Shown: piece after piece, positions 1-64,000 of the stretch
Numbering within the stretch: position 1 is the first letter of the stretch
How the letters are laid out: the number at the start of each line of letters is the position of its first letter
Sequence record: PZ583738.1
DNA length: 64,000 nucleotides
Source: a phage
Reading direction: 5' to 3' (one strand)
Position numbers and translations under genes: made by a program
The notes under the pieces: generated by a model
Database searches by the model: none
Told to the model about the DNA's origin: nothing
What the model saw: the letters and a program-made list of their open reading frames with translations, nothing else

Positions 1-1393
<1,393 letters not shown>

Positions 1394-1394
<1 letters not shown>

Positions 1395-1459
1395 TGAAAA
1401 TTCAAATTGCTGGCCTTTTATTCCTGGCTGTAATGGTCGGGCTTAACTTCTTACTATGA
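1394..1459 (+). CDS. hypothetical 21-codon hydrophobic micro-ORF (MKIQIAGLLFLAVMVGLNFLL)
   Basis: ATG overlaps td stop (TAATG) and its stop overlaps the next ATG (ATGA); single predicted TM-like helix; not in ORF track (too short). Confidence 0.25.
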
Positions 1460-1755
1460 AAGCCTGTCGGGTTGTTAACAAATATCAATCCGACTTTGAT
1501 GTGAATATTCAACGGGGTACCATGTGGGGAAACCCATATAAAGATGGTACCCGAGAAGAAAACATAAAGAACTTTAAAGAATATTTCATAGCAAAGATTA
1601 AATCGGGCGAAATCAAAAGAGAACACCTTGAAACCCTTCGCGGAATGCGATTAGCTTGTACATGCAAACCAAAAGCATGTCATGGGGATATCATCGCTCT
1701 GGTCGTTAACAAACTTTTCAAAGACACCTTTTCGCTCGAGGATTTGGGCGCATAA
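1456..1755 (+). CDS. hypothetical protein, DUF4326-like (WGNPY ... CTCKPKACHGD motifs); nrdA.2 position
   Basis: 99-aa ORF; motif pattern recalled for DUF4326; synteny between td and nrdA. Confidence 0.6.
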   Translation: MKACRVVNKYQSDFDVNIQRGTMWGNPYKDGTREENIKNFKEYFIAKIKSGEIKREHLETLRGMRLACTCKPKACHGDIIALVVNKLFKDTFSLEDLGA

Positions 1756-1763
1756 ATACGATT

Positions 1764-1788
1764 CCGCTTCAGGGCACTGTGATATAAT
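1764..1788 (+). promoter_or_regulatory. middle-type promoter (partial MotA box CGCTTCA, ~11-nt spacer, TATAAT)
   Basis: Sequence read directly; upstream of ORF 1815; coordinates +/-2. Confidence 0.4.
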
Positions 1789-1814
1789 TATTTAAAATTT
1801 AATGAGAGGAAATT

Positions 1815-2060
1815 ATGAATTTACGATTTAAACGCCAGTCAGGCGAAGTCATTTTTGAAATGCCACAATTTACCGAACAGGATTTACCTGCACCAAATTC
1901 TTATATCACTATTGACGGAATCAAATTTCTGGCCAAACGACATGAACGTGTCTACTGTCATGATTCAGCCGGTGACGTCCAGTCATATTTTGACATCACT
2001 GTCCAGTCAGAAGAAGAATATAATGATGAAATGACTTCGGAACTACCAGAGACAATTTAA
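1815..2060 (+). CDS. hypothetical protein (nrdA.1 position)
   Basis: 81-aa ORF with GAGAGGA RBS and upstream promoter-like element; synteny. Confidence 0.55.
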   Translation: MNLRFKRQSGEVIFEMPQFTEQDLPAPNSYITIDGIKFLAKRHERVYCHDSAGDVQSYFDITVQSEEEYNDEMTSELPETI

Positions 2061-2093
2061 GGTTCCCAACCCTTTTGAACTATAGAGGAAAAC

Positions 2094-4349
2094 ATGCAAG
2101 TACAAAAAAGTAGTGGTGTATCTCAAGATTTTGATGGCCAGAAAATTATTAAAGTTCTTTCCTGGTCATGTGAAGGAACTAATATCGACCCGTATGAATT
2201 ATACGAAACAATCAAACCACATCTGCGCGATGGCATGACTACTCGCGATATTCAGACGGTTATCATCAAAGTATCCGCTGGGCTTATTTCGGTTGAAGAA
2301 CCAGATTACCAATATGTTGCAGCCAAAGCTACGATGTTTGCTCTGCGTAAAGATGTTTATGGCCAGTTTGAGCCACGTTCTTTTATTGACCAGATTTCTT
2401 ATTGTGTTAATGAAGGTAAATATGACCCAGAGCTGTTGTCAAGCTACTCAGCTGAAGAGATTACTTACCTGGAATCTCGTATTAAGCACGAACGCGATTT
2501 TGACCTGACTTATGCAGGCGCGATGCAGCTTAAAGAGAAATACCTGGTTAAAGATAAAACCACTGGGAAAATCTATGAGACTCCACAGTTCGCTATCATG
2601 GCCATCGGCATGGCACTGCACCAGGATGAACCAACGGACCGTCTGAAGCACATTTGCCGTTTTTATGATGCAGTATCTACGCAGCAGATTTCGTTGCCCA
2701 CACCTATCATGGCGGGCGCCAGAACACCTACCCGACAGTTCAGTTCGTGTGTGGTTATCGAAGCTGCGGACTCCCTGAAGTCAATTAATAAGACTGCTAA
2801 TTCAATCATCGAATATATCAGCAAGCGTGCAGGTATTGGTATCAACGTTGGCATGATTCGTGCTGAAGGTTCGAAAATCGGTATGGGTGAAGTCAAGCAT
2901 ACTGGTGTTATTCCGTTCTGGAAACATTTCCAAACGGCTGTTAAATCATGTTCACAAGGTGGAATCCGTGGCGGCGCTGCTACTGCTTATTATCCTATTT
3001 GGCATTTGGAAGTTGAAAATTTACTCGTTCTGAAGAACAACAAGGGCGTTGAAGAAAACCGCATCAGACATATGGACTATGGTGTCCAGCTGAATAACCT
3101 GATGATGGAACGACTGGCTAAGAATGATTACATCACTCTGTTTAGTCCACACGAAGCTGGCAGTGAATTGTATTATTCATATTTTGATAACCCGGATAAA
3201 TTCCGCGAGTTATATGAAGCCTTAGAAAAAGACCCGACTGTTCGCAAGAAACGCATCAAAGCAAAAGATGTATTTGAATTATTCATGACCGAACGTTCCG
3301 GTACAGCCCGCGTTTATCCGCAGTTCGTTGATAACGTGAATGACTACACTCCGTTCATCCGTGACAAGGCTCCGATTCGTCAATCAAACCTTTGCTGTGA
3401 AATTGCAATCCCGACCACTGATGTAAACAGCGAAGATGCTGAAATCGGATTGTGCACGCTATCAGCATTTGTTCTGGATAGTTTTGACTGGCAGGACCAA
3501 GATAAGATTAACGAGCTGGCTGAAGTTCAAGTTCGTGCTCTTGATAACCTGTTGGACTATCAGGGTTATCCGGTTAAAGAAGCTCTGAAAGCCAAAAAAC
3601 GCCGCAACCTGGGTGTTGGGGTTACTAACTATGCTGCATGGTTGGCAAGCAATTTCGCTTCCTACGCTGATGCAAACGATTTAACGCATGAACTGTTCGA
3701 GAGATTACAATATGGCCTTATCCGAGCATCAATCAAGCTCGCCAAAGAAAAAGGACCTTGCGAATATTATTCAGACACTCGTTGGGCTCGAGGCGAATTA
3801 CCTATCGACTGGTACAATAAAAAGATTGACCAAATCGCAGCTCCAAACTACGTTTGTGACTGGGCGCAGTTGCGGGAAGACCTGGTTGAACATGGCATCC
3901 GTAATAGCACATTATCAGCACTTATGCCTTGTGAGTCATCTTCCCAAGTTTCTAACAGTACAAACGGTATCGAACCTCCGCGTGGACCAGTCTCTATTAA
4001 AGAGTCAAAAGAGGGTTCCTTTAATCAAGTCGTGCCCAATATTGAGCACAATAAAGGATTGTACGATTACGCATGGGTGCTAGCTAAGCAAGGTAACAAA
4101 CCTTATCTGACCCAAGTCGCGATTATGTTGAAATGGATTTGTCAGTCAGCATCAGCCAATACATATTATGACCCGCAGAATTATCCGAAAGGAAAAGTTC
4201 CGATGTCAGTTATGCTTGACGACTTGATGTACAGTTGGTATTTTGGTCTCAAGAATTTATATTATCATAATTCTCGTGATGGTTCTGGTCAAGATGATTA
4301 CGAAATTGAAGTTCCAAAAGCAGATGATTGCTCGGCATGTAAACTGTAA
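2094..4349 (+). CDS. nrdA: aerobic ribonucleoside-diphosphate reductase large subunit
   Basis: 751-aa ORF; class Ia RNR alpha features (ATP-cone N-terminus, C-terminal CSACKL-type tail); colinear with T4 NrdA. Confidence 0.96.
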   Translation: MQVQKSSGVSQDFDGQKIIKVLSWSCEGTNIDPYELYETIKPHLRDGMTTRDIQTVIIKVSAGLISVEEPDYQYVAAKATMFALRKDVYGQFEPRSFIDQISYCVNEGKYDPELLSSYSAEEITYLESRIKHERDFDLTYAGAMQLKEKYLVKDKTTGKIYETPQFAIMAIGMALHQDEPTDRLKHICRFYDAVSTQQISLPTPIMAGARTPTRQFSSCVVIEAADSLKSINKTANSIIEYISKRAGIGINVGMIRAEGSKIGMGEVKHTGVIPFWKHFQTAVKSCSQGGIRGGAATAYYPIWHLEVENLLVLKNNKGVEENRIRHMDYGVQLNNLMMERLAKNDYITLFSPHEAGSELYYSYFDNPDKFRELYEALEKDPTVRKKRIKAKDVFELFMTERSGTARVYPQFVDNVNDYTPFIRDKAPIRQSNLCCEIAIPTTDVNSEDAEIGLCTLSAFVLDSFDWQDQDKINELAEVQVRALDNLLDYQGYPVKEALKAKKRRNLGVGVTNYAAWLASNFASYADANDLTHELFERLQYGLIRASIKLAKEKGPCEYYSDTRWARGELPIDWYNKKIDQIAAPNYVCDWAQLREDLVEHGIRNSTLSALMPCESSSQVSNSTNGIEPPRGPVSIKESKEGSFNQVVPNIEHNKGLYDYAWVLAKQGNKPYLTQVAIMLKWICQSASANTYYDPQNYPKGKVPMSVMLDDLMYSWYFGLKNLYYHNSRDGSGQDDYEIEVPKADDCSACKL

Positions 4350-5074
4350 TGAATTATAAGAAAATATATGATTCTCTAATTGAGAGGCGGAAAGCCTCTC
4401 CTTTAGAAGGCTATACCGAATCCCATCATATTATTCCCAAATGCATGGGCGGCACAGATGACAAATCCAATTTAGTTAAATTATCAGCTCGAGAACATTT
4501 CGTTGCGCATCAATTACTGTACAAAATATATAGAACTCATGGATTACTTTGTGCTATTACATTAATGTGTACGGATAAATTTGGTAATAGATTGAATAAT
4601 CGATTATATGAATGGCATAGACTTAGATTTGCAGAGTCCTCTTCCAAACATATGAAAGAATATTTTAAAAATAATCCACATCCAAAGGGAATGTTAGGTA
4701 AGCATCATTCCGATAAATCTAAAGAACAAGTTTCAATTGCAAATAGAACTTCGGTTCCATCAATTAAAATTTTCAAATTTGATTTAGCCGGAAAATTTAT
4801 TGAAAGCTTCCAGTCAATTGCCGAAGCTGCTCGGCATGTTAACGGTAATGCATCAAATCTAAAATATTGTGCAGAAGGGAAATTCCAATATGCATATGGA
4901 TTCAGATGGTCATATAAACCGGATGCAACCTTTGCAGAAGTCAAGGACCGAGCATATAAAGGAATACGCGGTAAAATTTGGATTAATGATGGCTCATCTT
5001 GTACGCTTATAGAAAAGGGTGGTATTATACCTTCAGGTTGGAAACGTGGAAGAATTTTAAAGAGGAAAAATTAA
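4349..5074 (+). CDS. mobE: freestanding HNH homing endonuclease (MobE-like) between nrdA and nrdB
   Basis: HNH motif (ESHHIIPK...GG.D...N...REH..AH) at N-terminus; C-terminal NUMOD1-like helix (FQSIAEAARHVNGNASNLKYCAEGK...GFRW); same position as T4 mobE; start overlaps nrdA stop, stop overlaps nrdB start. Confidence 0.85.
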   Translation: MNYKKIYDSLIERRKASPLEGYTESHHIIPKCMGGTDDKSNLVKLSAREHFVAHQLLYKIYRTHGLLCAITLMCTDKFGNRLNNRLYEWHRLRFAESSSKHMKEYFKNNPHPKGMLGKHHSDKSKEQVSIANRTSVPSIKIFKFDLAGKFIESFQSIAEAARHVNGNASNLKYCAEGKFQYAYGFRWSYKPDATFAEVKDRAYKGIRGKIWINDGSSCTLIEKGGIIPSGWKRGRILKRKN

Positions 5075-6252
5075 TGAGTACAGTTTTTAATACCACTCCG
5101 GTGAATGTTTTAGCCGAGCCGATGTTCTTCGGTTCTGGATTGGGCATCGCCCGTTATGATATCCAGCGACACAAACAGTTTGAAGAGTTGACAGAGCGTC
5201 AACTCTCGTACTTCTGGCGGCCCGAGGAAGTCAACCTGATGATGGATGGAGCCCAATTTAATAAGCTTCCTGAACATCAACAAAATATTTTTACCAACAA
5301 CCTGAAATACCAATCACTTCTGGATAGTATCCAGGGACGTGCTCCAGCTGCAGCATTAGCCGCATTAGTTTCCGACCCGAGTCTTGATACATGGATTCAG
5401 ACCTGGACATTCAGCGAGACAATTCACTCTCGTTCTTATACGCACATCATGCGAAATCTCTATACTGACCCGGCGAAGGTATTCGACGAAATCCTGTTAG
5501 ATGATGCAATCATGAAGCGCGCAGAATCCATTGGTCATTACTATGATGATGTTCTGAATAAAACTCGTCAATGGCAAAACCAGATTGCTTTTGTTGAACT
5601 GGCCAAAGAAACTCCCGAAGCAGATGAACGTTTGGAACGGGCTATCAAACAAGAAGCTATTGCCAAACGAGCATTGATGAAGTCTCTTTATCTCTGCCTG
5701 CATGTCATTAATGCCCTGGAAGCTATTCGTTTTTATGTATCTTTCGCATGTACTTTCAACTTCCATAAGAACATGGAAATCATGGAAGGCAATGCGAAGA
5801 TAATGAAGTTCATCGCCCGTGATGAACAGCTCCACCTTAAGGGGACCCAATATATTCTTCGTCAGCTGCAGACTGGTGTTGACGGTGACGAATGGGTTAA
5901 AATCGCGCACGAATGTGAAGCAGAAGCCGCAGCCATTTTCATGGAAGTTAATCGCCAGGAAAAAGAATGGGCCATGCATCTGTTTAAAGATGGTGGACTC
6001 CCTGGGTTGAGCGTCGAGATTCTTAACCGGTTCATCGATTACCTTACAGTTTCTCGTATGAAGCAATGCGGTCTCCCGTGTGAAATCGTGTTAGAATCTA
6101 CTAAGCACCCGATTCCATGGATTCGCGAATATCTTAACTCTGATAATGTGCAATCTGCACCACAAGAAGTTGAGTTGTCTGCTTACCTGGTAGCCCAGAT
6201 TGACAATGACGTCGATGAGAATGTTCTTGCTGGTTTCCGTAAATATCTATAA
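5074..6252 (+). CDS. nrdB: ribonucleoside-diphosphate reductase small subunit, uninterrupted (no intron)
   Basis: N-terminus MSTVFNTTPVNVLAEPMFFG matches T4 NrdB; ORF-track start at 4999 rejected in favour of the ATG at 5074 that overlaps the mobE stop. Confidence 0.95.
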   Translation: MSTVFNTTPVNVLAEPMFFGSGLGIARYDIQRHKQFEELTERQLSYFWRPEEVNLMMDGAQFNKLPEHQQNIFTNNLKYQSLLDSIQGRAPAAALAALVSDPSLDTWIQTWTFSETIHSRSYTHIMRNLYTDPAKVFDEILLDDAIMKRAESIGHYYDDVLNKTRQWQNQIAFVELAKETPEADERLERAIKQEAIAKRALMKSLYLCLHVINALEAIRFYVSFACTFNFHKNMEIMEGNAKIMKFIARDEQLHLKGTQYILRQLQTGVDGDEWVKIAHECEAEAAAIFMEVNRQEKEWAMHLFKDGGLPGLSVEILNRFIDYLTVSRMKQCGLPCEIVLESTKHPIPWIREYLNSDNVQSAPQEVELSAYLVAQIDNDVDENVLAGFRKYL

Positions 6253-6256
6253 GGAA

Positions 6257-6274
6257 AGGGCTTCGGCCCTTTTT
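6257..6274 (+). terminator. hairpin (AGGGC-TTCG-GCCCT) plus T5 between nrdB and denA
   Basis: Read directly; T-run abuts denA RBS region. Confidence 0.55.
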
Positions 6275-6278
6275 GCCC

Positions 6279-6689
6279 ATGAAACAAATCGCTGATGAAT
6301 ACAGTTTTATAAAATACGCGGAGTTAGAGTTAGTCGATGGTAAAATCCCTATCCTTACTCTCGCAAACAAGAAAAATGTTATCTATGCTATTTCAGTTGA
6401 TGATGAACTAGTGTATATTGGTAAGACGAACAACCTTAAGAAGCGTATCAACTATTACCGGACTGCAATTAACCGAATCGAACAGACGAGTGATTCAAAC
6501 AAATCCCGGATGATACATGAAGCTTTACAAGAAGGTAAAAAGGTGATATTCTATGCACGACAATGTTTCAATCTGTCAATGACCAATGAACTTGGCACAA
6601 TGTCAGTCGAAACGATGTCTCTAGAAGAGCCGATGTTCATCAAGCTTTTTAATCCCCCGTGGAATTACCAACATAAGGTGAAGAAATGA
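6279..6689 (+). CDS. denA: endonuclease II
   Basis: 136 aa from ATG at 6279 (MKQIADEYSFIKY...GKTNNLKKRINYYRTAINR) closely matches T4 DenA; track start 6273 is a TTG. Confidence 0.93.
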   Translation: MKQIADEYSFIKYAELELVDGKIPILTLANKKNVIYAISVDDELVYIGKTNNLKKRINYYRTAINRIEQTSDSNKSRMIHEALQEGKKVIFYARQCFNLSMTNELGTMSVETMSLEEPMFIKLFNPPWNYQHKVKK

Positions 6690-7822
6690 TTGAATTATAT
6701 GATAACTTAATGAAGCTTTGCGCCGAATCCGATAAAGGTAAGTTTTTCTATACGGATTTTGTTTCTCCATTTGAAACTAAGTTCCGCATCTTTAGCTATA
6801 ACTATGCTTCCTATAGTGATTGGCTTCTTGATGATGCGCTGGAGTGCCGTGGCATTATGTTTGAAATGGATGACAATGGTCCAGTTCGCATTGCTGCCCG
6901 TCCTATGGAAAAATTCTTTAATCTGGGTGAGAATCCAATGACCATGGACCTTAACCTTGATGAGGTTGTCCTGGTTACTGCAAAAGCTGATGGTAGCTTG
7001 GTTTCTACTTATATGGACCAGACTAATATCGCCTTTAAATCCAAAGGGTCAATCAAAAGCTCCCAAGCTGCTGAATCCTTGCAGGTGTTTAAACAAGAGC
7101 ATCGCAGTGCATTCAGGGCTCGCGTAACTGAAATCACTGAAGCTGGTTATACATGCAATATGGAATATGTTGCACCAACCAACCGCATTGTTTTGCCTTA
7201 CCAGGAACGTGACCTGATTTTACTGAACGTTCGTCATAATGAAACTGGCGAATATATTCCTTATCGGGAATTGTTCAAAGATGCTGCACTCCGTCCTTTC
7301 CTGGTTGAAGCATATGACCTGGCGAGCATTGAGAATGTTCGTGGTATGAAAGAGATTGAAGGTTTCGTCTATGAGCTGGCAAGTGGTCAGAAGTTCAAGC
7401 TGAAAACAGAATGGTATTGTGCTCTGCATCATACTAAAGACTCCATTAATAATAATGAGCGTCTGTTTGAAGTTGTTGTTGCTGGCGGGGCAGATGATGT
7501 TATTGCCATGTTTACTGGCGATACTTATGCTCGTGAAAAAGTTACTGCCTTTACTGTAACGCATCTGGATTATCTGTCCAATACACTGGGATTATTGCTT
7601 GATGCTCAGAAACAATTGGCAGGAAAAGACCGCCGCGAGTTTGCGATTAAAGGTCAAGAGTTGTGCAAACCATACCCGGGATTGTTCTCCGTATTAATGA
7701 ACACCTATCAACGCCCACAGGAAACTGAACAAACGATTGCTCAAATCAATAAAGTTTTCCTTAAAAATCATAAACTTTACATTCCGTCGGACTACCAAGC
7801 GGAAGTAATCCTTCCTGAATAA
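6686..7822 (+). CDS. rnlA: RNA ligase 1 (gene 63)
   Basis: 378 aa; KADGSL ligase motif I region and colinearity with T4 Rnl1 (IFSYNYASYSDWLL...ALECRGIMFEMD). Confidence 0.95.
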   Translation: MIELYDNLMKLCAESDKGKFFYTDFVSPFETKFRIFSYNYASYSDWLLDDALECRGIMFEMDDNGPVRIAARPMEKFFNLGENPMTMDLNLDEVVLVTAKADGSLVSTYMDQTNIAFKSKGSIKSSQAAESLQVFKQEHRSAFRARVTEITEAGYTCNMEYVAPTNRIVLPYQERDLILLNVRHNETGEYIPYRELFKDAALRPFLVEAYDLASIENVRGMKEIEGFVYELASGQKFKLKTEWYCALHHTKDSINNNERLFEVVVAGGADDVIAMFTGDTYAREKVTAFTVTHLDYLSNTLGLLLDAQKQLAGKDRREFAIKGQELCKPYPGLFSVLMNTYQRPQETEQTIAQINKVFLKNHKLYIPSDYQAEVILPE

Positions 7823-7825
7823 TAA

Positions 7826-7850
7826 AAAAGGGGTGTACAAGCCCCTTCTT
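7826..7850 (+). terminator. hairpin (AAGGGG...CCCCTT) after rnlA, embedding an early promoter -35
   Basis: Weak T-run (CTTCTTTCT). Confidence 0.45.
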
Positions 7851-7862
7851 TCTATACATAAT
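7833..7862 (+). promoter_or_regulatory. early promoter (GTGTAC -35, 18-nt spacer, CATAAT -10)
   Basis: -35 lies inside the loop of the post-rnlA hairpin; upstream of the alc-paralog ORF. Confidence 0.55.
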
Positions 7863-7893
7863 GGTTCCATCAACTACTGATGAGGACCAAAAC

Positions 7894-8127
7894 ATGTTAA
7901 ACTTAATTACAAATGACAGAGTTACACAGGCATATGGTGACAGAAATGATGGAATCTATGTCTATAAGGGAGACCGCCGGATTGGTTTCATTACTGACCT
8001 AAAGGCCAAATTGTTAAAAGAACTGAAAGCTCAAACAGGTGATTCCGGGTTTAGAGCAAGAGCCAAAAAGAAAGATGAGCGCCTGGGTGCCAACTCTTTT
8101 GGTCCCCGGGGTTATAACCGCTACTAA
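7894..8127 (+). CDS. hypothetical protein, paralog of the Alc N-terminal region
   Basis: 77 aa from internal ATG with GAGGA RBS; shares YGDR(N/H)DGIYVYKG..IG..TDL..KL block with the downstream alc-like ORF, then a Lys/Arg-rich tail. Confidence 0.5.
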   Translation: MLNLITNDRVTQAYGDRNDGIYVYKGDRRIGFITDLKAKLLKELKAQTGDSGFRARAKKKDERLGANSFGPRGYNRY

Positions 8128-8140
8128 TGAGGAAAATATT

Positions 8141-8644
8141 ATGGATATGCAACTGATTTCAAATGAAATGATTGTCAATGAATATGGTGACCGTCATGAC
8201 GGAATTTATGTCTATAAAGGGACCAAGAAAATTGGTCTTATGACTGACCTGCGGAAAAAACTCGCCTCTAACAAAAAGTTGAAGGCGAAACAAAAAGAAT
8301 ATCGCGATAAAAAATCAGAAGAGCGGAAAGAAGCACTGCATGAATCTGTTCCTGAAATGGTTGAATTCTTAAAGAACCATTTGGTTAAATATGATGCAGA
8401 AGTGTTCATTAACCAGACCCAACCTAATGTACATATCAATGGATGTGTTTGTTATGTTGTGGTTGAACCCCTGACACTTCAACACCGCCTGGGAATTAAA
8501 CACCCAGTGTTAACCCAGGATGATATGGCGGATGAAGTTGGTAATCAGTTCCGCATTTCAGCGTCTGACAGTACAAATCACATCCTCCTGAATGGTTTAT
8601 CCCAGGATGATATTGTTGAGGTAATCATCAAGTTATGCAAATAA
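8141..8644 (+). CDS. alc: Alc-like protein (host transcription terminator for cytosine-containing DNA)
   Basis: 167 aa from ATG at 8141 with GAGGA RBS; size and position between rnlA and the spanins match T4 alc; sequence identity to T4 Alc not verified. Confidence 0.65.
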   Translation: MDMQLISNEMIVNEYGDRHDGIYVYKGTKKIGLMTDLRKKLASNKKLKAKQKEYRDKKSEERKEALHESVPEMVEFLKNHLVKYDAEVFINQTQPNVHINGCVCYVVVEPLTLQHRLGIKHPVLTQDDMADEVGNQFRISASDSTNHILLNGLSQDDIVEVIIKLCK

Positions 8645-8988
8645 GTAATCTCACTGCAGGGCTTATGCTCGCCCTGGTAGTAACTGCTGGTAGTGGTTTC
8701 TATCTAAAAGCAAAAGTAGATAATCTCAAGACAGAGGTGGCTGCGGTCACCAAAGTTGCAGAAGATAACGCGAAAAATCTGCAATCAGTAAAAGACCAAA
8801 TTAATCAAATTAATCTCCTTGACCAGGAGCGGCAGGAATATGTTGAACTTCTGCAGAAGGAAAATGATAAACTCCGTGCAGATGCAAAACGTACTAAGGT
8901 TGTGGTAGCGAAGCCTAAATTAGTTGAAAAACAGATTAATCAGTCTTTTGATAAGTTCGCCCGGGACTTCCAGGAGCTCACCAAATGA
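8635..8988 (+). CDS. i-spanin (PseT.3-like)
   Basis: N-terminal TM segment (LTAGLMLALVVTAGSGF) followed by coiled-coil-rich periplasmic region; precedes lipoprotein ORF; T4 pseT.3 position. Confidence 0.75.
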   Translation: MQISNLTAGLMLALVVTAGSGFYLKAKVDNLKTEVAAVTKVAEDNAKNLQSVKDQINQINLLDQERQEYVELLQKENDKLRADAKRTKVVVAKPKLVEKQINQSFDKFARDFQELTK

Positions 8989-9275
8989 TGAAATCTATCA
9001 TGGCAGTATGTTTGGCTATTGGACTCGTTTCATGTGCCCAGAAGCCCGTTGTGGAGCCCACAATCCAAGTTCATCCCAATTGGCCTGTTGCATTGGCTGA
9101 TTACAAACAGCAATGGGAAGTTAAGGTAATTGAGGGTCAAGCCTGGGTTGGTATGCCTTTTGAAGCATCGCAAGAATTCCGGATTTGGATGAATGATGTA
9201 AAAAGATATGTACATGACCAAAAAGGTATGTTATGTTATTATCGTTCTGAACTAAAAGAGGAACGTTGTAAATGA
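8985..9275 (+). CDS. o-spanin lipoprotein (PseT.2-like)
   Basis: Signal peptide with lipobox (AIGLVSC); 96 aa; start overlaps i-spanin stop; T4 pseT.2 position. Confidence 0.8.
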   Translation: MMKSIMAVCLAIGLVSCAQKPVVEPTIQVHPNWPVALADYKQQWEVKVIEGQAWVGMPFEASQEFRIWMNDVKRYVHDQKGMLCYYRSELKEERCK

Positions 9276-9378
9276 TAGAGAACTGTAGCCTTGGTTGGGA
9301 TATTGTTAGATTTGGTGCATTCTGTTTTTGTTTTGGAATTGCGGCCACTTTATGTGTTCAAGGTCTTTTTGGAAAGTA

Positions 9379-9408
9379 GTGTACAAACTCATGGGAGCAG
9401 AGTATAAT
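9379..9408 (+). promoter_or_regulatory. early promoter (GTGTAC -35, TATAAT -10)
   Basis: Upstream of ORF 9442. Confidence 0.5.
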
Positions 9409-9441
9409 GCTCCTACGGATTATAAAATTGGGGAAATTATT

Positions 9442-10663
<1,222 letters not shown>

Positions 10664-10664
<1 letters not shown>

Positions 10665-10864
10665 TGGGCTATTATTGCGATACCTGGGCCATTGTTAATA
10701 TTACCAATCAGAAAAAGATTGTAGTTATTGACGGCCGTTTCTATACGTTCAGTAACGAATCAGACGCCTGGGAAGAATGTCTCCGATTGAAAAAATTGAA
10801 TCCCGAGGTCGAGCTTACTGTAAAACAAACTCGAATCCAATTACCATGGAAAACTTATGAATAA
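10664..10864 (+). CDS. hypothetical protein (cd.x region)
   Basis: 66-aa ORF, start overlaps pseT stop; tightly packed early gene array. Confidence 0.5.
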
Positions 10865-11054
10865 CATTGAAAAAATTTTTCGCACAATCGAAGAGATTGA
10901 AAAACGTTACGAATACTTTTTCAGCGTATGGCCTTTAACTGATGGACGTATTGGCCTGGATGTAATGGACTATAAAGATGAAGACAAGGTCGATGGCGGT
11001 ATCTTTAAATCCGCTCCAGAACTCTTGGCCTTCTTGGAAGAACATTATGTATAA
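10857..11054 (+). CDS. hypothetical protein
   Basis: 65-aa ORF overlapping neighbours by a few nt (translational coupling). Confidence 0.5.
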   Translation: MNNIEKIFRTIEEIEKRYEYFFSVWPLTDGRIGLDVMDYKDEDKVDGGIFKSAPELLAFLEEHYV

Positions 11055-11262
11055 CAAACACCATGAAGTTGAAGAAGAAGCTTATAAAGAGCTTCAGAAA
11101 CTGGTAGGTCAGAATATGTCTCCTGCTCTTATCAATAACCTGGCTGCACTGCGTAATGACATCAACGAACGGTACAAGGGCGAATATTATGTTGAATTCG
11201 TTCCGCTGACTGAAGTCATTGACCGATTTATCGTTAATGTCAAGGTGCATACCGTCCATTAA
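11047..11262 (+). CDS. hypothetical protein
   Basis: ATG at 11047 overlaps previous stop (ATGTATAA); track start 10978 would overlap the upstream ORF extensively. Confidence 0.45.
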   Translation: MYNKHHEVEEEAYKELQKLVGQNMSPALINNLAALRNDINERYKGEYYVEFVPLTEVIDRFIVNVKVHTVH

Positions 11263-11287
11263 CGCTTTAAAAATTTTATGGTATAAT
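11263..11287 (+). promoter_or_regulatory. middle promoter (MotA box GCTTTA, 12-nt spacer, TATAAT) with GGGGTCTAGG extension
   Basis: Matches T4 middle promoter architecture; upstream of ORF 11334. Confidence 0.55.
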
Positions 11288-11333
11288 GGGGTCTAGGTCC
11301 TTTGGATACCCCAATAACTAAGCGAGAAAAGAA

Positions 11334-11612
11334 ATGTTTCCTACATATTCTGAAATTGTTAAAGTACTTTTTAGTCAGATTGTATCTGATTATCTATACG
11401 AAAGCGTCGACGTGTCGACTGAACTAAAAGTGCACGGTCGTTTGTCTGCTATTCTGGAAATCATGTTCCCGGATGCAGTTGATGCAATCACTGTTCAACT
11501 CACGCCTGGTGCAGCATTTGCAATTGTTCCGTTTAAAATTGATAACCACATTTTGGCTATTTCATGCAAAATGGACTTCCAGAAACAAACGGTAGTTGTC
11601 GAAGCAATTTAA
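11334..11612 (+). CDS. hypothetical protein
   Basis: 92-aa ORF downstream of a MotA-box/TATAAT middle-type promoter. Confidence 0.55.
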   Translation: MFPTYSEIVKVLFSQIVSDYLYESVDVSTELKVHGRLSAILEIMFPDAVDAITVQLTPGAAFAIVPFKIDNHILAISCKMDFQKQTVVVEAI

Positions 11613-11614
11613 GT

Positions 11615-11643
11615 GTTTACTTTCACCACGGATGGTGTATAAT
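11615..11643 (+). promoter_or_regulatory. early promoter (GTTTAC -35, 17-nt spacer, TATAAT -10)
   Basis: Upstream of ORF 11673. Confidence 0.6.
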
Positions 11644-11672
11644 GAATTTCATCAACACATGAGGAAAACAAA

Positions 11673-12215
11673 ATGAGTAATTTCTTTGAAGAAGGCAAGT
11701 TTTACAAGTTCGCATCTGAAAATGCCAAAAAACAGTTTATTGCCGGAGGCTGGGCAGCTAATTACCAAATTGCTGGATACATCGGTATGACTCCGTTTGA
11801 AGTGAAAATTGTACCTGATACCGCGAGCGGTGGAAGAAAAGTTTGTGAGATACGTTTGATTGATGAAAATGATTTTGTGGATTTGGCAAAAATATCTGGC
11901 ACACAGAACAGGCATCATGGAGCAATGTTTGTTTCTGCTGGTCCATTGTCTGATGAATTTGATTATTTCATCCAAGCGGAAGTTGGTGTTAAGCCAGAAG
12001 TTGAACCTGTGCCAGTAAAACTTGCATCAGTTTGGAAATTGCTTGTGGTTAAAAATGGCAAGATTGAGATTAACTCTCGTCATGTGTCAAAAGAATATGC
12101 GGAAGGCGAAGCAGAGCGTCTGTTAAACCGCGGTACTGTTGAAGATTGTTATATTATCAAAGGCGATATCACAAAAGCTTCTATCATTAAACAAGTAAAA
12201 CAGGAGACAATCTGA
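11673..12215 (+). CDS. hypothetical protein
   Basis: 180-aa ORF with GAGGAAAA RBS downstream of GTTTAC/TATAAT early promoter. Confidence 0.6.
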   Translation: MSNFFEEGKFYKFASENAKKQFIAGGWAANYQIAGYIGMTPFEVKIVPDTASGGRKVCEIRLIDENDFVDLAKISGTQNRHHGAMFVSAGPLSDEFDYFIQAEVGVKPEVEPVPVKLASVWKLLVVKNGKIEINSRHVSKEYAEGEAERLLNRGTVEDCYIIKGDITKASIIKQVKQETI

Positions 12216-12460
12216 TGCTTAGCGAAACCCCAATTACTGTTGAAGAGTTCCACGAAAAAGTGAAGGCATTTGCCCAAGCGATGATTAACCGCGTATCAGA
12301 GCGATTCCCTGCTGCAACTTTGCAAGTTATTCAGGAATCTACACGCAGTTTTATGATTGTCATTAATCCGAAAATTACTCTAAAAGGTGGTGACCAGTTG
12401 ACCCAACTGAAATTGGGTTCTGATGGTCTGGTTGAAGCGCAGCGAGTGTATATTCAATGA
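12215..12460 (+). CDS. hypothetical protein
   Basis: 81-aa ORF, ATGA overlap with upstream gene. Confidence 0.5.
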   Translation: MLSETPITVEEFHEKVKAFAQAMINRVSERFPAATLQVIQESTRSFMIVINPKITLKGGDQLTQLKLGSDGLVEAQRVYIQ

Positions 12461-12795
12461 TTAGTTTAGTAGAAGCTATTACCACTGCATTACAGGAAGA
12501 CAAGGATGGAGACCATCGCGGTCTCTCTGAAAGTGCTGTACAATTTATCCGGGCTTTGCTGATGAATGATACTCTGTTCAAAAGCATTAACCCCGCTGAT
12601 TATGATGGTGTGTTGTTGACTATGCTACCCGTTGAAATTGGCAATTCATTAGCGGGCGTAGTATTTTTTGATAAGAAAAAACGCTTTAAAGATGGTTATG
12701 GTATATTAACCTCACGTGTGAAATCAATCACGAAATTGCGACATGAATTATATCGTGTTGAAACTGCTAAATCTGCCTATATCATGGTGATGTAA
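12457..12795 (+). CDS. hypothetical protein
   Basis: 112-aa ORF, overlap-coupled to neighbours. Confidence 0.55.
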   Translation: MISLVEAITTALQEDKDGDHRGLSESAVQFIRALLMNDTLFKSINPADYDGVLLTMLPVEIGNSLAGVVFFDKKKRFKDGYGILTSRVKSITKLRHELYRVETAKSAYIMVM

Positions 12796-13377
12796 ATGAA
12801 ACCAACTACTGTTCTGCAAATCGCATACCTTGTATCTCAAGAATCCAAATGTTGCTCCTGGAAAGTGGGAGCTGTTATTGAAAAGAATGGCCGTATTATT
12901 TCTACAGGGTATAATGGTTCCCCTGCAGGTGGGGTTAACTGTTGCGAGCACGCGGAAGAGCAAGGTTGGTTACTGAATAAACCTAAACCTGTTCTCATCC
13001 CTGGTCATAAGCCAGAATGCGTGAGATTCAGTCAGGTTGACCGTTTTGTATTGGCGAAAGCCCATCGCGAAGAACATTCTGCATGGTCAAAGAACAACGA
13101 AATTCATGCCGAGCTTAATGCGATTCTGTTCGCAGCCAGAATGGGTTCGTCAATTGAAGGCGCTACTATGTATGTGACGCTTTCTCCTTGTCCTGATTGC
13201 GCAAAGGCAATTTCTCAATCAGGAATCAAGAAATTGGTTTACTGTGAAACGTATGATAAGAATATTCCTGGTTGGGATGATATCCTGAAGAACGCAGGAA
13301 TTGAGGTGTTCAATGTGCCTAAGCGTAGTCTAGACAAATTGAACTGGGAAAACATTAACGAATTTTGTGGTGAATAA
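12796..13377 (+). CDS. cd: dCMP deaminase
   Basis: Zn-binding deaminase motifs (HAE...PCPDCA); near-identical to T4 Cd over the full length as I recall it. Confidence 0.95.
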   Translation: MKPTTVLQIAYLVSQESKCCSWKVGAVIEKNGRIISTGYNGSPAGGVNCCEHAEEQGWLLNKPKPVLIPGHKPECVRFSQVDRFVLAKAHREEHSAWSKNNEIHAELNAILFAARMGSSIEGATMYVTLSPCPDCAKAISQSGIKKLVYCETYDKNIPGWDDILKNAGIEVFNVPKRSLDKLNWENINEFCGE

Positions 13378-13610
13378 TGAAATTTCGTCTAGTTAAGTTT
13401 TCAGGTCTGAACTCAAAAGGTGAAAACCTGGTAGCCTTTTCAGTAGAATATAAAAAGTACTTTTTCTCTCGTTGGAAATCGTACTATAAATCCGAGTGGG
13501 TTCGCCCCGAAATGAAATATAAAACGGGACCTATTCTTGATAATTGTCATAGCCTATTAAGAGCTCTAAAAGAGCGTAACGCAACCACTATCAAAACTGT
13601 TTTGGAATAA
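13377..13610 (+). CDS. hypothetical protein (31.2 position)
   Basis: 77-aa ORF, start overlaps cd stop. Confidence 0.5.
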   Translation: MKFRLVKFSGLNSKGENLVAFSVEYKKYFFSRWKSYYKSEWVRPEMKYKTGPILDNCHSLLRALKERNATTIKTVLE

Positions 13611-13612
13611 TT

Positions 13613-13912
13613 ATGATTTTAACTGAACAAGAAACAATTCGTCTCCGTGAAAAAGTCAAGACTATTTTGTCTGTTGGTTTTCACGAAGTTCTGTTTGAAA
13701 AAGCAGATGGTAGCATCCGTCGTATGACTTGTACTCGCGACCTGGACCTGCTACCGTATAAAGAAATCCAGGCCCCTGGTCCAGAAGCCAATAAAGAACC
13801 AGTTAGCTATATCCGGGTATTTGATACCAAGCTTAATGAATGGCGTTCATTCTGTTTCAATAAATTGATTTCCGTGAATGGACTACAGACCGAGACTCTG
13901 CTTGTCCTTTAA
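13613..13912 (+). CDS. hypothetical protein (31.1 position)
   Basis: 99-aa ORF between cd and gene 31. Confidence 0.55.
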   Translation: MILTEQETIRLREKVKTILSVGFHEVLFEKADGSIRRMTCTRDLDLLPYKEIQAPGPEANKEPVSYIRVFDTKLNEWRSFCFNKLISVNGLQTETLLVL

Positions 13913-13937
13913 TGCTTCAAACGGTGCGTGTTATTAT
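13913..13937 (+). promoter_or_regulatory. middle promoter (MotA box TGCTTCA, 12-nt spacer, TATTAT)
   Basis: Upstream of gene 31. Confidence 0.55.
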
Positions 13938-13943
13938 TAATAC

Positions 13944-14291
13944 ATGACCAAACAACATGGATTAAATATGGAATTACCAATTAAAGCAGTAGGTGAATAT
14001 ATTATTTTGGTTTCTGAGCCAAAGCAAGCTGGTGATGAAGAAACTACGGCATCAGGTATCGTTATCGGAAAACTCCATCAGGGTGAAATCCCGGAAATGT
14101 GTGAAGTATTTTCGATTGGTCCGGATGTTCCTGAAGGTTTCTGTGAAGTGGGTGATTTGACTCCTCTTCCGGTTGGCAAGATTGCAAACGTTCCGCATCC
14201 TCTGGTTGCTCTGGGACTTAAGCAGGCTAAAGAAGTTAAGCAGAAATTTGTGACTTGTCATTATAAAGCTGTTCCTTGTCTTTATAAGTAA
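13944..14291 (+). CDS. 31: co-chaperonin GroES homolog gp31
   Basis: [16 protein letters not shown]...[15 protein letters not shown]...[15 protein letters not shown] matches T4 gp31; start may be the second ATG (13968); MotA-box promoter upstream. Confidence 0.92.
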
Positions 14292-14300
14292 AATTAGCGT

Positions 14301-14308
14301 TATAAATA
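14301..14308 (+). promoter_or_regulatory. late promoter TATAAATA
   Basis: Exact octamer just downstream of the gene 31 stop; ~155 nt upstream of rIII-like ATG. Confidence 0.5.
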
Positions 14309-14462
14309 ATAATATGGATTGGTTGATGTCATACAGAGCTTTGCTGGTGTATGGGGTTAGCTAATCCTAAACGGTGGACTACAACTGAGAGACTTGTCGA
14401 AAGGAAGTGAAATTCAGAAGAACGTGTCCACCAAATATTCACCTCATATTGAGGCTTCTAAA

Positions 14463-14717
14463 ATGTCTTTAAACAAACAATTACAACACGCTCTCGAACT
14501 GCAACGCACTGCATGGAATAACGGTCACGAAAACTACGGCGCATCTATTGATGTTGAAGCCGAAGCACTGGAAATTCTGCAGTATTTCAAACATCTTAAC
14601 CCGATTCAAACCGACCTTCGCGCAGTGCTCGAAGCAAAAGATGAACTGAAATTTGCTAAGCCGCTGGCATCTGCTGCCCGTAAAGCTGTTCGTCATTTTG
14701 TCGTAACCTTGAAGTAA
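14463..14717 (+). CDS. rIII: rIII-like lysis-inhibition accessory protein (by position and size)
   Basis: 84 aa from ATG at 14463 (track start 14394 is TTG); lies between gene 31 and the gene 30.x array as in T4; a TATAAATA late promoter lies ~155 nt upstream. Confidence 0.5.
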   Translation: MSLNKQLQHALELQRTAWNNGHENYGASIDVEAEALEILQYFKHLNPIQTDLRAVLEAKDELKFAKPLASAARKAVRHFVVTLK

Positions 14718-15046
14718 GTTTTAAGTGGATGTTGGCAGGTACCTCCACTATAATATGATACCTGCTTGTATATTGTCTTTAATATCATCCGAGGAGCCAC
14801 CGAATTATCTGATTAATGGTTTGCGAATCATTATAGTTTTAGACCCCGATAATTTTGTGGTGTACCTCTTGAATGTATTTTGTACTATCACGCGTCAGAA
14901 AAAGGTTATCTGTCTAAGTCGTGGTTGGTATGATGACGAGGTTTATGGTTATCCTGTCGTTAAATATACAAAACCTATGTTCCCCCTTGAGGGCTTGCGC
15001 AGACAATGTCAATAAGTCCTGCATTCTATTTTAAAGAGAATTTAAT

Positions 15047-15208
15047 ATGGCTAAGAAAGAAGTTAAAGTTGTTGATGGCTCTTCCAAACGCGCTGGTTAC
15101 AAGCGTGCGTCCAACCAGCGAATCAATCAGGTAACTGATAAACTTCAGGCTCGTGCTCGTGCGGTATTGCGTGCCGATGCAGCTTGCTTTGGTAAGCCGA
15201 AAGCATAA
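15047..15208 (+). CDS. hypothetical small basic protein (53 aa, MAKKEVKVVDGSSKRAGYKRASNQ...)
   Basis: Not in ORF track (below 60 aa); weak AAGAG RBS; immediately followed by a strong GGGACTC-TTCG-GAGTCCC-T6 terminator. Confidence 0.4.
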   Translation: MAKKEVKVVDGSSKRAGYKRASNQRINQVTDKLQARARAVLRADAACFGKPKA

Positions 15209-15213
15209 GTTCA

Positions 15214-15237
15214 GGGACTCTTCGGAGTCCCTTTTTT
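15214..15237 (+). terminator. intrinsic terminator GGGACTC-TTCG-GAGTCCC-T6
   Basis: Perfect 7-bp GC-rich stem, tetraloop, T6. Confidence 0.8.
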
Positions 15238-15252
15238 ATTTTCCATAAAGGG

Positions 15253-15282
15253 GTTTACAACAGGGTTTGACCAGTGCATAAT
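15253..15282 (+). promoter_or_regulatory. early promoter (GTTTAC -35, 18-nt spacer, CATAAT -10)
   Basis: Upstream of ORF 15326; shares a 22-nt block with the promoter at 37118. Confidence 0.6.
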
Positions 15283-15325
15283 GATTCCATACTGAGTTGC
15301 ACATTAAACAAATGAGGAAAATACT

Positions 15326-15613
15326 ATGTTTATGACTACTTACTTTGATACACGCAAAAATTTCTGTGAAGTTGTTTTCTCTAAAAAAGGCCCTAATGTT
15401 CCTGCTGGGTGTGAACCAACTAAAGAATCCATTAAAAACTATGTGGATATAGTTTGCCCAGTTGAATTCAGGACTGTTAATGGACGTGATACGCTGGCAA
15501 TCACCAAGCTTCGCCGTGACATTGATATTGACCCAATTGCAGCACGTGAAATTAATTCGTCTGATATTAATGGCGGTAATGTTAAATCACACGGTTTCCA
15601 GATGAGGTTCTAA
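15326..15613 (+). CDS. hypothetical protein (30.x array)
   Basis: 95-aa ORF with GAGGAAAA RBS downstream of early promoter. Confidence 0.55.
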   Translation: MFMTTYFDTRKNFCEVVFSKKGPNVPAGCEPTKESIKNYVDIVCPVEFRTVNGRDTLAITKLRRDIDIDPIAAREINSSDINGGNVKSHGFQMRF

Positions 15614-15807
15614 TGCAACTATTTCTATCACAAACTGTTCAGTTAAAAGGCGTAGGTATTCCTGGAATGATTTCTAAGGTCTTGCCTGCTTTTCAATTAG
15701 GCAATATTTCCATTAAAGAAGCATATGCAGTCCTGTGGGTTGACGGAACAGAAGACGTTCGCATGGGTGGTGAGTTGTCTGTAATCAAATGTTTAAAGCG
15801 AGGATAA
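15613..15807 (+). CDS. hypothetical protein
   Basis: 64-aa ORF, start overlaps upstream stop. Confidence 0.5.
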   Translation: MQLFLSQTVQLKGVGIPGMISKVLPAFQLGNISIKEAYAVLWVDGTEDVRMGGELSVIKCLKRG

Positions 15808-15808
15808 T

Positions 15809-16021
15809 ATGTTTAAGAAACTGATTCAGAAAATTTTGGGAACAGAAATGGTTGAAGTTACTTATCGTGTAACAGACGTGAGTCCATGGGCCCGAAATAT
15901 TGAACCATATACTAAAACAATTAAAATGCTGAAATCTGACGGTGGATTGTCTATTAAAGACCGTCTACCTGGTTATGGTCATTGGGCAAACGTTGATGTA
16001 GTAAGTGTCAAAGATGTCTGA
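15809..16021 (+). CDS. hypothetical protein
   Basis: 70-aa ORF with AGGA RBS. Confidence 0.5.
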   Translation: MFKKLIQKILGTEMVEVTYRVTDVSPWARNIEPYTKTIKMLKSDGGLSIKDRLPGYGHWANVDVVSVKDV

Positions 16022-16472
16022 GTTAGAAATCAGAAGCAATTTCCCATGGCCATCATGTGCATTAAGTAACTTTGCTAAATGGCCTTTTGTTATGGATGGC
16101 ATCCAGTTTGGAGGTCTTGAAGGCTTCCTACAAGGGTGCAAGGTGAGAAATAATGAACAACAAAAACGTATATTTGGGATGTCCGGGCTGGTCGCACAAC
16201 AAACTGGAAGAGCTTATGCTAGAGCTGCGGACCGTGGGACGCTTTTCTGGCTTGGAATTCCCTTTTCAAGATACTCTGCATCATGGAAAGAGTTGTATAC
16301 AAATGCTTATTTTGAAGCAGCGCTCCAAAACAAAGGATTCCGCGACGCATTACAAGCTACAAAGGGGAAAGTTTTAAAGCATTCGATGGCGAGCCACCTT
16401 ACTGTTCATGATACAATATTGACTGAACAAGAATTTATTGACATACTTAACCAATTGAGAGATGCATTATGA
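16014..16472 (+). CDS. gene 30.3-like protein with NADAR/YbiA-like motifs (tentative)
   Basis: ATG at 16014 overlaps upstream stop (track start 16005 is GTG); LSNFAKWPF..DG...GLEGFLQGCK pattern resembles the FSNF..WP..DG...EHYFQA.K signature I associate with NADAR (DUF1768) domains; position matches T4 30.3. Confidence 0.55.
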   Translation: MSELEIRSNFPWPSCALSNFAKWPFVMDGIQFGGLEGFLQGCKVRNNEQQKRIFGMSGLVAQQTGRAYARAADRGTLFWLGIPFSRYSASWKELYTNAYFEAALQNKGFRDALQATKGKVLKHSMASHLTVHDTILTEQEFIDILNQLRDAL

Positions 16473-17293
16473 AACCCGTTATTTTAACAGATATTGATGG
16501 CGTATGTTTGTCATGGCAGTCTGGCTTGCCTTATTTCGCCCAAAAATATAATTTACCCCTGGAACATATCCTTAAGATGATTCAGGATGAAAAATTTGTG
16601 ACCCCTGGTAAACTGTTCAATTGTGATGAAGAGTTGGGAGCACAGTTGATTGAGAAATATAACTGTTCAGATTTTATTCGCTATTTGTCTCCTTACGCGG
16701 ATGCGTTAAGGGTTATTAATAACCTCAAAGAGCAATATGATTTTGTGGCTGTTACAGCCCTGGGTGATTCCATTGACGCCCGTCTGAATCGTCAATTTAA
16801 CCTGAATGCTTTGTTCCCTGGAGCGTTTAAAGAAGTGATGATGTGTGGTCATACAGCCTCTAAAGAGGATTTGTTTCAGAAGGCAAAAGACAAATATAAT
16901 GTCATTTGTTATATTGATGACCTTGCACACCATTGCGACCATGCGAGTGAAATTCTTGAGGTTCCGGTTTATTGGATGGCCCGCGGCGAACGTGATGCTA
17001 TTCCTAAAACAGCTTCCAAAGTTTTTAATTGGGACGATGTTGCTGGACAGCTTAAACTGAAACACAAAGATGAACCGGTCAAACCAGAATTCACTCCAGA
17101 TGAACTCCGTAAACTGGAAGAGCTGTTTCGTGAAACTCGACGCCTTCAACAACAAATGCAGCAAGGCTGGCAGCCTGGTCAACCGTGGACTCCTGGATAT
17201 AATCCAGCATATCCATATCAATATGGCCAGCGTGTAGGTACTGGTATTGAATACTGGTACAATCAACCGACCGGTGGCCAAGGGGGTAATTGA
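16469..17293 (+). CDS. HAD-superfamily 5'(3')-deoxyribonucleotidase-like protein (30.2 position) with Q/P/G/Y-rich C-terminal tail
   Basis: N-terminal ILTDIDGV motif typical of HAD phosphatases; C-terminal ~50 aa low-complexity region. Confidence 0.6.
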   Translation: MKPVILTDIDGVCLSWQSGLPYFAQKYNLPLEHILKMIQDEKFVTPGKLFNCDEELGAQLIEKYNCSDFIRYLSPYADALRVINNLKEQYDFVAVTALGDSIDARLNRQFNLNALFPGAFKEVMMCGHTASKEDLFQKAKDKYNVICYIDDLAHHCDHASEILEVPVYWMARGERDAIPKTASKVFNWDDVAGQLKLKHKDEPVKPEFTPDELRKLEELFRETRRLQQQMQQGWQPGQPWTPGYNPAYPYQYGQRVGTGIEYWYNQPTGGQGGN

Positions 17294-17571
17294 TGTTTGT
17301 CGTTCATACTATTTCTGACCGTGGTCCAACTACCACGATGGATTACGGTCATGTTAACCAGTTTATTCGTCATGTGAATCATAATTACTCGTTTGATATT
17401 AATCCGGCTAAAGATAACCCCGTTTGGCGTGAATGCGTTGAGCAAGGATTTATCTATGTTCACTTCATGACCAAAATGAAACCAGACGGGGCAACTAAAT
17501 TTGTGTTCACTTATCATAAGCGGCTGGATTTGCTTTTGGAAGACGTGGCATATAATAGAGTCAACGACTAA
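17293..17571 (+). CDS. hypothetical protein (30.1 position)
   Basis: ATG at 17293 overlaps upstream stop (TGATG); 92 aa. Confidence 0.5.
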   Translation: MFVVHTISDRGPTTTMDYGHVNQFIRHVNHNYSFDINPAKDNPVWRECVEQGFIYVHFMTKMKPDGATKFVFTYHKRLDLLLEDVAYNRVND

Positions 17572-17581
17572 GAGGTGATTA

Positions 17582-19114
17582 ATGATTTTAGATATTTTAA
17601 ATGAAATTGCTGCAACCGATTCTACTAAAGAGAAACAAGCTATCTTGGAATCGTATTCTGATAATGAAACCCTTAAACGCGTGTATCGTTTGACATATTC
17701 CAAAGGCATCCAGTTCTATATAAAGAAATGGCCAAACGCTGGGTTAACTACCCAAAGTTTTGGAATGCTGAATATCGATGATATGCTTGACTTTATAGAA
17801 TTCACATTAGCCGCGCGTAAATTAACAGGTAATGCTGCAATCGAGGAATTATCTGGCTATATTGCAGATGGTAAAAAAGATGATGTTGAAGTCTTGCGCC
17901 GCGTGATGATGCGTGACCTGGAATGTGGTGCGTCTGTATCAATTGCGAATAAGGTTTGGAAAGGTTTAATTCCTGAACAACCGCAGATGCTCGCTTCTTC
18001 TTATGATGAAGCTGGCATTGCTAAGAACATTAAGTTCCCGGCCTTTGCACAATTGAAAGCCGACGGCGCCCGATGTTTTGCAGAAGTTCGTGGCGATGAG
18101 TTGGATGATGTTCGATTGTTATCCCGAGCTGGTAACGAATACCTCAAGCTTGACCTCCTTAAGAAGGAATTGATTGAAGCCACCCGTGAAGCGCGTGAGA
18201 GACATCCTGAGGGCGTTTTAATTGATGGCGAGTTAGTATATCACGAACAGAAAATAGCTCCCCAGAATGACGGTTTGGGCTTCCTTTTTGACGATTCAGA
18301 TGAGATTGCTCCTGCAAAAGAAACTGCTGAATCAAGAACCTTTTCAAATGGTCTGGCAAACAAATCATTGAAAGGAACTATTTCTGCAGCAGAAGCTTCT
18401 TGTATGAAATTCCAGGTTTGGGATTATGTTCCACTGATTGAAGTCTATTCTGATGTTAAGATTCTCAATCCGCTGAAATATGATGTGCGTTTTGCTGTTC
18501 TGGAAAAGATGATTGCAGATAACGTGGTGCTACATGGTTTCGACCGCATGATTCTGATTGAAAACCATGTTGTTAACAATCTCGATGAAGCGAAGGTTAT
18601 CTATAAGAAATATGTAGATGAAGGCCTTGAAGGTATTATCCTTAAAAACATGGCATCGATTTGGGAAAACAAGCGCTCAAAGAACCTGTATAAGTTCAAA
18701 GAAGTAATTGACATTGCAATGGAAATCATTGGATATTACGAGCACGATAAAGACCCGAATAAGATTGGTGGCGTTGTGCTTCGTTCTTCTTGTGGTAAGA
18801 TTACAAATAACTGTGGTTCTGGTTTTAAAGACACAACTCAAGTTAAAGATAAGAAAACCAAAAAATGGGTTACTATTCCGATTGAGGAGCGTCATGAAAT
18901 GGACCGTGAAGCCTTAATGGTTAAAGCCCGTAAAGGTGAATTGGTTGGAATGATTGCCGACTGTGAATGTAATGGTTGGTTGACTTCCGAGACTCGTAAA
19001 GATAATACGGTTGCATTGTTCCTGCCGATTATCAAAGGGTTCCGTTTCGATAAAGACCATGCAGACACATTCGAAGATGTATTTGGCGACTGGTCAAAGA
19101 CCGGGTTAAAATAA
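17582..19114 (+). CDS. 30: ATP-dependent DNA ligase
   Basis: 510 aa; adenylation motif (KADGARCFA) and extensive identity to T4 DNA ligase (MILDILNEIA...EDVFGDW). Confidence 0.96.
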   Translation: MILDILNEIAATDSTKEKQAILESYSDNETLKRVYRLTYSKGIQFYIKKWPNAGLTTQSFGMLNIDDMLDFIEFTLAARKLTGNAAIEELSGYIADGKKDDVEVLRRVMMRDLECGASVSIANKVWKGLIPEQPQMLASSYDEAGIAKNIKFPAFAQLKADGARCFAEVRGDELDDVRLLSRAGNEYLKLDLLKKELIEATREARERHPEGVLIDGELVYHEQKIAPQNDGLGFLFDDSDEIAPAKETAESRTFSNGLANKSLKGTISAAEASCMKFQVWDYVPLIEVYSDVKILNPLKYDVRFAVLEKMIADNVVLHGFDRMILIENHVVNNLDEAKVIYKKYVDEGLEGIILKNMASIWENKRSKNLYKFKEVIDIAMEIIGYYEHDKDPNKIGGVVLRSSCGKITNNCGSGFKDTTQVKDKKTKKWVTIPIEERHEMDREALMVKARKGELVGMIADCECNGWLTSETRKDNTVALFLPIIKGFRFDKDHADTFEDVFGDWSKTGLK

Positions 19115-19116
19115 CA

Positions 19117-19137
19117 AAAGGGCTTCGGCCCTTTTTT
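19117..19137 (+). terminator. intrinsic terminator GGGC-TTCG-GCCC-T6 after DNA ligase
   Basis: Stem-loop plus T6; A-run upstream. Confidence 0.75.
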
Positions 19138-19139
19138 AG

Positions 19140-19147
19140 TATAAATA
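19140..19147 (+). promoter_or_regulatory. late promoter TATAAATA for alt
   Basis: Exact octamer ~30 nt upstream of alt ATG, directly after the ligase terminator. Confidence 0.7.
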
Positions 19148-19172
19148 CATCATATTTTATAAGGAACCTATT

Positions 19173-21239
19173 ATGTCTGAACAATTAAATGAACTCTTTG
19201 ACACCGATACAGAAGGTCTGAACTACCCTGTCATTGATATGAACCCGAAATATAAAGTACCACAGGTGTGGCACTTCGCTGTTCCTGGTACAGATTCTCT
19301 TATGGCTCGTTTGATGCAATTCACGGGCAAAGAAACTGTTAAACAATATAAACGTGGCGATGCGATTGCTGAGGTATTCCTGCTCTCCGGTACTTCACAC
19401 GGTCATGCTGTTCCTCTGAAAGGCGGTTTAGGTGAAAAACCTATTGATGCGATTAACCTGATTTTTACTACTGTCTGGGAAAGCATTAAACTAGGCAAAC
19501 CAGATGTAGTATTGTTCCGTTTCCCATCCAAAAAGATGAAAGGACAAGAGCAAGCTGTTATTCGTATTATGACTCGACTGATTCAGATGAAAACTGGTGG
19601 CCGTTATCGTGTTCTTCCGAATGCTTCTGGCCTTGGTAAAAAGAACGCATACGTAATTATGTACAAAAAAGGTGTTGACCTGCTTTCGGTTGATGGTATG
19701 CCACCAGTCCCTGCGAAATATCAAAAAGTCGAAACTAAAGTTGGCGATGTATTCACTGATAAAGATACAGGTACACAGGTTTCCAACCAAGAAATCGCGG
19801 CCGAGATTCTGATTGATGCAGCAAACAAAAAGACTGATGCTTCTGTTGCGCAGAAAACAAAAATCAGTCGCAGAGCTATCGCACAGGCCCAGTATGCACT
19901 TCGAGATGAAGTTCCCGAAGGTTGGGATGAAATTGATGCAGAAGCTGCTAAATTTAGCAAACCGGTAACTGCTGAACCAATAAAGAATTATAAAGAATTA
20001 CAAACTATTATTAAACCATCGGATGCTAATGCGATGTTCCGTATGAAAGCAGCAGATTATGCTATGCGTTCTAACGGGGTGTGGAAAGAAGAAATTCGTA
20101 TTGAAGATACTGACCCTATTTTTAATCGCATGCACCGTGAACTTAAACGTGCTCCGGTTGGCAGTATGAAGCAGATGCAGATTTTTGCTGAGTCATGTGC
20201 TGAGGTTCTTAATCTACGTAAAGCCGCATTTATCGAAAAACAAATGGCTTCTGCTCCACCAAATCTAAATGCAGCCGAATATGCAGCAGAGCTTTGGGAA
20301 AAAGAATATACTGCGGGAATTCGTGCGGCAGTTAATGATTTTGCAGACGACTCCACCGAAAGTATCTTGAATTTCGTTAGTAGCTACAATGAAGCCGCCC
20401 GTTTTACCGTAAGTCAAAAAGGAACAATCATGGGTTATTGTGGCGTTAACTATATTGACATCAACAATTATTTGATGGGTAATTATTACGAGGAAGAAGC
20501 TGAATTCCTTAATAGCGCTAAAGATGTTGCACATAAAATAAAAGTGATGGACTCGGCATTTGAGGTTGGTCAAAAACTACCTCCAGATATTACTCTATGG
20601 CGTGGTCAATATCTAAACGTTCCTACGTTTAATAAAATTAAGCAGTCGAAGTTATTTTATTTCCGTAACTATGTATCAACATCCCTTAAACCGATTATCT
20701 TTGGCGGTTGGGTTGCAAACGTTGCTATGGCTGCAGTTCATCAGGATTATCGCGATGGAACCACTTTCCAGGGTGACGAGGAAATTGTGCTTCCTAATAT
20801 TCCTGGGGCAAATCCTGATAATGCAATGATGCATGTCGGTTGGAAAATCTCTGGAGCTGATTTAATTAACGTCATTCTTCCTGGTCAATTATCTAACAAC
20901 ACATCCGAGCAGGAAGTTATTCTTCCTCGTGGGACTGTAGTTAAGATTACCAAGATTACCGATGCATCGTATAAAGGAAACGCAAACGTCAAACTGTTGG
21001 AAGCTGATATCCAGACTACCGAAATGCTGGATGAAAATGCAGTTATCTATGATGGTGATGTGTTGATGGAAACTGGTGAGCTTGTCGTTTATCAGGGCGA
21101 GGAATCAGAAGAGCCAGTAGAATCTGTTGACTTTGCATCGTTTGCATCCTCTGGGGTAACGAAGAAAGTCAATCAAGGTCTTGGTATTCTTGCTAGTTGT
21201 ATTAATTTGGAAGCTATTCCTCCTAAATTCCTTTCGTAG
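19173..21239 (+). CDS. alt: Alt-like ADP-ribosyltransferase (virion-packaged)
   Basis: 688 aa; blocks matching T4 Alt as I recall it (KISRRAIAQ, FYFRNYVSTSL, EVILPRG, DFASF); TATAAATA late promoter ~30 nt upstream. Confidence 0.9.
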   Translation: MSEQLNELFDTDTEGLNYPVIDMNPKYKVPQVWHFAVPGTDSLMARLMQFTGKETVKQYKRGDAIAEVFLLSGTSHGHAVPLKGGLGEKPIDAINLIFTTVWESIKLGKPDVVLFRFPSKKMKGQEQAVIRIMTRLIQMKTGGRYRVLPNASGLGKKNAYVIMYKKGVDLLSVDGMPPVPAKYQKVETKVGDVFTDKDTGTQVSNQEIAAEILIDAANKKTDASVAQKTKISRRAIAQAQYALRDEVPEGWDEIDAEAAKFSKPVTAEPIKNYKELQTIIKPSDANAMFRMKAADYAMRSNGVWKEEIRIEDTDPIFNRMHRELKRAPVGSMKQMQIFAESCAEVLNLRKAAFIEKQMASAPPNLNAAEYAAELWEKEYTAGIRAAVNDFADDSTESILNFVSSYNEAARFTVSQKGTIMGYCGVNYIDINNYLMGNYYEEEAEFLNSAKDVAHKIKVMDSAFEVGQKLPPDITLWRGQYLNVPTFNKIKQSKLFYFRNYVSTSLKPIIFGGWVANVAMAAVHQDYRDGTTFQGDEEIVLPNIPGANPDNAMMHVGWKISGADLINVILPGQLSNNTSEQEVILPRGTVVKITKITDASYKGNANVKLLEADIQTTEMLDENAVIYDGDVLMETGELVVYQGEESEEPVESVDFASFASSGVTKKVNQGLGILASCINLEAIPPKFLS

Positions 21240-21242
21240 GGG

Positions 21243-21272
21243 GTTTACAAGCACAAGGAAGTGCGATACAAT
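21243..21272 (+). promoter_or_regulatory. early promoter (GTTTAC -35, 18-nt spacer, TACAAT -10)
   Basis: Upstream of ORF 21304. Confidence 0.55.
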
Positions 21273-21303
21273 GTTCATATCAATTGCACATGAGGAAAAC
21301 AAA

Positions 21304-21594
21304 ATGAAATCATCTTTTCGCTTTAATGGTCAGGAACTGGTAGTTGAGAATGTTATCCCGGCTTCAGAAGAGTTTGACAGCGCGGTAGGTAATGAACTGC
21401 GGCGAGTGTTTGGCGAAGATAAGAAGTTTGACCTTCGCCCTGTTGAAAACTTTGTAAATTCTGAACAAACAGAAAATATTTTTAATGGTGTAGTAACTGG
21501 ACAACTTGAATCTGAAGCACCAATTGCAATTACAGTCTTTGTTAAGAAAGAAGCTGTCATGACTGCAGCAGGTTTCATTTCATTCCGCAAATAA
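21304..21594 (+). CDS. hypothetical protein (alt.-x position)
   Basis: 97 aa from ATG with GAGGAAAA RBS after an early promoter; followed by bidirectional terminator. Confidence 0.55.
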   Translation: MKSSFRFNGQELVVENVIPASEEFDSAVGNELRRVFGEDKKFDLRPVENFVNSEQTENIFNGVVTGQLESEAPIAITVFVKKEAVMTAAGFISFRK

Positions 21595-21598
21595 AAAA

Positions 21599-21620
21599 GG
21601 GACCTTCGGGTCCCTTTCTT
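21599..21620. terminator. bidirectional terminator GGGACC-TTCG-GGTCCC flanked by A-run and T-run
   Basis: Between convergent ORF 21304 (plus) and gene 54 (minus). Confidence 0.8.
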
Positions 21621-21621
21621 T

Positions 21622-22581
21622 TTATAATATACGTTGACTTCCACCGGAGATTGTTCTCCCAGAACCAGTGAACGTATTGTATAGACTTGTTAACCCAGAT
21701 TGAGCACCAGACAAGCGACTCAATTTGGCAACTTCTGAGTTCAAGTTGTTATCTGAACTAATACCAGATACACCCTTAATAACCTTATCTTCCAACCATT
21801 CCAATGCCGCAGCTCTTCCCACCGCACCAGTTGACATAACGCGATAAGCAAAAGTCACATCAAATGTAGCTATCTGATTATCCCCTTCATAGCTCAATTC
21901 AGGCGCTGATACACTTACAGGAACACAACCAGTTAACATAACAACCGTATGCGGTAACCCATTACGCGAATGAAGGTTAACCTGAATATCAGCTTCAACG
22001 TCTTCAGGCAAGGCCCTTAGCTGGGTAACTGGGTCCTGTACAGAGTTGACCCAATCGTTAAATGCTCTAAAGTTCCCTGCCTCTGAATCCATTCTAAAAC
22101 TCAATACCAACGGAGAATATTCTCTCCCGGTTATCTTGATATTTGGTGCATTATGGTTAAGGTCCATTTCGTAGTTCAATGTGTTATCTGGAAGCTTAAC
22201 AGAGTGAACTAATAGACCAGCCGTTGGATAAGCCATATTAAAGAAATCAAGCAGGTAAGTACCAACCTCAAATTCCCCTAATAACGATTGCACAACACGG
22301 TTACTCATTGCCCCGATAAGATATTTGCTTATCCCTGATTTGCGAATAAGCTTTTGTGTCCCGGCAGTAACAAGAGTTGTTATCCCCTGAGTTAAGTCAC
22401 CTTGAGTTAATCCGAACCAATCTGAGTTAACAGGAAGGTTACTGAATAATGCGCCGCCGAACTGGTCCAGAAGATTCTGAGATTTGGAGGAAGGCGTGGT
22501 CGCGAAGACCACACTAAAAAGGTTATTCCTCTGCAAGTCGATATTAATCGCTTGTGTTTGAAATTCTTGTAAAGTAAACAT
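21622..22581 (-). CDS. 54: baseplate tail-tube initiator gp54
   Basis: 319 aa; strong colinearity with T4 gp54 (RNNLFSVVFATTPS...GITTLVTAGTQKLIRKSG...). Confidence 0.93.
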   Translation of the reverse strand: MFTLQEFQTQAINIDLQRNNLFSVVFATTPSSKSQNLLDQFGGALFSNLPVNSDWFGLTQGDLTQGITTLVTAGTQKLIRKSGISKYLIGAMSNRVVQSLLGEFEVGTYLLDFFNMAYPTAGLLVHSVKLPDNTLNYEMDLNHNAPNIKITGREYSPLVLSFRMDSEAGNFRAFNDWVNSVQDPVTQLRALPEDVEADIQVNLHSRNGLPHTVVMLTGCVPVSVSAPELSYEGDNQIATFDVTFAYRVMSTGAVGRAAALEWLEDKVIKGVSGISSDNNLNSEVAKLSRLSGAQSGLTSLYNTFTGSGRTISGGSQRIL

Positions 22582-23675
22582 TAGAAACCTTCCGCATATA
22601 GTGAGCCACGGTTAAGCGTAATGATTTCACGGAAAGTGATTTCAAGTACAAAAGTCGATGGCAGGTTAGGAGCAATAGCTAATCCACCGAAATGACCATC
22701 CGGAGATTTATCGAATCTTATGCTCTGAATCTGACATGGCCCAAATAGCTCCCCACGACCATCGTATGAGCTTGTATCACCGAAGTTGCGGATATACCAG
22801 ATGGTAGGGTTAGAGACCACCAGAACGTTCGTTAGGAAGCTTGTTATCTCTTCACCGAGCAACTTGCCATCAAAGTTATCGATTGCTTCCTTTTTAAAGG
22901 TGGATTTATACCATGTATCGATTTTATCTTTCAGCTCGGAAGCAAACGAACTTTTACCGGTTTCCCCATAGGAGTAATAGTTAAAAATCTCGTATATCTT
23001 CACTATCTGGATTAAGTCTTGGGCCGAACGTGGAGTCATTTCCCAGGTATAAACTTTTGTCCTGTTATCCGGACCAGCATACATGCTTCGTGCGGTTGTG
23101 TAAATCTGTTCGCCATGGTCAGCCATTACACCGTTTGTAACTGATTCGAGTGCGCCGAAAACTGCAGTCGATGCGATGTTACTAAGAATACCTGTAGCTG
23201 AGCCGCCACCTTTCGTAATAAGAGATTCACCAACATCGTTGAATCGGTGCGATACGGATTCTACATCAGACTTCGAACGAGGCAACAGGATATTTGCAAC
23301 AGCGTTTGAATCAAAACTTTTACCTGTTGAGCCAGCGCCGGTTAATTTCGATTTAGCAAAAGATGTTAAACTTTTAACCGGGTTAAATGAAGCACCATTG
23401 GAAACTTTCTTTAATGAAGTCAATTGGCTTGACCTGTCTGAGCGTAATTCCGGAGATGTTCTTGAACTGAAATTGTATGCCGTGAATAACAGACCATTTT
23501 TATAAAGGTCATTAACTCGCATATCATCTGAAGAATCATTACCGGAAGCTCGTTCTGCTGGATATTGCGCCACAATAGTAGCTTGAGTCTGGGCAGCTTT
23601 TGACTGCCCAGCGGAGGTCTTAGAACCTCCGTTAAATAAACCCGCAATATCAATATCGAGTTCTTTTACTTTCAT
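22581..23675 (-). CDS. 48: baseplate tail-tube cap gp48
   Basis: 364 aa; matches T4 gp48 (SAGQSKA...VAQYPAERASGND...MRVNDLYKNGLLFTAYNFSSRTSP). Confidence 0.93.
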   Translation of the reverse strand: MKVKELDIDIAGLFNGGSKTSAGQSKAAQTQATIVAQYPAERASGNDSSDDMRVNDLYKNGLLFTAYNFSSRTSPELRSDRSSQLTSLKKVSNGASFNPVKSLTSFAKSKLTGAGSTGKSFDSNAVANILLPRSKSDVESVSHRFNDVGESLITKGGGSATGILSNIASTAVFGALESVTNGVMADHGEQIYTTARSMYAGPDNRTKVYTWEMTPRSAQDLIQIVKIYEIFNYYSYGETGKSSFASELKDKIDTWYKSTFKKEAIDNFDGKLLGEEITSFLTNVLVVSNPTIWYIRNFGDTSSYDGRGELFGPCQIQSIRFDKSPDGHFGGLAIAPNLPSTFVLEITFREIITLNRGSLYAEGF

Positions 23676-23683
23676 GTTATTCC

Positions 23684-25429
23684 TTAGTTAATTCTCGTGG
23701 CCTGTCTCATGCCAGGGGCAGGGGTTGAACTTTGAGGAGGCATATTGTATTGCGTCCTGGAAGTCTTCTGAATATTATTGACCGTGTTAATTTGTGCCTG
23801 AGCTGGTACATCCTTGTATTTATTTTCTTTGGCCTTCATGCCTTCGTCAACCTTCGCAGCTTGTTGTGCATCCGGAGAAGTCTTAACATCCGGCGGTTTA
23901 ACTTTCGGTTCGTCTTTGAACTTCTCGAGAGACTTATCAAGTTTTTCCAACAGGGCGCGCATATTCAGGTCTTTCGGAGCTCCACCTTTTGCCATAGCTG
24001 GGTCAGCTAATTGTTTTTCAATGTTAGCTCTCATTTCCATCGCATTCTTTTTATCGGTTGCGTCTGGCTTCATTAGGTTGTCAGCAGTTTGTGTCAAACG
24101 AATAATATCAGCCTGTGCTTTGTCACGCTTCTTGAAATAGTCCAGACGTTCTTCTTCCGGAAGGTCTCTGAAGCTTGTGTCAATCCCACCTGCGCGAAGC
24201 TGGTCAGCTTGTTCCTTGGTAAGGTTACCATATTTTTCGGCTTGATTAATTAGTTCAGGTTTATCCTTATACTTCTTATTCATCTTCTCTGCAGCTTCCA
24301 TTGCTTCGGCCGAACGTTTGTCATGATATTTTGCTATCTTGGTTTGGTCTTCATCATCCAGAGTTGCCCCTGTATTTTGCTGATAAGACATCAATGCAGA
24401 GGCTTCCACATTATCTGCTAAATCACCCATCCCAGGGATTTTGCTTAAGATAGCTGAAATCAGTTTCGAAATACCGAGCATAAGAAGTTGAGCCATGTTC
24501 TTCGTTAAGTTGACCATCCCACGGATAATAGCTTCAGCTAATCCCAACCAGTTCCTTTCACTAAACATCGCTTCGGCGTTCTTAGCCCAGGTCATTAGTC
24601 CTTCAAGCAGCGGTCCCCATTCTTTGAACTTGTCATTAAATTCGGCCCATCCTTTTTCGAATTGCTTCATGAAATATTGGAAGTAAACTCGTATCGCATC
24701 GATACCAAATACCAACAACAATAATCCACCAATAAGCTTGGCTGCTTCGGCTGCTGCCGTAATTGTATATTTGAACAGCATCCCGGAGATTCGGTCAGCA
24801 ACAGAAACCGATGCCTTAAATCCTTTTTCGGTTATCTTCGAAAGGGTGTCAAGCTTATCACCAAGTGACCAGGTATTAGTCTCTTTACCTTCTGCATCGT
24901 TTTTTGGCTGTTCTGGTTCCGGAATGAAGTCAGCGTCGGGCTTTTGTTCTTCTGGCGGTATGAGCGCTGGAACGCTCGCTGTGGGCTTATTCTCTTCAGG
25001 CTCTGGTAGTGCATCCTCCACAGGTTTAAGGCTTTCAGAACCAGCCACAGGAGACGTGACGCCTATTTTACCGCTTATCATTGCACTGAGTTTGTCGAGC
25101 TTATCCGAGAGAATATCCGTGAGGTTTTTAATCCCTTGTTGAGTCTTCTCGGTGGCTTCGGCCGTTAGTTCGACCCCAGCACTGATATCCTGGAGGACTC
25201 CATTGTTGGTCTGGATATTCTCAATAATCTGATTACCCTTATCCTCAATAGCTTCCGATACAAGTTCGGTTGCAGCCTGAGTATTTGTAAGAGTTGTATT
25301 CAGATTCGATAATTCATCATTCTGTTCAGCAGAGAGGGCTTCCGCCCTCCTTTGTGGTGCTAATTCTTCGATAAGCTTTTTATTCGGTCCACCGCGTCTG
25401 AAGCTTGTTTGTTCGGAGTTCTTATTCAT
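23684..25429 (-). CDS. 29: baseplate hub / tail-length determinator gp29
   Basis: 581 aa, coiled-coil/Ala-rich tape-measure-like composition; position between gp48 and gp28. Confidence 0.88.
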   Translation of the reverse strand: MNKNSEQTSFRRGGPNKKLIEELAPQRRAEALSAEQNDELSNLNTTLTNTQAATELVSEAIEDKGNQIIENIQTNNGVLQDISAGVELTAEATEKTQQGIKNLTDILSDKLDKLSAMISGKIGVTSPVAGSESLKPVEDALPEPEENKPTASVPALIPPEEQKPDADFIPEPEQPKNDAEGKETNTWSLGDKLDTLSKITEKGFKASVSVADRISGMLFKYTITAAAEAAKLIGGLLLLVFGIDAIRVYFQYFMKQFEKGWAEFNDKFKEWGPLLEGLMTWAKNAEAMFSERNWLGLAEAIIRGMVNLTKNMAQLLMLGISKLISAILSKIPGMGDLADNVEASALMSYQQNTGATLDDEDQTKIAKYHDKRSAEAMEAAEKMNKKYKDKPELINQAEKYGNLTKEQADQLRAGGIDTSFRDLPEEERLDYFKKRDKAQADIIRLTQTADNLMKPDATDKKNAMEMRANIEKQLADPAMAKGGAPKDLNMRALLEKLDKSLEKFKDEPKVKPPDVKTSPDAQQAAKVDEGMKAKENKYKDVPAQAQINTVNNIQKTSRTQYNMPPQSSTPAPGMRQATRIN

Positions 25430-25940
25430 TTAGGAGTTCCATTATTTTCAGTAACCCCTTAACAGGACCATTCGGACCCGGGATTGCTAATGTGCTTGTG
25501 ATATTGTCTGCCCACTTAGCAACAAAAGCAGGCATATCCAGAAAGTCTGGAACATCTTCCCCGAGATAAAGGGTCTCCAGGAGATTGTCAACTGGTCCGA
25601 ATTCTTCATACGGTTTATTGGAGCGGAATTTAAAGGTCTTTCCTTGATAAGAGAATTCAAGGCGCTGACAGATATAAACATCATCCAGCTTATATGTAAA
25701 TCCATTAATCTCGCGTTTGTCTTTTAGCTTACCATTGAATTCCAGAAGATGTAAAGATACAAAGTCGGATTCGGCTGCTGTGAGATTAGGGAATATCGAT
25801 TGCATAATCTTTCTTAATGCCGCATAAGGGTTAGCTTCATTTTTAATCAGATTGTGATGCTTGAGACCAAGCTTAGGAACATGAATCTCTTTATCACCCA
25901 GCTGTATTTTCTTCGTCGGCAGAATCAGTTTTAAGTTCAT
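25422..25940 (-). CDS. 28: baseplate hub distal subunit gp28
   Basis: Start set at [16 protein letters not shown] (GAAGG RBS), matching the T4 gp28 N-terminus; track start 25982 would add 14 aa; overlaps the gp27 3' end. Confidence 0.85.
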
Positions 25941-27063
25941 TTTTAACCTTCGGTGGTTCTTCAACTTCGATAGGCTTACCATTGGTAAACATATAGAGGT
26001 TTGTAATTGATGTATTGTTACTCACTTCATGAATAACTTCGTCTACGTAAAAATCATATTTGAATTGGTTCTTAGGGTCAAAGAAATTTATCTTATCGCC
26101 CGGGGTCAGTTCAAAGTTCCCGTATGTTTTGCAATGTGCATAACCGTCGTATTGTGACATAGTTATCAATCGTTGTGCTTCCTCGAAACCATTTCGGTAT
26201 GTGTAATCTGCATAGCCCCCGGAACGAGATACCAGAATACTGTTTTGTCCTTCCCCAAAAGTTATTCTGGTTGCGTTCTTATCAAGGAATGAATGTGCAT
26301 ACACAGTTGCGTTTTCGTATGGTTTTCTTGTGTGTTGGTTTGCCTTTGTTAACCATTCAAAATCGAAGGCCAATGGAGTCTCGAGGTTTTGTATAAACTG
26401 ACCAACCAATCGAGGTTCCCCCACCACAAAATTAATTGGCTCTTGTGATGTTAACCATTCATAATCCTGGATACTTATTCCATCAATATCTTCCCATACA
26501 AAAACAAATTTATCAGTTTCTACCGCCAGACCAACTTCCCTTATGAATTCCATATATTGGTTCATCGAATCACACCATGGAACGTTAGGAGCATAAACGT
26601 TTATGCCGTTTATTGGTGGGGAAAGTAATGGTCTATCTTGATAAATTACCCCGGTCATTTCGACTAATGTTTCCTGTACGCTCGGGTAAAACATACGACT
26701 AAATTTCAAGTCTTCAATTTCGTGAATAGGAGCCAGCTGAATTGTAATTATGTTATCACCCTTTGAATCCACGGAAACAGCAAAGTGTTTACTTCCATAT
26801 ATTCTGGATTGGGTTCGGTCAGAGTTGGCATTCTTAACGGAAATCTGAATAACCTGTTCACCATTCATTTTTGTATGCAGGTTTTTCGTATCATAGAATT
26901 GCAAGAGCCCCTCGTTTCTTCCATAAAGGGAATCGCGCATGGTTAACGTTGTAAAGGTGGCAGCTAGTTCCACAAAACGGTGTTCAAGCCATGCATCATA
27001 ATCTTCGTAAAGGCGGATGCTGATATTAGGAAAGCCTTCACGCTGCATAGATTTAACTGTCAT
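25894..27063 (-). CDS. 27: baseplate hub subunit gp27
   Basis: 389 aa; colinear with T4 gp27 ([23 protein letters not shown]...). Confidence 0.93.
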
Positions 27064-27812
27064 TTTTTCAAGTCCTTCTCAACTAGTGATAAAGCAATAC
27101 CTCGTTCAATAGGAATCATATGCATGATGCTATCTAGCGAATATTGATTCTTTACCAGCAAGTGGTTAATTTGATAAAATATAAAGACTTCATCCGGGTT
27201 AAGGATAAGCTTAAAGACGTCAAGCAGGTCAGTATATTCGGTTTTGTGTTTTTCACAACAGCCATATGTAAATGGGATATAAACTGAATGCATTTTCTTA
27301 AGGAGTGCTTCAAGGCTCTCTATATCAATTGCATCGATAACCTGCATCTTTGTTTCTTCGGGGAGGTCTTCCCAATTGTATTTTTGTTCCGAGTCTTCGA
27401 CAGTCTGGATGGTGTTTAGAACAAGCTCTGACTTATCTTTATATTCCACTTCAGGGAACTTAAACTGTATTTTTATCCCGGCGGTTTCCATCGTTGGATT
27501 TACTAATGGACCCTGATTCATGTTAAACAAAGTCTGCTTTGTCTTTTTACATTTTTGACATTCAAACGCTACCGGGACTTTTGTCTTACCGATAGAGGAA
27601 GTGAATACCTTCAGGAATATGTAAGGCCTCCATGCTTTTGGATACTCTCCAAAATAATCTTCCAACAGTTCGTCTAATAATTGTTTTTGTTCTTCGACGG
27701 GTTTGTTGTTCATGTCGTTTCGCACAAGCAGTAAATCACGGTAATCAGCGACTGTAAACGGTTTGAAACGATGAACTCCGTCTGGCATTTCACATCTTAC
27801 GATATTGGCCAT
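27060..27812 (-). CDS. 51: baseplate hub assembly catalyst gp51
   Basis: 250 aa Cys-rich ORF; position and size as T4 gp51; TATAAATA immediately upstream on minus strand. Confidence 0.85.
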
Positions 27813-27836
27813 AGAATCCCCTTTTATCTTTATTGA

Positions 27837-27848
27837 TATTTATAAATA
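27837..27848. promoter_or_regulatory. overlapping divergent late promoters (palindromic TATTTATAAATA)
   Basis: Reads TATAAATA on both strands; between divergent genes 51 (minus) and 26 (plus). Confidence 0.65.
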
Positions 27849-27865
27849 CAGTAAAGGAGCAAATT

Positions 27866-28489
27866 ATGACTTATGAATTTATTGTCCAAATTAAAAATAA
27901 AACTATAAATTGTAGGGCTTTTACCTTGCGCGAATACAAAGATTTGCTTCAGGCAAAATTAGAAAAGCGTATGGAACCTGCAATAATTGAACTGCTTAAT
28001 AAATGCACTGATGCTAAAGGGTTAAACAAACAGGAAGCTGAACTGCTTCTTATTAATCTCTGGGCAAATAGTCTCGGAGCTGTTAACGTCGAGCATACAT
28101 GGGTATGTGAGTGCGGAAAGGAACAAGATATTCCTGTGACTATAAGTCGCGCAAGCATCGTGGATGAGTCTGAAGTTATTCGTGATTTCGGGGCGTTTAA
28201 AATTAAATTCCGTTATCCTGGACTGTTTGAAGATGGTGATAAAGGAAAAATGATTGCTTGTTGTATCGAATATATTATCACGGAAGGCGGTGAGCGCATC
28301 GTTGTTGATGACTTAAATGAGGCTGAAATCGAGGACCTGTACAATGCAATTACCCTCGATGATATAAATGCACTAACAGAAGAACTTCTCAAGCCGCAGG
28401 TCCAAATGGCTATTCCTATCTCTTGCGAGTGTGGAGCACATTCTGTCCATGTAATTAAGGGGCTTAAAGAATTCTTTAAGTTTATGTAA
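27866..28489 (+). CDS. 26: baseplate hub subunit gp26
   Basis: 207 aa from ATG with AAGGAG RBS (track start 27833 is TTG and would include the late promoter); divergent from gene 51. Confidence 0.85.
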   Translation: MTYEFIVQIKNKTINCRAFTLREYKDLLQAKLEKRMEPAIIELLNKCTDAKGLNKQEAELLLINLWANSLGAVNVEHTWVCECGKEQDIPVTISRASIVDESEVIRDFGAFKIKFRYPGLFEDGDKGKMIACCIEYIITEGGERIVVDDLNEAEIEDLYNAITLDDINALTEELLKPQVQMAIPISCECGAHSVHVIKGLKEFFKFM

Positions 28490-28879
28490 ATGAATATAAA
28501 CAAAATGTATAGCGATGTGTCTCCCGACTTATCTACAAGTTGGGATAAAGACGTTGCTAAAGTAACCGGGGCAAGGTCTGTTAAGAACAGTCTTTTGGGA
28601 ATAATCACCACAAGAAAAGGGTCAAGGCCTTTTATGCCTGAATTTGGATGTGATATAAGTAATCAGCTTTTTGAGAATATCACTCCATTAATCACAGATA
28701 CCATTAAACGCAACATCGTCTCCGCGGTGCGGAACTTTGAACCAAGGATAAGCAATCTGCAGGTTGCAGTTGTCCCCATGTATGATGATAACTCTATTAT
28801 CGTAACAGTTCAGTTCAGCATTGTTGATGACCCCGATACCCTCGAACAAATCAGGATTCAGCTAAGTCAAAACGGTTAA
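28490..28879 (+). CDS. 25: baseplate wedge protein gp25
   Basis: 129 aa; NSLLGIITTRKGSRPF.PEFGCD block matches T4 gp25. Confidence 0.93.
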   Translation: MNINKMYSDVSPDLSTSWDKDVAKVTGARSVKNSLLGIITTRKGSRPFMPEFGCDISNQLFENITPLITDTIKRNIVSAVRNFEPRISNLQVAVVPMYDDNSIIVTVQFSIVDDPDTLEQIRIQLSQNG

Positions 28880-28904
28880 TGCTTTAATTTTATGGCTGTA
28901 TAAT
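28880..28904 (+). promoter_or_regulatory. middle promoter for uvsY (MotA box TGCTTTA, 12-nt spacer, TATAAT) with GGTTCTAGACC extension
   Basis: T4 uvsY is a known middle gene. Confidence 0.6.
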
Positions 28905-28932
28905 GGTTCTAGACCCTTACATTGGATACATT

Positions 28933-29367
28933 ATGAAAACAGAGATTGAATATAAGTTAGAAGTCTTTCAGGATGAGTTGGATGCAGATTTAAAAATTGA
29001 TGGTACACAACTTCAATATGAAACACAAAACAACGTTTTGTTGCATAGCAAATGGTTGAGATTGTATACCAACTGCAAGAAAGAAATAATGCGTCTTGAG
29101 ATTCAGAAGAAAACTGCACTGAAAAAACGACTAGACCATTATACAGGAAGGGGTGACCCAGGGGAAGAAGTATGCATGGATGTGTACGAGAAGTCAGAAT
29201 TGAAAACAGTCATGGCCGCAGATTCAAGCGTACTGAAGATTGATACGTCAATTCAGTATTGGACACTGCTCCAGGACTTCTGTAGCGCTGCATTAGATGG
29301 TGTTAAGTCACGAAGTTTCGCACTTAAACATATGTTAGAAATAAGACAATTTGAGGCGGGCAAGTAA
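28933..29367 (+). CDS. uvsY: recombination mediator UvsY
   Basis: 144 aa from ATG at 28933; LQYE..NNV.L.SKWL...KK...R.E.QKK.ALK.RLD.Y.GRGD matches T4 UvsY; MotA-box middle promoter upstream. Confidence 0.93.
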   Translation: MKTEIEYKLEVFQDELDADLKIDGTQLQYETQNNVLLHSKWLRLYTNCKKEIMRLEIQKKTALKKRLDHYTGRGDPGEEVCMDVYEKSELKTVMAADSSVLKIDTSIQYWTLLQDFCSAALDGVKSRSFALKHMLEIRQFEAGK

Positions 29368-29600
29368 TGCGATATTCTATCGACGATGCGTTTAACCAAG
29401 ACGAAGAGTTCGAAGAAGAAATTAAGTATATGATGAAGGAATGGAAATTGAATCGTGCAGATATTCGTATCTGCGCTGACCACCCTTGTGGTGAAGATGT
29501 TATCTATGTTAAAGGTAAATTTGCAGGATACATCGATGATGCGTTCTATTCTCACAATATGGGAATAGATACTGGTATGAGATACTTTAAGGAAAATTAA
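29367..29600 (+). CDS. hypothetical protein (uvsY.-1 position)
   Basis: 77-aa Cys-containing ORF, start overlaps uvsY stop. Confidence 0.6.
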   Translation: MRYSIDDAFNQDEEFEEEIKYMMKEWKLNRADIRICADHPCGEDVIYVKGKFAGYIDDAFYSHNMGIDTGMRYFKEN

Positions 29601-29711
29601 ATGAAAAATATTAGTAAGATTCTCGACGAGATGGTTATCTCTGCAAACCGAATAACCGAAATTGTTAATGAGATGAAAGCTCGTGCTGCTATTATGAAGA
29701 GCACTAAATAG
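29601..29711 (+). CDS. hypothetical 36-aa ORF
   Basis: ATG immediately after upstream stop; below track size cut-off; weak support. Confidence 0.3.
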   Translation: MKNISKILDEMVISANRITEIVNEMKARAAIMKSTK

Positions 29712-29739
29712 ATATGTAAGTTTAACTGAGGAGACAATC

Positions 29740-29907
29740 ATGTCAGATAAGATTTGTGTTGTCTGTAAAACTCCAATCGATTCTGCATTGGTTGTGGATA
29801 CAGACCAAGGTCCGGTGCATCCGGGCGCCTGTTATAATTATGTTCAGAGTTTGCCAGTTACGGAAAATACAGAAGAGCAACTGAACGAGACCCAACTTTT
29901 AATTTAG
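29740..29907 (+). CDS. hypothetical 55-aa protein with CxxC motif (CVVCKTP ... HPGAC)
   Basis: GAGGAG RBS at good spacing; followed by hairpin/T-run terminator. Confidence 0.4.
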   Translation: MSDKICVVCKTPIDSALVVDTDQGPVHPGACYNYVQSLPVTENTEEQLNETQLLI

Positions 29908-29935
29908 CTAGTGTTGTTAACCATTTTTTGGTTTT

Positions 29936-29968
29936 GCCCCTTCCTTTTGGTTGGGGCCTTTTTATTTA
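29936..29968 (+). terminator. imperfect hairpin (GCCCC...GGGGC) plus T-run after ORF 29740
   Basis: Large loop; T5 follows. Confidence 0.45.
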
Positions 29969-30193
29969 GAAATCTTCGTCTTCGTCTTCGTCCATATCCT
30001 CAAGCTCGGCACGTTTACCGGCAAGAGCGTCACGAACACTGATATCATCGGAATCTTTCAGTTCAGCTTCTTTGCTGCGTTTCTTATAATAGCCTTCCAA
30101 CTCCTTCAGACCGTCCATGGTCTGACAGGAACCAATCTTAGACATAAAGCTTTCGATTGATGCTTCGTACATAATTTCTTCGAAGGATTTCAT
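29966..30193 (-). CDS. UvsW.1-like small acidic protein
   Basis: 75 aa with acidic C-terminal tail (DMDEDEDEDF); located downstream of uvsW as in T4, but separated from it by an HNH gene. Confidence 0.6.
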   Translation of the reverse strand: MKSFEEIMYEASIESFMSKIGSCQTMDGLKELEGYYKKRSKEAELKDSDDISVRDALAGKRAELEDMDEDEDEDF

Positions 30194-30978
30194 TATATTT
30201 CCACCTGTTTAATAAATTTATCGACCATTTTCCCATAGTGTACTTTAGGATATCCAGCTTCGACAGCGATTTTGGTAAATCCCGTTACTTTAGGTTTATT
30301 GTTATTTATCCAAAGTAAAAATAACTCGTCATATAATAGCCAATGCGGATATTTTTTGGCATGAGTCTCTTTCCAATTTTTGGAATGGTCTTCACTTCTA
30401 AAAGATTTTTTAACACCTTTATTTGCCTTTCCCGCCTTAGAACATGTCGCATAATCACCCGCCTTGACAGGAGTAAATCCTTTCATAGCTTTAGATTTTT
30501 TGTCACGCGTTTCCTGAGACTGTTTGGACCCGGTGTTTTTTGCCCAGGCCTTTTCCAAAGCTTTTAATTTCGCGGGAGTGAATCCGACTTTTCGCATGGC
30601 GTCAATATGTATTTGGAGACGTTCTGCGGACCATTCATATGAACCATGATTATTACCCATCAAAGCTTCACTAATTAAATGTGATGCCTTTTCTTTAAGC
30701 AGTGTAATGGTTCTTGAACTAACTTCTTTTAGGCGTCGACCGTTTGTCATACCAAATGCTGCGCGCCATAATTTACCACCTTGTGCTTTTGCTAAAATAA
30801 CATGAGCTAATATATGTTCACGAACTGTTAAAGCAACTAAATTATTAGGATGGTTGGAACCTCCAACCGACTTTGGTATAATATGATGTATTTCAATTCG
30901 ACAAGGAGCAGAGGTCTTTGTCCAACCCCTTGTCCTTGCATTTGAAATTAAATCATCGTAAATTTTTTGATAATTCAT
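30193..30978 (-). CDS. freestanding HNH homing endonuclease (paralog of the mobE-like gene at 4349)
   Basis: HNH motif (IHHIIPKSVGGSNHPNNLVALTVREHILAH); N-terminus MNYQKIYDDLI parallels MNYKKIYDSLI of the 4349 ORF; NUMOD3-like SQETRDKKSKAMKG; overlap-coupled between uvsW and uvsW.1. Confidence 0.85.
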   Translation of the reverse strand: MNYQKIYDDLISNARTRGWTKTSAPCRIEIHHIIPKSVGGSNHPNNLVALTVREHILAHVILAKAQGGKLWRAAFGMTNGRRLKEVSSRTITLLKEKASHLISEALMGNNHGSYEWSAERLQIHIDAMRKVGFTPAKLKALEKAWAKNTGSKQSQETRDKKSKAMKGFTPVKAGDYATCSKAGKANKGVKKSFRSEDHSKNWKETHAKKYPHWLLYDELFLLWINNNKPKVTGFTKIAVEAGYPKVHYGKMVDKFIKQVEI

Positions 30979-32474
30979 AGTTCCACATGTTTCACTACAT
31001 AGTTAAAACGTTCATCAGCATATCGTTGAATACGTTCAAGGCCGTGTTTAAGAAGATAGTTCAAATGAACATATTTCTTTTTAGCGTTTGCTGATTTAGG
31101 ACGGACCCCCATGTCGTCAACGATATCCCAAACATTTGCTTGCGATTTGGATGCGTGTTTTCGAAGTACACGACCGATTGTTTGAAGGACAATTACCTTT
31201 GATTTTACACCGTGAGCGAAAATAATATGATGGAGGTTTTTAACGGAAATCCCCGTTGAGAATACACCATATGAAGCTACAACAATAATTCCCTTTCCAT
31301 TCTCTGCCATGACCTTCAGAGCATTACGGGTTTCGGTATCAACTTCACCAGAAACATAATACACTTTCTCATGACCAGCTTCCTTAAGCATTTCAAACAT
31401 CGATTTACCGTGCTCGATATTCTTAAACATCAAAAAGACGTTTTCATCTTTTTTAGAAAGCTTGAGTGCAAGATTTGTTACCCATTTATTTCGGCGTGTA
31501 GCTTTTGTAATTACCTTGATTTCATCCTGATAAGTTTTACCTTTCATTTTAACGGTGAATTCATCAGGGTATCGAAGGAAAATACTATTTATTTTAAGGT
31601 CAGTAACCTGGCCATCTTCCATCAATTTGGATGTTGATACTGGTTTAAAGATATCACCAAACAGACCCATATATTGCATAAGGTTGGCTTTGCCATCACG
31701 GAGTGAACCTGACAGACCAAATTTAAACATGCAATTCGTAAGGCCTTCGATAACCGTCGAAATCGATTTACCGGTCGCCATATGACATTCGTCATTCATA
31801 AACTGACCGAACTGTTCAAACCATTCTTTATGTTGTTTTACAGCCGTCTGATAAGTCGATACATAAATCATCGCATCAGAATCACGTTTAGTCCCGGAAC
31901 GAATACCCAGACAAGCTGCACGAGGGAAAAGCCGATAATCAACAAAGTCATTAATCATCTGGTCAACAAGGGCAGTTGTAGGAACAAGGATAAGCACCTT
32001 GCCTTCATAGTTCTCGAGATAATATCGCGCCAGAAGCGCCTGGATGAGGCTTTTACCTGCAGACGTAGGTAAGTTCAGAATCTTTCTTCTGTTGACCAGA
32101 CCATCATATACGGCGTCAGATTGATACCAATGGGGCGTTATCTTGGTATTGCCTGAATAGATTTCTTTTGACTCGACCCATTTGTCGAATTCTTCGCGAG
32201 AGATTTCTTCTTTCTCGGTGATTTGTGGGTCAATCCAGAATGAATAACCAAACTGGTCAGCGAACTTTTTAATTTGATTAACCAAACCGTATGGTAATTT
32301 ACGATTGTAATCCAGGAGGCGGATTCGTCCGTCCCAAACTCCCTGCTTGAACTTTGGATTGAAGCGATAGTTTTCAGCTTCGAAGCTGAAGTAATCACGG
32401 AGTTCGTAGAAGATTCCATCTTCGCATTCAACATGCACGTGACTAAAATTTAGAAAGTTGATTTTAATATCCAT
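30975..32474 (-). CDS. uvsW: UvsW ATP-dependent DNA/RNA helicase
   Basis: Start set at MDIKINF to match the T4 UvsW N-terminus; SF2 helicase motifs (LPTSAGKS, DECH); TATAAATA late promoter ~30 nt upstream. Confidence 0.95.
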   Translation of the reverse strand: MDIKINFLNFSHVHVECEDGIFYELRDYFSFEAENYRFNPKFKQGVWDGRIRLLDYNRKLPYGLVNQIKKFADQFGYSFWIDPQITEKEEISREEFDKWVESKEIYSGNTKITPHWYQSDAVYDGLVNRRKILNLPTSAGKSLIQALLARYYLENYEGKVLILVPTTALVDQMINDFVDYRLFPRAACLGIRSGTKRDSDAMIYVSTYQTAVKQHKEWFEQFGQFMNDECHMATGKSISTVIEGLTNCMFKFGLSGSLRDGKANLMQYMGLFGDIFKPVSTSKLMEDGQVTDLKINSIFLRYPDEFTVKMKGKTYQDEIKVITKATRRNKWVTNLALKLSKKDENVFLMFKNIEHGKSMFEMLKEAGHEKVYYVSGEVDTETRNALKVMAENGKGIIVVASYGVFSTGISVKNLHHIIFAHGVKSKVIVLQTIGRVLRKHASKSQANVWDIVDDMGVRPKSANAKKKYVHLNYLLKHGLERIQRYADERFNYVVKHVEL

Positions 32475-32502
32475 GATGATTCCAAGGTAATAAATATATC
32501 TA

Positions 32503-32510
32503 TATTTATA
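32503..32510 (-). promoter_or_regulatory. late promoter TATAAATA for uvsW
   Basis: Exact octamer on minus strand ~30 nt upstream of uvsW ATG. Confidence 0.65.
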
Positions 32511-32528
32511 CACTAACCGAGGTTCATC

Positions 32529-33194
32529 ATGATTGACAAGAACTACATTGAGGAAATTCGTGTCCTCGAGAAAAAAGAAGCCAAAGAAAAATTAGCCGAA
32601 TATGCAGCATCACTTGGTGTTGATGTTAAGAAAACAAAAACCTTTGATAATATGTTGGCTGACCTGGAAGCAGGACTTAAAGCATTTGCTGACATGCCTA
32701 TGCCTGATGATAATGAAGGCCTGAGCATCACTGACCTTATCGATGCCGATGATGAATTGTCAGGTGCTAAATTTGATGGCGATGAGTCAGCTAAAGAAGA
32801 AGCTAAACTCTTATTTGATGCTCCAACCGAAGCAAAGGTTGAAGTTGTTGAAATCGAAGAACCAGTTGTTGTGGTTGAAGAAGATGTTCCTTTTGTCGAA
32901 GAAAAGTTCGAAGCTGCTGTTGCTAAGGTTATCGAATCTGAAAAACCTGTATTTGCTCTGCCAAAAAACTTTAGTCCAAATCTTATGCTTATTGGTAAGA
33001 ACCCTGGATTCTGTACTGTTCCATGGTGGATTTATCAGTGGATTGCCGAGACTCCAGATTGGAAAGAACGTCCAACTGCTTTCCCACATCCCACCGCACA
33101 CCAAACTCTATTCAGTTTGATTTATTACATCAATCGTAATGGGTCTGTTCTAGTACGAGAAACTCGTAACTCATCTTTTGTCACTTTAAAATAA
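32529..33194 (+). CDS. Inh-like protein (inhibitor of prohead protease), by position
   Basis: 221-aa acidic protein between uvsW and hoc, the position of T4 inh; sequence identity not verified. Confidence 0.45.
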   Translation: MIDKNYIEEIRVLEKKEAKEKLAEYAASLGVDVKKTKTFDNMLADLEAGLKAFADMPMPDDNEGLSITDLIDADDELSGAKFDGDESAKEEAKLLFDAPTEAKVEVVEIEEPVVVVEEDVPFVEEKFEAAVAKVIESEKPVFALPKNFSPNLMLIGKNPGFCTVPWWIYQWIAETPDWKERPTAFPHPTAHQTLFSLIYYINRNGSVLVRETRNSSFVTLK

Positions 33195-33203
33195 GGGTTT
33201 ATT

Positions 33204-34052
33204 ATGGCTTATACCGTAACTATTGCTCCTTTGGCGGCTACGGCCGTTATTGGAGCAACAACCAATTTCACTGCGACCGGTTCCGGTGCTGCAGCTGAAG
33301 GTACCGAATCATTTGTCTGGACCGTTGATGGCGTTCCTCAATCTTCTGTGACTGCTGCAATGGATTATGTTGCTGTTGGTCCAGCAGGCAGTAAGACTAT
33401 TAAAGTTGTTGCAACAACTACACCAGCGGACGGCGAACCAGAAACAGCTGAAGCCGAAACAACTTTAACTATCCAGAATAAAACAATGTCTGGTGTTTCT
33501 GTGACATTAACCCCAGAATCAATTAATGTTCCGGAAGACACCCTAGCTTCATTTAAAGCAGATGTAGTTGGCGCACCGAGTGGAGCTACTTTTGCCTATT
33601 CATGGAAGAAAGACGGTTCTCCTGTAGTTGGCACCACGGATACTCTAGCAATCGATACAAGCACCGAAGGTTCCCAGGTAATTGAAGTTTCTGTTGTTGT
33701 ATCTGCGACTGATTATAACCCTGTAACCGTTACAAAAACTGGTAATGTAACAGTCACGGCTAAAGTAGCTCCTGAACCAGAGGGCGAACTACCTTACGTT
33801 CATCCGCTGCCAGTTCGTAATTCAGCTTATATCTGGTGTGGTTGGTGGGTTATGGACGAAATTCAGAAAATGACTCTTGCTGGGCAAGACTGGAAAACTG
33901 ATGCTCCAGATAGCCCGTATTATTTGCACCGATATACACTTCAAAAAATGATTACCGACTATCCAGAGGTTGATGTACAGGAATCTCGTAATGGTCGAAT
34001 TATTCATCGCACCGCTTTAGAAGCTGGTATTATATACGATTACGTTTATTAA
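33204..34052 (+). CDS. hoc: Hoc outer capsid decoration protein (two Ig-like domains plus capsid-binding C-terminus)
   Basis: C-terminal ~110 aa (TATDYNPVTVTKTGNVTVTAKVAPEPEGELPYVHPLP...WCGWWVMDEIQKMT...YYLHRYTLQKM) matches T4 Hoc; Thr/Val-rich Ig-like repeats upstream. Confidence 0.88.
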   Translation: MAYTVTIAPLAATAVIGATTNFTATGSGAAAEGTESFVWTVDGVPQSSVTAAMDYVAVGPAGSKTIKVVATTTPADGEPETAEAETTLTIQNKTMSGVSVTLTPESINVPEDTLASFKADVVGAPSGATFAYSWKKDGSPVVGTTDTLAIDTSTEGSQVIEVSVVVSATDYNPVTVTKTGNVTVTAKVAPEPEGELPYVHPLPVRNSAYIWCGWWVMDEIQKMTLAGQDWKTDAPDSPYYLHRYTLQKMITDYPEVDVQESRNGRIIHRTALEAGIIYDYVY

Positions 34053-34059
34053 TTAAAAA

Positions 34060-34084
34060 GGGACCTTCGGGTCCCTTTGTTTTT
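34060..34084 (+). terminator. intrinsic terminator GGGACC-TTCG-GGTCCC-TTTGTTTTT after hoc
   Basis: Same stem sequence as 21599. Confidence 0.8.
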
Positions 34085-34121
34085 ATGGTACTGTACAAAC
34101 GTCGCCTGGCATAAAAACCCT

Positions 34122-34151
34122 GTTTACAAGTTAAAAATTCCATGTTAAGAT
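34122..34151 (+). promoter_or_regulatory. early promoter (GTTTAC -35, 18-nt spacer, TAAGAT -10)
   Basis: Upstream of ORF 34169. Confidence 0.45.
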
Positions 34152-34168
34152 AGCTTCACTAACTCAAC

Positions 34169-34372
34169 ATGAGAATCATTATGGATAAGGTTAAAGTACA
34201 TTTTCTGCATGAATCTGGCATGACATTTATTGAAATTGCCAAGGTATTAGGCGGGACTGCTAAAGAGATGGCAAAGGCCTGGGTTGATGTAGAACAGGCC
34301 AAAGCTAAATTTAAAGCAAAAGAAAAGATTGTTTATCGTAAACGTTTGAATAACAAAAAGGTGAAGAAATGA
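34169..34372 (+). CDS. hypothetical protein (24.3 position)
   Basis: 67-aa basic ORF downstream of early promoter; start could be second ATG (34181). Confidence 0.45.
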   Translation: MRIIMDKVKVHFLHESGMTFIEIAKVLGGTAKEMAKAWVDVEQAKAKFKAKEKIVYRKRLNNKKVKK

Positions 34373-34632
34373 CATTCGCAGAAGAACTACGTCAAATCGC
34401 AAAAGAATCCCAAGATAAAGTTGCAAATGACTTTATTGCTATATTTCGCAAAGTGGCTATTGCCGCCGCCGAGAATGGCAAAGATGCTGTTAATATGGCA
34501 GTTTCTGAAAAAGAGTATGAAGAAGGAAACCGCGCGAAGATATCTGATTTTCTGCGAGCAGAAAAATTTACATCATTTACCTGGAATTATGATTGGCAAG
34601 AAGCCAAGCCAATGCTGTATGTAAAATTCTGA
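34369..34632 (+). CDS. hypothetical protein (24.2 position)
   Basis: 87-aa ORF overlapping upstream stop. Confidence 0.5.
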   Translation: MTFAEELRQIAKESQDKVANDFIAIFRKVAIAAAENGKDAVNMAVSEKEYEEGNRAKISDFLRAEKFTSFTWNYDWQEAKPMLYVKF

Positions 34633-34639
34633 CCCTTTT

Positions 34640-34665
34640 TGCTTCAAATAAAATTGTGGTATAAT
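34640..34665 (+). promoter_or_regulatory. middle promoter (MotA box TGCTTCA, 13-nt spacer, TATAAT) with GGTTCTAGACC extension; second TATAATGGGTCTA copy at ~34713
   Basis: Upstream of rnlB. Confidence 0.55.
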
Positions 34666-34763
34666 GGTTCTAGACCCCTTTGTGACTATTAATTCCTTTC
34701 AGAGAAAGAAAGTATAATGGGTCTAATTTATAATGATATTTATAACATCAAAAGTGAGAGATT

Positions 34764-35771
34764 ATGTTTAAGAAATACAACAGCCTTGAAAATCACTATA
34801 ACAACAAGTTCATTGAAAAGATTCGCCTGCAAGGCTTCACCAGCGGTGAATGGGTAGCTCGCGAGAAGATTCATGGTACCAACTTTTCATTAATCATTGA
34901 ACAAGACAATGTGACATGTGCGAAACGCACTGGACCTATCCTGCCTGCAGAAGATTTCTATGGTTATGAAATTGTATTAAAGAATTATGCTGATTCTATT
35001 AAATCTGTGCAGAAACTTTTGCAGGATATTAATTACCAGGCATACCAGATTTATGGTGAGTTTGCCGGGGCAGGTATCCAGAAGAATGTGGATTACGGTG
35101 ATAAAGATTTTTATGTATTTGATATCCGCGTTACTAAAGAAGATGGTTTTGAATCCGTCCTGACTGACACCTTGATGGAAGCATTCTGTATTATCCATAA
35201 GTTTAAGGTTGCACCGCGCCTGGCTACAGGTAGTTTTGAAGAATTAATTAAGCTCCCTAATGACCTGGATTCTGTTGTCCCTGATTACAATTTTACAGTG
35301 GATAACGCAGGTTTGACTACAGCAAATACCACTGATTTTGATGCAAAGGCGGAAGGTAAAGTATTCACTGCTGAAGGATTTGTATTAAAACCTGATGTTC
35401 CTGCATGGTTACCTAACGGCGAGCGTGTAGCGATTAAATGTAAGAACTCTAAATTCAGTGAAAAGAAAAAGTCTGATAAGCCTATTAAGGCTGCAGTGGT
35501 TCTGAGCCAAAATGATATGGATTTACTGTGGAATTTCACTGATTATGTGACTGTTAACCGTATCAACAATGTTATCAGTAAAATTGGGGAAGTAACACCG
35601 AAGGATTTTGGAAAGGTAATGGGGTTAACAGTCCAAGATATTCTGGAAGAAGCGGGGCGCGAAGGTCTTGAATTATCCCTGACGGAAAATCCTGTTGAAG
35701 TTAAAAAGCAACTCATCACAAATGTAAGAGAAACATTAAGACATGTTTGGATTGCATTAGTTAGTGAATAA
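34764..35771 (+). CDS. rnlB: RNA ligase 2
   Basis: 335 aa; nucleotidyltransferase motif (KIHGTNFS) and near-colinear identity to T4 Rnl2 ([13 protein letters not shown]...). Confidence 0.95.
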
Positions 35772-35778
35772 AAATAAA

Positions 35779-35799
35779 GGGACCCGAAGGTCCCTTTTT
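35779..35799. terminator. bidirectional terminator GGGACC-CGAA-GGTCCC between rnlB and gene 24
   Basis: A-run upstream, T5 downstream. Confidence 0.8.
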
Positions 35800-37078
35800 A
35801 ATTTATTTCAGTCAGAACTTTAGGAAGTTTCACACCAAGCAGTACAGACATATCTGAACGTCCTGCCATCAAATCCATATTTGTTGCATCAATAATACGA
35901 GCTTGTTTATCATCAGCAGTCACTGTATAAGGGTTAGCTGCTAACGCATAACGAACCATTAATGCAATAGACGGCTGCAAACTTTCTGGGTCAACGACAA
36001 CTTTGAACGAACCAACATGTTCAGGGTCTTCCAGGTCAAGACCTTCGGTATAAGGTGCATAAAACAGTGAACCCACCATCTCTTTCCCACCGAAATCTTC
36101 TTTAACACCAACAGTCACATAATCAAATGGAGTGTTCGTATCACAATAAAGCGGTAGACCATTATCCAAGAAACCATACGCATTATCGGAGAGATATTTC
36201 TCATCTTGTGGACGATGCTTCAACCAACCGGAACCAGCCAAAACTGCAGCTACACGCGTAGAAGCAACAACGTATGTTGCGGTGTAAGAAGTTGCCCGCT
36301 GAATATGGGAGACCATCTCACACATGATTTCGTACAACTTGCGTGAAGCTTCCGGAGAGTTAGTATAAGACAGGTCAATCAGGCCATCATCACAGAGCCC
36401 AGCAACTTTATAACGCTTGGAAACTGTTACCAGGGATTGCAGGATATCTTTGTTAATTTCATCAGCCATTTCGGTAGCTAACAGGTCTTCCAGGAAGTTT
36501 GGAGCGTCAAAACCGTTTGCTTCCAGGTCCTGGGCCAGTTCCACTGTAACAGTGCTTTTCAGCTTACGAGATTTAACCGGAGCATTCCATTTGTTAACCA
36601 AAAATTTAGCTTCGGCAATTTCGACTTCCTGTGGTCCTTCAAAACGTTCGGTGATTGCAGCTTCGGACATAATACGGATGGTCAATTTAACCATCGCTTC
36701 TTGAAGCTGGTCATACTCATCGCCCGTTGCTCCAGCAAATGGAGTTGCTACCAGCGCTTTATAAACTACATTTTCAAACTGGAACAAATCGTCTTTAGCA
36801 TAAACTGCGCCAGCAACAAAAACCGGAATGGTCGCACGGTCTTTTGCTGATACTGCACCAGAATAGGTTGCACCAGTCTGGAAAGATAATTCATCTTGCT
36901 GAGTCAGGTATTTAAGACCGTATAATGCCGCCAGTGGCTGGGATGTGCGCTGTTGTGCTACTAAATCGGTGTAAATCAGTTTAGTCGTAGCTCTGGTTAA
37001 AGCTACTAGATTCGGTCGACCAATCGAAGAACTTGTGGTCGTGGTCGACTCTTTTAAGAGTTCGTTAATTTTAGCCAT
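35798..37078 (-). CDS. 24: head vertex protein gp24
   Basis: 426 aa with gp23-like fold signature; position; TATAAATA ~26 nt upstream. Confidence 0.95.
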   Translation of the reverse strand: MAKINELLKESTTTTSSSIGRPNLVALTRATTKLIYTDLVAQQRTSQPLAALYGLKYLTQQDELSFQTGATYSGAVSAKDRATIPVFVAGAVYAKDDLFQFENVVYKALVATPFAGATGDEYDQLQEAMVKLTIRIMSEAAITERFEGPQEVEIAEAKFLVNKWNAPVKSRKLKSTVTVELAQDLEANGFDAPNFLEDLLATEMADEINKDILQSLVTVSKRYKVAGLCDDGLIDLSYTNSPEASRKLYEIMCEMVSHIQRATSYTATYVVASTRVAAVLAGSGWLKHRPQDEKYLSDNAYGFLDNGLPLYCDTNTPFDYVTVGVKEDFGGKEMVGSLFYAPYTEGLDLEDPEHVGSFKVVVDPESLQPSIALMVRYALAANPYTVTADDKQARIIDATNMDLMAGRSDMSVLLGVKLPKVLTEIN

Positions 37079-37103
37079 TGCTATTTCCTTTTGTGATATA
37101 CTT

Positions 37104-37111
37104 TATTTATA
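37104..37111 (-). promoter_or_regulatory. late promoter TATAAATA for gene 24
   Basis: Exact octamer on minus strand ~26 nt upstream of gene 24 ATG. Confidence 0.7.
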
Positions 37112-37117
37112 AAAGTT

Positions 37118-37147
37118 GTTTACAACCAGATTAAGATAAGACATAAT
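37118..37147 (+). promoter_or_regulatory. early promoter (GTTTAC -35, 18-nt spacer, CATAAT -10)
   Basis: Adjacent and divergent to the gene 24 late promoter; upstream of ORF 37189. Confidence 0.6.
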
Positions 37148-37188
37148 GATTCCATACTGAGTTAACAAACAAAACCTGGAGTTTAAAA

Positions 37189-37470
37189 ATGAACAAAGCA
37201 ACTTTCCTTCTGAACACCTTTAAAAATCTGGAAATTGAAGTTATTGCCTTGGTCAACAAATACCCAAATGGTGTTAATGGTAATGCTCTGAACAAACTAG
37301 TTAAAAAATATGAAAACTTAGCATATGACACTGATTTCTGGTGGAATGGTAATTATTCTACTCACACTAAAGATAAAAATGGTAACTGGTTGAAACTTCA
37401 AGAAAACAATGTTAACTTCAGAGACCTCATCAAGCGCCGGGTAGAAGTTCATTTAAATGGTATGGTATGA
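37189..37470 (+). CDS. hypothetical protein (early cassette between genes 24 and 23)
   Basis: 93-aa ORF with own early promoter and bidirectional terminator, opposite in orientation to the flanking late genes. Confidence 0.55.
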   Translation: MNKATFLLNTFKNLEIEVIALVNKYPNGVNGNALNKLVKKYENLAYDTDFWWNGNYSTHTKDKNGNWLKLQENNVNFRDLIKRRVEVHLNGMV

Positions 37471-37480
37471 AAACAAGAAA

Positions 37481-37502
37481 GGGACCTCAAGGGTCCCTTT
37501 TT
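37481..37502. terminator. bidirectional terminator GGGACC-TCAAG-GGTCCC between ORF 37189 and gene 23
   Basis: T5 downstream; A-rich upstream. Confidence 0.75.
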
Positions 37503-37520
37503 ATTTAACTTAATCTAGGA

Positions 37521-39080
37521 TTAAATTCCTTTAACATATACGCGGCGGAAGTAACCGTTCAAGCCAAGGCTGTTAACGATGTCCGGCATGCCGTTCTGAA
37601 TGCGCTTGGTCGGAGCCTGAGCAGCAGGGTCAGCAAACGGGTTGATACCGATACCGTAACGGGTTTTGAAGCCCATAACCGGCTGGAAGTTTTTCGGGTC
37701 AGAACCACGCAGCGGGGTCAGTGCAACATATGGTGCGTAGTAGATACCAGCATCCATTTCGTTAGCGCCTTTGTAACCGATGGTGAAGTAATCTGCACGA
37801 GCATACTGGTCGATATAGACACGGTATTTGCCACCCAGAACACCAGCGAACACAGCTTTAGTGGTGTCAACGTTGAAACCTTTACCCAGACCCTGAGCAG
37901 CATAACTAACAGAAGTATCAACAGCAGCCAGCACGTTAACTACGTTACGGGAAGCGATGATGAAGTTACCTGCACCACGACCGGTCTGACGAGCGATTTC
38001 AGCGGCTTCTTTATCAATCTGGAACAGTAAAGCTTTGAAGCTTTCACCAGCCCAACGAGCACCACGGATATCAATTGGGTCCTGGAAGTCAAACACACCA
38101 GCTTTAGCGCCAACGGTGTTGGTCATACCAGATTTACCAACCTGTGCGGAGTAGTTAATCCAATCGATAACTTCGCGGTTGATTTCCAGCATAATTTCGG
38201 TAGCCAGAATACCACTCAATTCGGCATCAGCATCCATACCGTGAACAGCGCGGAGGTCCTGTGCCAGTTCGATGGAGTAGCTTGCTTTCAGCTGACGGGA
38301 TTTAGCTTCGATAACTTGTTTGTCGATGCGGAAGCCCATTTCGTTCCACGGGTTATCAGAGGAACCGTTAAAACCTTCTTGCAGTTCGGCGATGGAGGTA
38401 GCCATACCTTCAGCCAGTTCAGCCAGCTGACCAGCTTCCAACAGAGCGGTTACAGCGGCATCCAGTTTAGCAGCATCAGTAGCAGCAGCATCAACAGTTA
38501 CAGCTTCAACAGCCTGGAAGTGTGCGGAACCTGTTGCTTCAAAGAAGTGAGAATAAATTTTACCAACTTCCAGAACTTTGCTTGCAGCCAGTGCTTCAAA
38601 AGTCTTAGCAGCGCCCTGACCAGAGAACATAGCGTTCGGAGCATACATCGGATGGAAAGCTTCTTTAGCACCAGCAGCGACAGGGTCTTTACCGTAAACT
38701 GCACGCAGGGCAAATACCTGGCCAGTCGGGTTGTTCAGAGGCTGTACGCCGCAAATATCAAACGCAATCAGATGCGGGATAGCACGACGAACCATACCCA
38801 TAACTGCCGGCCCAATCTGAGTTACTGCACCAGAGGTCTGGCCGGCAGCAATATTGGTAGCATCATAACCATGGTCACCACCGATTTCAGCTTCGGTCAG
38901 GAAAGAACCAAATGCTTCAGAGATTTTTTCGTCACGGTATTCAGGAGCGGTCAGAATATCTTGTTCCTGGTTTTCAAAGATTTTAGCGATGATAGCTTGT
39001 TTAGAAGCACCAACGATTTCAGGAAGAGCTTCGTTTTCCAGCAGAGCGGACCATTTTTGAACTAATGCATTCTTTTTCAT
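37521..39080 (-). CDS. 23: major capsid protein gp23
   Basis: 519 aa; long identical blocks with T4 gp23 (QAIIAKIFENQE, FGSFLTEAEIGGDHGY, ILATEIMLEINREV, GMTNTVGAKAGVFDFQDPIDIRGARWAGESFKALLFQIDKEA). Confidence 0.98.
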   Translation of the reverse strand: MKKNALVQKWSALLENEALPEIVGASKQAIIAKIFENQEQDILTAPEYRDEKISEAFGSFLTEAEIGGDHGYDATNIAAGQTSGAVTQIGPAVMGMVRRAIPHLIAFDICGVQPLNNPTGQVFALRAVYGKDPVAAGAKEAFHPMYAPNAMFSGQGAAKTFEALAASKVLEVGKIYSHFFEATGSAHFQAVEAVTVDAAATDAAKLDAAVTALLEAGQLAELAEGMATSIAELQEGFNGSSDNPWNEMGFRIDKQVIEAKSRQLKASYSIELAQDLRAVHGMDADAELSGILATEIMLEINREVIDWINYSAQVGKSGMTNTVGAKAGVFDFQDPIDIRGARWAGESFKALLFQIDKEAAEIARQTGRGAGNFIIASRNVVNVLAAVDTSVSYAAQGLGKGFNVDTTKAVFAGVLGGKYRVYIDQYARADYFTIGYKGANEMDAGIYYAPYVALTPLRGSDPKNFQPVMGFKTRYGIGINPFADPAAQAPTKRIQNGMPDIVNSLGLNGYFRRVYVKGI

Positions 39081-39101
39081 GTGTTGTATAACCTTATTAA
39101 A

Positions 39102-39920
39102 TTAAGAAATTCGTGATGCTGCGAGAGCAGACAAGTCCGCGAAGGACAGGGTAGGCTTGGCGCCTTTTTCTTCAACTGCTTCTGAAATGTAATTCAGTGC
39201 CGCAGCATCGTCTACATTTTTATTTATAGCGGCTTCGGTGATTGGTTTGTCGGTGGGTTCTACCTGACCTTTAACCATTTCAACGATAGCGCCAATTTTG
39301 GTACCGAATGCATCAGAGTATTCCATGCCTTCTACCAGAGAACCAACTTTTTCTTTCTGAGATTCAGTCAGGTCTTTAGTTGCTTCAGTCAACGCAACTT
39401 CACGTTGGACATAATTGATATAAGCATCACGCTTAGAAACTTCTTCGAACAGGTTAGCGGTTTCTTCTTTCTGTTCAGCCAGTTCTTCCTGCATTTCTGC
39501 AACAACATCAACAGATTCTTCCGGAACAACAACGTTGTGCTCAACGAACAGTTCTTTCATGCTGGTGAACATGGATTCGAACAGGTCAGCTTTAATGCCA
39601 CGGTCGACAGCCAGTTTATTTTCAGCAAGCCATTCTTTAGCAACGTGGTCCAGGAATTTAGCTGCAGATTCTTTCAGTTTTTTCTCTGCTTTTTCGTCGG
39701 ATTCTTCTTTATTCTTTTCGACTTCTTCTTCAGCTTTTTCAGCGATGGCGTGAATGTGAGATTCTGCCAGTTTGATGGCGTGTTGCTTGACGGTAGCTTC
39801 GAATACAGTGCCGAAGGTAGCTTTCGCTTCCGGGGACAAATTAACTGATTCGAAAATACTATCGAGAGCAACGGAAGCATCGATATTCTGAGCTTCGGCA
39901 ATGAGTTGTTCTTTAAGCAT
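39102..39920 (-). CDS. 22: prohead core scaffold protein gp22
   Basis: 272-aa Glu/Lys-rich coiled-coil protein; matches T4 gp22 N-terminus (MLKEQLIAEAQ.IDASVALDSIFESV). Confidence 0.93.
   Translation of the reverse strand: MLKEQLIAEAQNIDASVALDSIFESVNLSPEAKATFGTVFEATVKQHAIKLAESHIHAIAEKAEEEVEKNKEESDEKAEKKLKESAAKFLDHVAKEWLAENKLAVDRGIKADLFESMFTSMKELFVEHNVVVPEESVDVVAEMQEELAEQKEETANLFEEVSKRDAYINYVQREVALTEATKDLTESQKEKVGSLVEGMEYSDAFGTKIGAIVEMVKGQVEPTDKPITEAAINKNVDDAAALNYISEAVEEKGAKPTLSFADLSALAASRIS
39220..39227 (-). promoter_or_regulatory. late promoter TATAAATA (within gene 22 3' region) for gene 23
   Basis: Exact octamer on minus strand ~140 nt upstream of gene 23 ATG. Confidence 0.5.
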
Positions 39921-39949
39921 TTTGTAGTCCTGTTGTTAAGATATACATT

Positions 39950-39957
39950 TATTTATA
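39950..39957 (-). promoter_or_regulatory. late promoter TATAAATA for gene 22
   Basis: Exact octamer overlapping the gene 21 stop, ~30 nt upstream of gene 22 ATG. Confidence 0.65.
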
Positions 39958-40591
39958 ACGTCTTTAAAGCCTCTGCGAGAGCCATAAAGGCGTCATCGGC
40001 ACTGGTATCGGCAACAGCCGTTTGTGATTCTGTAATCTGCTTTGGTTTGACCCAAGCGTCCGGAGCACTTGGCCCCCATACTGCGTCTACTCCAACCGTC
40101 AATTTAAAACCTTCATTAACGATGCTATAACCTTTTGCTGATTTAGTCAGGGAACCAAGTCCACGACTAGATACACCAGGAATCCAACCTGCTCTTATAT
40201 TTGCAGCAAGTTTATCACCTGGACCATGGTCGCCTTCGATAATACGCGCGCGGCCATATACATCATTCCCTTTCCACCACATTTCCTCGATAATAATTGC
40301 CGCCTGCATAGGGTCAACGTTTGCACGAGGTGGATGGTTTAATTCTCCAAGAGACTGCTTGGTTTCAACCTGTTCGGCGATATAGTCCGCAACGGCTTTT
40401 TCCAAAATATGTTTAGGATAAAGTCGTTTATTACGGTTAACAACTTCAGCTTGTAGGAAAATACCTTCAATATAAAGTCCTGGCTTTAAACCGCTGCTGG
40501 AACCATCATGAGATTCCAACATCGGTACACCATCTTTAATTTCGCCCGGTTGACCCCAGTGTTCGATTAGTAACTCTGGTTTCTGTTCCAT
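39953..40591 (-). CDS. 21: prohead protease gp21
   Basis: 212 aa; ELNHPPRANVDPMQAAIIIE.MWWKGNDVYGRAR.IEGDHGPGDKLAANIRAGWIPGVSSRGLGS matches T4 gp21. Confidence 0.96.
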   Translation of the reverse strand: MEQKPELLIEHWGQPGEIKDGVPMLESHDGSSSGLKPGLYIEGIFLQAEVVNRNKRLYPKHILEKAVADYIAEQVETKQSLGELNHPPRANVDPMQAAIIIEEMWWKGNDVYGRARIIEGDHGPGDKLAANIRAGWIPGVSSRGLGSLTKSAKGYSIVNEGFKLTVGVDAVWGPSAPDAWVKPKQITESQTAVADTSADDAFMALAEALKTL

Positions 40592-41019
40592 TAATCAAGT
40601 CCGAATGCTTTACGCTTAGCTCGAGCTTTTTTGCGCTTGCGCTCTGCTCTAATTTGCGTAGATGGGTTTGCTCTTTTCGTTTTAGTAGCCAGACGGGCAA
40701 TTTGACGACGTTTAGCTTTAGAAAGACCAGTTGTTTGGAAAGCATTACGCTTACGAGTAGCTCGGTCTTTTGTGCGGGTTAACTCACCGCGAGACGATAC
40801 ATGTTTAACGATAAATTCGTTAAGCTGAACACCTTCATTCAGAGCGCCGATAACCGTTGCTTTTTCGTATTCACCGGCTGCAAACATGTTTTCTACAATA
40901 ATATTTATATCGTCTTTTTCTAAGGCTTCAGATAATGAATCAAATTGTCCCTGAGCTTCTTCGGAAACACTTTCGATGTTTTCAAGAGTTAATTCGTAAT
41001 CATCAGGGATAATAAACAT
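40591..41019 (-). CDS. 68: prohead core protein gp68
   Basis: 142 aa; position between 67 and 21; basic C-terminus. Confidence 0.8.
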
Positions 41020-41273
41020 TATTCATCGTCCTCATCTTCATCGTCGTCGCCTTCGTCAGCGTCATCAGATTCTTTTTTGTCTTTCTTTTCTGCTTTACCG
41101 TCGTCTTCATCTTCATCATCTTTAGGCTCTTCGCCTTCAATCATGATGGAACGTGCAATTTCAATCTTACGTTCTTCAATCAAACTACCGCATACTGGGC
41201 CAATGTTTTCAGCAAAATATTTGCGAACGGCTACGAGGTCGTTTGATTTAATGGCTTCAAATAAATCATCCAT
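41019..41273 (-). CDS. 67: prohead core protein gp67
   Basis: 84 aa with highly acidic tail ([33 protein letters not shown]); position. Confidence 0.75.
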
Positions 41274-42847
41274 TAGAAATCCTCTTCTTCTTCTTCAGGG
41301 TTTTGGAAACGAGCCTCTTTGGACTCCAATTCAATTTGCTTAGCTTCTTGATTAATTTCTTCATCAGACATCTGGAGGAAATCCTTCATAGCCGTTTGAT
41401 GCGAAATATATTTACCGATAAACGGTTCAGCCATCGTTAGCATATTGATTCTGCGTTCCATGATTTCTGCATCTTTCATTTCAGTGAAATAGCTATCACG
41501 GTTGAACGTAACTTTAATATTATTTAGTTCCTTTTCCCATTCCTCTTCTGAAATAATTTTTTTCAGGATAAGGTTGGTTTTAAGTGGGTCGAGGAAAACT
41601 TCTTCAAATTTATTCTGTAGCTGTCGAATCCATTTAGAGAAATTCAATTCATCGCGAGTAATTGTCGCGCCCGCATCAAACATAACACCACTGTTTTGGT
41701 CATTAGGGATACGAGATAATGGAATTCGGAGCGCCTGATATAGGTTGTTCTTAAACCAGCGAACATCGTCCATATCCGACATGCCTTGTGCACCCGGGAG
41801 TGTATCAACTTCAGTGACTGCTTTACCATCACGACGTTGCAACCAATAGTCTTCTGTCATTGACATGTTGTGCTGTTGGTTTTTGATTTTACCCGTAGTT
41901 GCATCATATACGACACGGTTTTTCATCGTGTTCATAATATGTTGCATGTGTGCTGCTGCTTTACGGGACGGCATATTCCCGGTATCGATATAAAAGACTC
42001 GGCGGTCTGGGGCACGAGTTATACGATAAATGACTAAAGCATCTTCTAATAGTTTTAATTGGTTTGCAGGTTTAATTGCTCGTTGCAAGTATCCGATGAT
42101 ATTCTTGCCACAACAATCGAGTAATCCAGAATGCGCATATACAATCGCCGCACGAGGAATTTTTATTTTAGTACCTGCTTCATATATACGACCATCGGCA
42201 CAATAACTTTCATGGCCAGTATCGTATACAAAATATTCTCTGTAACCGTCGACAATTTTTGTACCGTTTTCCATGCGTGTAACGATTTCACGGATGAACT
42301 GGATTTGTCTTGGGTCAAGGCGACGAAGTTCTTGAACTCCATCTTTAAGTTTTGATGGGTTGATAATTTTGTGGAAGAAAATTCGAGAATCCACATACCA
42401 ACGTTTAAAGTGGTCAGAACCTTTGCGCTCGAAATTAAGGAGGTTATTGACTTCCGAGAATTCTTCGAGGATTCGGTCTTTAATTTTCTGACTAAATTCG
42501 GTAGCATCAAGGTTAAGAGCTACAACATCTTTACCGTCTTCAAAAACGATAGCATCAGACACAATTTCTTGCACTGCGTTATCAACTTCATAATTATTTA
42601 GTAAGTTGCGGTAGGTGTCAATTAATTCCCTGGTATTTTTTACTTCAGGTTCATTGCTCCCGAACATCTGTTGCATCAATGCATTATACGGGACGTTTTG
42701 TTCTTGTGACTCAATTTCACGAGCCCCATCATCAAACTTCGGCCCGGTCATTGACTCTAAATTATTTTTTTCTTGTTGCTTATATTCTTGTTCATCTTCT
42801 TTAGCCCAAGGCTTAAGAAAATTTAGTATTGTGTTAAAACCTGCCAT
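41273..42847 (-). CDS. 20: portal vertex protein gp20
   Basis: 524 aa; extensive identity to T4 gp20 ([60 protein letters not shown]). Confidence 0.97.
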
Positions 42848-42895
42848 TAGAGTCTCCGAAGTTTGGGAAATGAGGCCGAAGCCTCATAATAACTT

Positions 42896-42903
42896 TATTT
42901 ATA
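42896..42903 (-). promoter_or_regulatory. late promoter TATAAATA for gene 20, followed by 5'-proximal hairpin
   Basis: Exact octamer on minus strand; GAGGC-CGAA-GCCTC hairpin at ~42872-42886 lies between promoter and RBS. Confidence 0.65.
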
Positions 42904-42904
42904 C

Positions 42905-43396
42905 TTATTCCCACCAGTCAATTGCGAACGTTGTTTCAAACGTCTCAATCTCATTATTGGAGTCCCAATCCATCTGGACTTCCCCAACGTTGGTTGGCCA
43001 CATGCCGGTAATAACAACTTCTTTCGTAATGGTCTTGCCATCACGATGGAACTGGCGGACAGTAGCGGTTTTCTTATAATCAGCAGGAGCTGCACCAGTG
43101 ATTTCGTTAGTCATACCGTGACACAGGTTTTGCCAATCAACAATTGCTTGACGAACTTTATGAGCATCGTCGTTATAAATCGTAATAGTCCAGTCATCAA
43201 ATGTACGGTCACCCGCCACGTTGATTTTACGGTTCATGTAACCGACCGGAACTTTTTCTACAATGCCTGCTGGCATCGGGGCTGCTTTACAATGGAAAGC
43301 AAAGTTTTTACCCAGGAATGGGATTTCGACTTCGAACAGGTTAGGGCGAGCAAAGTCCCCTGACTCGAAGGCCCTGGTGATATCAGTAAGTTCCAT
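42905..43396 (-). CDS. 19: tail tube protein gp19
   Basis: 163 aa; TRAFESGDFARPNLF.VEI...MNRKINVAGDRTFDDWT matches T4 gp19. Confidence 0.96.
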   Translation of the reverse strand: MELTDITRAFESGDFARPNLFEVEIPFLGKNFAFHCKAAPMPAGIVEKVPVGYMNRKINVAGDRTFDDWTITIYNDDAHKVRQAIVDWQNLCHGMTNEITGAAPADYKKTATVRQFHRDGKTITKEVVITGMWPTNVGEVQMDWDSNNEIETFETTFAIDWWE

Positions 43397-43399
43397 AAG

Positions 43400-44083
43400 T
43401 TATTGTTTCCTATGATAATTTTCTATAAATTCTTGTAAATCACGTAAAGATATACTATTATTTATATCCTTCGAACGATTCAATTCCCACGGAATCATTT
43501 CAAGATTTTCAATGTGTCCAATGATTTCGGGGTCGATATTATTGTCAAATCCATACTTGATGGAAACCTTGTGGTCTAATTGATATGCACCTTCAATTCC
43601 AGCTCTTCCGGTCTTTTCAAAATTTGGGAGATTTTGCACTTCAGATTTAAAATTTAATGCGGTGAATTGACGAACTGCATATGCATATCGTTTGAATTCT
43701 CTTAATCTTGGATTATATCGTCCGTTTAATTCCCCTCGAGTATTTATATTGGGAATACCCTTTTTGGATTTGGAGATTTTTACGCCTTTAGATTTTCGAA
43801 TTTTTAGTCCATCTGGTGTGTTCCAAAATTCTTTACGCAAATCCGAATAAATTTCCCATCTATGGCTTTTGCAGAATTGGATATTGATGTTATTTATTTT
43901 ATCTCGTGTAACTGTATATTCAGCTCCACATTCATCACATTTACAATCAACTTTGACTCGGCATCCCAAATGTTCAATGTTGATTAAATGTGTTGTTCCT
44001 ACTGAAACATCATAACCTTGCTCACGCAAATTTGTCACATTTCTATTAGTTACATTAACGAGTTGTTTATCACTTACTATCAT
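43400..44083 (-). CDS. freestanding HNH endonuclease with N-terminal Zn-ribbon, inserted between genes 18 and 19
   Basis: C-terminal HNH core (YQLDHKVSIKYGFDNNIDPEIIGHIENLEMIPWELNRSK); CxxC...CxxH cysteines in N-terminal half; TATAAATA late promoter ~115 nt upstream. Confidence 0.8.
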   Translation of the reverse strand: MIVSDKQLVNVTNRNVTNLREQGYDVSVGTTHLINIEHLGCRVKVDCKCDECGAEYTVTRDKINNINIQFCKSHRWEIYSDLRKEFWNTPDGLKIRKSKGVKISKSKKGIPNINTRGELNGRYNPRLREFKRYAYAVRQFTALNFKSEVQNLPNFEKTGRAGIEGAYQLDHKVSIKYGFDNNIDPEIIGHIENLEMIPWELNRSKDINNSISLRDLQEFIENYHRKQ

Positions 44084-44192
44084 AGTAGCCTCAAATCGCG
44101 CACCAGAGCGATTCTGGGACGATTTTATCCGTGTTATGTATAAACACCTTACTTAAAGGTTGCGTGCTCTATAATCGTTTATAGGAGCTTTA

Positions 44193-44218
44193 TGCTTTTA
44201 TTTATAACACGGTATAAT
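44193..44218 (+). promoter_or_regulatory. middle-promoter-like element (TGCTTTT box, 13-nt spacer, TATAAT, GGGTCTAAT extension) antisense to gene 18
   Basis: Same motif family as 11263, 28880, 34640; no plus-strand gene downstream. Confidence 0.4.
44199..44206 (-). promoter_or_regulatory. late promoter TATAAATA for the HNH gene at 43400..44083
   Basis: Exact octamer on minus strand ~115 nt upstream of the HNH ATG. Confidence 0.5.
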
Positions 44219-44291
44219 GGGTCTAATCTATTCCGTTAAGCAATTACACTCAACCATAATAGGTAAGAGGGGACTTTCATCCCCTAATTTA

Positions 44292-46271
44292 TTATTGTGG
44301 CCCAATCAGCTCATCGAAATTAGCACCGGTGCTTGTTGCTACGAAATTAAGCGTGATGTAGTTGATGCTGCGCGCCGGTTTGAAATAAATGCTGGCAACA
44401 AACTCATTTCGGTCTATGACCGACGGGGTGTTGTTGGTAGTATCACAAACCACACGACCTTCATAAATGCCACCGAGCGCACGAATACCATCCAAGTATT
44501 GAGAAGTTTCCATACGGAATGATGCACGAGTGAAGTTATCGTTAAGCTCAAACAGTTTATATTTGGATGCGTCACCGATATTTTTCTTCAGCATATTCGT
44601 AAGACGGCGAACGTTGATATGGTCCATCGGAGATGGAACTTTAGTTGCAGTCTTATCACCATACAGAACAAAACCATCACCACCTGCGAAACCAACAACC
44701 GGGTTGATAGCTTCCTGATACATGCGGTCACGTTGGGTCTGACGTGGTTCAACAGCCAATTTCAGAACGTTCAGAATCTGACCGCGGTTATAACCTGCCG
44801 GAGACATCCAAGGCTGAGAAACATCATCAGTACGAGCACACAGACCAGCCATATCAGCTGCCAGAGGAACCCAACGGTTAACGTCGTTATATTTATCATA
44901 CTGATATTTATAGTTGCCATCAATCGCTGCATAAGTCGTGCTGATATTCATGTTATCAGTATCAAATGCACCAGCACCTGTACGCCAGTCAATCAGGTTA
45001 TCCACTGCACGGGTCAGAGGAACGTTAACCAACAGACCTTTCGGCGGGGAAATGAATGCCAAGCAATCCTGACGTTCGTCAGCAATAGAAACTACGTGCT
45101 TCTGAACAGTGGAAGCGGTCGCATCACCTTCACCAGCACAAGCACCAGCGATAAGTAGGTTGATATGCAGAGCTTCACGGTCAGCGAACAGGTCCCAACC
45201 TTGCATCAAATCACCAGCGGTAATCTTATCGTTTGCAGAAATACCACCAGACAGATTGATGATACCACTGAAGCCTACAGGCCAGTTGCGAGATGTTGCA
45301 TAGATGTAGTTGGAAGTACCTTTTGCAAAGTAGTCATCCAGGTAAATGTTATTACCATAAACATCTTTTTCGCCCTGCTTAGTAGACAAAACAACGTTTT
45401 CGACGATTGCACCATCGCGGCGAACGATAATTGCATATTGGTTTTCGGTCTGAGGACCATAGTTAAACACTGCACGAGCTATAGAAGCGCGGGAACCACC
45501 ACCGGGGAAAATATCCAGATTTGCAGTTGCGCCTTTTTCAAATTCAGCTTTGGATACGATTTCAACTTCAAGAGTCGAACCAATTTCACCAGGATAAAGA
45601 GCAACAACACCCGGCATTACATATTTTGCCAATGATGCCTGGAATTCCAGAGAAGTAATTGCTTCTTCACTGTTTTCTGCTTCAGTCAACAGAATGCCAG
45701 AATCGGTAACAATTTTTCCGACAGTGATGGTACCAGATACACCGGAAGAAGTGGTCGTAACTTCTGCAGTCCATGCACTGCCCAAATTAGGATACTGATT
45801 AATAGTTTTAGCAAATGCAATAATCTTATTGGTAGGAATAAAGATTGCCAGAATTTTACCATCAACATCGACCTTGGTCACACGGCCAGCTGGTTCAACA
45901 ACAGTCTGGTTGTGTTTAACCTGAATAACATCACCGACAGCATAGTTTGTACCAGCAGTTACGATGGTAGTTTCAATATTGCCAGCAATAGGGGATGCGT
46001 TTTTAGCTTCGTCACGGTTAACAACACGTACAGTACGGAGGTCATTACCATATTGCAGGAAGTTCATCCCACTCATAAAGTAATCTGCTGTTTCATTATT
46101 CGGACCACCAAACAAATCAACAAGTTCAACTTCGTTTGTAATCTGAGTTACCTGGAAAGCTGGGCCCCACTGGAATTTACCAACCAGCGCCGCACGACCC
46201 GTCGCGTTACGAACAACAGTGCTTTGGACCGTTGTTTCTTTGAGCTCAATGCCCGGAGATAATAAAGCCAT
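44292..46271 (-). CDS. 18: tail sheath protein gp18
   Basis: 659 aa; colinear with T4 gp18 (MALLSPGIELKETTVQSTVV..., NVRRL.NMLK.NIG, NYITLNFVATSTGA). Confidence 0.98.
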   Translation of the reverse strand: MALLSPGIELKETTVQSTVVRNATGRAALVGKFQWGPAFQVTQITNEVELVDLFGGPNNETADYFMSGMNFLQYGNDLRTVRVVNRDEAKNASPIAGNIETTIVTAGTNYAVGDVIQVKHNQTVVEPAGRVTKVDVDGKILAIFIPTNKIIAFAKTINQYPNLGSAWTAEVTTTSSGVSGTITVGKIVTDSGILLTEAENSEEAITSLEFQASLAKYVMPGVVALYPGEIGSTLEVEIVSKAEFEKGATANLDIFPGGGSRASIARAVFNYGPQTENQYAIIVRRDGAIVENVVLSTKQGEKDVYGNNIYLDDYFAKGTSNYIYATSRNWPVGFSGIINLSGGISANDKITAGDLMQGWDLFADREALHINLLIAGACAGEGDATASTVQKHVVSIADERQDCLAFISPPKGLLVNVPLTRAVDNLIDWRTGAGAFDTDNMNISTTYAAIDGNYKYQYDKYNDVNRWVPLAADMAGLCARTDDVSQPWMSPAGYNRGQILNVLKLAVEPRQTQRDRMYQEAINPVVGFAGGDGFVLYGDKTATKVPSPMDHINVRRLTNMLKKNIGDASKYKLFELNDNFTRASFRMETSQYLDGIRALGGIYEGRVVCDTTNNTPSVIDRNEFVASIYFKPARSINYITLNFVATSTGANFDELIGPQ

Positions 46272-46299
46272 TTTGAGTCCTCTAATAGTTTGCTTTACT

Positions 46300-48607
<2,308 letters not shown>

Positions 48608-48611
<4 letters not shown>

Positions 48612-49483
48612 AATGGTACCCTATTTTTTCTTGGGGCTGGAGGTGCTGGGTCAACCGGTACAGGAATATCCTGCGAGTAGGTTTGAACAGATTCACCTTG
48701 CCAGTCTTCTTGGTCGACGTCTCGTGGAACGGCTTCCGAATCAACAGATTCGAAATTACCTTCCGGTGCAAGCTCTCTAGAATTTGCAAAGAAGTCAAGA
48801 TAGATAGTACGGATTTCCCCGGCTACTTCCTTAACCGGTGGATATAACCAACCGTTGACTTCGAACATAATGGACCATTCGAGTCTACGACGAGTCATTG
48901 CATCACCTTCAATTTGCTCATCCATAGCAATGGACTGGAGCACGATTCTTATATCACGTTCGAATGTAATTTCATTCGTGTAAAGTTCAGTGATGGTTGT
49001 ATTAAAATGTGGCTGGAAGTAAGGCATGATTTGTTCGATAATCTGGAACATATCATCTTGATGCCTTGTATATATTCCAAGCTCGAAAATCATTTTGACC
49101 GGCACAGGAGAATATTGAGATATCTGCTTGCGAGGGTCGTTATTAGCAAATCGCGCTTGTGTGTGATTCTGGAGAGCCGTTTTATATTGCCCGTTATACA
49201 TCAAGTCAACCATATGTAGGTTCATACGGGGCAATACGGTCTCGATTTTAGCCTTCTGAGCAGCACGTTCTTGTGGTGTCATGTCAGGAGTAGGTGTATT
49301 CTGAATAGCGGTCCATTTTCCAAGCTGCATCATGAATTTTTCTTTTGAAGCATAAGAAATAGGGACCTTAATATATTTAAGTCCAGTGTCTTCTCTGGTT
49401 CTGGCCACTTGTACATGGGAAAATAAATCGCCCATTAAAACGATATAGCGACGCAGAGACGAATTATAAAAATGCCCAAACAA
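48608..49483 (-). CDS. 15: tail sheath stabilizer / tail completion protein gp15 (apparent TTG start)
   Basis: N-terminus (M)[12 protein letters not shown] parallels T4 gp15 MFGYFYNSSFRRY; first codon reads TTG preceded by GGAGG at ~5 nt. Confidence 0.9.
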
Positions 49484-49526
49484 AGTAACCTCCAGGCGCC
49501 CAGTTCGGGCGCATTAATAAATGTAT

Positions 49527-50315
49527 TTATTCATCAAAGAAACTATCGTCAAAGCTATCCTGTTTTGCCTTCGGAGGAGCCTCAAGTCCACGACCATTCT
49601 GCACAAAATATGGTTTAACATATTCAGCTGCTTCTGTGTTAATCTCATCAGATTCTGCATAAGGGATATCGCTGATATCTGTAAGGCCATCAATATTGTG
49701 GATTGGTTGTAAATCGAGCTCGCTGAATTCTGAAATATTAATACCTTCATTCCGTTGCAATTCAGGTTTAAGTTCTTCTCCGGAGTAAATGTATTTGCTC
49801 GCGGTGATTTTACGAATGGCGTTTTGACCTACCTGATAGAATGGGTCGTAAGGTTGCACCCATGTAATTTCGAACAGGCTGTTATCAAGAGGGAAATAAA
49901 TCAAATCCCCTGCAATAGGTTCGGTTCCGTTGCATTGATGTTTAAACAGATTAGGGTTAATCGATATTGTGATTTCATCATTCACAGTCATACCGAATTT
50001 ACTAAAGATAGAACCATCCCCCTGATAAGCATCGAACGTATCCAGATAGCCAGCAAATTTCCATGCTTTATCAAATTTACTCTGGAGGTCTTCACCGAAT
50101 AACAAATCCGGTTTAACGAATTGTCTTGGGATATAATAGAGAGACATTCCGCGCATCTGAATACTTTCAGCAACAATAGCATCAGCTAAAGTCTGGGTAT
50201 TTTCATGATGCATAAAGTTTACATATTGGTTGAGTATCTCTGACGAGTTTGTATTGTCATACCCGGTCCCGTCTTCAAGCCGGGCGAATAAGCTTGCATC
50301 ATAAGAATTACGCAT
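49527..50315 (-). CDS. 14: neck protein gp14
   Basis: 262 aa; position between 13 and 15; acidic C-terminus. Confidence 0.88.
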
Positions 50316-50943
50316 AATTCCATAATTTCCATTTTTCGGCTGTACTTTTACATCTGTAAATGACCGCAGCCGGAGTTATTGAATAATATTCTGCACATTT
50401 TCTTCCGGTACAAAATTCTAGGTCGCCAGTAATAATTTTACGTGCCGCCGGATTTTTATCATCAGAAAAATCAGGATGTCGGTCCTTAAAATCAATCCAC
50501 ATTCGCGCCGTTGACTCTTTACGACGTTTTAATCCTTCTTCGGACCATTCTCTTTGTTTTGCGGCTTCCGACATTCGTTTTCTTGATTCAGCTGTTCTCT
50601 TTTTACCAAAAGCAGGAGAATCTTCTGGACGACTATAACCTTCTGGACCACCTCCCCCTGTTGGATGTAAATTTGCACAATTATCAAAACTTTCTAAAAG
50701 TTCACTAACTAGTAAAGCTTCGGCTTCCTTTAATAGAGCAGGTGATTCAAAAGGTTTAGACCAGGTAATATCGACTAAACATTTTCTTCCATATTTTTGT
50801 TTAGCTCGTTTAACAATAGTACCCGACCCAAAATAACTATCCGCTTTAAAATCTTCATATGGCGAATGACGTTTACCGCCATACACCATTACCCCACCAG
50901 ATGTTTCAAATGTCGACACATAAAGTCTATAATAAGTAGCCAT
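50308..50943 (-). CDS. putative GIY-YIG-type homing endonuclease with NUMOD-like DNA-binding motifs, between genes 13 and 14
   Basis: N-terminal Y-x-L-Y ... VYGG pair at GIY/YIG spacing (~11 aa) followed by R, E and N positions; [13 protein letters not shown] (NUMOD3-like) and [24 protein letters not shown] (NUMOD1-like); overlaps both neighbours. Confidence 0.6.
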
Positions 50944-51881
50944 TAGCCCACCAATATAGGAGTCGGTGCATCCAGCAGGTCAAGTTCTTCACGAAGACGT
51001 TCTTTTTCCATACGAGCTTCTTCAATTAAACGAACACCATCAACTGTGACGCCACCTGGCATCATCATTCCCTGGTGTTTAGCTAATACGTTGCCATTAA
51101 CTTCCTTAACGAGCGCCGTGGCATAGTCTTTCACCCAACGGTTGTTGTATGCACCATCTTGAAGTCCAAGGTCCTCACCTGCTCTCATGCCGCTTATTCT
51201 GCGCGCCGGGTTATCCCACTGTGCACCAGCATTCCATGGATTATCACAATCGGCCGAAGCAAAACCATAGCCAGCTGTATTGCCTACCATTGAATCCACA
51301 CCGTTATATGATTTGGTATAAACTTCAATTACAATCACATCTCCCTGACGGAAGTTGCCCATAATTTTAAGTTGTTCAGTATCGTCATTATACCAGTAAT
51401 CTGGCAGCGGAACCATCAGGTCTTGCATCATTGAACGGTATTGCATAAGCTGTGTAAAATAACCAAGGTCTGCACCAAAAGCATTTGGTCCAAAGCTGTT
51501 ACATGAGCTACCCATTCCACCGTTAATCCCAGCAAGTCCCAGAACAAAATCTGTGAACCACGGATATGTGGCTTGCCCGTCCATCGAAGTTAATGAACCG
51601 ACGTTAGTACGAATAATCTGCGTTACTGCAAAAATATTACGGCCTTTTAAATCGAAAACACCATCGCGGAATTTCTGCTGTGAAACTTCATCATGGCCAA
51701 TATAAAAAGCCTGATAACCTTTGTTATAACCATTATAGTGATATTCGCCATATAATTCTAATGCGCGCTGGATGCAATCATAAACCTGTTCGGTCGTAAC
51801 TTCGATATTCGTGATTGGCGCACCAAGACGACGAAGGATTGCATCTTTTAATTGTTTCGGGTTGTATGATTCAGTTGCCAT
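50943..51881 (-). CDS. 13: neck protein gp13
   Basis: 312 aa; position; TATAAATA ~20 nt upstream. Confidence 0.9.
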
Positions 51882-51899
51882 ATGTTTTCCTCTTTACTG

Positions 51900-51907
51900 T
51901 ATTTATA
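51900..51907 (-). promoter_or_regulatory. late promoter TATAAATA for gene 13
   Basis: Exact octamer on minus strand ~20 nt upstream of gene 13 ATG, directly after the wac terminator. Confidence 0.7.
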
Positions 51908-51910
51908 CGA

Positions 51911-51934
51911 AAAAAGGGCCGAAGCCCTTTTATT
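51911..51934 (-). terminator. terminator GGGC-CGAA-GCCC with flanking A6/T-run after wac
   Basis: On minus strand the hairpin is followed by T6, then the gene 13 late promoter. Confidence 0.75.
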
Positions 51935-53564
51935 ATGGTGCTGGATTTAATGTCACAAATGTTGACAAAAGAACCCATGCATTATCAACTAGAACATACG
52001 GGAGGCCATCGGCCACAGGAGCGACAGGAGGCCTTTTGGCGAGCTCTGTTTCTAAGGCTGATACTTTACCTTCTAAAGTAGTTATCTTCGTCTCGGCCGC
52101 ATCCAGGCGACCAGGAAGCGGAGTTACTGTACCTTCAAGAGTTGTCACACGAGTAGTTAATGGTGCGATTTTTGCAGTATCGAGTTTAATTGCATCAATC
52201 TCGGTTTTAGCATCGATAATTTCAGCCCAGGTTCCTTGCTTACGTCCATATAGCTTATTATCCAGTGGTGCATCGTTCAGCTTGGACGCCATCAGCATAT
52301 CCAAGTTAATTACAACCGGAAGAACACCACGTTCAGCCACAGTAGCACCGTTAGGGTTTGTACCATTCATCTGACTAGTTAAAGTCAAAATAGAACCTTT
52401 CATACCAGTGTTATTTGTACCAATTTCAGCTTGTACATCCTGGAGACCTGATGCAGTTTCGTTAGCCAGCGTAGTGGTTGCATTCAACTTATACGTGATA
52501 GTGTTTGGCTCTGGAGATTGCTCTGTACCGATTCTCTGAGAAAGCCATGCAGTGGTACCACGCAAACCGGAACTTGAATCCTGGCCAACAACAACCTGTA
52601 ATCCATTGACATCCGCTCGTAAAGCACTGATTCGACCATTAATTGTCAATGGCTCCAGTGCTGTTCCAATATCAGCTTCAACCTTAGTGAGTCTTGGTTT
52701 GATATTCGCAATATCTGTTTCATTGACCGAAACACGCCCACCAAGATTTTCAACGCGGGTTGTAATTGCAATCCCTGTACCAAAACCAATAGCTTCTTGA
52801 ATGTTGGCAATATCTTCGTCAATTTCGACTGCTTTACCATCAAGAGTATTCAGTCTAACAAATACAGCCGGTTTACCTATTGCTAAAGTAGACTCACCTA
52901 ATTCTTCGCGAATTTTAATTACTTTTACGTTAAGAGAACCAACATCAGAATCATGGTAATTGTCCTCAAGAGTCTTAATACGAACTCCATGAGCAACAAT
53001 AGCAGAACTGTTATCGATGATGCGGCGTTTCATGCCTTTTGATGGATTGCCGATAACCTGGAGACCATTTATATCTTGGTCAACATACTGACCTAATTCA
53101 TTTTTAATCCATACGAGGTCATTACGAACTGTGCGATAATATGAATCGGTTAACGGGTCATAAGCACCAACATCTTCTTTTAACGTTTTAAGACCTTCGG
53201 ATGTTTCACTTGACAGCAATTCGGTATTAAATTGACGTTCATCAAGGTCAAGAATATCCGTACGGTTTTTTTCAATTTGTTTAACAACTTCTGTGTTAGT
53301 TGTTATATCCAAAGCTTCCTGAATATTATTGACGTTATCAATAATTTCGTTGATTTTTTCTTTAGATGCATTTGAGTTGTCGTCGAGTGTATCTACGTTT
53401 GTTTGAACGCCAACTGCAGCGGCGTTCAAATTACCATCATAACCATATTTGGTACTGGCCGCAGTCATACAATCGCCGTTTTGTATCCAACGAATTCTCT
53501 GTTGACCTTCGTCTGGAATACCGATGCTATACGGCAGCTCTTTGAGACTGAGTTTATTAATCAT
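51933..53564 (-). CDS. wac: fibritin (whisker antigen control protein)
   Basis: Start set at MINKLSLKELPYSIGIPDEGQQRIRWI (AAGGA RBS), matching the T4 Wac N-terminus; coiled-coil body; C-terminal foldon-like (GLPYVLVDNAWVLLSTF). Confidence 0.92.
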   Translation of the reverse strand: MINKLSLKELPYSIGIPDEGQQRIRWIQNGDCMTAASTKYGYDGNLNAAAVGVQTNVDTLDDNSNASKEKINEIIDNVNNIQEALDITTNTEVVKQIEKNRTDILDLDERQFNTELLSSETSEGLKTLKEDVGAYDPLTDSYYRTVRNDLVWIKNELGQYVDQDINGLQVIGNPSKGMKRRIIDNSSAIVAHGVRIKTLEDNYHDSDVGSLNVKVIKIREELGESTLAIGKPAVFVRLNTLDGKAVEIDEDIANIQEAIGFGTGIAITTRVENLGGRVSVNETDIANIKPRLTKVEADIGTALEPLTINGRISALRADVNGLQVVVGQDSSSGLRGTTAWLSQRIGTEQSPEPNTITYKLNATTTLANETASGLQDVQAEIGTNNTGMKGSILTLTSQMNGTNPNGATVAERGVLPVVINLDMLMASKLNDAPLDNKLYGRKQGTWAEIIDAKTEIDAIKLDTAKIAPLTTRVTTLEGTVTPLPGRLDAAETKITTLEGKVSALETELAKRPPVAPVADGLPYVLVDNAWVLLSTFVTLNPAP

Positions 53565-53572
53565 TTTGGTCC

Positions 53573-55123
53573 TTAGTAATGAATTTTGATAATATAGTTT
53601 AAAGACATATTCCATGGGCGAGTTTCATAACCAATAAGACCTTCACGGTTTAATGTACCTAAAGCATCTCTGCCGCCACCGAGTTCAAATCCATCGTTAG
53701 TAAAATATGAAGCGTTATCCCAGTCTGCATATTTTCTTGTGCCCAGATAACCCTGATAAACTGATGCACCAAATGGAGCTTCGTTGCGTTGGTATTCACC
53801 CCAGCCACCCGCGTGTTTATGATATGACATTTGCTGAGCTTGTACACCACCGACCCATGAACCATCACAACCAACACCCAAACGGTCTTTGCCATAACCA
53901 TCTTGACCGCGGTTATTCAGAATATGTCCACCGGTACCAGCACCGCGAACAAACAAACCGCGCATATCAGGAATACCGACGTTAGTCCAATCGCCACCAA
54001 AACGAGTTCCAACAGTATTTCGATAGTCAGGGAATTGGTCACCATTAACGGTGCCACCATGACACATAATCCAACCAGGAGGAGCACTATCACCCGCGAA
54101 CATCATCACTGTTCCGACAGGAACGCGTTCGGAAGCATAACGCTGTGTGGAAAGTAATTGGCCACCCATATGGGCCGTATTAGAATCAAAATTGCCGGTG
54201 GAAATATAATCTAAAGAAAGACTTCCATTAATTCGTTGACCGCCGCGAGTGTTGATTACATCGGCGTTCCAAGCCAGCGCCCCGGCACCGTCACCACCAG
54301 GAGCAACCCCAGCCTGAGTAGTTAATCTAACAACACCGCGAATATCGGTTGTAGCACCACGACCATTAAGAGTTGCTCCGGTTACCGCAACACCATCAGC
54401 ACTGTTATTAATCTCTGACTGAGTACCAAGACGAATAATCCCCGCGCGGTCTTGTGTTGCTGTACGAGCATTTAAACCAGCCGGAGAAATTGCTACACCG
54501 TCACCCAGAGTTCCTGCTTGCACTTCAGCATTTGTAGCAATTCGTACTAAACCAGAAACAGTTTGTGTGGCAGTTGAATAAGTCGGAAGAGCTGCTGTTG
54601 CTTTGCCAATTGCCAGAGCAACTTTCAACGGAGACATAGCGGTTGTATCATCTGTACCAGCTAAAGCTGCATCCTCGGTACTAATACGAAGAACACCCAA
54701 ATTATTTTCGGTACCGACACGAACAGCAAAAACATCATCAATTGTTGCTTTTAATGAAGACGGAACAATAGCCGCATCGGTTAATGTCCCGGCAATTGCT
54801 TCAGCATTGGTTGCATAACGGGTAATACCTACATAAGTTTCTGTGGCTTGCGTAGGGATGTCTAAACGAGCTTTTAAGGTCGCTGGAGTAACTGCAGAGT
54901 CTGGACTAATACCATCAATAACTTCTTGTGTGGTGGCTAGTCTGATGAGTCCTGCAGTCGTTTCGGAAGAGGCTGGGATATATCCATCTAACGCAATTTT
55001 ATTAAGAGACCCTAAAGCCTCTTGTACGTTGGTAACAGTCGACGGGAAAGCTGTCCCCGTCGGGTCGAACGTTTTATATTCAGATTTATCGCTAATGTGT
55101 TTTAGCGTGTTAGTCGTTGTCAT
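53573..55123 (-). CDS. 12: short tail fiber protein gp12
   Basis: 516 aa; C-terminal receptor-binding region matches T4 gp12 (QQMSYHKHAGG.GEY, RPWN.SLNYIIK). Confidence 0.95.
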   Translation of the reverse strand: MTTTNTLKHISDKSEYKTFDPTGTAFPSTVTNVQEALGSLNKIALDGYIPASSETTAGLIRLATTQEVIDGISPDSAVTPATLKARLDIPTQATETYVGITRYATNAEAIAGTLTDAAIVPSSLKATIDDVFAVRVGTENNLGVLRISTEDAALAGTDDTTAMSPLKVALAIGKATAALPTYSTATQTVSGLVRIATNAEVQAGTLGDGVAISPAGLNARTATQDRAGIIRLGTQSEINNSADGVAVTGATLNGRGATTDIRGVVRLTTQAGVAPGGDGAGALAWNADVINTRGGQRINGSLSLDYISTGNFDSNTAHMGGQLLSTQRYASERVPVGTVMMFAGDSAPPGWIMCHGGTVNGDQFPDYRNTVGTRFGGDWTNVGIPDMRGLFVRGAGTGGHILNNRGQDGYGKDRLGVGCDGSWVGGVQAQQMSYHKHAGGWGEYQRNEAPFGASVYQGYLGTRKYADWDNASYFTNDGFELGGGRDALGTLNREGLIGYETRPWNMSLNYIIKIHY

Positions 55124-55788
55124 TACGATACTCGCTTATAATGGTAAAGTGAAATTGCGCCATTTGCTGTGCCACCTGATAATGTCTGGGTTGAAGTTCC
55201 AAGATATTCCCAGGAACCATAACCACCGCGCGGTTGCTGTGTAATAATCTGGCTAAGCGTACAACCATATTGAGCGAAAGGTGCAAAATTATGGTTTTGG
55301 TAGTCGTTATATGTAATATTTAATATAGACTGGTCCACACTATCAATTGCAGAGCTTGACACAATTAAACTATCAGCAACAGCCGTCAGCAAAGCATCGT
55401 TAACCTTGGAAGCAACCAATACAGCCGAATCCCCGACAATAACCTCAACCGGAATACCAAAAATGAAAAACAAAACAGTATCACCGACCCCAGCGCCAGA
55501 AATAGACCCGGTGAATTTAATTTTATCCGACTGACTAATTGCAGCAGGAGAAAGGTTATTTGTATTAGTAATTACACTGCCAACCGGAAGCTCACATCGA
55601 AACGCAATATCATCTATTGCGCTCTGAACTGTTGGATAAAAAATACCCTCGGTTGTTTGTGTTGCGGATGGGCCGCCGATTGCTCGTTGACCCATGACAG
55701 CCGTAATATTTTTTGATGTATTTTGAAATTCTAAGTAACTAGCAAGGCGGGAAATTACTCCAGCCTTTTTATTCGTTAATGTTTTCAT
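55123..55788 (-). CDS. 11: baseplate wedge / short tail fiber connector gp11
   Basis: 221 aa; NKKAGVISRLA N-terminus resembles T4 gp11; position. Confidence 0.88.
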   Translation of the reverse strand: MKTLTNKKAGVISRLASYLEFQNTSKNITAVMGQRAIGGPSATQTTEGIFYPTVQSAIDDIAFRCELPVGSVITNTNNLSPAAISQSDKIKFTGSISGAGVGDTVLFFIFGIPVEVIVGDSAVLVASKVNDALLTAVADSLIVSSSAIDSVDQSILNITYNDYQNHNFAPFAQYGCTLSQIITQQPRGGYGSWEYLGTSTQTLSGGTANGAISLYHYKRVS

Positions 55789-57599
55789 TAAGCAATCCTT
55801 ACCCAGCGATGAGCAATCAAATATGGAGGCATTGTATAAACCGGTTGAGCTTGAGGGTCTTGCGCCTGATTAATAGTGGCTTTGTCTTCTCTGTATTTGG
55901 TATAGGCTGGACCTTGTGCATCTGGGTCTACCTGACAACCGCCGACAACAATCGGACCATTATCATCAACAACCAAAAATTTCTCATCGGTTTCAAGTTT
56001 AGGTACGTTTATATCTTTAATATGAACTTCAACACTACCACCTGTGCCACCCGCCGTCGCTTGTGGGTTACCACCAGAATCCAGGTCATTATTGTTTGTA
56101 TGGAAGTTTGAGGCAGGGTCGTCCGACCAGGCAACAATTACACGTTCTTTCAAACGTTTCCATGAACCAAACCCCATATAAGTAACCGGGTTATTCGGGT
56201 TAACCGTATTTTCGTAAATTGTACCAACCGGATAGAATAATTCAAAGATAGCGCCAACAGAAGATGGAACAACTTCCTGAAGACCGACTGGTTCAACGTT
56301 TGGTGCAAACGGATTATCAAAATCTGTAATACGTACACGACCGGTTAAGCTCAATGTATTTCCCTGAGAAACATAAAGAGTGTCAGTCTCATCACGGATT
56401 TCATCCATGGTCATAGTTGTGCCGATATCGTTATTGTACCAAATGACCGACAGAATATCACCATCTTCAAATTCACGATAAATGCTAATACCTTCGATGC
56501 GGTTGTCATCATCAAATTGCAGCAAATAATCCTGGGTTGATTCAGACCAACTGCCACCATTTGCGCTACATTCTGCCGCAGTGGAACCTTGCGCACCTTC
56601 GCAATAAAATACTGGAGTTCCTGCAGTCCCGGCTTGGTGTTGTAAAATACTGTTAATGAATACCTGACATGCATTTGGGTTAATTGGGCTACCCGGAGAG
56701 ATACCAAGTTCTTCAATTGTAAAGGTGTGTTTGGATGTCAAATCTGTAACAATCAAAGAACCATTAATTGTTGTTTCTTTGGTCCTGTCCTGACTACGAA
56801 CAAGTACATCACGACGATTATACGAACTACGCCATTGAGCAATACCATCATTAAATGTTCGGATGATAACAGTATCACCTTCAGCACATGGCATTTTCAG
56901 ACGGATGCTTTTACCATCAAGCGCAACGATTTCACCAGGGTTTGCACCAGGGGAACCAAATTCAGCATTCACCGGGTCGAAAATATCATCTTTACCATAA
57001 AACAGGTCGTTACCACGATGTTTGACTTCTAAGTTCGATACGCTATACGGAATAGCACCAAACACATTGATAAAGTCAGTTTGTCCTTCGGTAGCAATAA
57101 ACTGTTGGGATGCAACTGTAGCAACGTCGTTATTTGAAATTTTATCGACTTGTTTATTATCGATATATTCCCAACGACCTGGTGAACAATATACAAGTTC
57201 AAGGTCAGCTAAGTTGCGTTTAATTTCTACTGGATTTGGTGAGCCTTTAATCGTATCCCCGACTGCAGGAACAATTGTCACCGGGTTGATTTGCCAGGTA
57301 GCAAACACGTCACGCAAGCGAATTACATAATTGTATTCTTGAGTTGTTCCTTTCGGGAGGACGACTCGAACAGCACCGGCTGATGTATCGATGGTATAGC
57401 TTCGACCCATAACAGCAGACAACTCGGTGCCTTCTTGTGTAGTCCAAGTTTTCCATGCACCAGCCGCATGAGGATTTTCACCGTCACCCAGCTGATAATA
57501 AAGGTCGTCAAAGTTATTGTTTATTTTTTGACCGCCGAGACGAAGGTAATCACCAGTACCATCATCAACCATATTGCCAATTTTTAAATTCTGTTTCAT
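55788..57599 (-). CDS. 10: baseplate wedge protein gp10
   Basis: 603 aa; matches T4 gp10 (MKQN..IGN.VDDGTGDYLR.GG.KIN.NFD.LYY.LGDG, PNNPVTYMGFGSWK). Confidence 0.95.
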   Translation of the reverse strand: MKQNLKIGNMVDDGTGDYLRLGGQKINNNFDDLYYQLGDGENPHAAGAWKTWTTQEGTELSAVMGRSYTIDTSAGAVRVVLPKGTTQEYNYVIRLRDVFATWQINPVTIVPAVGDTIKGSPNPVEIKRNLADLELVYCSPGRWEYIDNKQVDKISNNDVATVASQQFIATEGQTDFINVFGAIPYSVSNLEVKHRGNDLFYGKDDIFDPVNAEFGSPGANPGEIVALDGKSIRLKMPCAEGDTVIIRTFNDGIAQWRSSYNRRDVLVRSQDRTKETTINGSLIVTDLTSKHTFTIEELGISPGSPINPNACQVFINSILQHQAGTAGTPVFYCEGAQGSTAAECSANGGSWSESTQDYLLQFDDDNRIEGISIYREFEDGDILSVIWYNNDIGTTMTMDEIRDETDTLYVSQGNTLSLTGRVRITDFDNPFAPNVEPVGLQEVVPSSVGAIFELFYPVGTIYENTVNPNNPVTYMGFGSWKRLKERVIVAWSDDPASNFHTNNNDLDSGGNPQATAGGTGGSVEVHIKDINVPKLETDEKFLVVDDNGPIVVGGCQVDPDAQGPAYTKYREDKATINQAQDPQAQPVYTMPPYLIAHRWVRIA

Positions 57600-58468
57600 T
57601 ATACCGGTACTCCGATTGTTTGGGCGGAAATTACTTTAATAGCGAGCTTCATGGCAGTGGGTGAGCTTATAGCCGCCTGAATGATATCCTGGTTATCAAT
57701 TCTAAAATCGATGGCATATATCTCATCTTCTTCATTAGTTTGTCCACGTCTGATTACAGCGTATTCTGTGCTATATACCTTGCGGTCCTTAAGGTCGATG
57801 TAAAGTAATATTTCTGATGCTTTGTATTTAGTTTCGTCTGTTGAAATAGCTGTCAGCATCAATTTGATAGTTTTATAATCTGCGCGGAAAGCAAGTGGAA
57901 TATCACGAACAACCGAGCTCATATTGTATGTTTTGTCGAGCAATACAGATTGGTTGCCAAACATACTTTCAATTTTGTAGTCCCAGGTCCCTACGCCGTT
58001 AGCATCGTCAATACACCACAATGTAATTTTTGTATAAGGCTGAGTAAATTTCATTTTGTTCGTTGCAGCAGTCAGGAATGAATCCGTGCCTTGTAGTTCA
58101 ACTTCCAGAGGCAACGAGGTGGATAATGAACCATTGGAGTTAATAAAGATAACACCTTCGCCTGCTTTACCTTTTGCAATTCTTGCAGTGATAACACCTT
58201 CGGCAGTATTGACATCTCGCATAGAACCGAGAGCAACAGTCGAGTTCCATTCGATGATATTTGTGGCTTTTTGATAGTAGCCAGTCGCATGAAGTACCTG
58301 GGAGTTTTCTCCATTGTTCACAGAGTACAGACGCTGGTCGCCGAATGTATTATACAAACTGTCTAAATCCACGTTCAGTTTACGACCGCCTTCATATAGA
58401 ATATCACCGGTGCTGGCGTTACCAATCTCGCCGATGTCTACTAATAATTTTGGGGTTTGATTAATCAT
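57599..58468 (-). CDS. 9: baseplate wedge protein gp9 (long tail fiber socket)
   Basis: 289 aa; position; own TATAAATA late promoter. Confidence 0.9.
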   Translation of the reverse strand: MINQTPKLLVDIGEIGNASTGDILYEGGRKLNVDLDSLYNTFGDQRLYSVNNGENSQVLHATGYYQKATNIIEWNSTVALGSMRDVNTAEGVITARIAKGKAGEGVIFINSNGSLSTSLPLEVELQGTDSFLTAATNKMKFTQPYTKITLWCIDDANGVGTWDYKIESMFGNQSVLLDKTYNMSSVVRDIPLAFRADYKTIKLMLTAISTDETKYKASEILLYIDLKDRKVYSTEYAVIRRGQTNEEDEIYAIDFRIDNQDIIQAAISSPTAMKLAIKVISAQTIGVPV

Positions 58469-58495
58469 AGGTAAGCCTCGTTATTGATATAGCTA

Positions 58496-58503
58496 TATTT
58501 ATA
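58496..58503 (-). promoter_or_regulatory. late promoter TATAAATA for gene 9
   Basis: Exact octamer on minus strand ~30 nt upstream of gene 9 ATG, after the gene 8 terminator. Confidence 0.7.
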
Positions 58504-58508
58504 GAATA

Positions 58509-58533
58509 AAAAAGGGACCCGAAGGTCCCTTGT
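58509..58533 (-). terminator. terminator GGGACC-CGAA-GGTCCC after gene 8
   Basis: On minus strand followed by T6, then the gene 9 late promoter. Confidence 0.8.
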
Positions 58534-59537
58534 TAGAATTCAAAAATAATGTTAACTTCTTCTGTCTGGTCCATTGCACGAATAATCGGTGGGCGGTTTT
58601 CCATATAAATCATTTCCCCGGAATGACGGTCCAAATCAATTGCATCGTAGTATTCTTTGATTGCTTTGATATTTGGGTCATTAGGATGTACTTTAACTTC
58701 AAGTGGGTTGGATATAATCGACAGCTGGCGGAAGCCTTTGTTCCCTGGAAGACTGAACTCTGGGAAATAAATGGAATCCATAAATGCTTTAAATCTGATT
58801 GTATATCCTTTGATTCTGTATATTAAACCGAAATCATCTTGTTGCCAGCTGATATTGTCTTTGTAACCCCAACGTGATGGGTCTTCTTCAATTTCTTCAG
58901 GCCATGGAACAACAATATATTCGTTAGTACAACGGTTGATGGATACATCAGGTGGAATCTCATACAAATATTCCCAGAGATAACCATCGCCCATATCGAC
59001 TCGTCCTTCTGTATCACCAGTCCCAGCTGGAGCTCTCGTCGAGTTATATTCAGCAGTCCATTTACCACCGAGTTTTAAACACTCTTCTTTATTGATAATA
59101 GAATAAATGGAGCAAGTCCCAACATCAGGAACGTCTACACAACGATAAACCATCCAACCTTTACCAACATCAGTTCGGTTATACGGAGCACTGTTAGCTA
59201 CAACAATTTCCCCTACCTGGAAGTTAAGCGGATTGGGATATCTGATATCGCCCCAGTCTTTACGTGGGACAACACAATCAAGCATTGACTTATAAACTTT
59301 GACTGCACCCATCATATTTGTCCAAGTATCTTCAACACCTTGTGCTGTGTCAACCGGATAAGGAGGGGCGAACCCCGGGTCATTCTCATTCGAAGCCCAG
59401 GGTTCAGCACGACCGAACGTTACATACATCGTATTCTGGTCGGGCTCATTACCAATCATTTTATAAAAGTTATACATTTTTTCAGTTCGAAATTTCGAGG
59501 TAATTATCGAACGATAAACTACAGATGAATTATTCAT
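58533..59537 (-). CDS. 8: baseplate wedge protein gp8
   Basis: 334 aa; near-colinear with T4 gp8 (YRSIITSKFRTEKM.NFY, RCTNEYIVVPWPEE, GFRQLSIISNPLE). Confidence 0.95.
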   Translation of the reverse strand: MNNSSVVYRSIITSKFRTEKMYNFYKMIGNEPDQNTMYVTFGRAEPWASNENDPGFAPPYPVDTAQGVEDTWTNMMGAVKVYKSMLDCVVPRKDWGDIRYPNPLNFQVGEIVVANSAPYNRTDVGKGWMVYRCVDVPDVGTCSIYSIINKEECLKLGGKWTAEYNSTRAPAGTGDTEGRVDMGDGYLWEYLYEIPPDVSINRCTNEYIVVPWPEEIEEDPSRWGYKDNISWQQDDFGLIYRIKGYTIRFKAFMDSIYFPEFSLPGNKGFRQLSIISNPLEVKVHPNDPNIKAIKEYYDAIDLDRHSGEMIYMENRPPIIRAMDQTEEVNIIFEF

Positions 59538-62500
59538 TTACCTTTACCTGTGATGGGTCTTTCGGGTCGCGTGGATTACCAATATCATCCTTAAGACGTT
59601 GATTAACCAAATTGCGCCAGTTCGCAAAAGTCACGGCAGACTGGTCAAACAATGGACTGTATTTTTTACGACGTTCAGACGGGAGAGTCCCATGAAAATC
59701 TGAAAAATCGTTTTCGGCATCATAATCTGCCGGTAATGGGAACGGTAAACCTGCGTTAGGAGCAATATTATATACTGCTTCGCCTGTAACAGCATTATGC
59801 TCAATGTTTCCATCGGCTCCAATAACTGCAATACGGTCACACCATTCTGACGGAATACCCGACGACCAACGATAGTTGTTCAGTTTATTGATAATGGTTT
59901 CTGTATGTTTTAATGACAGACCAGCATTAACAAACATTGTCAATAATGTAATTCCAACAAATCCAAATCCAACCGGATGAACAAATCGCAATACGTCATT
60001 ACGATAACGAGATGTCGGGAGACTTGATTTAATGGTCATTACATAGTAAGAACGATTTCGGTTGATATAATCGATGTTGTTGCTAAGCAATTCTTTCCCG
60101 CGAACGCCCTGAACAATCATGCCTCCAAAGGAAGTCCTTTCGGATTTAATTTCTTGCCCAACAATAAAGCGACCAAGCAAGTTATGAATCGTGATACGCC
60201 ATCTCAATTTACCCTGTTTGTAGTCACGCTCCATATAGGTAACGTTACTGCGGCCGGTTGGTGTGTAAATTGTTTGCCCAACAATATCTTCGCTGATATT
60301 ATCAGATTCGACAATTATGTCATACTCGGTTCCGTTCTTGGATTCAATATCGATTTCAACGTCTTCATTATATAACAATTTGAATAAAAACTTATAGGAT
60401 GCTTCAGTCCCCTTGGTTGCCCAAAAATCAGACTGTCTTGCTTCAAAGAAACGAACTACTTCGTCACGCTTGGTCTTTGACAAATATATGTTTCTTTTGT
60501 ACATTTCACTCCAAAGGTATTCCCATGCATCTTCCTCGCGTGGGTACTGGTTGCGAATCAAGTTCAAAAGGTTGTTATAATATGTGCCAGAACCATCACT
60601 GATAAACTGTAAATAATATTCACAGAATTTTTCGAAGTTGCTATCCTGGAGCAAATAACTATCCGGAACCATCTTTGTTAAAAGAGGACGCAAGTCCGGG
60701 TCTTTCTCTTGTTCATCATTATCCGGGGTCCATGGAATATCATGTTCCTGGTTCTGTAATTCTGCAGTGAACATAACTTCTTTCGGTTTCCAGATTAATC
60801 TAACTTCATCACGCATACGATAGTCGAATTCAAAATAACCAATAAGCTCACCAGTATTTTTATGTAACATAATACCCGAGGCATATTTTTTAAAGCCATT
60901 GAATTCGATGTTAGGAGAAGTAACTTTCACTTGACCTTTATTCCAGTATTCGTGCACAATACGTTCAGGGGATGAACCACCAAAGGTATCGATAATCTTT
61001 TGATACAGCATGTCATTATATACAACCAGAGCTCTGTCTGATGTGGTAATCCAACAACGAGTATCATCACGGCGAGACCAGTTAAAGAACGGTTCAGCGT
61101 AATATGACATACGTCCAGGTTTAAACTCTTCCCAACCTGAATCTTTATTCGACCTAAAACTCATCATCAAATAATGCTTGTCATGTATCCATTGTTCATC
61201 ATACACATATTTGACTGCTTCGTTAACTTCTTCAGGATACTTAGCAGGGAGTTCGGTATCTGGCTCAACGGAATAACGGAAGTTACTTGAACTGATAAAA
61301 AGTTCAATTCCATCAGTTGACATGCTTGTGTAACCATGTTCAATACGGCGACGTTCATCCTCTGTATTACCAAAAACTCGTGTCCATGTATCGGTATCGG
61401 TATTTAATTTATAAACGCCCTTTGATAATGAATCGACAACGTTTTCAGGCTTAGTCGGGTCTTGGCGTTCTTCCTTTACTTCACCCGTGATTAATGCAAA
61501 CACTTCACCGTCAATTGAATCCATCTTGTAACAAACAGCTTTTGGGTTGCCGCTTATTGTGCTATATCCAGCTTCAAATAATTTTTCACCGAATGTTGGA
61601 GAGTTAGGGTCATTATCAATTGGAGCATCAGAAGATTTAGCTTTGTATACACGGTCGCGGCCAGCAACGTAAATCATGGAATCGGTCGTAGTAATTGCTT
61701 CGGCAATTGTTGAGATATATGCCGGGAGTCTTGCGTATGTGCCAAATATTTCAATATCAAATCCGAGATTGAAATCCGAACCAATTTTTGCAAATGTTAT
61801 ATCCTGAGAACTGAATCGAACATCATCAGCAGACCATCTTATGTCACTTGATTTACGACCGTAAAAAATTCGGTCATATCCGAGTACATAAGTTGTCGTA
61901 TCTGATTGATAATAAATTGTGCGCGATACTGGGTTACCGATACGGTCATTAAACAATTTTACATAATACCAGTTCTGCCCTTTATCATTGGAGACTTTGA
62001 CAGTTGTCTGGAATCGTTCAAACAAATACAGTACGCCACCAAGTTCAGCAATCATTGTACGATTAACATCATTACACACCGGCTGAATACTACCCTGAAT
62101 TTCGTGATATTGGTCTTCTTTTAATACATAGTTTGAAATTGAAGACAAATGAGAATAAGCAGGAGTAAAGCTAAAATCTTCAGACATCAGCGATGCCATA
62201 ATTGCATCATTATTAAAGTTGATATAAGCCTGGTTATTGTTTGTGAATTTTTCTTCGATGAATTTATTTGTTAATGTAAACTCACGCATGTGTTCAAATG
62301 TGTATGCGTTAGTTGCAAAGGTTTCAAATTCTTCGGTATAAACCCAATCAGATTGTTCAAAACCCATTGCTGCAACAGCAACACGCATTTTGTAAAATGA
62401 TACTGGACGAATAAAATCTTGTTCGAACCATTCATTGTCTGGAGTATAACCTAAATTCCTCCATAACAGATTTTCTTCTGGAATAGCAACACCATTTTCT

Positions 62501-62628
62501 TTTGTCGGAGCAATCTCAACAAAATAATAAAAGTTGGCGCCAACATTATCCCATTTTATGCTAACCTGGTTAGCAGATAGTTTATCAATCCGTAAGCTGG
62601 TTACATAAGGGGCTTTAACACTCATCAT
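59530..62628 (-). CDS. 7: baseplate wedge initiator gp7
   Basis: Start set at MMSVKAPYVTSLRIDKLSANQ (AAGGA RBS) to match T4 gp7 MTVKAPSVTSLRISKLSANQ; track ORF extends 31 codons further upstream; long identity blocks. Confidence 0.95.
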   Translation of the reverse strand: MMSVKAPYVTSLRIDKLSANQVSIKWDNVGANFYYFVEIAPTKENGVAIPEENLLWRNLGYTPDNEWFEQDFIRPVSFYKMRVAVAAMGFEQSDWVYTEEFETFATNAYTFEHMREFTLTNKFIEEKFTNNNQAYINFNNDAIMASLMSEDFSFTPAYSHLSSISNYVLKEDQYHEIQGSIQPVCNDVNRTMIAELGGVLYLFERFQTTVKVSNDKGQNWYYVKLFNDRIGNPVSRTIYYQSDTTTYVLGYDRIFYGRKSSDIRWSADDVRFSSQDITFAKIGSDFNLGFDIEIFGTYARLPAYISTIAEAITTTDSMIYVAGRDRVYKAKSSDAPIDNDPNSPTFGEKLFEAGYSTISGNPKAVCYKMDSIDGEVFALITGEVKEERQDPTKPENVVDSLSKGVYKLNTDTDTWTRVFGNTEDERRRIEHGYTSMSTDGIELFISSSNFRYSVEPDTELPAKYPEEVNEAVKYVYDEQWIHDKHYLMMSFRSNKDSGWEEFKPGRMSYYAEPFFNWSRRDDTRCWITTSDRALVVYNDMLYQKIIDTFGGSSPERIVHEYWNKGQVKVTSPNIEFNGFKKYASGIMLHKNTGELIGYFEFDYRMRDEVRLIWKPKEVMFTAELQNQEHDIPWTPDNDEQEKDPDLRPLLTKMVPDSYLLQDSNFEKFCEYYLQFISDGSGTYYNNLLNLIRNQYPREEDAWEYLWSEMYKRNIYLSKTKRDEVVRFFEARQSDFWATKGTEASYKFLFKLLYNEDVEIDIESKNGTEYDIIVESDNISEDIVGQTIYTPTGRSNVTYMERDYKQGKLRWRITIHNLLGRFIVGQEIKSERTSFGGMIVQGVRGKELLSNNIDYINRNRSYYVMTIKSSLPTSRYRNDVLRFVHPVGFGFVGITLLTMFVNAGLSLKHTETIINKLNNYRWSSGIPSEWCDRIAVIGADGNIEHNAVTGEAVYNIAPNAGLPFPLPADYDAENDFSDFHGTLPSERRKKYSPLFDQSAVTFANWRNLVNQRLKDDIGNPRDPKDPSQVKVNE

Positions 62629-62640
62629 GGTTTCCTTAAA

Positions 62641-62658
62641 AAGCCTCCGAAGAGGCTT
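62641..62658 (-). terminator. hairpin AAGCCTC-CGAA-GAGGCTT plus T5 between gene 6 and gene 7 (attenuator-like)
   Basis: Overlaps gene 6 stop; T-run merges into the gene 7 RBS (AAGGAAA). Confidence 0.5.
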
Positions 62659-64000
62659 ATAGTGTAATTGGTTCAAGGTCAATCTTTGTATATTGCGGAC
62701 GAAGGTCATTCTCAAATACAATCAGTGAACCATCTTGCGTGTATATATTATCTTGGTTAGGACTTGCATAAAGTTCGATTGATTGAACTTCAAAGCGGTC
62801 GGAGGTCAATCCAATCGCAGCGATATCCCAAAAAATATAATCAGAGTAATAGTCAATTTCGCCAATTGTGTAATAAACTGTTTGGTCAGCCGGAGCTTCC
62901 ATTTTATTAAAGTCATCTTGCAGGTAAGGCTGGATGTTTACATTTTCAATAACATCACCCGGACGGAATGGACCAATTACCATTTTACCATCACCACGAG
63001 AATCTTTATCAGTTGCAACAATGCGAACGTTATAGGCTTCACCTGTGGTCGGAACAAATTCAAATTCACTTGATTCGACTGAACGGTTGCCATACTGGTT
63101 ATAGTATTTAATGCCGGATTCTGGAGTCTTAAAGAAGTTCAGGACTTCACGCACCATCGAAATGGTTGCAGACGAACCAAGAATACTATGGTCGGTATTA
63201 TCCACATATGTAAGCATTTTTGACTTAGCAAAACTTCTGTTAAAGATTTCAACTTCATCGATATAATAACGGTCAATCTGATTAATGATTTGTGCTTGCA
63301 ACCATTGTTCAGATTCTTGTAATTTGTTCAGCGCATAAGATACTTTGATATTATGTTTAAGGAACAAATAATCCGGAGAAATAACCGATGGTGTAATTGT
63401 TGATACGTTGAACTCGCTAAGGTAGTTCTGGATGTCCTCACGTTGCACTGCGGTGAGATACAAGCCCGATTTAGGCTTAACTGATATAAACGCATACCCA
63501 GGTTTATTTGCGTCTGTAAACGTCTGTACGGCTTGCACGATTGAGCCAAATCTTTCGGATACGAAGGTATCATAATCCGTCCCGGTGACAGCACGCATCT
63601 GTGCTTCACGTTTAACAACAGCCAGTTCGCGGATTCGTTCGATATCTTCCGGGTCACCACCACCATCGGCACCGACATAATCAGGGTCGTTGTTGTAGTT
63701 TTCGGTAATTTTATCCACTGTAATATAAGACAAAGTATCAGCATAACTAAAATCAACAGCGCCGTTTGCATCTGCCCCGGAAGTACGAAGATACTCAATA
63801 ACAATTGTTGAATCTTGCACAGGTTTAAGACCGCCAATATAGTTGGCTTCCATAACGCCACCGGCCACAGATTTGGTGGATTCACCTTCACCGAAGAAAA
63901 ATTCGGTATAGCCATCGATTGTTTCACGCATATAAAATATGGTGGAAGTCGAACCAGCATGAACCATTGATTTGTTCGTCCAGTCATCCCACTCAACACC
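62657..64000 (-). CDS. 6: baseplate wedge protein gp6, C-terminal part (5' end beyond window)
   Basis: Frame is open to the window edge; lies immediately upstream of gene 7 as in T4; the 447 codons here are consistent with the C-terminal two thirds of a ~660-aa gp6. Confidence 0.85.
   Translation of the reverse strand, partial: GVEWDDWTNKSMVHAGSTSTIFYMRETIDGYTEFFFGEGESTKSVAGGVMEANYIGGLKPVQDSTIVIEYLRTSGADANGAVDFSYADTLSYITVDKITENYNNDPDYVGADGGGDPEDIERIRELAVVKREAQMRAVTGTDYDTFVSERFGSIVQAVQTFTDANKPGYAFISVKPKSGLYLTAVQREDIQNYLSEFNVSTITPSVISPDYLFLKHNIKVSYALNKLQESEQWLQAQIINQIDRYYIDEVEIFNRSFAKSKMLTYVDNTDHSILGSSATISMVREVLNFFKTPESGIKYYNQYGNRSVESSEFEFVPTTGEAYNVRIVATDKDSRGDGKMVIGPFRPGDVIENVNIQPYLQDDFNKMEAPADQTVYYTIGEIDYYSDYIFWDIAAIGLTSDRFEVQSIELYASPNQDNIYTQDGSLIVFENDLRPQYTKIDLEPITL

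Follow-up and report, generated by a model that had tools for sequence, protein, structure and literature searches.

The uvsY-uvsW interval

The window, that is the whole stretch of 64,000 nucleotides of phage DNA analysed here (PZ583738.1), shares 98-99% identity with Escherichia phages P479, UPEC01 and DK-13 and with Shigella phage SP18 (genus Gaprivervirus). Its gene order in the region of interest is 51, 26, 25, uvsY, uvsY.-1, orf36 and uvsY.-2, followed by the converging uvsW.1, HNH and uvsW genes (Table 1). The subject of this study is uvsY.-2, located 0.9 kb downstream of gene 25. Its product, read from the ATG at 29740, is MSDKICVVCKTPIDSALVVDTDQGPVHPGACYNYVQSLPVTENTEEQLNETQLLI. A preliminary description had singled out this 55-aa ORF for its good ribosome-binding site, its position downstream of uvsY, two cysteine motifs and a terminator behind it. 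These observations hold. GAGGAG stands 6 nt before the ATG, uvsY is identified upstream by its Pfam profile with two ORFs in between (uvsY.-1 and the 36-aa ORF), and the CVVCKTP and HPGAC motifs correspond to residues 6-12 and 27-31.

Table 1. Features of the uvsY-uvsW interval and of the uvsY.-2 product, in window coordinates
Feature	Position	Strand	Basis and remarks
uvsY, recombination mediator	28903..29367	+	First gene of the same-strand cluster; Pfam UvsY E 2.5e-50
uvsY.-1, 77 aa, function unknown	29367..29600	+	phrog_1541 E 7e-41
36-aa ORF (orf36), unannotated, MKNISKILDEMVISANRITEIVNEMKARAAIMKSTK	29601..29711	+	Between uvsY.-1 and uvsY.-2
Shine-Dalgarno GAGGAG	29728..29733	+	6 nt 5' of the uvsY.-2 ATG; read from sequence
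uvsY.-2 / DUF2685 CDS, 55 aa	29740..29907	+	ATG 29740, stop TAG 29905-29907; ORF list, Pfam, PHROG, dN/dS
Residues 1-40, predicted single-zinc treble-clef domain	29740..29859	+	Knuckle, beta-hairpin 19-26, helix 30-37
C6-V-V-C9, zinc knuckle, predicted ligands 1 and 2	29755..29766	+	C6 and C9 invariant in 88 homologues; motif in 112/112
H27-P-G-A-C31, predicted ligands 3 and 4, helix start	29818..29832	+	C31 invariant, H27 at least 90%
Residues 41-55, acidic tail, probably disordered, with E42 and terminal motif	29860..29904	+	pLDDT 53-63; E42 invariant
L48-N-E-T-Q-L-L-I55, docking-type C-terminal peptide	29881..29904	+	Position frequencies in 105 anchored members
Small A/U-rich hairpin AACCA-loop-UGGUU	29919..29933	+	RNA fold; 5' of the terminator stem
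Intrinsic terminator, stem GCCCC..GGGGC (29936-29957), then CUUUUUAUUUA	29936..29968	.	Between converging uvsY.-2 and uvsW.1
uvsW.1, 75 aa, very acidic, ends ...EDEDEDF	29966..30193	-	Converging; Pfam UvsW-1 E 4.5e-24
HNH homing endonuclease, 261 aa	30193-30978	-	Between uvsW.1 and uvsW
uvsW helicase	30975..32513	-	Converging neighbour of uvsY.-2; tblastn and ORF comparison, 40 loci; Pfam domains in related loci

In the relatives compared, the presence of uvsY.-1, of the 36-aa ORF and of homing endonucleases between or around uvsY and uvsY.-2 varies. The ATG of uvsY.-1 and the uvsY stop codon have one base in common, and the gene is missing in many relatives. The ATG of the 36-aa ORF abuts the uvsY.-1 stop (TAAATG) and is preceded by AAGGA. 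This ORF is retained in SP18 and in locus L005, which carries no uvsY.-1; it shows 86% identity in L006, and its start may be lost in L013. It matches no family in Pfam, PHROGs or NCBIfam, and its variation among relatives is insufficient to judge its coding status. At the uvsW.1-uvsW site, SP18 carries a different, shorter HNH gene (only ~59 residues, 51% alike; L001 3394-3993) and HNH genes occupy the same site in L014 and L015, while in L008 and L009 an HNH-like gene lies between uvsY and uvsY.-2 instead (about 3364-3960). The uvsY-uvsW interval is an insertion hot spot for homing endonucleases.

The ORF of uvsW starts with a GTG at 32513. Its homologues start with MDIKINF, which corresponds to an ATG near 32474, and a late-promoter box TATAAATA occurs at 32510-32503, within the N-terminal extension of the ORF. 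The true uvsW start is probably the shorter one, and the gene probably has its own late promoter. The TATAAATA pattern is found 19 times in the window, against ~4 expected by chance. Two overlapping copies on opposite strands lie at 27837-27848, between the divergent genes 51 and 26. The box nearest to uvsY.-2 is the one upstream of gene 26. The gene, which closes the uvsY transcription unit on its 3' side, does not occupy an early-gene location, and its position is consistent with co-expression with uvsY and not with host-takeover genes.

The terminator announced in the preliminary description is the GCCCC..GGGGC hairpin followed by CUUUUUAUUU, with a folding energy of -14.5 kcal/mol and a z-score of about -2.6. 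It was assigned by folding and by comparison of relatives; a simple terminator scan missed it because the loop exceeds 8 nt. The sequence that follows the hairpin on the minus strand is rich in A and not in U. In most relatives examined a GC-rich hairpin and a T-run are present 3' of the DUF2685 gene, with compensatory changes in the stem (GCCCC/GGGGC, GGCCC/GGGCC, GCCCCTC/GAGGGGC); distant lineages carry unrelated hairpins, and the hairpin is weak or missing in L004, L033, L036 and L037. A small hairpin comparable to that at 29919..29933 is present in most enterobacterial relatives. The element at 29936-29968 is the bidirectional terminator that Nolan et al. had already noted as conserved between uvsW.1 and the gene converging on it (PMC1524935). 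Rfam identified no RNA family in the region 28000-31500.

The DUF2685 family and its T4 member

The window protein matches Pfam DUF2685 (PF10886) with 101.7 bits for a cut-off of 25 (E 2e-29), residues 3-54 aligning with positions 1-54 of the 55-position model. It also matches phrog_1043 (PHROG 1043; E 2.6e-29). It is 100% identical to the VR20, CJ20 and SP18 proteins and 82% identical to T4 UvsY.-2, and shares with the latter its family, its length and its position between uvsY and uvsW. The two loci differ in these respects: in the window, uvsY and uvsY.-2 are separated by uvsY.-1 and an additional 36-aa ORF, and a homing endonuclease lies beyond uvsW.1. In the databases the ortholog is annotated as 'uvsY.2' in SP18 and as 'uvsY.-2 conserved hypothetical protein' in T4. 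The window ORF, a stand-alone 55-aa protein with C6/C9/H27/C31, a LNETQLLI tail and a place between uvsY and uvsW, is the Gaprivervirus ortholog of T4 uvsY.-2 and belongs to DUF2685.

As its family is catalogued and identical proteins have been deposited, the gene was already known: the preliminary description had correctly spotted a conserved hypothetical gene, not a new kind of element. In the literature searched, uvsY.-2 is rarely named, DUF2685 is not mentioned and neither a zinc site nor a tail motif is described. NCBIfam provides no match to the protein and BFVD returns family members only, without annotation. What is added here is the set of ligands with its His/Cys exchange, the predicted fold class, the C-terminal motif and the exclusion of UvsY and UvsW.1 as obligatory partners.

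A tblastn search with the window protein, which probably misses some divergent lineages, retrieved 1131 phage records. Their hosts include Escherichia, Klebsiella, Shigella, Acinetobacter, Aeromonas, Enterobacter, Yersinia, Salmonella and Serratia, among others. Krischvirus, Slopekvirus and a 253-kb Vibrio phage carry a DUF2685 gene, and the gene is found in every T4-like Straboviridae lineage examined. An exhaustive profile search of 1.84 billion representatives identified 76 clusters at 50% identity, essentially all of them composed of proteins of 52-66 aa.

Conservation of the frame among relatives, the check proposed in the preliminary description, was observed. The median pairwise dN/dS is 0.12 (27 distinct alleles, 35 loci) and variable columns are distributed over codon positions 1, 2 and 3 as 30, 23 and 51 of 55, a third-position bias. 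At the level of sequence comparison, the frame is shown to be under strong purifying selection. AT-rich DNA contains many short ORFs by chance alone, the list from which this one was taken is purely mechanical, and a 55-codon ORF is by itself within chance expectation. A fortuitous ORF in an intergenic spacer is nevertheless refuted by this conservation, with 1131 records, 76 divergent clusters and invariant ligands, and by a T4 phenotype that is complemented in trans (below); its probability is negligible. It is this conservation that identifies uvsY.-2 as a real gene, and it is virtually certain that its protein is made.

In T4, CRISPRi-ART knock-down at the ribosome-binding site of uvsY.-2 gave a 'Semi-Fit' phenotype, with smaller plaques and an almost unchanged plating efficiency (PMC11879866). 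The defect was rescued by expression in trans, and the authors described the gene as 'important for T4 infection', with an unknown function (PMC11879866). Together, knock-down and complementation show a modest contribution to fitness exerted at the protein level. In the same screen the score of uvsY.-2 was 1.12 (Semi-Fit), against 0.09 for uvsY and -0.10 for uvsW, both 'Not Fit' (PMC11879866). This ranking is unexpected for a mere helper of UvsY or UvsW. It is more easily reconciled with restraint than with help, or else indicates that the partner is another protein.

Not all members are recognized by the Pfam model. The clade in which a cysteine replaces the histidine of the ligand set (P0113-P0121; L042 3411-3587; Slopekvirus, Pantoea phage Phynn and metagenomic contigs) can fall below the cut-off: P0114, for example, reaches 19.6 bits for a gathering cut-off of 25. 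Pfam-based annotation therefore misses part of the family. At the other extreme, four 'DUF2685' proteins of ~100 aa (P0021, P0097, P0099 and P0104) were considered as natural fusions and rejected. Their extension after ...QLLI starts with Q and translates intergenic DNA, and they are artefacts of stop-codon read-through into the terminator region. The 126-aa P0033 is longer at its N-terminus, and no family was recognized in the added part.

Predicted zinc finger and acidic tail

The proposal of a small zinc-binding protein, also made in the preliminary description, is supported as a prediction by the alignments and by two structural models. C6, C9, C31 and E42 are invariant in 88 aligned homologues, and K10, H27 and G29 are conserved in at least 90%. 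The pattern C-x2-C-x13-20-[H/C]-x3-C is present in 112/112 members, the most frequent spacing being 17. Its third ligand is a histidine in 97 of the 112 and a cysteine in 15, the cysteine version marking a clade to which Slopekvirus and Pantoea phage Phynn belong. Such an exchange between His and Cys at position 27, with the rest of the set fixed, is the behaviour of a metal ligand.

The AlphaFold2 model obtained with the 88-sequence alignment has a mean pLDDT of 78, with values of 82-90 for residues 1-40 and 53-63 for residues 41-55. Two strands (19-21 and 24-26) precede a helix (30-37), H27 being located just before this helix and C31 in its first turn. A second run with the Cys-clade member P0114 and another alignment produced the same topology and the same weak tail. 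The low pLDDT of the tail could mean that it folds only in an oligomer. Structure searches with the model retrieved only treble-clef zinc fingers (eL24/Rlp24, YacG, LIM, C1 and MYND), none of the matches being significant. A PDB sequence search with the family profile gave nothing below E = 1. The profile of the Cys clade gave weak matches to Vps39, MYM fingers and archaeal L24e, with the ligands in register and sub-significant E values of 0.18-1.4.

On the basis of these models, residues 1-40 very probably form a zinc treble-clef fold. There is good support for the predicted class, a treble clef with a single zinc that comes nearest to the eL24/TRASH/MYM type, but not for membership in any named superfamily. 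Like eL24, TRASH, MYM and LIM-half fingers, UvsY.-2 is predicted to combine a C-x2-C knuckle, a beta-hairpin and a helix at whose start two ligands stand four residues apart; the TRASH or eL24-like pattern used for comparison was C-x2-C-x19-22-C-x3-C. Members of the Cys-for-His clade carry in addition an eL24-like 'E-P-G-T-G-F ... D-G ... C-S-x-x-C' wording.

The tail is as conserved at its end as the finger at its ligands. The linker that joins E42 to the terminal motif is acidic and of variable length, with four acidic and no basic residues at positions 42-50 of the window protein. The motif could be anchored in 105 of the 112 members and is looser in the other 7. Among the 105, successive positions are occupied by L (92), N, E or Q, E (95), T or V (93), Q or E (95), L or M (103) and L or I (101), the Q being replaced by E in 22. 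In all 105 the motif ends 0-2 residues, usually one hydrophobic residue, from the C-terminus. The last eight residues are almost invariant in phages of Escherichia, Klebsiella, Acinetobacter, Aeromonas, Vibrio and Pseudomonas, a conservation like that of the ligands. No other protein of the window was found to carry the same C-terminal motif.

The window protein includes only two basic for eight acidic residues (net charge about -6). The family median is -5.5 to -6 and nearly all members range from -4 to -9. This strongly negative charge argues against nucleic-acid binding. With its flexible acidic tail and hydrophobic tip, the acidic finger has the look of a protein-docking module and not of a nucleic-acid binder.

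SSB-type acidic C-terminal tips recruit partner enzymes, and E. coli SSB ends with ...DDDIPF. Like these tips, UvsY.-2 has an acidic segment, predicted to be flexible, and conserved hydrophobic residues at its C-terminus. The gp32 tips, likewise acidic and rich in Leu, follow L-[DN]-D-L-L-N-x-L, with ...DLDDLLNDL in T4 and ...ELNDLLNGL in Acinetobacter phage Konradin. However, UvsY.-2 has neither an OB fold nor a DNA-binding domain, and L-N-E-T-Q-L-L-I is distinct from the gp32 tip. Pfam gave no SSB or gp32 family match for DUF2685 members, whose core is a predicted 40-residue zinc finger. The likeness to gp32 tips and to YacG is functional and not evolutionary. In T4, the C-terminal region of gp32 recruits Dda via a short amphipathic helix (PMC11551737).

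The tail was also compared with beta-clamp-binding motifs and rejected as one of them. The bacterial consensus, QL[SD]LF or QLxLxL, has five or six residues, with Q first and hydrophobic residues in places 4 and 5 (or 6). The UvsY.-2 tail offers only L-L-hydrophobic after the Q, itself replaced by E in part of the family.

Candidate partners of UvsY.-2

All 40 loci that carry a DUF2685 gene place it upstream of, and convergent with, uvsW.1/uvsW. Directly upstream lies usually uvsY, and in five divergent lineages (L036, L037, L038, L040 and L042) the start of the DUF2685 gene overlaps the uvsY stop by 1 or 4 nt. The uvsY-DUF2685 pair follows genes 23/24 and not gene 25 in L037 and in Kpn35c1; in L037 the DUF2685 gene has moved together with uvsY beside these genes. 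UvsW is found in all DUF2685 genomes examined and is the basic protein of this group of neighbours (net charge +12). T4-like phages as a rule keep their gene order, however, and synteny is therefore weak evidence.

In Acinetobacter phage Konradin (NC_049479.1; L004, L045-L048), the DUF2685 gene lies directly after gene 25. The UvsY HMM, which detects the Vibrio (3e-30) and cyanophage (9e-18) proteins, found nothing in the whole Konradin genome (best E 0.57). The annotation of this phage lists no UvsX, UvsY or UvsW.1, and does list UvsW, gp32, gp59, Dda, gp41, gp46/47 and topoisomerase II. Konradin thus retains the DUF2685 gene without detectable UvsY and without UvsW.1, so that neither is an obligatory partner; UvsY was rejected as such on this ground. 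Conversely, in cyanophage S-T4 uvsY is directly followed by uvsW, and no DUF2685 gene is present. Synechococcus phages contribute none of the 1131 DUF2685 matches and 89 of the UvsY matches. UvsW can therefore work without UvsY.-2.

Konradin is also annotated with a DprA-like recombination mediator, and a swap of the recombination mediator in Acinetobacter T4-like phages is possible. In Aeromonas phage avDM1, the gene upstream of DUF2685 shows no UvsY match and a weak YqeY match (Pfam E 2e-4, below cut-off). This gene (L043 3450-3863) takes the place of uvsY as the immediate upstream neighbour. In Vibrio phage D491s a YqeY/GatB-like gene (L003 2504-2974), annotated as 'tRNA amidotransferase', separates the DUF2685 gene from uvsY (or gene 25).

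The explanation that we favour, to which we give as a whole a probability of about 0.35, is that UvsY.-2 is a zinc-stabilised adaptor whose tail docks on a DNA-metabolism partner, UvsW being the leading candidate. Zinc would only stabilise the mini-domain. UvsY.-2 would bind a partner protein by lodging the acidic tail, with its hydrophobic C-terminal end, in a groove of the latter, in the manner of the acidic tips of E. coli SSB and T4 gp32, or of the YacG tail. The partner would most likely be a basic protein of phage DNA metabolism, from the machinery for replication, recombination and repair. UvsW leads the list of single candidates on account of its constant proximity, its charge of +12 and its occurrence in all DUF2685 genomes examined; UvsY.-2 would recruit it or restrain its activity. 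These steps are not equally firm. Action by protein binding through the tail is somewhat probable. The placement of the partner in the phage replication/recombination module is tentative, and the choice of UvsW in particular is rather unlikely to be the right one. The reconstitution of recombination-dependent replication with 10 purified T4 proteins (PMC6337909) counts against this explanation.

A more specific form of the adaptor would make UvsY.-2 a regulatory subunit, so far overlooked, of the machinery for T4 recombination and replication restart. Its gp32/SSB-like tip would bind UvsW, or a different helicase or topoisomerase (Dda and gp39 are examples), and the enzyme would thereby be restrained or targeted. 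We regard this as doubtful. If true, it would explain why loss of uvsY.-2 costs more fitness in the screen than loss of uvsY or uvsW.

The main competitor looks to the host. UvsY.-2 could be a takeover or anti-defence factor whose tail mimics a C-terminal docking peptide of the host and sequesters or redirects a protein conserved in Proteobacteria; SSB-interacting enzymes, the beta clamp, RNA polymerase and proteases are examples. Action of this kind is frequent among small acidic phage proteins, the tail resembles the acidic, hydrophobic-tipped C-termini of SSB type, and the family occurs in T4-like phages of Proteobacteria and is absent from cyanophage records and from the one cyanophage locus examined. 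It has moreover been suggested that Semi-Fit genes of unknown function might be inhibitors of defence (PMC11879866). However, the presence of the gene in every Straboviridae lineage examined, at a fixed position beside core genes, is unlike that of accessory anti-defence genes, and its location in a middle/late unit is not that of the early cluster. The tail hardly varies between phages of such distant hosts as Vibrio, Acinetobacter and Escherichia, it deviates from the clamp consensus QL[SD]LF, and the fitness effect was seen in a laboratory strain. A host-directed role is on balance unlikely. A topoisomerase target appears less probable still. YacG (PDB 4TMA) is a zinc-finger inhibitor of DNA gyrase whose acidic tail docks on the enzyme and blocks it. 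A YacG-like UvsY.-2 would inhibit or regulate a type IIA topoisomerase, either host gyrase or the phage topoisomerase II gp39/gp52, its finger and acidic tail binding the GyrB-like subunit and blocking or tuning DNA binding. The two proteins are alike in being stand-alone, ~60 aa long and built (for UvsY.-2, by prediction) of one four-ligand treble-clef finger and an acidic tail, with ligands in register. However, all four YacG ligands are cysteines and its tail motif is another one, that of UvsY.-2 having no Trp. Homology to YacG was rejected (hhalign probability 2.2% over 27 columns), and the YacG family does not appear among the Pfam matches of the 88 DUF2685 members at E <= 1. We consider such a topoisomerase regulator quite improbable.

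A zinc finger that binds nucleic acids, as a regulator of transcription or translation or by contacting RNA as the eL24-type fold does in the ribosome, is very unlikely given the net charge of -4 to -9 in nearly all members and the two basic residues of the window protein; the structure and profile matches to eL24-type folds are not significant. The neighbourhood of genes 25, 26, 51 and 27 could suggest instead a morphogenetic helper for baseplate or tail assembly. The gene lies 0.9 kb downstream of gene 25, directly after it in Konradin, and is readable from the late promoter upstream of gene 26. Against this, the pair follows the capsid genes 23/24 and not baseplate genes in L037 and Kpn35c1, and the constant neighbour is uvsW, which makes an assembly function highly improbable.

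T4 is among the best-studied models of recombination-dependent replication, and uvsY.-2 is measurably useful to it. The finding is ordinary in itself; the function can be addressed by experiment. Handles for this purpose are the four predicted zinc ligands, the invariant Glu and the last eight residues, which are the expected business end. The list of possible partners is narrowed to UvsW, gp32-interacting enzymes, topoisomerase II and a conserved host protein.

The product of the converging gene uvsW.1 has a net charge of about -11, and an acidic run with a terminal Phe (...EDMDEDEDEDF) ends 21 of its 22 distinct alleles. This C-terminus is an SSB or T7 gp2.5-like tip, sharing with the SSB type an acidic run closed by Phe. 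From their charges and C-termini, both small converging genes, uvsY.-2 and uvsW.1, encode acidic proteins with hydrophobic tips beside the basic UvsW. A screen of the window for acidic, hydrophobic-tipped C-termini picked up only one other ORF, of 81 aa, at 1815-2060 on the plus strand just upstream of nrdA, with the strongly acidic C-terminus EEEYNDEMTSELPETI.

Follow-up and report, generated by a model that had tools for sequence, protein, structure and literature searches.

A probable free-standing homing endonuclease gene of the Mob HNH family lodged in the 3′ end of the phage helicase gene uvsW

What is the reading frame that separates the helicase gene uvsW from uvsW.1 in this phage, and how did it come to lie there? 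Free-standing homing endonucleases contribute to mosaicism and marker exclusion in T4-like phages and, to our knowledge, mapped targets exist for only a few Mob enzymes. The DNA analyzed, termed the window, is the whole of a 64,000-nt stretch of phage sequence (record PZ583738.1). A preliminary description, made from the sequence alone, had placed a 261-amino-acid (aa) HNH gene between uvsW and uvsW.1, overlapping both. This arrangement was borne out, as the ORF listing contains an intact minus-strand ORF of 261 aa (30193..30978) with uvsW upstream and uvsW.1 downstream on the same strand, both neighbors being identified by Pfam. The uvsW gene (30975..32474, minus strand), the host gene and probable target of the element, matched UvsW_N (2.6e-40), ResIII and Helicase_C; its ATG start was set at 32474 after the annotation of the near-identical phage P479. 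The 75-aa uvsW.1 (29966..30193, minus strand) matched the Pfam family UvsW-1 (4.5e-24). The uvsW stop overlaps the start of the HNH ORF as ATGA (...GAA CTA TGA), and the stop of the HNH ORF overlaps the uvsW.1 start as TAATG (...GAA ATA TAA TG). The adjacency of uvsW and uvsW.1 in T4, also stated in that description, was likewise seen, in T4 itself and in about 450 other Tequatrovirus records.

The protein matched Pfam HNH (PF01844) over aa 28 to 50 with 22.9 bits, against a cut-off of 21.4, and the PHROG 655 family 'homing endonuclease' across aa 1 to 257 (1.2e-45). An N-terminal HNH nuclease domain (aa 1 to 66; 30781..30978, minus strand) is followed, after a linker, by a C-terminal helical module (aa ~196 to 255; 30214..30393, minus strand), which is conserved in homologues and presumed to be a DNA-binding domain; no Pfam family matched this module. 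An AlphaFold2 model was confident for the HNH domain, with strands at 28 to 32 and 47 to 51 and a helix at 52 to 66 (pLDDT about 90 or above), and for the three-helix C-terminal module, and was poor for the linker. Residues H31, H32, N46, H55 and H59 were unchanged in an alignment of 19 homologues. The protein has, therefore, the motif residues and the β-hairpin followed by a helix that define the HNH superfamily, together with the N-terminal HNH domain, distinct C-terminal region and family sequence match that define Mob-type enzymes. Fold searches returned weak matches only, to Cas8-HNH and GVE2 HNH, while a sequence search of solved structures recovered no more than the HNH motif, in Cas8-HNH and McrA, with E values of 0.085 or worse. 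The best explanation of the ORF, and one that we hold to be highly probable, is that it is a free-standing homing endonuclease gene (HEG) of the T-even Mob HNH family, of a lineage (lineage A) specific for the 3′ end of uvsW. The protein is a Mob-family member without earlier characterization; no account of the lineage-A protein or its orthologues was found in the literature. Some orthologues are already named 'Mob-like HNH homing endonuclease' in GenBank records, and the P479 copy is annotated 'hypothetical protein'.

A second HNH gene in the window (4349..5074, plus strand) had been regarded in the preliminary description as a product of the same endonuclease lineage, duplicated or transposed to two loci in one genome. 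This gene is a mobE orthologue: it lies between nrdA and nrdB and its product matches RB3 MobE over the full length with 66% identity, and neither this location nor a full-length match to MobE was found for the uvsW-site protein. Pairwise alignment by BLASTP, a check proposed with that suggestion, detected significant similarity between the two window proteins (46% identity over aa 1 to 64, E = 6e-15) and nothing significant past aa 64; the close parallel claimed for the N termini is thus real and is confined to this segment. Outside the shared HNH domain of ~65 aa, the mobE-like protein carries NUMOD1 and the uvsW-site protein carries the three-helix C-terminal module. Recent intragenomic copying between the nrdA/nrdB site and the uvsW site, in either direction, is favored by this N-terminal likeness (spanning 64 to 67 aa) and by the placement of both proteins in PHROG 655. 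We consider it extremely unlikely, however, as the likeness ceases at aa 64, the C-terminal modules are unlike, and each protein has far closer, full-length orthologues that occupy its own site in other genera. For the uvsW-site protein these are 54 to 90% identical (encoded at the 3′ end of uvsW in five genera) and for mobE they are 66 to 100% identical, the window mobE-like protein being 100% identical only to that of phage DK-13. The pairwise identities also point away from a sister relation of the two window proteins. A different lineage that occupies the uvsW site in other phages (lineage B) has a protein nearer to MobE (45% over 131 aa) than that of lineage A. Comparison of the sequences indicates that the two HNH genes are old Mob-family paralogues, each bound to its own site, rather than recent copies, because the nearest full-length relatives of each are much closer and lie at the corresponding site in other phages.

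Comparison of the junction across related phages, also suggested in the preliminary description, detected presence/absence polymorphism with common empty-site alleles in several groups; carriage by related phages is not uniform. The window region is 99.1% identical to that of Escherichia phage P479, a Gaprivervirus, although the window as a whole is not P479, as its mobE-like gene shows. The Gaprivervirus records contained three alleles at the uvsW/uvsW.1 junction. In the empty allele (VR7, VR20, VR25, RZ and EAWsc9), the uvsW stop overlaps the uvsW.1 start. Lineage A was present in P479 and in Yersinia phage P8, whose protein has 90% aa identity to that of the window, and lineage B, as an insert of ~692 nt, in SP18, UPEC01, DK-13, TH40 and pEC-M719-6WT.2. 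Dhakavirus records comprised four with lineage A, two with lineage B and about 47 empty. Lineage A was detected in 4 of 32 Karamvirus records and 14 of 33 records of Acinetobacter Twarogvirinae, lineage B being seen in neither group. The 502 Tequatrovirus records included none with lineage A and 49 with lineage B, among them T6, while T4 is empty. Lineage A, therefore, exhibits a precise presence/absence polymorphism at a single site in Gaprivervirus, Dhakavirus, Karamvirus and Acinetobacter Twarogvirinae, and lineage B exhibits one at the same site in Tequatrovirus. Proteins with 42 to 76% identity to the window protein were encoded directly after uvsW in Bp7, EnC07, AbTZA1, Aeromonas phage AsFcp_2 and Vibrio phage PVA23. 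The 4-nt overlap is kept in Bp7, EnC07, AbTZA1 and AsFcp_2 (Angelvirus), and the copy in PVA23 (Schizotequatrovirus) lies just past uvsW without an overlap.

Lineage-A orthologues were always found beside uvsW, and the dN/dS ratio for the window HEG and its P8 orthologue was 0.12, a value that indicates purifying selection on the uvsW-site gene. Both of these observations, and the embedding of the gene in the uvsW-uvsW.1 operon with presumed translational coupling, would suit a domesticated accessory nuclease that aids UvsW and UvsW.1 in recombination or repair and is kept for the benefit of the phage. We regard such a role as very unlikely: roughly 60 to 95% of the genomes in each genus or group lack the gene and have clean empty sites, and the same site can be filled by a different Mob lineage. 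Furthermore, the orthologues of Maestro, Morttis, AB-Navy71 and KMB20 are split or truncated, decay of this sort being expected of the cycle of gain, decay and loss of an HEG, and the gene is a member of the Mob HEG family with a linked recoded flank (described below) of a kind typical of homing.

Alignments of carriers with empty phages indicated how a homing endonuclease gene could be accommodated at this position. The insert is 782 nt, lies in frame and is located six codons before the ancestral uvsW stop; the placement of an HNH HEG between uvsW and uvsW.1 thus holds for the nature of the gene, while its position is not simply intergenic but within the ancestral 3′ end of uvsW. In empty Gaprivervirus alleles, uvsW ends with ...NYV IKQVEI*, and this stop and the ATG of uvsW.1 overlap. 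In the window, this native tail (ATT AAA CAG GTG GAA ATA TAA, IKQVEI*) is displaced to 30193..30213 (minus strand) and is base-for-base the uvsW end of the empty alleles VR7, VR25 and EAWsc9. Lacking a stop codon in its own sequence, the HEG takes its last six codons and stop from the displaced tail, and the conserved protein of the homologues ends at ...GKMV.KF, with later residues varying as uvsW tails do. The displaced tail also bears the uvsW.1 Shine-Dalgarno sequence (GGTGGA) and the TAATG overlap; hence, reading of the HEG through to the old uvsW stop leaves the ribosome-binding site of uvsW.1 and this overlap untouched. At the other junction, uvsW is closed by a cassette-borne substitute tail (GTG AAA CAT GTG GAA CTA TGA, VKHVEL*; 30975..30995, minus strand), which shares 16 of its 21 bases with the displaced tail. 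As this substitute of six codons is supplied at the 5′ end of the cassette, UvsW remains full length. Equivalent substitute tails were detected in P8, Bp7, UP19, T6, EnC07 and PhT2-v2.

The two tail copies were detected as a repeat (D8) and lie 782 nt apart, a distance equal to the size of the indel. With 16 nt at 88% identity, this repeat is unremarkable alone, and it becomes notable because its copies lie at both junctions and because of the comparative data. Acinetobacter phages lack uvsW.1, and their lineage-A gene nevertheless runs into the native uvsW end (PhT2-v2 versus PhT2), indicating that the element is tied to the end of uvsW and not to uvsW.1. No excision scar of a precise HEG loss was found: OES_C-1, the empty phage nearest to T6, keeps the native tail. 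OES_C-1 looks recombinant.

Lineage B has the same insertion point and layout as lineage A, its proteins being slightly shorter (230 to 231 aa in SP18, UP19 and T6, versus 260 to 264 aa). The insert of SP18 and UPEC01 encodes a 231-aa Mob-type protein with an HNH domain, a pair of NUMOD3 motifs and a DNA-binding end like that of I-TevI, and its TTG start overlaps the uvsW stop (TTGA); the gene has been annotated too short in these phages, as 199 aa from an internal ATG. In every genus, lineage B closes with the codons, base for base, that end uvsW in the empty phages of that genus. Gaprivervirus has IKQVEI*, Dhakavirus has MKQVDL* (UP19 and PSD2002 versus QL01) and Tequatrovirus has KTVNL* (T6 versus T4 and OES_C-1). 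Between lineages A and B in Escherichia coli phages, the first 33 nt are identical at 30 positions, and in AsFcp_2 and PVA23 a lineage-A-like body is joined to a lineage-B-like C-terminal domain.

A further difference between carriers and empty phages was detected within uvsW. When the window was aligned with UPEC01 and SP18, uvsW and uvsW.1 were 97 to 100% identical except in the last ~237 nt of uvsW. This recoded or foreign 3′ segment (30975..31211, minus strand), which resembles a co-conversion tract, begins at a step against UPEC01, with 38 differences in 240 nt of the tract versus 8 in the 360 nt upstream (p = 1.6e-9). For lineage A, the same was seen with Bp7 versus QL01 (p = 5e-25), EnC07 versus PG7 (p = 3e-20) and PhT2-v2 versus PhT2 (p = 1e-60), the last of these pairs having 65 substitutions in 238 nt as compared with 26 in 3546 nt upstream; the tract was significant in every lineage-A pair, with p values from 1e-9 to 1e-60. 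Lineage-B carriers with a step were UP19 and PSD2002 versus QL01 (p = 6e-9 and 4.5e-24) and T6 versus T4, the step being located at about -170 in the latter pair (p = 2.3e-19). P8 has a patchy form of the recoded tract. A donor of the foreign tract was absent from the phage collection, in which the best non-self identities were 87.6% (P8) and about 85% (local genus).

In the lineage-A pairs, the start of the tract coincides with one codon, changed from Pro to Gly in four genera, in the context ...(F/L)AH-P-VKSK..., just upstream of helicase motif VI (QTIGRVLR). This codon (31209-31211 in the window, ~240 bp from the HEG) is CCR in empty alleles and GGN in lineage-A carriers, and in the surrounding 75 nt five non-A Gaprivervirus alleles differ at two positions at most. 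Variation among empty phages is seen in the final ~180 nt of uvsW too (VR7 versus VR25, 34 differences in 240 nt downstream and 8 in 360 nt upstream) and the empty phage OES_C-1 has part of the T6-type tract; because of this variation among empty alleles, only the cluster from -240 to -180 and the Pro-to-Gly codon are specific for lineage A. The free-standing HEGs known from T4 lack promoters, overlap the ORF that precedes them and cleave at a distance of hundreds of base pairs from their own gene (PMC2988022). As such enzymes cut at a distance and the interval is co-converted, the cut or recognition site of the lineage-A enzyme is predicted, by analogy, to lie near the Pro/Gly codon. The change from CCR to GGN probably shields carriers from their own enzyme. 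Tequatrovirus phages natively have Gly at this codon and are free of lineage A, a pattern of sequences that fits the predicted site. The shared boundary of the tracts could alternatively reflect crossovers being forced into the conserved sequence that encodes motifs V and VI. The lineage-B phages SP18 and UPEC01 have no recoded tract and a nearly native substitute tail, indicating that recoding of the tail is unnecessary for a carrier to persist. Immunity through the substitute tail alone was also considered and is weakened by the nearly native substitute tail of these two phages.

Expression of the HEG would depend on the surrounding genes. A T4-type late-promoter motif, TATAAATA, is present upstream of uvsW (32503..32510, minus strand) and was the sole late motif on the minus strand between 29700 and 32700 in a motif scan. 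Within the HEG, the scan detected neither a TATAAATA late motif nor a full MotA box, sigma-70-like matches were at chance level (9 found versus 8.8 expected), and no internal terminator was above chance. The Shine-Dalgarno sequence of the HEG is weak and lies within the substitute tail (GTGGA in the window; GAGGT in Bp7, T6 and UP19), and the start codon of the HEG in most relatives is TTG. A hairpin hiding the ribosome-binding site, as in mobE and I-TevI, was sought in 30930-31040, which folded no better than shuffled sequence (z = -0.27). A group I intron or other RNA family was similarly discounted, with no Rfam match, no group I model at E ≤ 1 and an insert that is essentially all ORF; the HEG is thus free-standing, having neither intron nor intein and lying at the edge of conserved genes. 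A GC-rich hairpin after uvsW.1 (29936..29957, minus strand; -16.2 kcal/mol, z = -2.2) is likely to be the end of a uvsW-HEG-uvsW.1 transcription unit. A conserved bidirectional terminator has been reported at this position, after uvsW.1, in T4-like phages (PMC1524935).

Under the preferred reading, that of a homing endonuclease gene specific for the uvsW 3′ end, the promoterless cassette would rely on the uvsW TATAAATA promoter for late transcription and on coupling to uvsW for low-level translation, in line with what has been proposed for T4 mobE (PMC2988022). During mixed infection, the enzyme would nick or cut the uvsW gene of a phage lacking the HEG, most likely near ...AH-P-VKSK..., just upstream of motif VI and ~240 bp from the HEG. 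Recombinational repair off the carrier genome would then copy the HEG and, with it, the interval that separates it from the cut, and this copied interval would be what is seen as the recoded tract at 30975-31211.

A less active state of the same element, that of an intact-looking, fixed relic stranded without any available target to cut, was also weighed. SP18-type carriers have no recoded flank and several orthologues are visibly decaying, both of which this reading would accommodate. It is, nonetheless, unlikely. The window ORF is intact with invariant catalytic residues, its dN/dS ratio is 0.12, and plentiful empty targets circulate in the same hosts. Moreover, the P479 and P8 alleles have a dS of 0.51 for the HEG on near-identical backbones, the flanks being 93 to 100% identical, which implies separate and fairly recent acquisitions.

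A broader proposal can be put forward tentatively, and we think it somewhat more likely to fail than to hold in full. The 3′ end of uvsW may be an old homing site that is contested across the Straboviridae by two Mob lineages, both of which use a gene-end replacement otherwise described only for fungal mitochondrial mobile ORFs; lineage A would cut before motif VI, and a single Pro-to-Gly swap would immunize the carrier. If true, immunity conferred by one codon would also explain why Tequatrovirus phages carry lineage B and never lineage A. The predicted cut site and immunity change constitute a concrete prediction that is cheap to test, and the three allelic states (empty, A and B) in close, cultivable E. 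coli phages, including the classical T6, provide a natural comparison. The site also demonstrates a route into coding sequence that needs neither intron nor intein, the HEG carrying a spare gene end with it. There is value for annotation, as regards the short lineage-B calls in SP18 and UPEC01 and the 'hypothetical protein' of P479, and a bearing on phage-therapy cocktails, in which such elements move flanking helicase sequence between coinfecting phages.

Among known systems, T4 MobA to MobE are the closest in type. They have the N-terminal HNH domain with its MNY..IY..LI...HHIIPK motif and a distinct C-terminal region, are promoterless cassettes inside operons with a start overlapping the upstream stop, occur sporadically among close relatives and have a likely distant cut site within a conserved neighbor gene (PMC2988022). 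The uvsW-site HEG is like them in these respects, its distant cut site being a prediction, and differs in its location at the uvsW 3′ end, in a C-terminal module without a NUMOD1 or NUMOD3 Pfam match, in its insertion within the host reading frame, where it brings a replacement gene end and continues into the displaced one, and in having no detected internal terminator or ribosome-binding-site hairpin. SegE of T4, a GIY-YIG enzyme encoded between inh and uvsW, has uvsW as its target gene (Table 1 of PMC2988022) and so resembles the window HEG as a free-standing HEG directed, probably in the case of the window, at uvsW. In contrast, SegE is at the 5′ side of uvsW and is absent from the window, where inh abuts uvsW; T6 has an HEG on each side of uvsW. 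As cited in PMC2988022, Sandegren et al. (2005) described SegH and Hef in place of mobC and mobE in T4 relatives. The occupation of one site by different endonuclease genes is paralleled here by lineages A and B at one nucleotide position, although both uvsW-site occupants are Mob-type HNH enzymes with the same junction design.

HNH HEGs of the I-HmuI type nick one strand (PMC2988022), and one-strand nicking would be expected, by analogy, of the uvsW-site enzyme. I-HmuI, from Bacillus phage introns, pairs its HNH nuclease with an extended helical region that binds DNA, as is presumed for the uvsW-site protein, and neither a sequence match nor a fold match between the two was recovered. Unlike I-HmuI and I-TevIII, the uvsW-site gene is not in a self-splicing group I intron and has no flanking noncoding sequence.

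For the junction itself, the counterpart is found in fungal mitochondria, where mobile ORFs replace the 3′ ends of genes: atp6 in Allomyces and atp6, atp9, cox2 and nad3 in Glomus (PMC3630166). The foreign in-frame C-terminal end, the endonuclease ORF and the displaced native end identical to that of relatives are features of both systems, and the gene-end-replacement layout described in PMC3630166 was found at the uvsW site. The fungal elements reside in eukaryotic organelles and their enzymes are of the LAGLIDADG or GIY-YIG type, while the uvsW-site HEG is an HNH gene of a phage; they duplicate tens to hundreds of base pairs, as against only 18 to 21 nt at uvsW. Their displaced end is an untranslated or pseudogenic remnant, whereas that at uvsW is reused as the C terminus and stop of the HEG and as the ribosome-binding site of uvsW.1. 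The uvsW-site HEG, then, works like the gene-end-replacing class and is not a member of the fungal LAGLIDADG and GIY-YIG families.

Comparison of the endonuclease genes at two loci indicated that the window (PZ583738.1) is, on sequence, a mosaic relative to database phages: its uvsW-site homing endonuclease gene (HEG; 30193-30978) matches P479, with 100% amino acid identity, while its mobE gene (4349-5074) matches DK-13, the only phage in which this gene is 100% identical. At uvsW, DK-13 carries a gene of lineage B, the second Mob lineage occupying this insertion point. The uvsY.-1 region adjoining the uvsW-site HEG locus (window ~29371-29700), comprising a 77-aa ORF (29367..29600) and adjoining sequence, is missing in VR7 and present in SP18, UPEC01 and P479, and represents a further presence/absence polymorphism.

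Two Acinetobacter phages with a common name stem, PhT2 and PhT2-v2 (locus sequences L018 and L019), differ by the lineage-A HEG together with its 238-nt recoded flank, the diverged 3′ end of uvsW linked to this gene, and exhibit ~99% identity across the 3.5 kb upstream of the recoded tract. If PhT2-v2 arose in a laboratory or a cocktail, this pair would represent a directly observed acquisition of the HEG.

Within the uvsW-site HEG of the window, nucleotide identity between the window and P8 was 90 to 95% except in one ~90-nt patch (30458-30547), where it fell to 57 to 63%, suggesting, from this alignment, that the gene itself is mosaic. The patch corresponds to a low-confidence linker at residues ~145-175. 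Near it lies an internal 34-nt repeat (30351-30384 and 30495-30528), which points to repeated helical modules.

Among other carriers, the record for Bp7 has uvsW annotated in two fragments (1001..1213 and 1524..2504, within 1001-2504 of L005); this may reflect either disruption of the host gene or a mistake in the sequence. For SP18 and UPEC01, the records give a uvsW-site endonuclease of 199 aa from an internal ATG, so that a 92-nt 'spacer' remains. The full ORF (1994-2689 of the SP18 locus, L003, and 1993-2688 of the UPEC01 locus, L004) is 231 aa in length, begins at a TTG overlapping the uvsW stop codon and includes the HNH domain; the 199-aa annotation is probably too short.

In phage T6 (L014, 1-2949), endonuclease genes flank uvsW on either side. 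The upstream gene, annotated in the record, occupies the position of T4 segE relative to uvsW, and the 3′ end of uvsW carries a lineage-B Mob gene, after which come a hairpin and uvsW.1 with its own Shine-Dalgarno sequence. OES_C-1 (L016, last 300 nt of uvsW) is an empty-site Tequatrovirus, having a T4-type uvsW tail and no HEG, with T6-type sequence at −180 to −90 of uvsW; conversion that was only partial, or descent from a phage that lost the HEG, may account for this allele. A known sequencing error fusing uvsW and uvsW.1 is still present in the T4 reference record AF158101.6, around position 1500 of that locus (L015), which reads ...AATTTAATAAGCTTCGG as against AATTTATAAGGGCTTCGG in OES_C-1 and T6.

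The mobE orthologue of the window, located between nrdA and nrdB, has a 1-nt overlap at either end, base 4349 being common to the nrdA stop codon and base 5074 to the nrdB ATG, and is of the same promoterless, coupled design as the uvsW-site HEG. Just after nrdB lies a 138-aa GIY-YIG ORF (6273-6689) matching PHROG 1111 'endonuclease' (6.7e-60). From its position, its size and the T4 gene map, this ORF appears to be a homologue of T4 denA (endonuclease II) rather than a homing endonuclease gene.

What the first reader, a model, noticed from the sequence alone, without database searches (positions are those of the whole stretch)
37116..37506. Early-expressed cassette inserted in opposite orientation between late genes 24 and 23
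ORF 37189..37470 (93 aa, no recognisable motifs) has its own GTTTAC early promoter, sits back-to-back with the gene 24 late promoter, and ends in a bidirectional terminator. The arrangement resembles the promoter-ORF-stemloop modules described in T4-type genomes. T4 itself, as I recall, carries a different insertion in this neighbourhood.
Basis: partly seen in the sequence, partly recalled or inferred. Interest (0 to 1): 0.35.

Follow-up and report, generated by a model that had tools for sequence, protein, structure and literature searches.

The report
Swappable early gene between capsid genes
A small gene of unknown function, with what look like its own early promoter and terminator, sits backwards between two capsid genes of a T4-like phage, in a gap that relatives leave empty or fill with a homing-endonuclease gene; this is an ordinary kind of phage accessory cassette.

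Summary
The window is a Gaprivervirus (100% identical to phage DK-13 and 99.6% to SP18 over window 36900-37700). Between late genes 24 and 23 (both on the - strand) lies a + strand unit. It has a T4-type early promoter (GTTTAC 37118, CATAAT 37142), a GGAG ribosome-binding site, a 93-codon ORF (37189-37470) and a hairpin predicted to terminate on both strands (37476-37502). The gene 24 late promoter TATAAATA lies 6 bp away on the other strand.

The ORF is a real gene: it matches PHROG 6003 (E 3.6e-47) and has dN/dS 0.06-0.36. It has no Pfam, NCBIfam, PADLOC, PDB or fold match, even with a confident model (pLDDT 88).

Comparison shows a polymorphic slot:
- Empty in T2, in many other Tequatrovirus records, and in four more distant genera sampled.
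- segD alone in T4 and in Gaprivervirus TH15.
- This ORF family in Gaprivervirus, Dhakavirus, Mosigvirus and a few Tequatrovirus.
- ORF plus segD in tandem in F2 and UP19.

ORF and flanking-gene similarities disagree in W143, F2 and SQ17, so the cassette has been exchanged between genera. It is not a full PeSL, because no stem-loop precedes the promoter. Early expression and the protein's function are inferred, not shown. This is a new member of a known kind, of low to moderate interest.

The parts
35798..37078 (-). Gene 24 (head vertex protein), left flank of the slot
   Evidence: 426-aa ORF, annotated gp24 in SP18.
37104..37111 (-). Late promoter TATAAATA of gene 24. It also lies in the A/T-rich -40 to -60 (UP-element) position of the divergent early promoter.
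   Evidence: Motif scan. Conserved as TATTTATAAA in the window, TH15, MX01, W143, PhAPEC2, T4 and T2. The UP-element role is inferred from the T4 early promoter description in PMC2988021.
37118..37147 (+). Sigma-70/T4-type early promoter: -35 GTTTAC(A), 17-nt spacer after TTTACA, -10 CATAAT
   Evidence: 10 of 12 positions. One of 4 such motifs in the window, all on the + strand, against 0.45 expected. The position is conserved in five other phages. It matches the PST/T4 PeSL promoter consensus TTTACW-N17-TAYWAT (PMC4122927) except for C at the first -10 base.
37142..37163 (+). -10 element plus start of the leader, an exact 22-nt copy of 15277-15298 (another early promoter in the window)
   Evidence: 0.00 matches expected by chance.
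37178..37181 (+). Shine-Dalgarno GGAG, 7 nt upstream of the ATG; a possible RegB target
   Evidence: Sequence. GGAG is retained in MX01, W143, PhAPEC2 and TH15. The RegB motif is described in PMC3014915; cleavage here is inferred.
37189..37470 (+). 93-aa ORF of the PHROG 6003 family (SP18gp189; records annotate relatives as similar to JS98 gp173 and RB69ORF188c; VR7ORF190c). Basic (pI 9.4), 18% Asn, predicted helix-helix-beta hairpin-helix fold.
   Evidence: dN/dS; composition; model pLDDT 88, pTM 0.73.
37476..37502 (.). Hairpin predicted to terminate on both strands, ending the ORF transcript (+) and the gene 23 late transcript (-). It belongs to a repeated AAAGGGACC-loop-GGTCCCTTT hairpin family.
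   Evidence: family D1: 21590, 34051, 35770, 37472, 58505.
37521..39080 (-). Gene 23 (major head protein), right flank of the slot
   Evidence: 519-aa ORF, annotated gp23 in SP18.

Best explanation
This is a self-contained accessory transcription unit in a variable slot between two conserved, essential late genes.

Shown from sequence and comparison:
- A T4-type early promoter faces away from gene 24. It lies 6 bp from gene 24's late promoter, which sits on the other strand.
- It is followed by a GGAG ribosome-binding site and a 93-codon gene under purifying selection.
- A single hairpin, predicted to terminate on both strands, lies between the ORF and the end of gene 23.
- The slot has at least four states among close relatives: empty, this ORF, segD, and ORF plus segD in tandem.
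- The cassette's sequence similarities disagree with those of its flanks in several phages, so it has been exchanged between T-even genera.

Inferred:
- Host RNA polymerase transcribes the unit immediately after infection. The terminator keeps that transcript from running antisense into gene 23.
- The A/T-rich late promoter of gene 24 doubles as the UP element of the early promoter.
- Exchange occurs by ordinary homologous recombination during co-infection. The conserved gene 24 5' end, late promoter and -35 block serve on one side, and the terminator and gene 23 3' end on the other. Breaks made by SegD may add to this where segD is present.
- The product is a small basic protein with no detectable relative of known function. 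It most likely binds a host or phage macromolecule early in infection as a dispensable host-takeover or counter-defence factor.
For: Anatomy.

Coding and selection:
- PHROG 6003 match, E 3.6e-47 over the full profile.
- dN/dS 0.06 (MX01 vs W143), 0.16 (window vs W143) and 0.36 (window vs PhAPEC2).

Slot states:
- Empty in T2; about half of the evenly spaced rows have the same 322-bp span.
- Empty in Kanagawavirus, Jiaodavirus, Muldoonvirus and Slopekvirus.
- segD alone in T4 and in Gaprivervirus TH15, whose protein is 72% identical to T4 SegD.
- This ORF family in the same slot in SP18, MX01, PhAPEC2, W143, SQ17 and metagenomic contigs.
- ORF plus segD in tandem, 3 nt apart, in F2 and UP19.

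Exchange between genera:
- W143's flanks are 98% identical in nucleotides to T4. Its ORF is 88% nt and 92% aa identical to Dhakavirus MX01, whose flanks are only 64-78% identical to W143's.
- F2's gene 24 and gene 23 are 96% and 95% identical to Mosigvirus PhAPEC2. Its ORF is 94% identical to MX01's and 56% to PhAPEC2's.
- Mosigvirus SQ17 carries an ORF 97% identical to MX01's.

Junctions: the window and TH15 are identical up to GTTTACA and diverge after it. T2's empty site breaks directly after TATTTATA.

Composition: ORF GC is 33.7%, against 43.6% and 48.9% in genes 24 and 23.

Accessory early context elsewhere: family members in rV5-like phages sit in arrays of small same-strand ORFs.
Against: - No transcript or protein data were available, so timing and termination are motif-based.
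- The -10 element is CATAAT, without the TGn element typical of strong T4 early promoters.
- The ORF sits in the same slot in three genera, and its divergence roughly tracks theirs (62% aa to Dhakavirus, 36% to Mosigvirus). Much of its history is therefore vertical rather than mobile.
- The recombination junctions differ between pairs of phages, so no single exchange mechanism is demonstrated.
- The proposed function has no positive evidence. Pfam, NCBIfam, PADLOC, a PDB sequence profile and Foldseek (PDB twice, BFVD once) gave nothing beyond family members.
Confidence: 0.72

Rival explanations
1. The ORF is an old, vertically inherited resident of the T-even lineage rather than an inserted or mobile cassette. 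The empty and segD-only states are secondary losses.
For: It sits in the same slot and orientation in Gaprivervirus, Dhakavirus and Mosigvirus. Its amino-acid identity falls in the same order as that of gp23 and gp24: Dhakavirus is closer to the window than Mosigvirus. The promoter frame TATTTATAAA..GTTTAC is shared even by T4.
Against: The slot is empty in four more distant genera and in T2 and many Tequatrovirus records. The ORF and flank similarities are clearly discordant in W143, F2 and SQ17. Relatives also occur in rV5-like phages in an unrelated context.
Confidence: 0.2
2. It is a genuine PeSL-bounded module that moves by recombination between repeated promoter/stem-loop elements, through mini-circle excision and integration as proposed by Arbiol et al. 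2010 and Comeau et al. 2014.
For: - The promoter fits the PST/T4 PeSL consensus (PMC4122927).
- Its -10/leader is an exact 22-nt copy of the promoter at 15253, which is itself preceded by a terminator hairpin and so forms a full PeSL.
- The terminator belongs to a repeated hairpin family.
- The window/TH15 junction falls exactly at the -35 element.
Against: - No stem-loop lies upstream of the promoter: -7.5 kcal/mol, z -1.2, with gene 24's start and late promoter there instead.
- No early promoter follows the terminator, so the ORF is not flanked by two direct PeSLs.
- The F2/PhAPEC2 junction lies in the gene 24 5' leader, not in the promoter.
Confidence: 0.15
3. The cassette is functionally tied to the homing endonuclease SegD. 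The ORF allele is either SegD's natural target site or a partner gene, and it spreads by co-conversion with segD.
For: The ORF and segD form a tandem operon-like pair, 3 nt apart, under one promoter and one terminator in F2, UP19 and many other records. segD is inserted exactly between the ORF stop codon and the terminator. The F2 and UP19 segD genes are 96% identical in nucleotides although the backbones are about 80% identical.
Against: Most carriers, including this window, have the ORF without segD. T4 and TH15 have segD without the ORF. W143 acquired a Dhakavirus-type ORF without segD. No nuclease or DNA-binding signature was found in the ORF.
Confidence: 0.15
4. The unit matters as DNA or RNA, for example as a spacer or insulator between the gene 23 terminator and the gene 24 promoter or as an antisense regulator, and the ORF is incidental.
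For: The shared promoter and terminator frame is more conserved than the ORF itself.
Against: There is strong purifying selection on the protein (dN/dS 0.06-0.36). The start codon, ribosome-binding site and length are conserved across about 30-60% identical homologues. The fold prediction is confident. The slot functions when empty (T2). No Rfam family reaches threshold.
Confidence: 0.03

Closest known systems
Hypothetical-protein family PHROG 6003 (RB69ORF188c, JS98 gp173, VR7ORF190c, SP18gp189)
   Same: Full-length HMM match (E 3.6e-47) and 100% identity to SP18gp189. Same slot, strand, and promoter and terminator frame.
   Different: Nothing differs: this is that gene. The family has no assigned function, and no paper in the searchable library discusses it (the ORF188c hits concern other phages).
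PeSL (promoter-early stem-loop) cassettes of T4-type phages (Arbiol 2010, PMC2839356; Comeau 2014, PMC4122927)
   Same: Early promoter of the TTTACW-N17-TAYWAT type followed by a ribosome-binding site and ATG. The promoter/leader and the hairpin motif are repeated in the genome. The unit lies at an insertion/deletion/replacement site between close relatives.
   Different: No stem-loop directly upstream of the promoter, and no second PeSL downstream. It lies inside a conserved structural-gene block rather than in a hyperplastic region.
T4 segD locus (free-standing GIY-YIG homing endonuclease between genes 23 and 24)
   Same: Identical slot, opposite-strand orientation, aligned promoter-like sequence and downstream terminator.
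   Different: The occupant here is an unrelated 93-aa protein with no nuclease motif. In some phages the two genes sit in tandem.
Morons of tailed phages (autonomous promoter-gene-terminator units absent from close relatives)
   Same: Own promoter and terminator, presence/absence polymorphism, and lower GC than the neighbouring genes (33.7% against 43.6-48.9%).
   Different: Morons were defined in temperate phages and are expressed from the prophage. This unit is in a strictly lytic phage and is predicted to be expressed early in infection.

Membership tests
PHROG 6003 / RB69ORF188c-JS98 gp173 family | Full-length sequence similarity to the family profile | tested here: met
   E 3.6e-47, residues 1-90 on profile positions 1-90 of 90. 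tblastn finds 238 phage records.
PHROG 6003 / RB69ORF188c-JS98 gp173 family | Position between genes 23 and 24 on the opposite strand | tested here: met
   SP18, MX01, PhAPEC2, W143, SQ17 and metagenomic contigs L013-L015. Exceptions are the rV5-like phages.
PeSL cassette (Arbiol 2010; Comeau 2014) | Sigma-70-like early promoter of the clade's consensus (TTTACW-N17-TAYWAT for the T4/PST group) | tested here: met
   TTTACA-N17-CATAAT. The only deviation is C for T at the first -10 base.
PeSL cassette (Arbiol 2010; Comeau 2014) | [quoted passage not shown] | tested here: not met
   37056-37120 folds at only -7.5 kcal/mol, z -1.2. That stretch holds gene 24's start codon, ribosome-binding site and late promoter.
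PeSL cassette (Arbiol 2010; Comeau 2014) | Shine-Dalgarno sequence and start codon at the 3' end of the element | tested here: met
   GGAG at 37178-37181 and ATG at 37189.
PeSL cassette (Arbiol 2010; Comeau 2014) | The motif is repeated in the same genome, giving homology for recombination | tested here: met
   GTTTACAAC plus an exact 22-nt -10/leader copy at 15253-15298. Hairpin family D1 has 5 copies.
PeSL cassette (Arbiol 2010; Comeau 2014) | ORF bracketed by two PeSLs in direct orientation (needed for mini-circle excision) | tested here: not met
   Downstream of the terminator is the 3' end of gene 23 on the other strand, with no early promoter.
PeSL cassette (Arbiol 2010; Comeau 2014) | Association with an insertion, deletion or replacement between closely related phages | tested here: met
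   Window against TH15 within Gaprivervirus; T2, T4 and W143 within Tequatrovirus.
T4-type early transcription unit | Transcription by unmodified host RNA polymerase immediately after infection, independent of phage protein synthesis | not testable with these tools
   Only motif evidence is available: promoter, strand bias of the motif and a GGAG ribosome-binding site.
Free-standing homing endonuclease gene (seg/mob type) | GIY-YIG or HNH nuclease domain | tested here: not met
   No Pfam hit at E up to 10. The protein has only 93 aa. No fold match.
Moron (autonomous promoter-gene-terminator insertion) | Own promoter and terminator, absence from close relatives, and atypical base composition | tested here: met
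   Expression from a prophage, part of the original definition, does not apply to a lytic phage.

The most novel reading that the evidence does not exclude
The 93-aa protein has a confidently predicted fold with no detectable relative in the PDB. It could be a new early effector that disables a host function or an anti-phage defence. Its placement in a recombination-tolerant slot beside segD could be what lets it move between T-even genera, so that the 23-24 gap acts as a small exchange site for adaptive cargo driven partly by a homing endonuclease.
Probability: 0.3. Interest if true: 0.55.

Novelty: new member of a known kind. Interest (0 to 1): 0.25.

Why it matters
In practical terms it matters little. 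The gene is already annotated as a hypothetical protein in hundreds of T-even genomes, and accessory early cassettes and homing-endonuclease slots are familiar features of these phages.

Three modest points are worth keeping:
1. The 23-24 gap is a clean natural example of one slot with several interchangeable contents inside an otherwise conserved structural-gene block. It shows clear cross-genus swaps.
2. The ORF is an uncharacterised, selectively maintained early protein. Its predicted fold has no known relative, and it is carried by many phages related to those proposed for therapy, so it is a reasonable candidate for host-takeover or counter-defence screens.
3. The aligned promoter in T4 offers a testable explanation for how segD is transcribed.

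Tried and rejected
Function by homology gave nothing informative:
- Pfam found no family at E up to 10.
- NCBIfam and PADLOC gave nothing for the window protein, and only sub-threshold noise for relative P0009.
- A profile search against PDB sequences had a best E of 0.11, to designed helical proteins.
- Foldseek against the PDB with two models (pLDDT 77.8 and 88.0) had best E values of 0.097 and 1.1.
- Foldseek against BFVD found a single significant match, an unnamed 88-aa viral protein at 30% identity, probably a family member.
- The 5.8-billion-protein word search found 3 relatives. The profile search of 1.84 billion cluster representatives found 9 hits, of which six carry family-like sequence and the other three are weak, short matches in much longer proteins.

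Other checks that led nowhere:
- No Rfam family reaches threshold in 36900-37700.
- There is no paralogue of the ORF elsewhere in the window.
- Literature: no paper in the library discusses this ORF family. A phrase search for the 23-24 interval returned only irrelevant papers. The SegD paper by Sokolov et al. 2018 is not held, so SegD's cleavage site could not be compared with this slot.

Considered and rejected:
- A winged-helix reading of the N-terminal half (my first impression): no fold support.
- A MotA-dependent middle promoter: by inspection there is no TGCTT box at about -30.

It was rerun with permitted rows only.

Full report
**What the window is.** A megablast of 36900-37700 gives 100% identity to Escherichia phage DK-13 and 99.6% to Shigella phage SP18 (genus Gaprivervirus, Tevenvirinae). 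The T4 head genes lie on the - strand: 21 (39953-40591), 22 (39102-39920), 23 (37521-39080) and 24 (35798-37078). rnlB lies on the + strand at 34764-35771.

**Check of the observation.** The finding is accurate in every detail.
- The ORF at 37189-37470 (+, 93 aa) exists.
- The -35 element GTTTAC is at 37118-37123. The promoter scan reports TTTACA, a 17-nt spacer and CATAAT (37119-37147), matching 10 of 12 positions. This is the best site in 3.7 kb.
- My own motif scan (GTTTAC-N16-18-YAYWAT) finds four sites in 64 kb, all on the + strand, against 0.45 expected in shuffles.
- TATAAATA late-promoter boxes are on the - strand in 16 of 19 cases, including one at 37111-37104, 6 bp from GTTTAC. The divergent early/late promoter pair is therefore real.
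- GGAG lies 7 nt before the ATG.
- The hairpin at 37476-37502 is called as a terminator on both strands. It folds at -17.0 kcal/mol (+, z -4.0) and -15.9 kcal/mol (-, z -3.0).
- T4 carries segD on the opposite strand in the same interval.

**Is the ORF a gene?** Yes.
- It matches PHROG 6003 end to end (E 3.6e-47).
- It is annotated as a hypothetical protein in SP18 (gp189). The records describe it or its relatives as similar to JS98 gp173 and RB69ORF188c, and VR7 names it VR7ORF190c.
- tblastn finds it in 238 phage records.
- Pairwise Nei-Gojobori estimates give dN/dS of 0.06 (MX01 vs W143), 0.16 (window vs W143) and 0.36 (window vs PhAPEC2).
- It evolves much faster than its neighbours. Identity to Dhakavirus MX01 is 62% aa, against 92% for gp24 and 96% for gp23. 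Identity to Mosigvirus PhAPEC2 is 36%.
- It is basic (pI 9.4), 18% asparagine, and lower in GC (33.7%) than genes 24 and 23 (43.6% and 48.9%).

**What the protein is.** Nothing informative was found.
- Pfam, NCBIfam and PADLOC give nothing.
- A nine-sequence profile finds nothing in PDB sequences.
- The family is very small. There are three relatives in the 5.8-billion-protein word search. There are nine hits among 1.84 billion cluster representatives, of which six carry family-like sequence.
- AlphaFold2 with eight sequences gives a confident model: pLDDT 88, pTM 0.73, helix 3-24, helix 31-47, beta hairpin 52-71, helix 77-92.
- Foldseek finds no PDB match (best E 1.1).
- The invariant residues are M1, K3, F6, L21, N30, G31, N32, N35 and Q71.

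**Synteny of the 23-24 interval.** The slot has several states.
1. Empty, about 80-90 bp holding only the late promoter of gene 24 and a terminator hairpin. Examples are T2, two Kanagawavirus phages, Jiaodavirus JY1, Muldoonvirus WSPA and Slopekvirus VAC13. About half of the evenly spaced rows of the T4-query search show the same 322-bp span.
2. segD alone: T4, PST, ECML-134 and PhiZZ6 (53 records covering at least 80% of the T4 query). Gaprivervirus TH15 also has it, and its protein is 72% identical to T4 SegD.
3. The PHROG 6003 ORF alone: Gaprivervirus, Dhakavirus (MX01), Mosigvirus (PhAPEC2, SQ17), metagenomic T-even contigs and nine Tequatrovirus records like W143.
4. ORF plus segD in tandem on the same strand, 3 nt apart, under one promoter and one terminator: F2 and UP19, with the same annotation pattern in many other records.
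5. Other occupants further away. There are opposite-strand homing endonucleases in Tegunavirus phiR1-RT and Lazarusvirus Kimel, three tiny same-strand ORFs in Krischvirus GEC-3S, and 440 unannotated bases in Aes508.

The interval is thus an insertion hot spot, and empty is the likely ancestral state.

**The frame is conserved while the cargo changes.** I aligned the stretch from gene 24's start codon to the cargo ATG. The block TTTCCTT...TATTTATAAA(A)GTTGTTTACA is shared by the window, TH15, MX01, W143 and PhAPEC2, and by T4 with ATTTAC. The -10 elements also align: CATAAT, TATAAT, TACTAT and TATTAT. T2's empty site breaks immediately after TATTTATA and runs straight into the hairpin. The window and TH15 belong to the same genus. 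They are identical through GTTTACA and unrelated after it until about 7 bp before the end of gene 23.

**Horizontal exchange.**
- W143's partial gp23 and gp24 are 98% identical in nucleotides to T4. Its ORF is 88% nt and 92% aa identical to Dhakavirus MX01, whose flanks are only 64-78% identical to W143's.
- F2's gene 24 and gene 23 are 96% and 95% identical to Mosigvirus PhAPEC2. Its ORF is 94% identical to MX01's and 56% to PhAPEC2's own ORF.
- Mosigvirus SQ17 carries an MX01-type ORF at 97% identity.
- The segD genes of F2 and UP19 are 96% identical although the backbones are about 80% identical.

The cassette has therefore been swapped between genera several times. At the same time, its divergence among Gaprivervirus, Dhakavirus and Mosigvirus broadly follows the flanking genes, which indicates long residence in the slot.

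**Relation to PeSLs.** Comeau et al. define a PeSL as a stem-loop just upstream of a sigma-70-like early promoter, followed by a Shine-Dalgarno sequence and a start codon. The T4/PST promoter consensus is TTTACW-N17-TAYWAT. They propose recombination between repeated PeSLs, including mini-circle excision of ORFs bracketed by two of them (PMC4122927).

Features that fit:
- The promoter, ribosome-binding site and ATG.
- The -10 element plus leader, CATAATGATTCCATACTGAGTT (37142-37163), is an exact 22-nt copy of 15277-15298, with none expected by chance. That other promoter is preceded by a terminator hairpin, so it is a complete PeSL.
- The terminator belongs to a five-member family of near-identical hairpins.

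Features that do not fit:
- No stem-loop precedes the promoter at 37118.
- No early promoter follows the terminator.

The unit works like a PeSL-type cassette but fails two defining features, so I do not file it as one. Plain homologous recombination through the conserved flanks is sufficient to explain the swaps. It also fits the fact that junctions differ between pairs: at the -35 element for window/TH15, and in gene 24's 5' leader for F2/PhAPEC2.

**Most likely mode of action.**

Shown: the anatomy, selection on the protein, the slot polymorphism and the cross-genus exchange.

Inferred:
- Host RNA polymerase starts near 37154 right after infection.
- The A/T-rich block containing gene 24's late promoter lies where T4 early promoters carry UP elements (PMC2988021).
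- The GGAG ribosome-binding site is a possible RegB target, as in many T4 early mRNAs (PMC3014915).
- The shared hairpin stops early transcription from running antisense into gene 23, and also ends the gene 23 late mRNA.
- The protein is a dispensable early factor acting on a host or phage macromolecule. Dispensability follows from the viable empty-slot and segD-only relatives. The target is unknown.

**Verdict.** The gene itself is already catalogued as a hypothetical protein, and the kind of element is familiar. The useful additions are the four-state slot, the documented swaps, and a confidently modelled fold with no known relative. Interest is low to moderate.

Noticed in passing
window 15214-15330: A complete PeSL-type composite: terminator hairpin (15214-15240), GTTTAC early promoter (15253), ribosome-binding site and ATG (15326) heading a run of small + strand ORFs. 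Its -10/leader is an exact 22-nt copy of 37142-37163.
   Followed up: partly
L006 (T4 NC_000866) about 2745-2785, - strand: T4 has TTTACA-N17-(TGa)TATTAT upstream of segD, aligned with the early promoters of the other slot occupants. The review by Edgell et al. 2010 (PMC2988022) states that no segD-specific promoter could be identified. The TH15 segD orthologue has GTTTAC...TATAAT at the same place.
   Followed up: partly
L017 (phage F2) 1969-2898; L019 (UP19) 1526-2458: In many phages the ORF family and segD sit in tandem, 3 nt apart, sharing one promoter and one terminator. segD is inserted exactly between the ORF stop codon and the hairpin, and the last residues of the ORF are altered (RRVKIA to RRVKAA).
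   Followed up: partly
window 21590-21625, 34051-34086, 35770-35805, 37472-37507, 58505-58540: A family of near-identical terminator hairpins (AAAGGGACC-loop-GGTCCCTTT). Gene 24 is bracketed by two of them. T2's empty 23-24 site carries the stem and loop seen at 35779 (AAAGGGACCCGAAGGTCCCTT).
   Followed up: no
L022 (phiR1-RT), L023 (Kimel), L025 (GEC-3S), L024 (Aes508): The 23-24 interval is an insertion hot spot well beyond the T-evens. It holds large opposite-strand homing endonucleases in Tegunavirus and Lazarusvirus, three tiny same-strand ORFs between two terminators in Krischvirus, and 440 unannotated bases in Aes508.
   Followed up: no
L004 (Acinetobacter phage ABPH49, Vequintavirinae) 3001-3267; L016 4001-4264: Distant members of the ORF family (about 30% identity) occur outside T4-like phages. 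They sit inside arrays of small same-strand ORFs typical of early regions, which suggests the gene moves between unrelated lytic myoviruses.
   Followed up: partly
L019 (UP19) 1-1424; L020 (CUA3) 1-2083; L010 (Q7622) 1543-3146: Several relatives carry two tandem gene 24 paralogues, whereas the window has a single gene 24.
   Followed up: no
P0006 (160 aa, metagenomic protein): A 32-residue stretch nearly identical to the core of the ORF family (VKKYE..AYATDFWWNGEYSTHTKD) is fused to unrelated sequence. This is most likely an assembly or gene-calling chimera.
   Followed up: no

Follow-up and report, generated by a model that had tools for sequence, protein, structure and literature searches.

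A C(UUCG)G hairpin between the tail tube and portal genes of a T4-like phage: a probable protector of mRNA ends

INTRODUCTION

Hairpins built on a CUUCGG core are abundant in the intergenic regions of phage T4 and stop reverse transcriptase (Tuerk 1988, in the summary given by PMC8948821). An exceptional thermal stability is another character of the class. According to the same summary, the class is defined by the CUUCGG sequence plus flanking complementary arms of 2-8 nt, and the stabilisation of T4 gene 32 mRNA has been credited to a 5′ hairpin (Gorski 1985). T4 mRNA is acted on by RNase E and by 3′ exonucleases of the host (PMC3014915). The late promoters of T4, which depend on gp55, consist of a box located about 6 nt before the start site and an A+T-rich stretch that follows it (PMC1524935; PMC2988020); the box, TATAAATA, occupies positions -13 to -6 (PMC1524935). 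Besides gp55, initiation at these promoters requires gp33 and gp45. A dRNA-seq preprint reports 150 T4 start sites (10.1101/2024.04.04.588121).

At the junction between genes 19 and 20, the GenBank record of T4 contains CDS features only, with no promoter or terminator features, and no published description of an element at this junction in T4-like phages was found in a literature search. Stem-loops located at the 5′ terminus are reported to stabilise E. coli mRNAs, three free nucleotides ahead of the stem being near the upper limit reported for this protection. The ompA type of such stem-loops is defined by a hairpin within about 2-4 unpaired nt of the 5′ end and by a shorter mRNA half-life once it is removed. 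A hairpin of the CUUCGG type, lying just downstream of a late promoter box, is described here at the gene 19-20 junction of a relative of phages SP18 and VR7.

RESULTS

Layout of the gene 19-20 junction

The stretch of DNA analysed (hereafter, the window) comprises 64,000 nt of record PZ583738.1 and comes from a T4-like phage of the SP18/VR7 type (Gaprivervirus; Tevenvirinae). About 32 records showed 94-98.6% identity to it across 1 kb. Genes 19 and 20, coding for the tail tube and portal proteins, follow the tail sheath gene and precede homologues of gp67, gp68 and gp21, the whole neighbourhood being encoded in the minus strand (Table 1). The spacer between genes 19 and 20 is 57 nt long. Read in the mRNA sense, the TAA stop codon of gene 19 is followed by a single G, the late promoter box TATAAATA, the segment AAGUUAUU, the hairpin, the segment UUCCCAAACUUC, the GGAG Shine-Dalgarno sequence of gene 20, ACUCUA and the AUG of the portal gene. 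The box therefore starts 2 nt past the gene 19 stop codon and 48 nt ahead of the portal AUG. A second CUUCGG, present 9 nt further on, is not flanked by complementary arms, and part of it coincides with the GGAG of gene 20. It is retained in the phages of the PEi20 and CIP9 types described below, and reads CAUCGG in those of the JS98 type.

Table 1. Features of the gene 19-20 region and other elements mentioned in the text. Positions refer to the window, except for the seg-like ORFs, which are numbered within their own loci.
Feature	Position	Strand	Remarks
gp18, tail sheath	44292-46271	(-)	
GAAA-loop hairpin AGGGGAU-GAAA-GUCCCCU past the gene 18 stop	44268-44285	(-)	-10.6 kcal/mol
TATAAATA of the 227-aa ORF	44199-44206		
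227-aa ORF between genes 18 and 19	43400-44083	(-)	phrog_5104
TATAAATA of gene 19	43459-43466		inside the 3′ end of the 227-aa ORF
Gene 19, tail tube protein, 163 aa	42905-43396	(-)	phrog_45 tail tube, E = 3.4e-65
Gene 19 stop codon, TAA	42907-42905	(-)	
Late promoter box TATAAATA of gene 20, T4 type	42896-42903	(-)	exact match
Predicted late start, +1 A	42890	(-)	inferred from TATAAATA at -13 to -6 (PMC1524935)
RNA hairpin AUGAGGC-UUCG-GCCUCAU	42870-42887	(-)	7-bp stem; C(UUCG)G tetraloop, loop 42880-42877
Second CUUCGG	42856-42861	(-)	
GGAG Shine-Dalgarno of gene 20	42854-42857	(-)	6 nt 5′ of AUG 42847; from sequence
Gene 20, portal protein, 524 aa	41273-42847	(-)	phrog_213 portal, E = 5.8e-224
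Terminator plus late-promoter unit	19116-19147	(+)	
Terminator plus late-promoter unit	51900-51931	(-)	
Near-identical regulatory cassettes	21596-21617; 34057-34078; 35776-35797; 58512-58531; 37478-37500		
Seg-like ORFs between genes 19 and 20	L009 2031-2690; L011 2060-2641; L014 2033-2608; L023 2026-2604		weak GIY-YIG/NUMOD matches

The 227-aa ORF located between genes 18 and 19 is absent from SP18. Its best match was found in VR26 (89% amino acid identity); the others, at most 54% identical, are scattered in T4-like phages and are mostly annotated as 'hypothetical'. A Pfam search with this ORF gave no hit. An HNH-like motif (DH..N..H..N) can be recognised by eye near its C-terminus, so that the ORF probably encodes a homing endonuclease of the free-standing kind. 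The ORF is provided with its own TATAAATA box, and the box of gene 19 lies inside its 3′ end. Past the stop codon of gene 18, a hairpin with a GAAA loop is followed some 60 nt on by TATAAATA, which is the order found in T4 and the opposite of that at the 19-20 junction.

The spacer contains a stable tetraloop hairpin

The RNA transcribed from the spacer can form a stem of seven pairs, four of them G-C and including the C-G pair that closes a UUCG loop. The hairpin begins 17 nt past the 3′ end of gene 19 and ends 12 nt before the GGAG. Folded alone it had a predicted dG of -10.7 kcal/mol (z = -4.8), a value matched by none of 200 dinucleotide shuffles. Hairpins of -9.5 kcal/mol or better numbered 61 on the two strands of the window, as compared with about 30 in shuffled sequences; the chance rate of such hairpins is about one per 4 kb of strand, or about 1% for any given 57-nt spacer. 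The hairpin between genes 19 and 20 is real. A reading made earlier from the sequence alone had already placed a hairpin here, written as GAGGC-CGAA-GCCTC. The hairpin stands; the stem of five pairs does not, seven being present, and the loop given as CGAA is the plus-strand complement of the UUCG found in the RNA, so that a classic tetraloop had been overlooked.

The CUUCGG core with its complementary arms, the intergenic location, the presence on the mRNA strand and the host genome being that of a T4-type phage all agree with the hairpins of Tuerk 1988; by each feature that can be tested, the hairpin belongs to the T4-type C(UUCG)G class. CTTCGG was found 47 times in the window, while 19.6 occurrences were expected. 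An Rfam scan of positions 42700-43000 matched no family; its sole hit, CRISPR-DR56, scored 18.4 bits against a threshold of 35, lies inside gene 19 and is a chance match. The window also contains repeated elements of related type. Three sites carry the hairpin AAAGGGACC-UUCG-GGUCCCUUU and two others carry variants of it, within near-identical regulatory cassettes, and a unit of about 35 nt combining a terminator and a late promoter, AAAAGGGCUUCGGCCCUUUUUU(A/C)GUAUAAAUAC, is present on both strands (Table 1).

Compensatory changes in close relatives

The junction (73 nt) was 100% identical in all 33 records of the SP18/VR7 group. When five close genomes were compared, no variable site was found in a 60-nt spacer segment, as against 34 over the final 398 nt of gene 19 and 22 over the opening 403 nt of gene 20; the coding DNA beside the spacer thus varies by 5-9%. 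The first 150 nt or so of gene 20 (42845-42700) contained 0-1 variable sites per 60 nt, as compared with 6-12 at the end of gene 19, which may reflect either a constraint beyond that on the protein or a recent recombination tract.

Stems of different sequence were found in related genera. In the Edwardsiella phage PEi20 type (L006; L numbers denote loci of the family sample) the stem-loop reads AAGGAGAC-UUCG-GUCUCCUU, and in the Enterobacter phage CIP9 type (L008) and the JS98 type (L013-L017) it reads AAGGAGC-UUCG-GCUCCUU. Three of the seven pairs differ on both arms between the window and the CIP9/JS98 stem (U-A to A-U, A-U to G-C and G-C to A-U), and none is broken; the PEi20 stem has an additional A-U pair, inserted in both arms. 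Since these stems are anchored by the conserved flanks TATAAATA and CGGAGACUCUAAUG, the latter on the ribosome-binding side of gene 20 and invariant within the clade, the pair changes represent real covariation. They were read straight from the sequences, a MAFFT alignment of the seven clade spacers having misregistered the PEi20 and L019 stems because of indels. A pattern scan of IMG/VR that included the gene 20 ribosome-binding region revealed no further stem variants; it otherwise returned unrelated chance matches.

A hairpin after gene 19 is the constant feature of the wider family

The comparison was extended to 79 loci encoding gp19 relatives (99% to 35% identity), plus T4 (AF158101). 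Among the 51 distinct spacers with a gp19 identity of at least 55%, 44 contained a hairpin of -9 kcal/mol or better within 60 nt of the gene 19 stop codon, and each of these 44 was significant (p ≤ 0.05) against shuffles of its own spacer. Their loops were mainly tetraloops (UUCG, GAAA, GCAA, UACG). Many share the stem base AAUG...CAUU, which suggests, from the sequences compared, a common descent. A structure-anchored alignment of 23 hairpins showed 100% pairing and 56 double changes; because each had been chosen for being a hairpin the exercise is circular, and it is descriptive, not proof.

The position of the promoter relative to the hairpin differed among lineages. In T4, the gene 19 stop codon is followed by AUGGGGA-GAAA-UCCCCAU, a small second hairpin, TATAAATA, a 20-nt leader and the AUG. 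The hairpin also lies upstream of the gene 20 promoter in most other lineages. In the RB49-like phages, L019 and L051 it is found 0-2 nt downstream of the box; the start would fall within the stem, and it therefore cannot be a leader hairpin of gene 20. In L037 and L038 the box is included in the stem-loop of a longer hairpin. The constant feature of the family is thus a hairpin after gene 19, not one in the gene 20 leader. Given that T4 and the majority of lineages have the hairpin ahead of the promoter, a widely shared role would be on the gene 19 side. The sequence-only reading, which took the hairpin for a leader element, had proposed a comparison with the T4 19-20 junction; once made, it speaks against that view as a general rule, the T4 hairpin being upstream of the gene 20 promoter.

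A second, A+T-rich inverted repeat of the GCUUAAA type was seen, in either orientation, in T4 (L002, 9150-9165), L007, L018, L025, L030 and L032. The L025 example is TTTGCTTAAA, the other spacers having one-base variants. This repeat is found in spacers in which the hairpin comes before the promoter and is absent from that of the window. It resembles the core of a MotA box (TGCTTA).

Insertions between genes 19 and 20

A seg-like ORF of 190-219 aa separates genes 19 and 20 in L009, L011/L012, L014 and L023 (Table 1). The matches of these ORFs to GIY-YIG domains were weak and below threshold; that of L009 has a NUMOD3 motif. In L011/L012 the unit formed by TATAAATA and the UUCG hairpin is still directly ahead of gene 20 despite the insert, and in L009, L014 and L023 a further TATAAATA box is present at the corresponding place. 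Since the unit stays by gene 20 after the insertion, the hairpin travels with gene 20 in this clade. On the other side of the insert, gene 19 is succeeded by a further TATAAATA, and the interval up to the inserted ORF contains no G+C-rich hairpin; the one nearest to gene 19 lies 67-94 nt downstream, within the coding region of that ORF. A hairpin directly after gene 19 is therefore not indispensable, and its role at the 3′ side of gene 19 is either dispensable or served from further off. The 145-nt spacers of L020 and L021 contain an apparent remnant of the 5′ end of a seg-like gene, including the hairpin ACGGGGAA-UAAAC-UUCCCCGU. These sequences mark the 19-20 spacer as a place where mobile endonuclease genes have inserted repeatedly.

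The late promoter and the predicted start

The window contains 19 copies of TATAAATA, while 4.2 would be expected, and the minus strand carries 16 of the 19. The copy ahead of gene 20 is followed by an A+T-rich stretch, AAGUUAUU, and so has the sequence features of a T4 late promoter. Related genera have retained the box at the same location, and show the A/T variation at -13 noted in PMC1524935. The coordinates assigned to it in the sequence-only reading were exact, and the order, box and then hairpin, is as described there. With TATAAATA spanning -13 to -6, transcription is predicted to start at an A (Table 1), and the stem would start at +4. The gap between the box and the stem is 8 nt, which leaves three unpaired nucleotides before the stem, counted from this predicted start. 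The PEi20, CIP9 and JS98 types have the same 8-nt gap and retain the A at +1, although their stems differ. The earlier proposal that the late mRNA of gene 20 has the hairpin at its extreme 5′ end agrees with this prediction.

No other late promoter of the window has this arrangement: a strong hairpin was present downstream of only one of the 19 boxes, that of gene 20. A 5′ hairpin is therefore no general design for the late mRNAs of the window, and its position downstream of the box could be merely inherited. The boxes at 19140, 51900 and 58496 show the reverse order, with a UUCG hairpin and a U-tract lying 4-8 nt upstream, that is, a terminator-promoter tandem.

The hairpin lacks the U-tract of a terminator

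The sequence-only reading had also suggested that the hairpin could terminate read-through from gene 19, and one form of this idea would be an intrinsic (rho-independent) terminator or attenuator ending the gene 18/19 transcripts, and so lowering the portal protein relative to the tail tube. The stem is G+C-rich and comes right after a highly expressed gene, and the virion contains 12 copies of the portal protein and about 138 of the tail tube protein, a ratio that such an attenuator would suit. Real U-tracts follow the hairpin in lineages L020, L034 and L022. In the window, however, the tail of the stem is UUCCCAAAC, with UUU only and then CCC, while a rho-independent terminator should have at least five U in 8 nt; a consensus terminator scan did not call the hairpin. 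The window contains ten intergenic sense-strand C(UUCG)G hairpins of 7-9 pairs and the other nine end in, or precede, five or more U, so that the absence of the tract at the 19-20 junction looks selected. This absence is to be expected if transcripts from the promoter located 8 nt upstream have to traverse the hairpin; a terminator at this place would also cut short the transcripts of gene 20 itself. Among the TransTerm predictions of Nolan et al. (2006), a '19-->20' terminator is given for the equivalent hairpin of RB49, for which no adjoining late promoter is listed; none is given for RB69, RB43 and 44RR, nor in the portion of the Aeh1 list that includes the late-gene region. Termination at the gene 19-20 hairpin is unlikely, and the read-through terminator is accordingly a weak proposal.

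DISCUSSION

Protection of mRNA ends is a more probable role for the hairpin than the arrest of transcription. The reading that we favour, at a probability of roughly 0.55, is that of a non-terminating C(UUCG)G hairpin acting on mRNA stability, both as a 3′ barrier for the gene 19 message and, in this clade specifically, as a 5′ stem-loop of the gene 20 message; the two protective effects are inferred from the structure, its conservation and its position. On long late transcripts that read through genes 18 and 19 the hairpin would be intercistronic. After an endonucleolytic cut further downstream it would block 3′-to-5′ exonucleases and preserve the abundant tail-tube message. Transcripts from the gene 20 promoter would begin about 3 nt before the stem, and on these the hairpin would form a 5′-terminal stem-loop, a geometry known to slow the decay that depends on the 5′ end (RppH, RNase E). 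Three unpaired nucleotides may still admit RppH, so the 5′ protection is possibly partial.

A more specific evolutionary version is tentative, and we would sooner bet against it than for it. The ancestral 3′ hairpin of gene 19 would have become a leader of gene 20 when the promoter moved upstream of it in the clade of SP18/VR7, JS98, CIP9 and PEi20; any U-tract would have been lost, and the 5′-terminal UUCG stem-loop would now set the lifetime of the portal mRNA. If true, this would be a change in the role of one RNA element brought about solely by swapping the order of promoter and hairpin.

It is doubtful that the hairpin serves the late mRNA of gene 20 alone, as a 5′ leader element, and has no role for the upstream message. 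The predicted start at three nucleotides from the stem, the spacing and the +1 A conserved in four genera, and the persistence of the unit beside gene 20 after the seg-like insertion would all fit a leader element. The homologous hairpin of T4 and of most lineages, which comes before the promoter, does not, nor do the stems that start 0-2 nt past the box in the RB49-like phages, L019 and L051, inside which the start would fall; the shared AAUG...CAUU stem base, moreover, suggests a common descent. The terminator discussed above is, for its part, unlikely.

Tuning of gene 20 translation is highly improbable. The minimum free energy fold of the leader adds, beside the hairpin, a 4-bp UUCC-GGAG helix (about -2.4 kcal/mol) on which the hairpin might stack, partly hiding the Shine-Dalgarno sequence, and a CCC run located 5-9 nt ahead of GGAG recurs in many lineages. 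The helix is weak, however (z = -1.3 for the 71-nt fold), it is not kept in the spacers of the JS98 or L020 types, and the main hairpin ends short of GGAG without contacting it. Masking of the Shine-Dalgarno by this helix was rejected as the main function, the helix being weak and not conserved. An equally slight chance is given to a role as a DNA-level inverted repeat (a cruciform for promoter opening, or a recombination or homing site) or to a functionless inherited sequence: G+C-rich inverted repeats do lie 0-11 nt from TATAAATA in numerous lineages, as they do at three further sites of the window, and the spacer does receive seg-like genes, but the UUCG loop is on the sense strand, as in ten or so other CUUCGG hairpins, a sign that selection has acted on the RNA, the adjacency is explained elsewhere by terminator-promoter tandems, and neutrality is opposed by the compensatory changes and the invariant spacer.

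The end-protecting hairpin proposed here is an ordinary one for T4-like phages and matters little beyond annotation. Its mildly unusual point is the order of promoter and hairpin, which is reversed with respect to T4 and to the other pairs in the window. In this group of phages, the junction identifies gene 20 as a gene with a late promoter of its own. The hairpin is also a predicted block to reverse transcriptase, and in primer-extension or RNA-seq data it could be taken for the end of a transcript. The related phages, with the promoter before the hairpin in some and after it in others, constitute a natural set for testing 5′ and 3′ protection.

Among described elements, the T4 intercistronic C(UUCG)G hairpins are matched in the CUUCGG core, the C-G closing pair, the inverted repeat and the intergenic location on the sense strand. 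The window's C(UUCG)G hairpins mostly carry a U-tract and resemble terminators; the one between genes 19 and 20 does not, and it is the sole one placed after, not before, a late promoter. It would resemble the 5′ stem-loops of the ompA/papA type and the leader of T4 gene 32 in that, from the predicted start, a stable hairpin lies within about 3 nt of the 5′ end of an mRNA made in E. coli, where decay is driven by RNase E. Rho-independent terminators and terminator-promoter tandems resemble it in having a G+C-rich stem-loop between two late genes. In the window, the hairpins at 19116, 51912 and 58512 are terminator-like and lie 4-8 nt before TATAAATA, forming the tandem known from T4-like phages, whereas that of the 19-20 junction has no U-tract and follows the promoter. 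A further counterpart is the T4 19-20 junction itself, where the same two genes are separated by a spacer with a 7-bp, G+C-rich tetraloop hairpin having an AUG...CAU base after gene 19; ahead of gene 20 it contains TATAAATA and, as the ribosome-binding site, GGAG. The T4 spacer differs in its length (83 nt as compared with 57 nt), in its GAAA loop, and in the location of the hairpin 24 nt upstream of the promoter with the second, small hairpin in between. The late transcript of T4 gene 20 would therefore exclude its hairpin, whereas the UUCG hairpin of the window would be inside the transcript.
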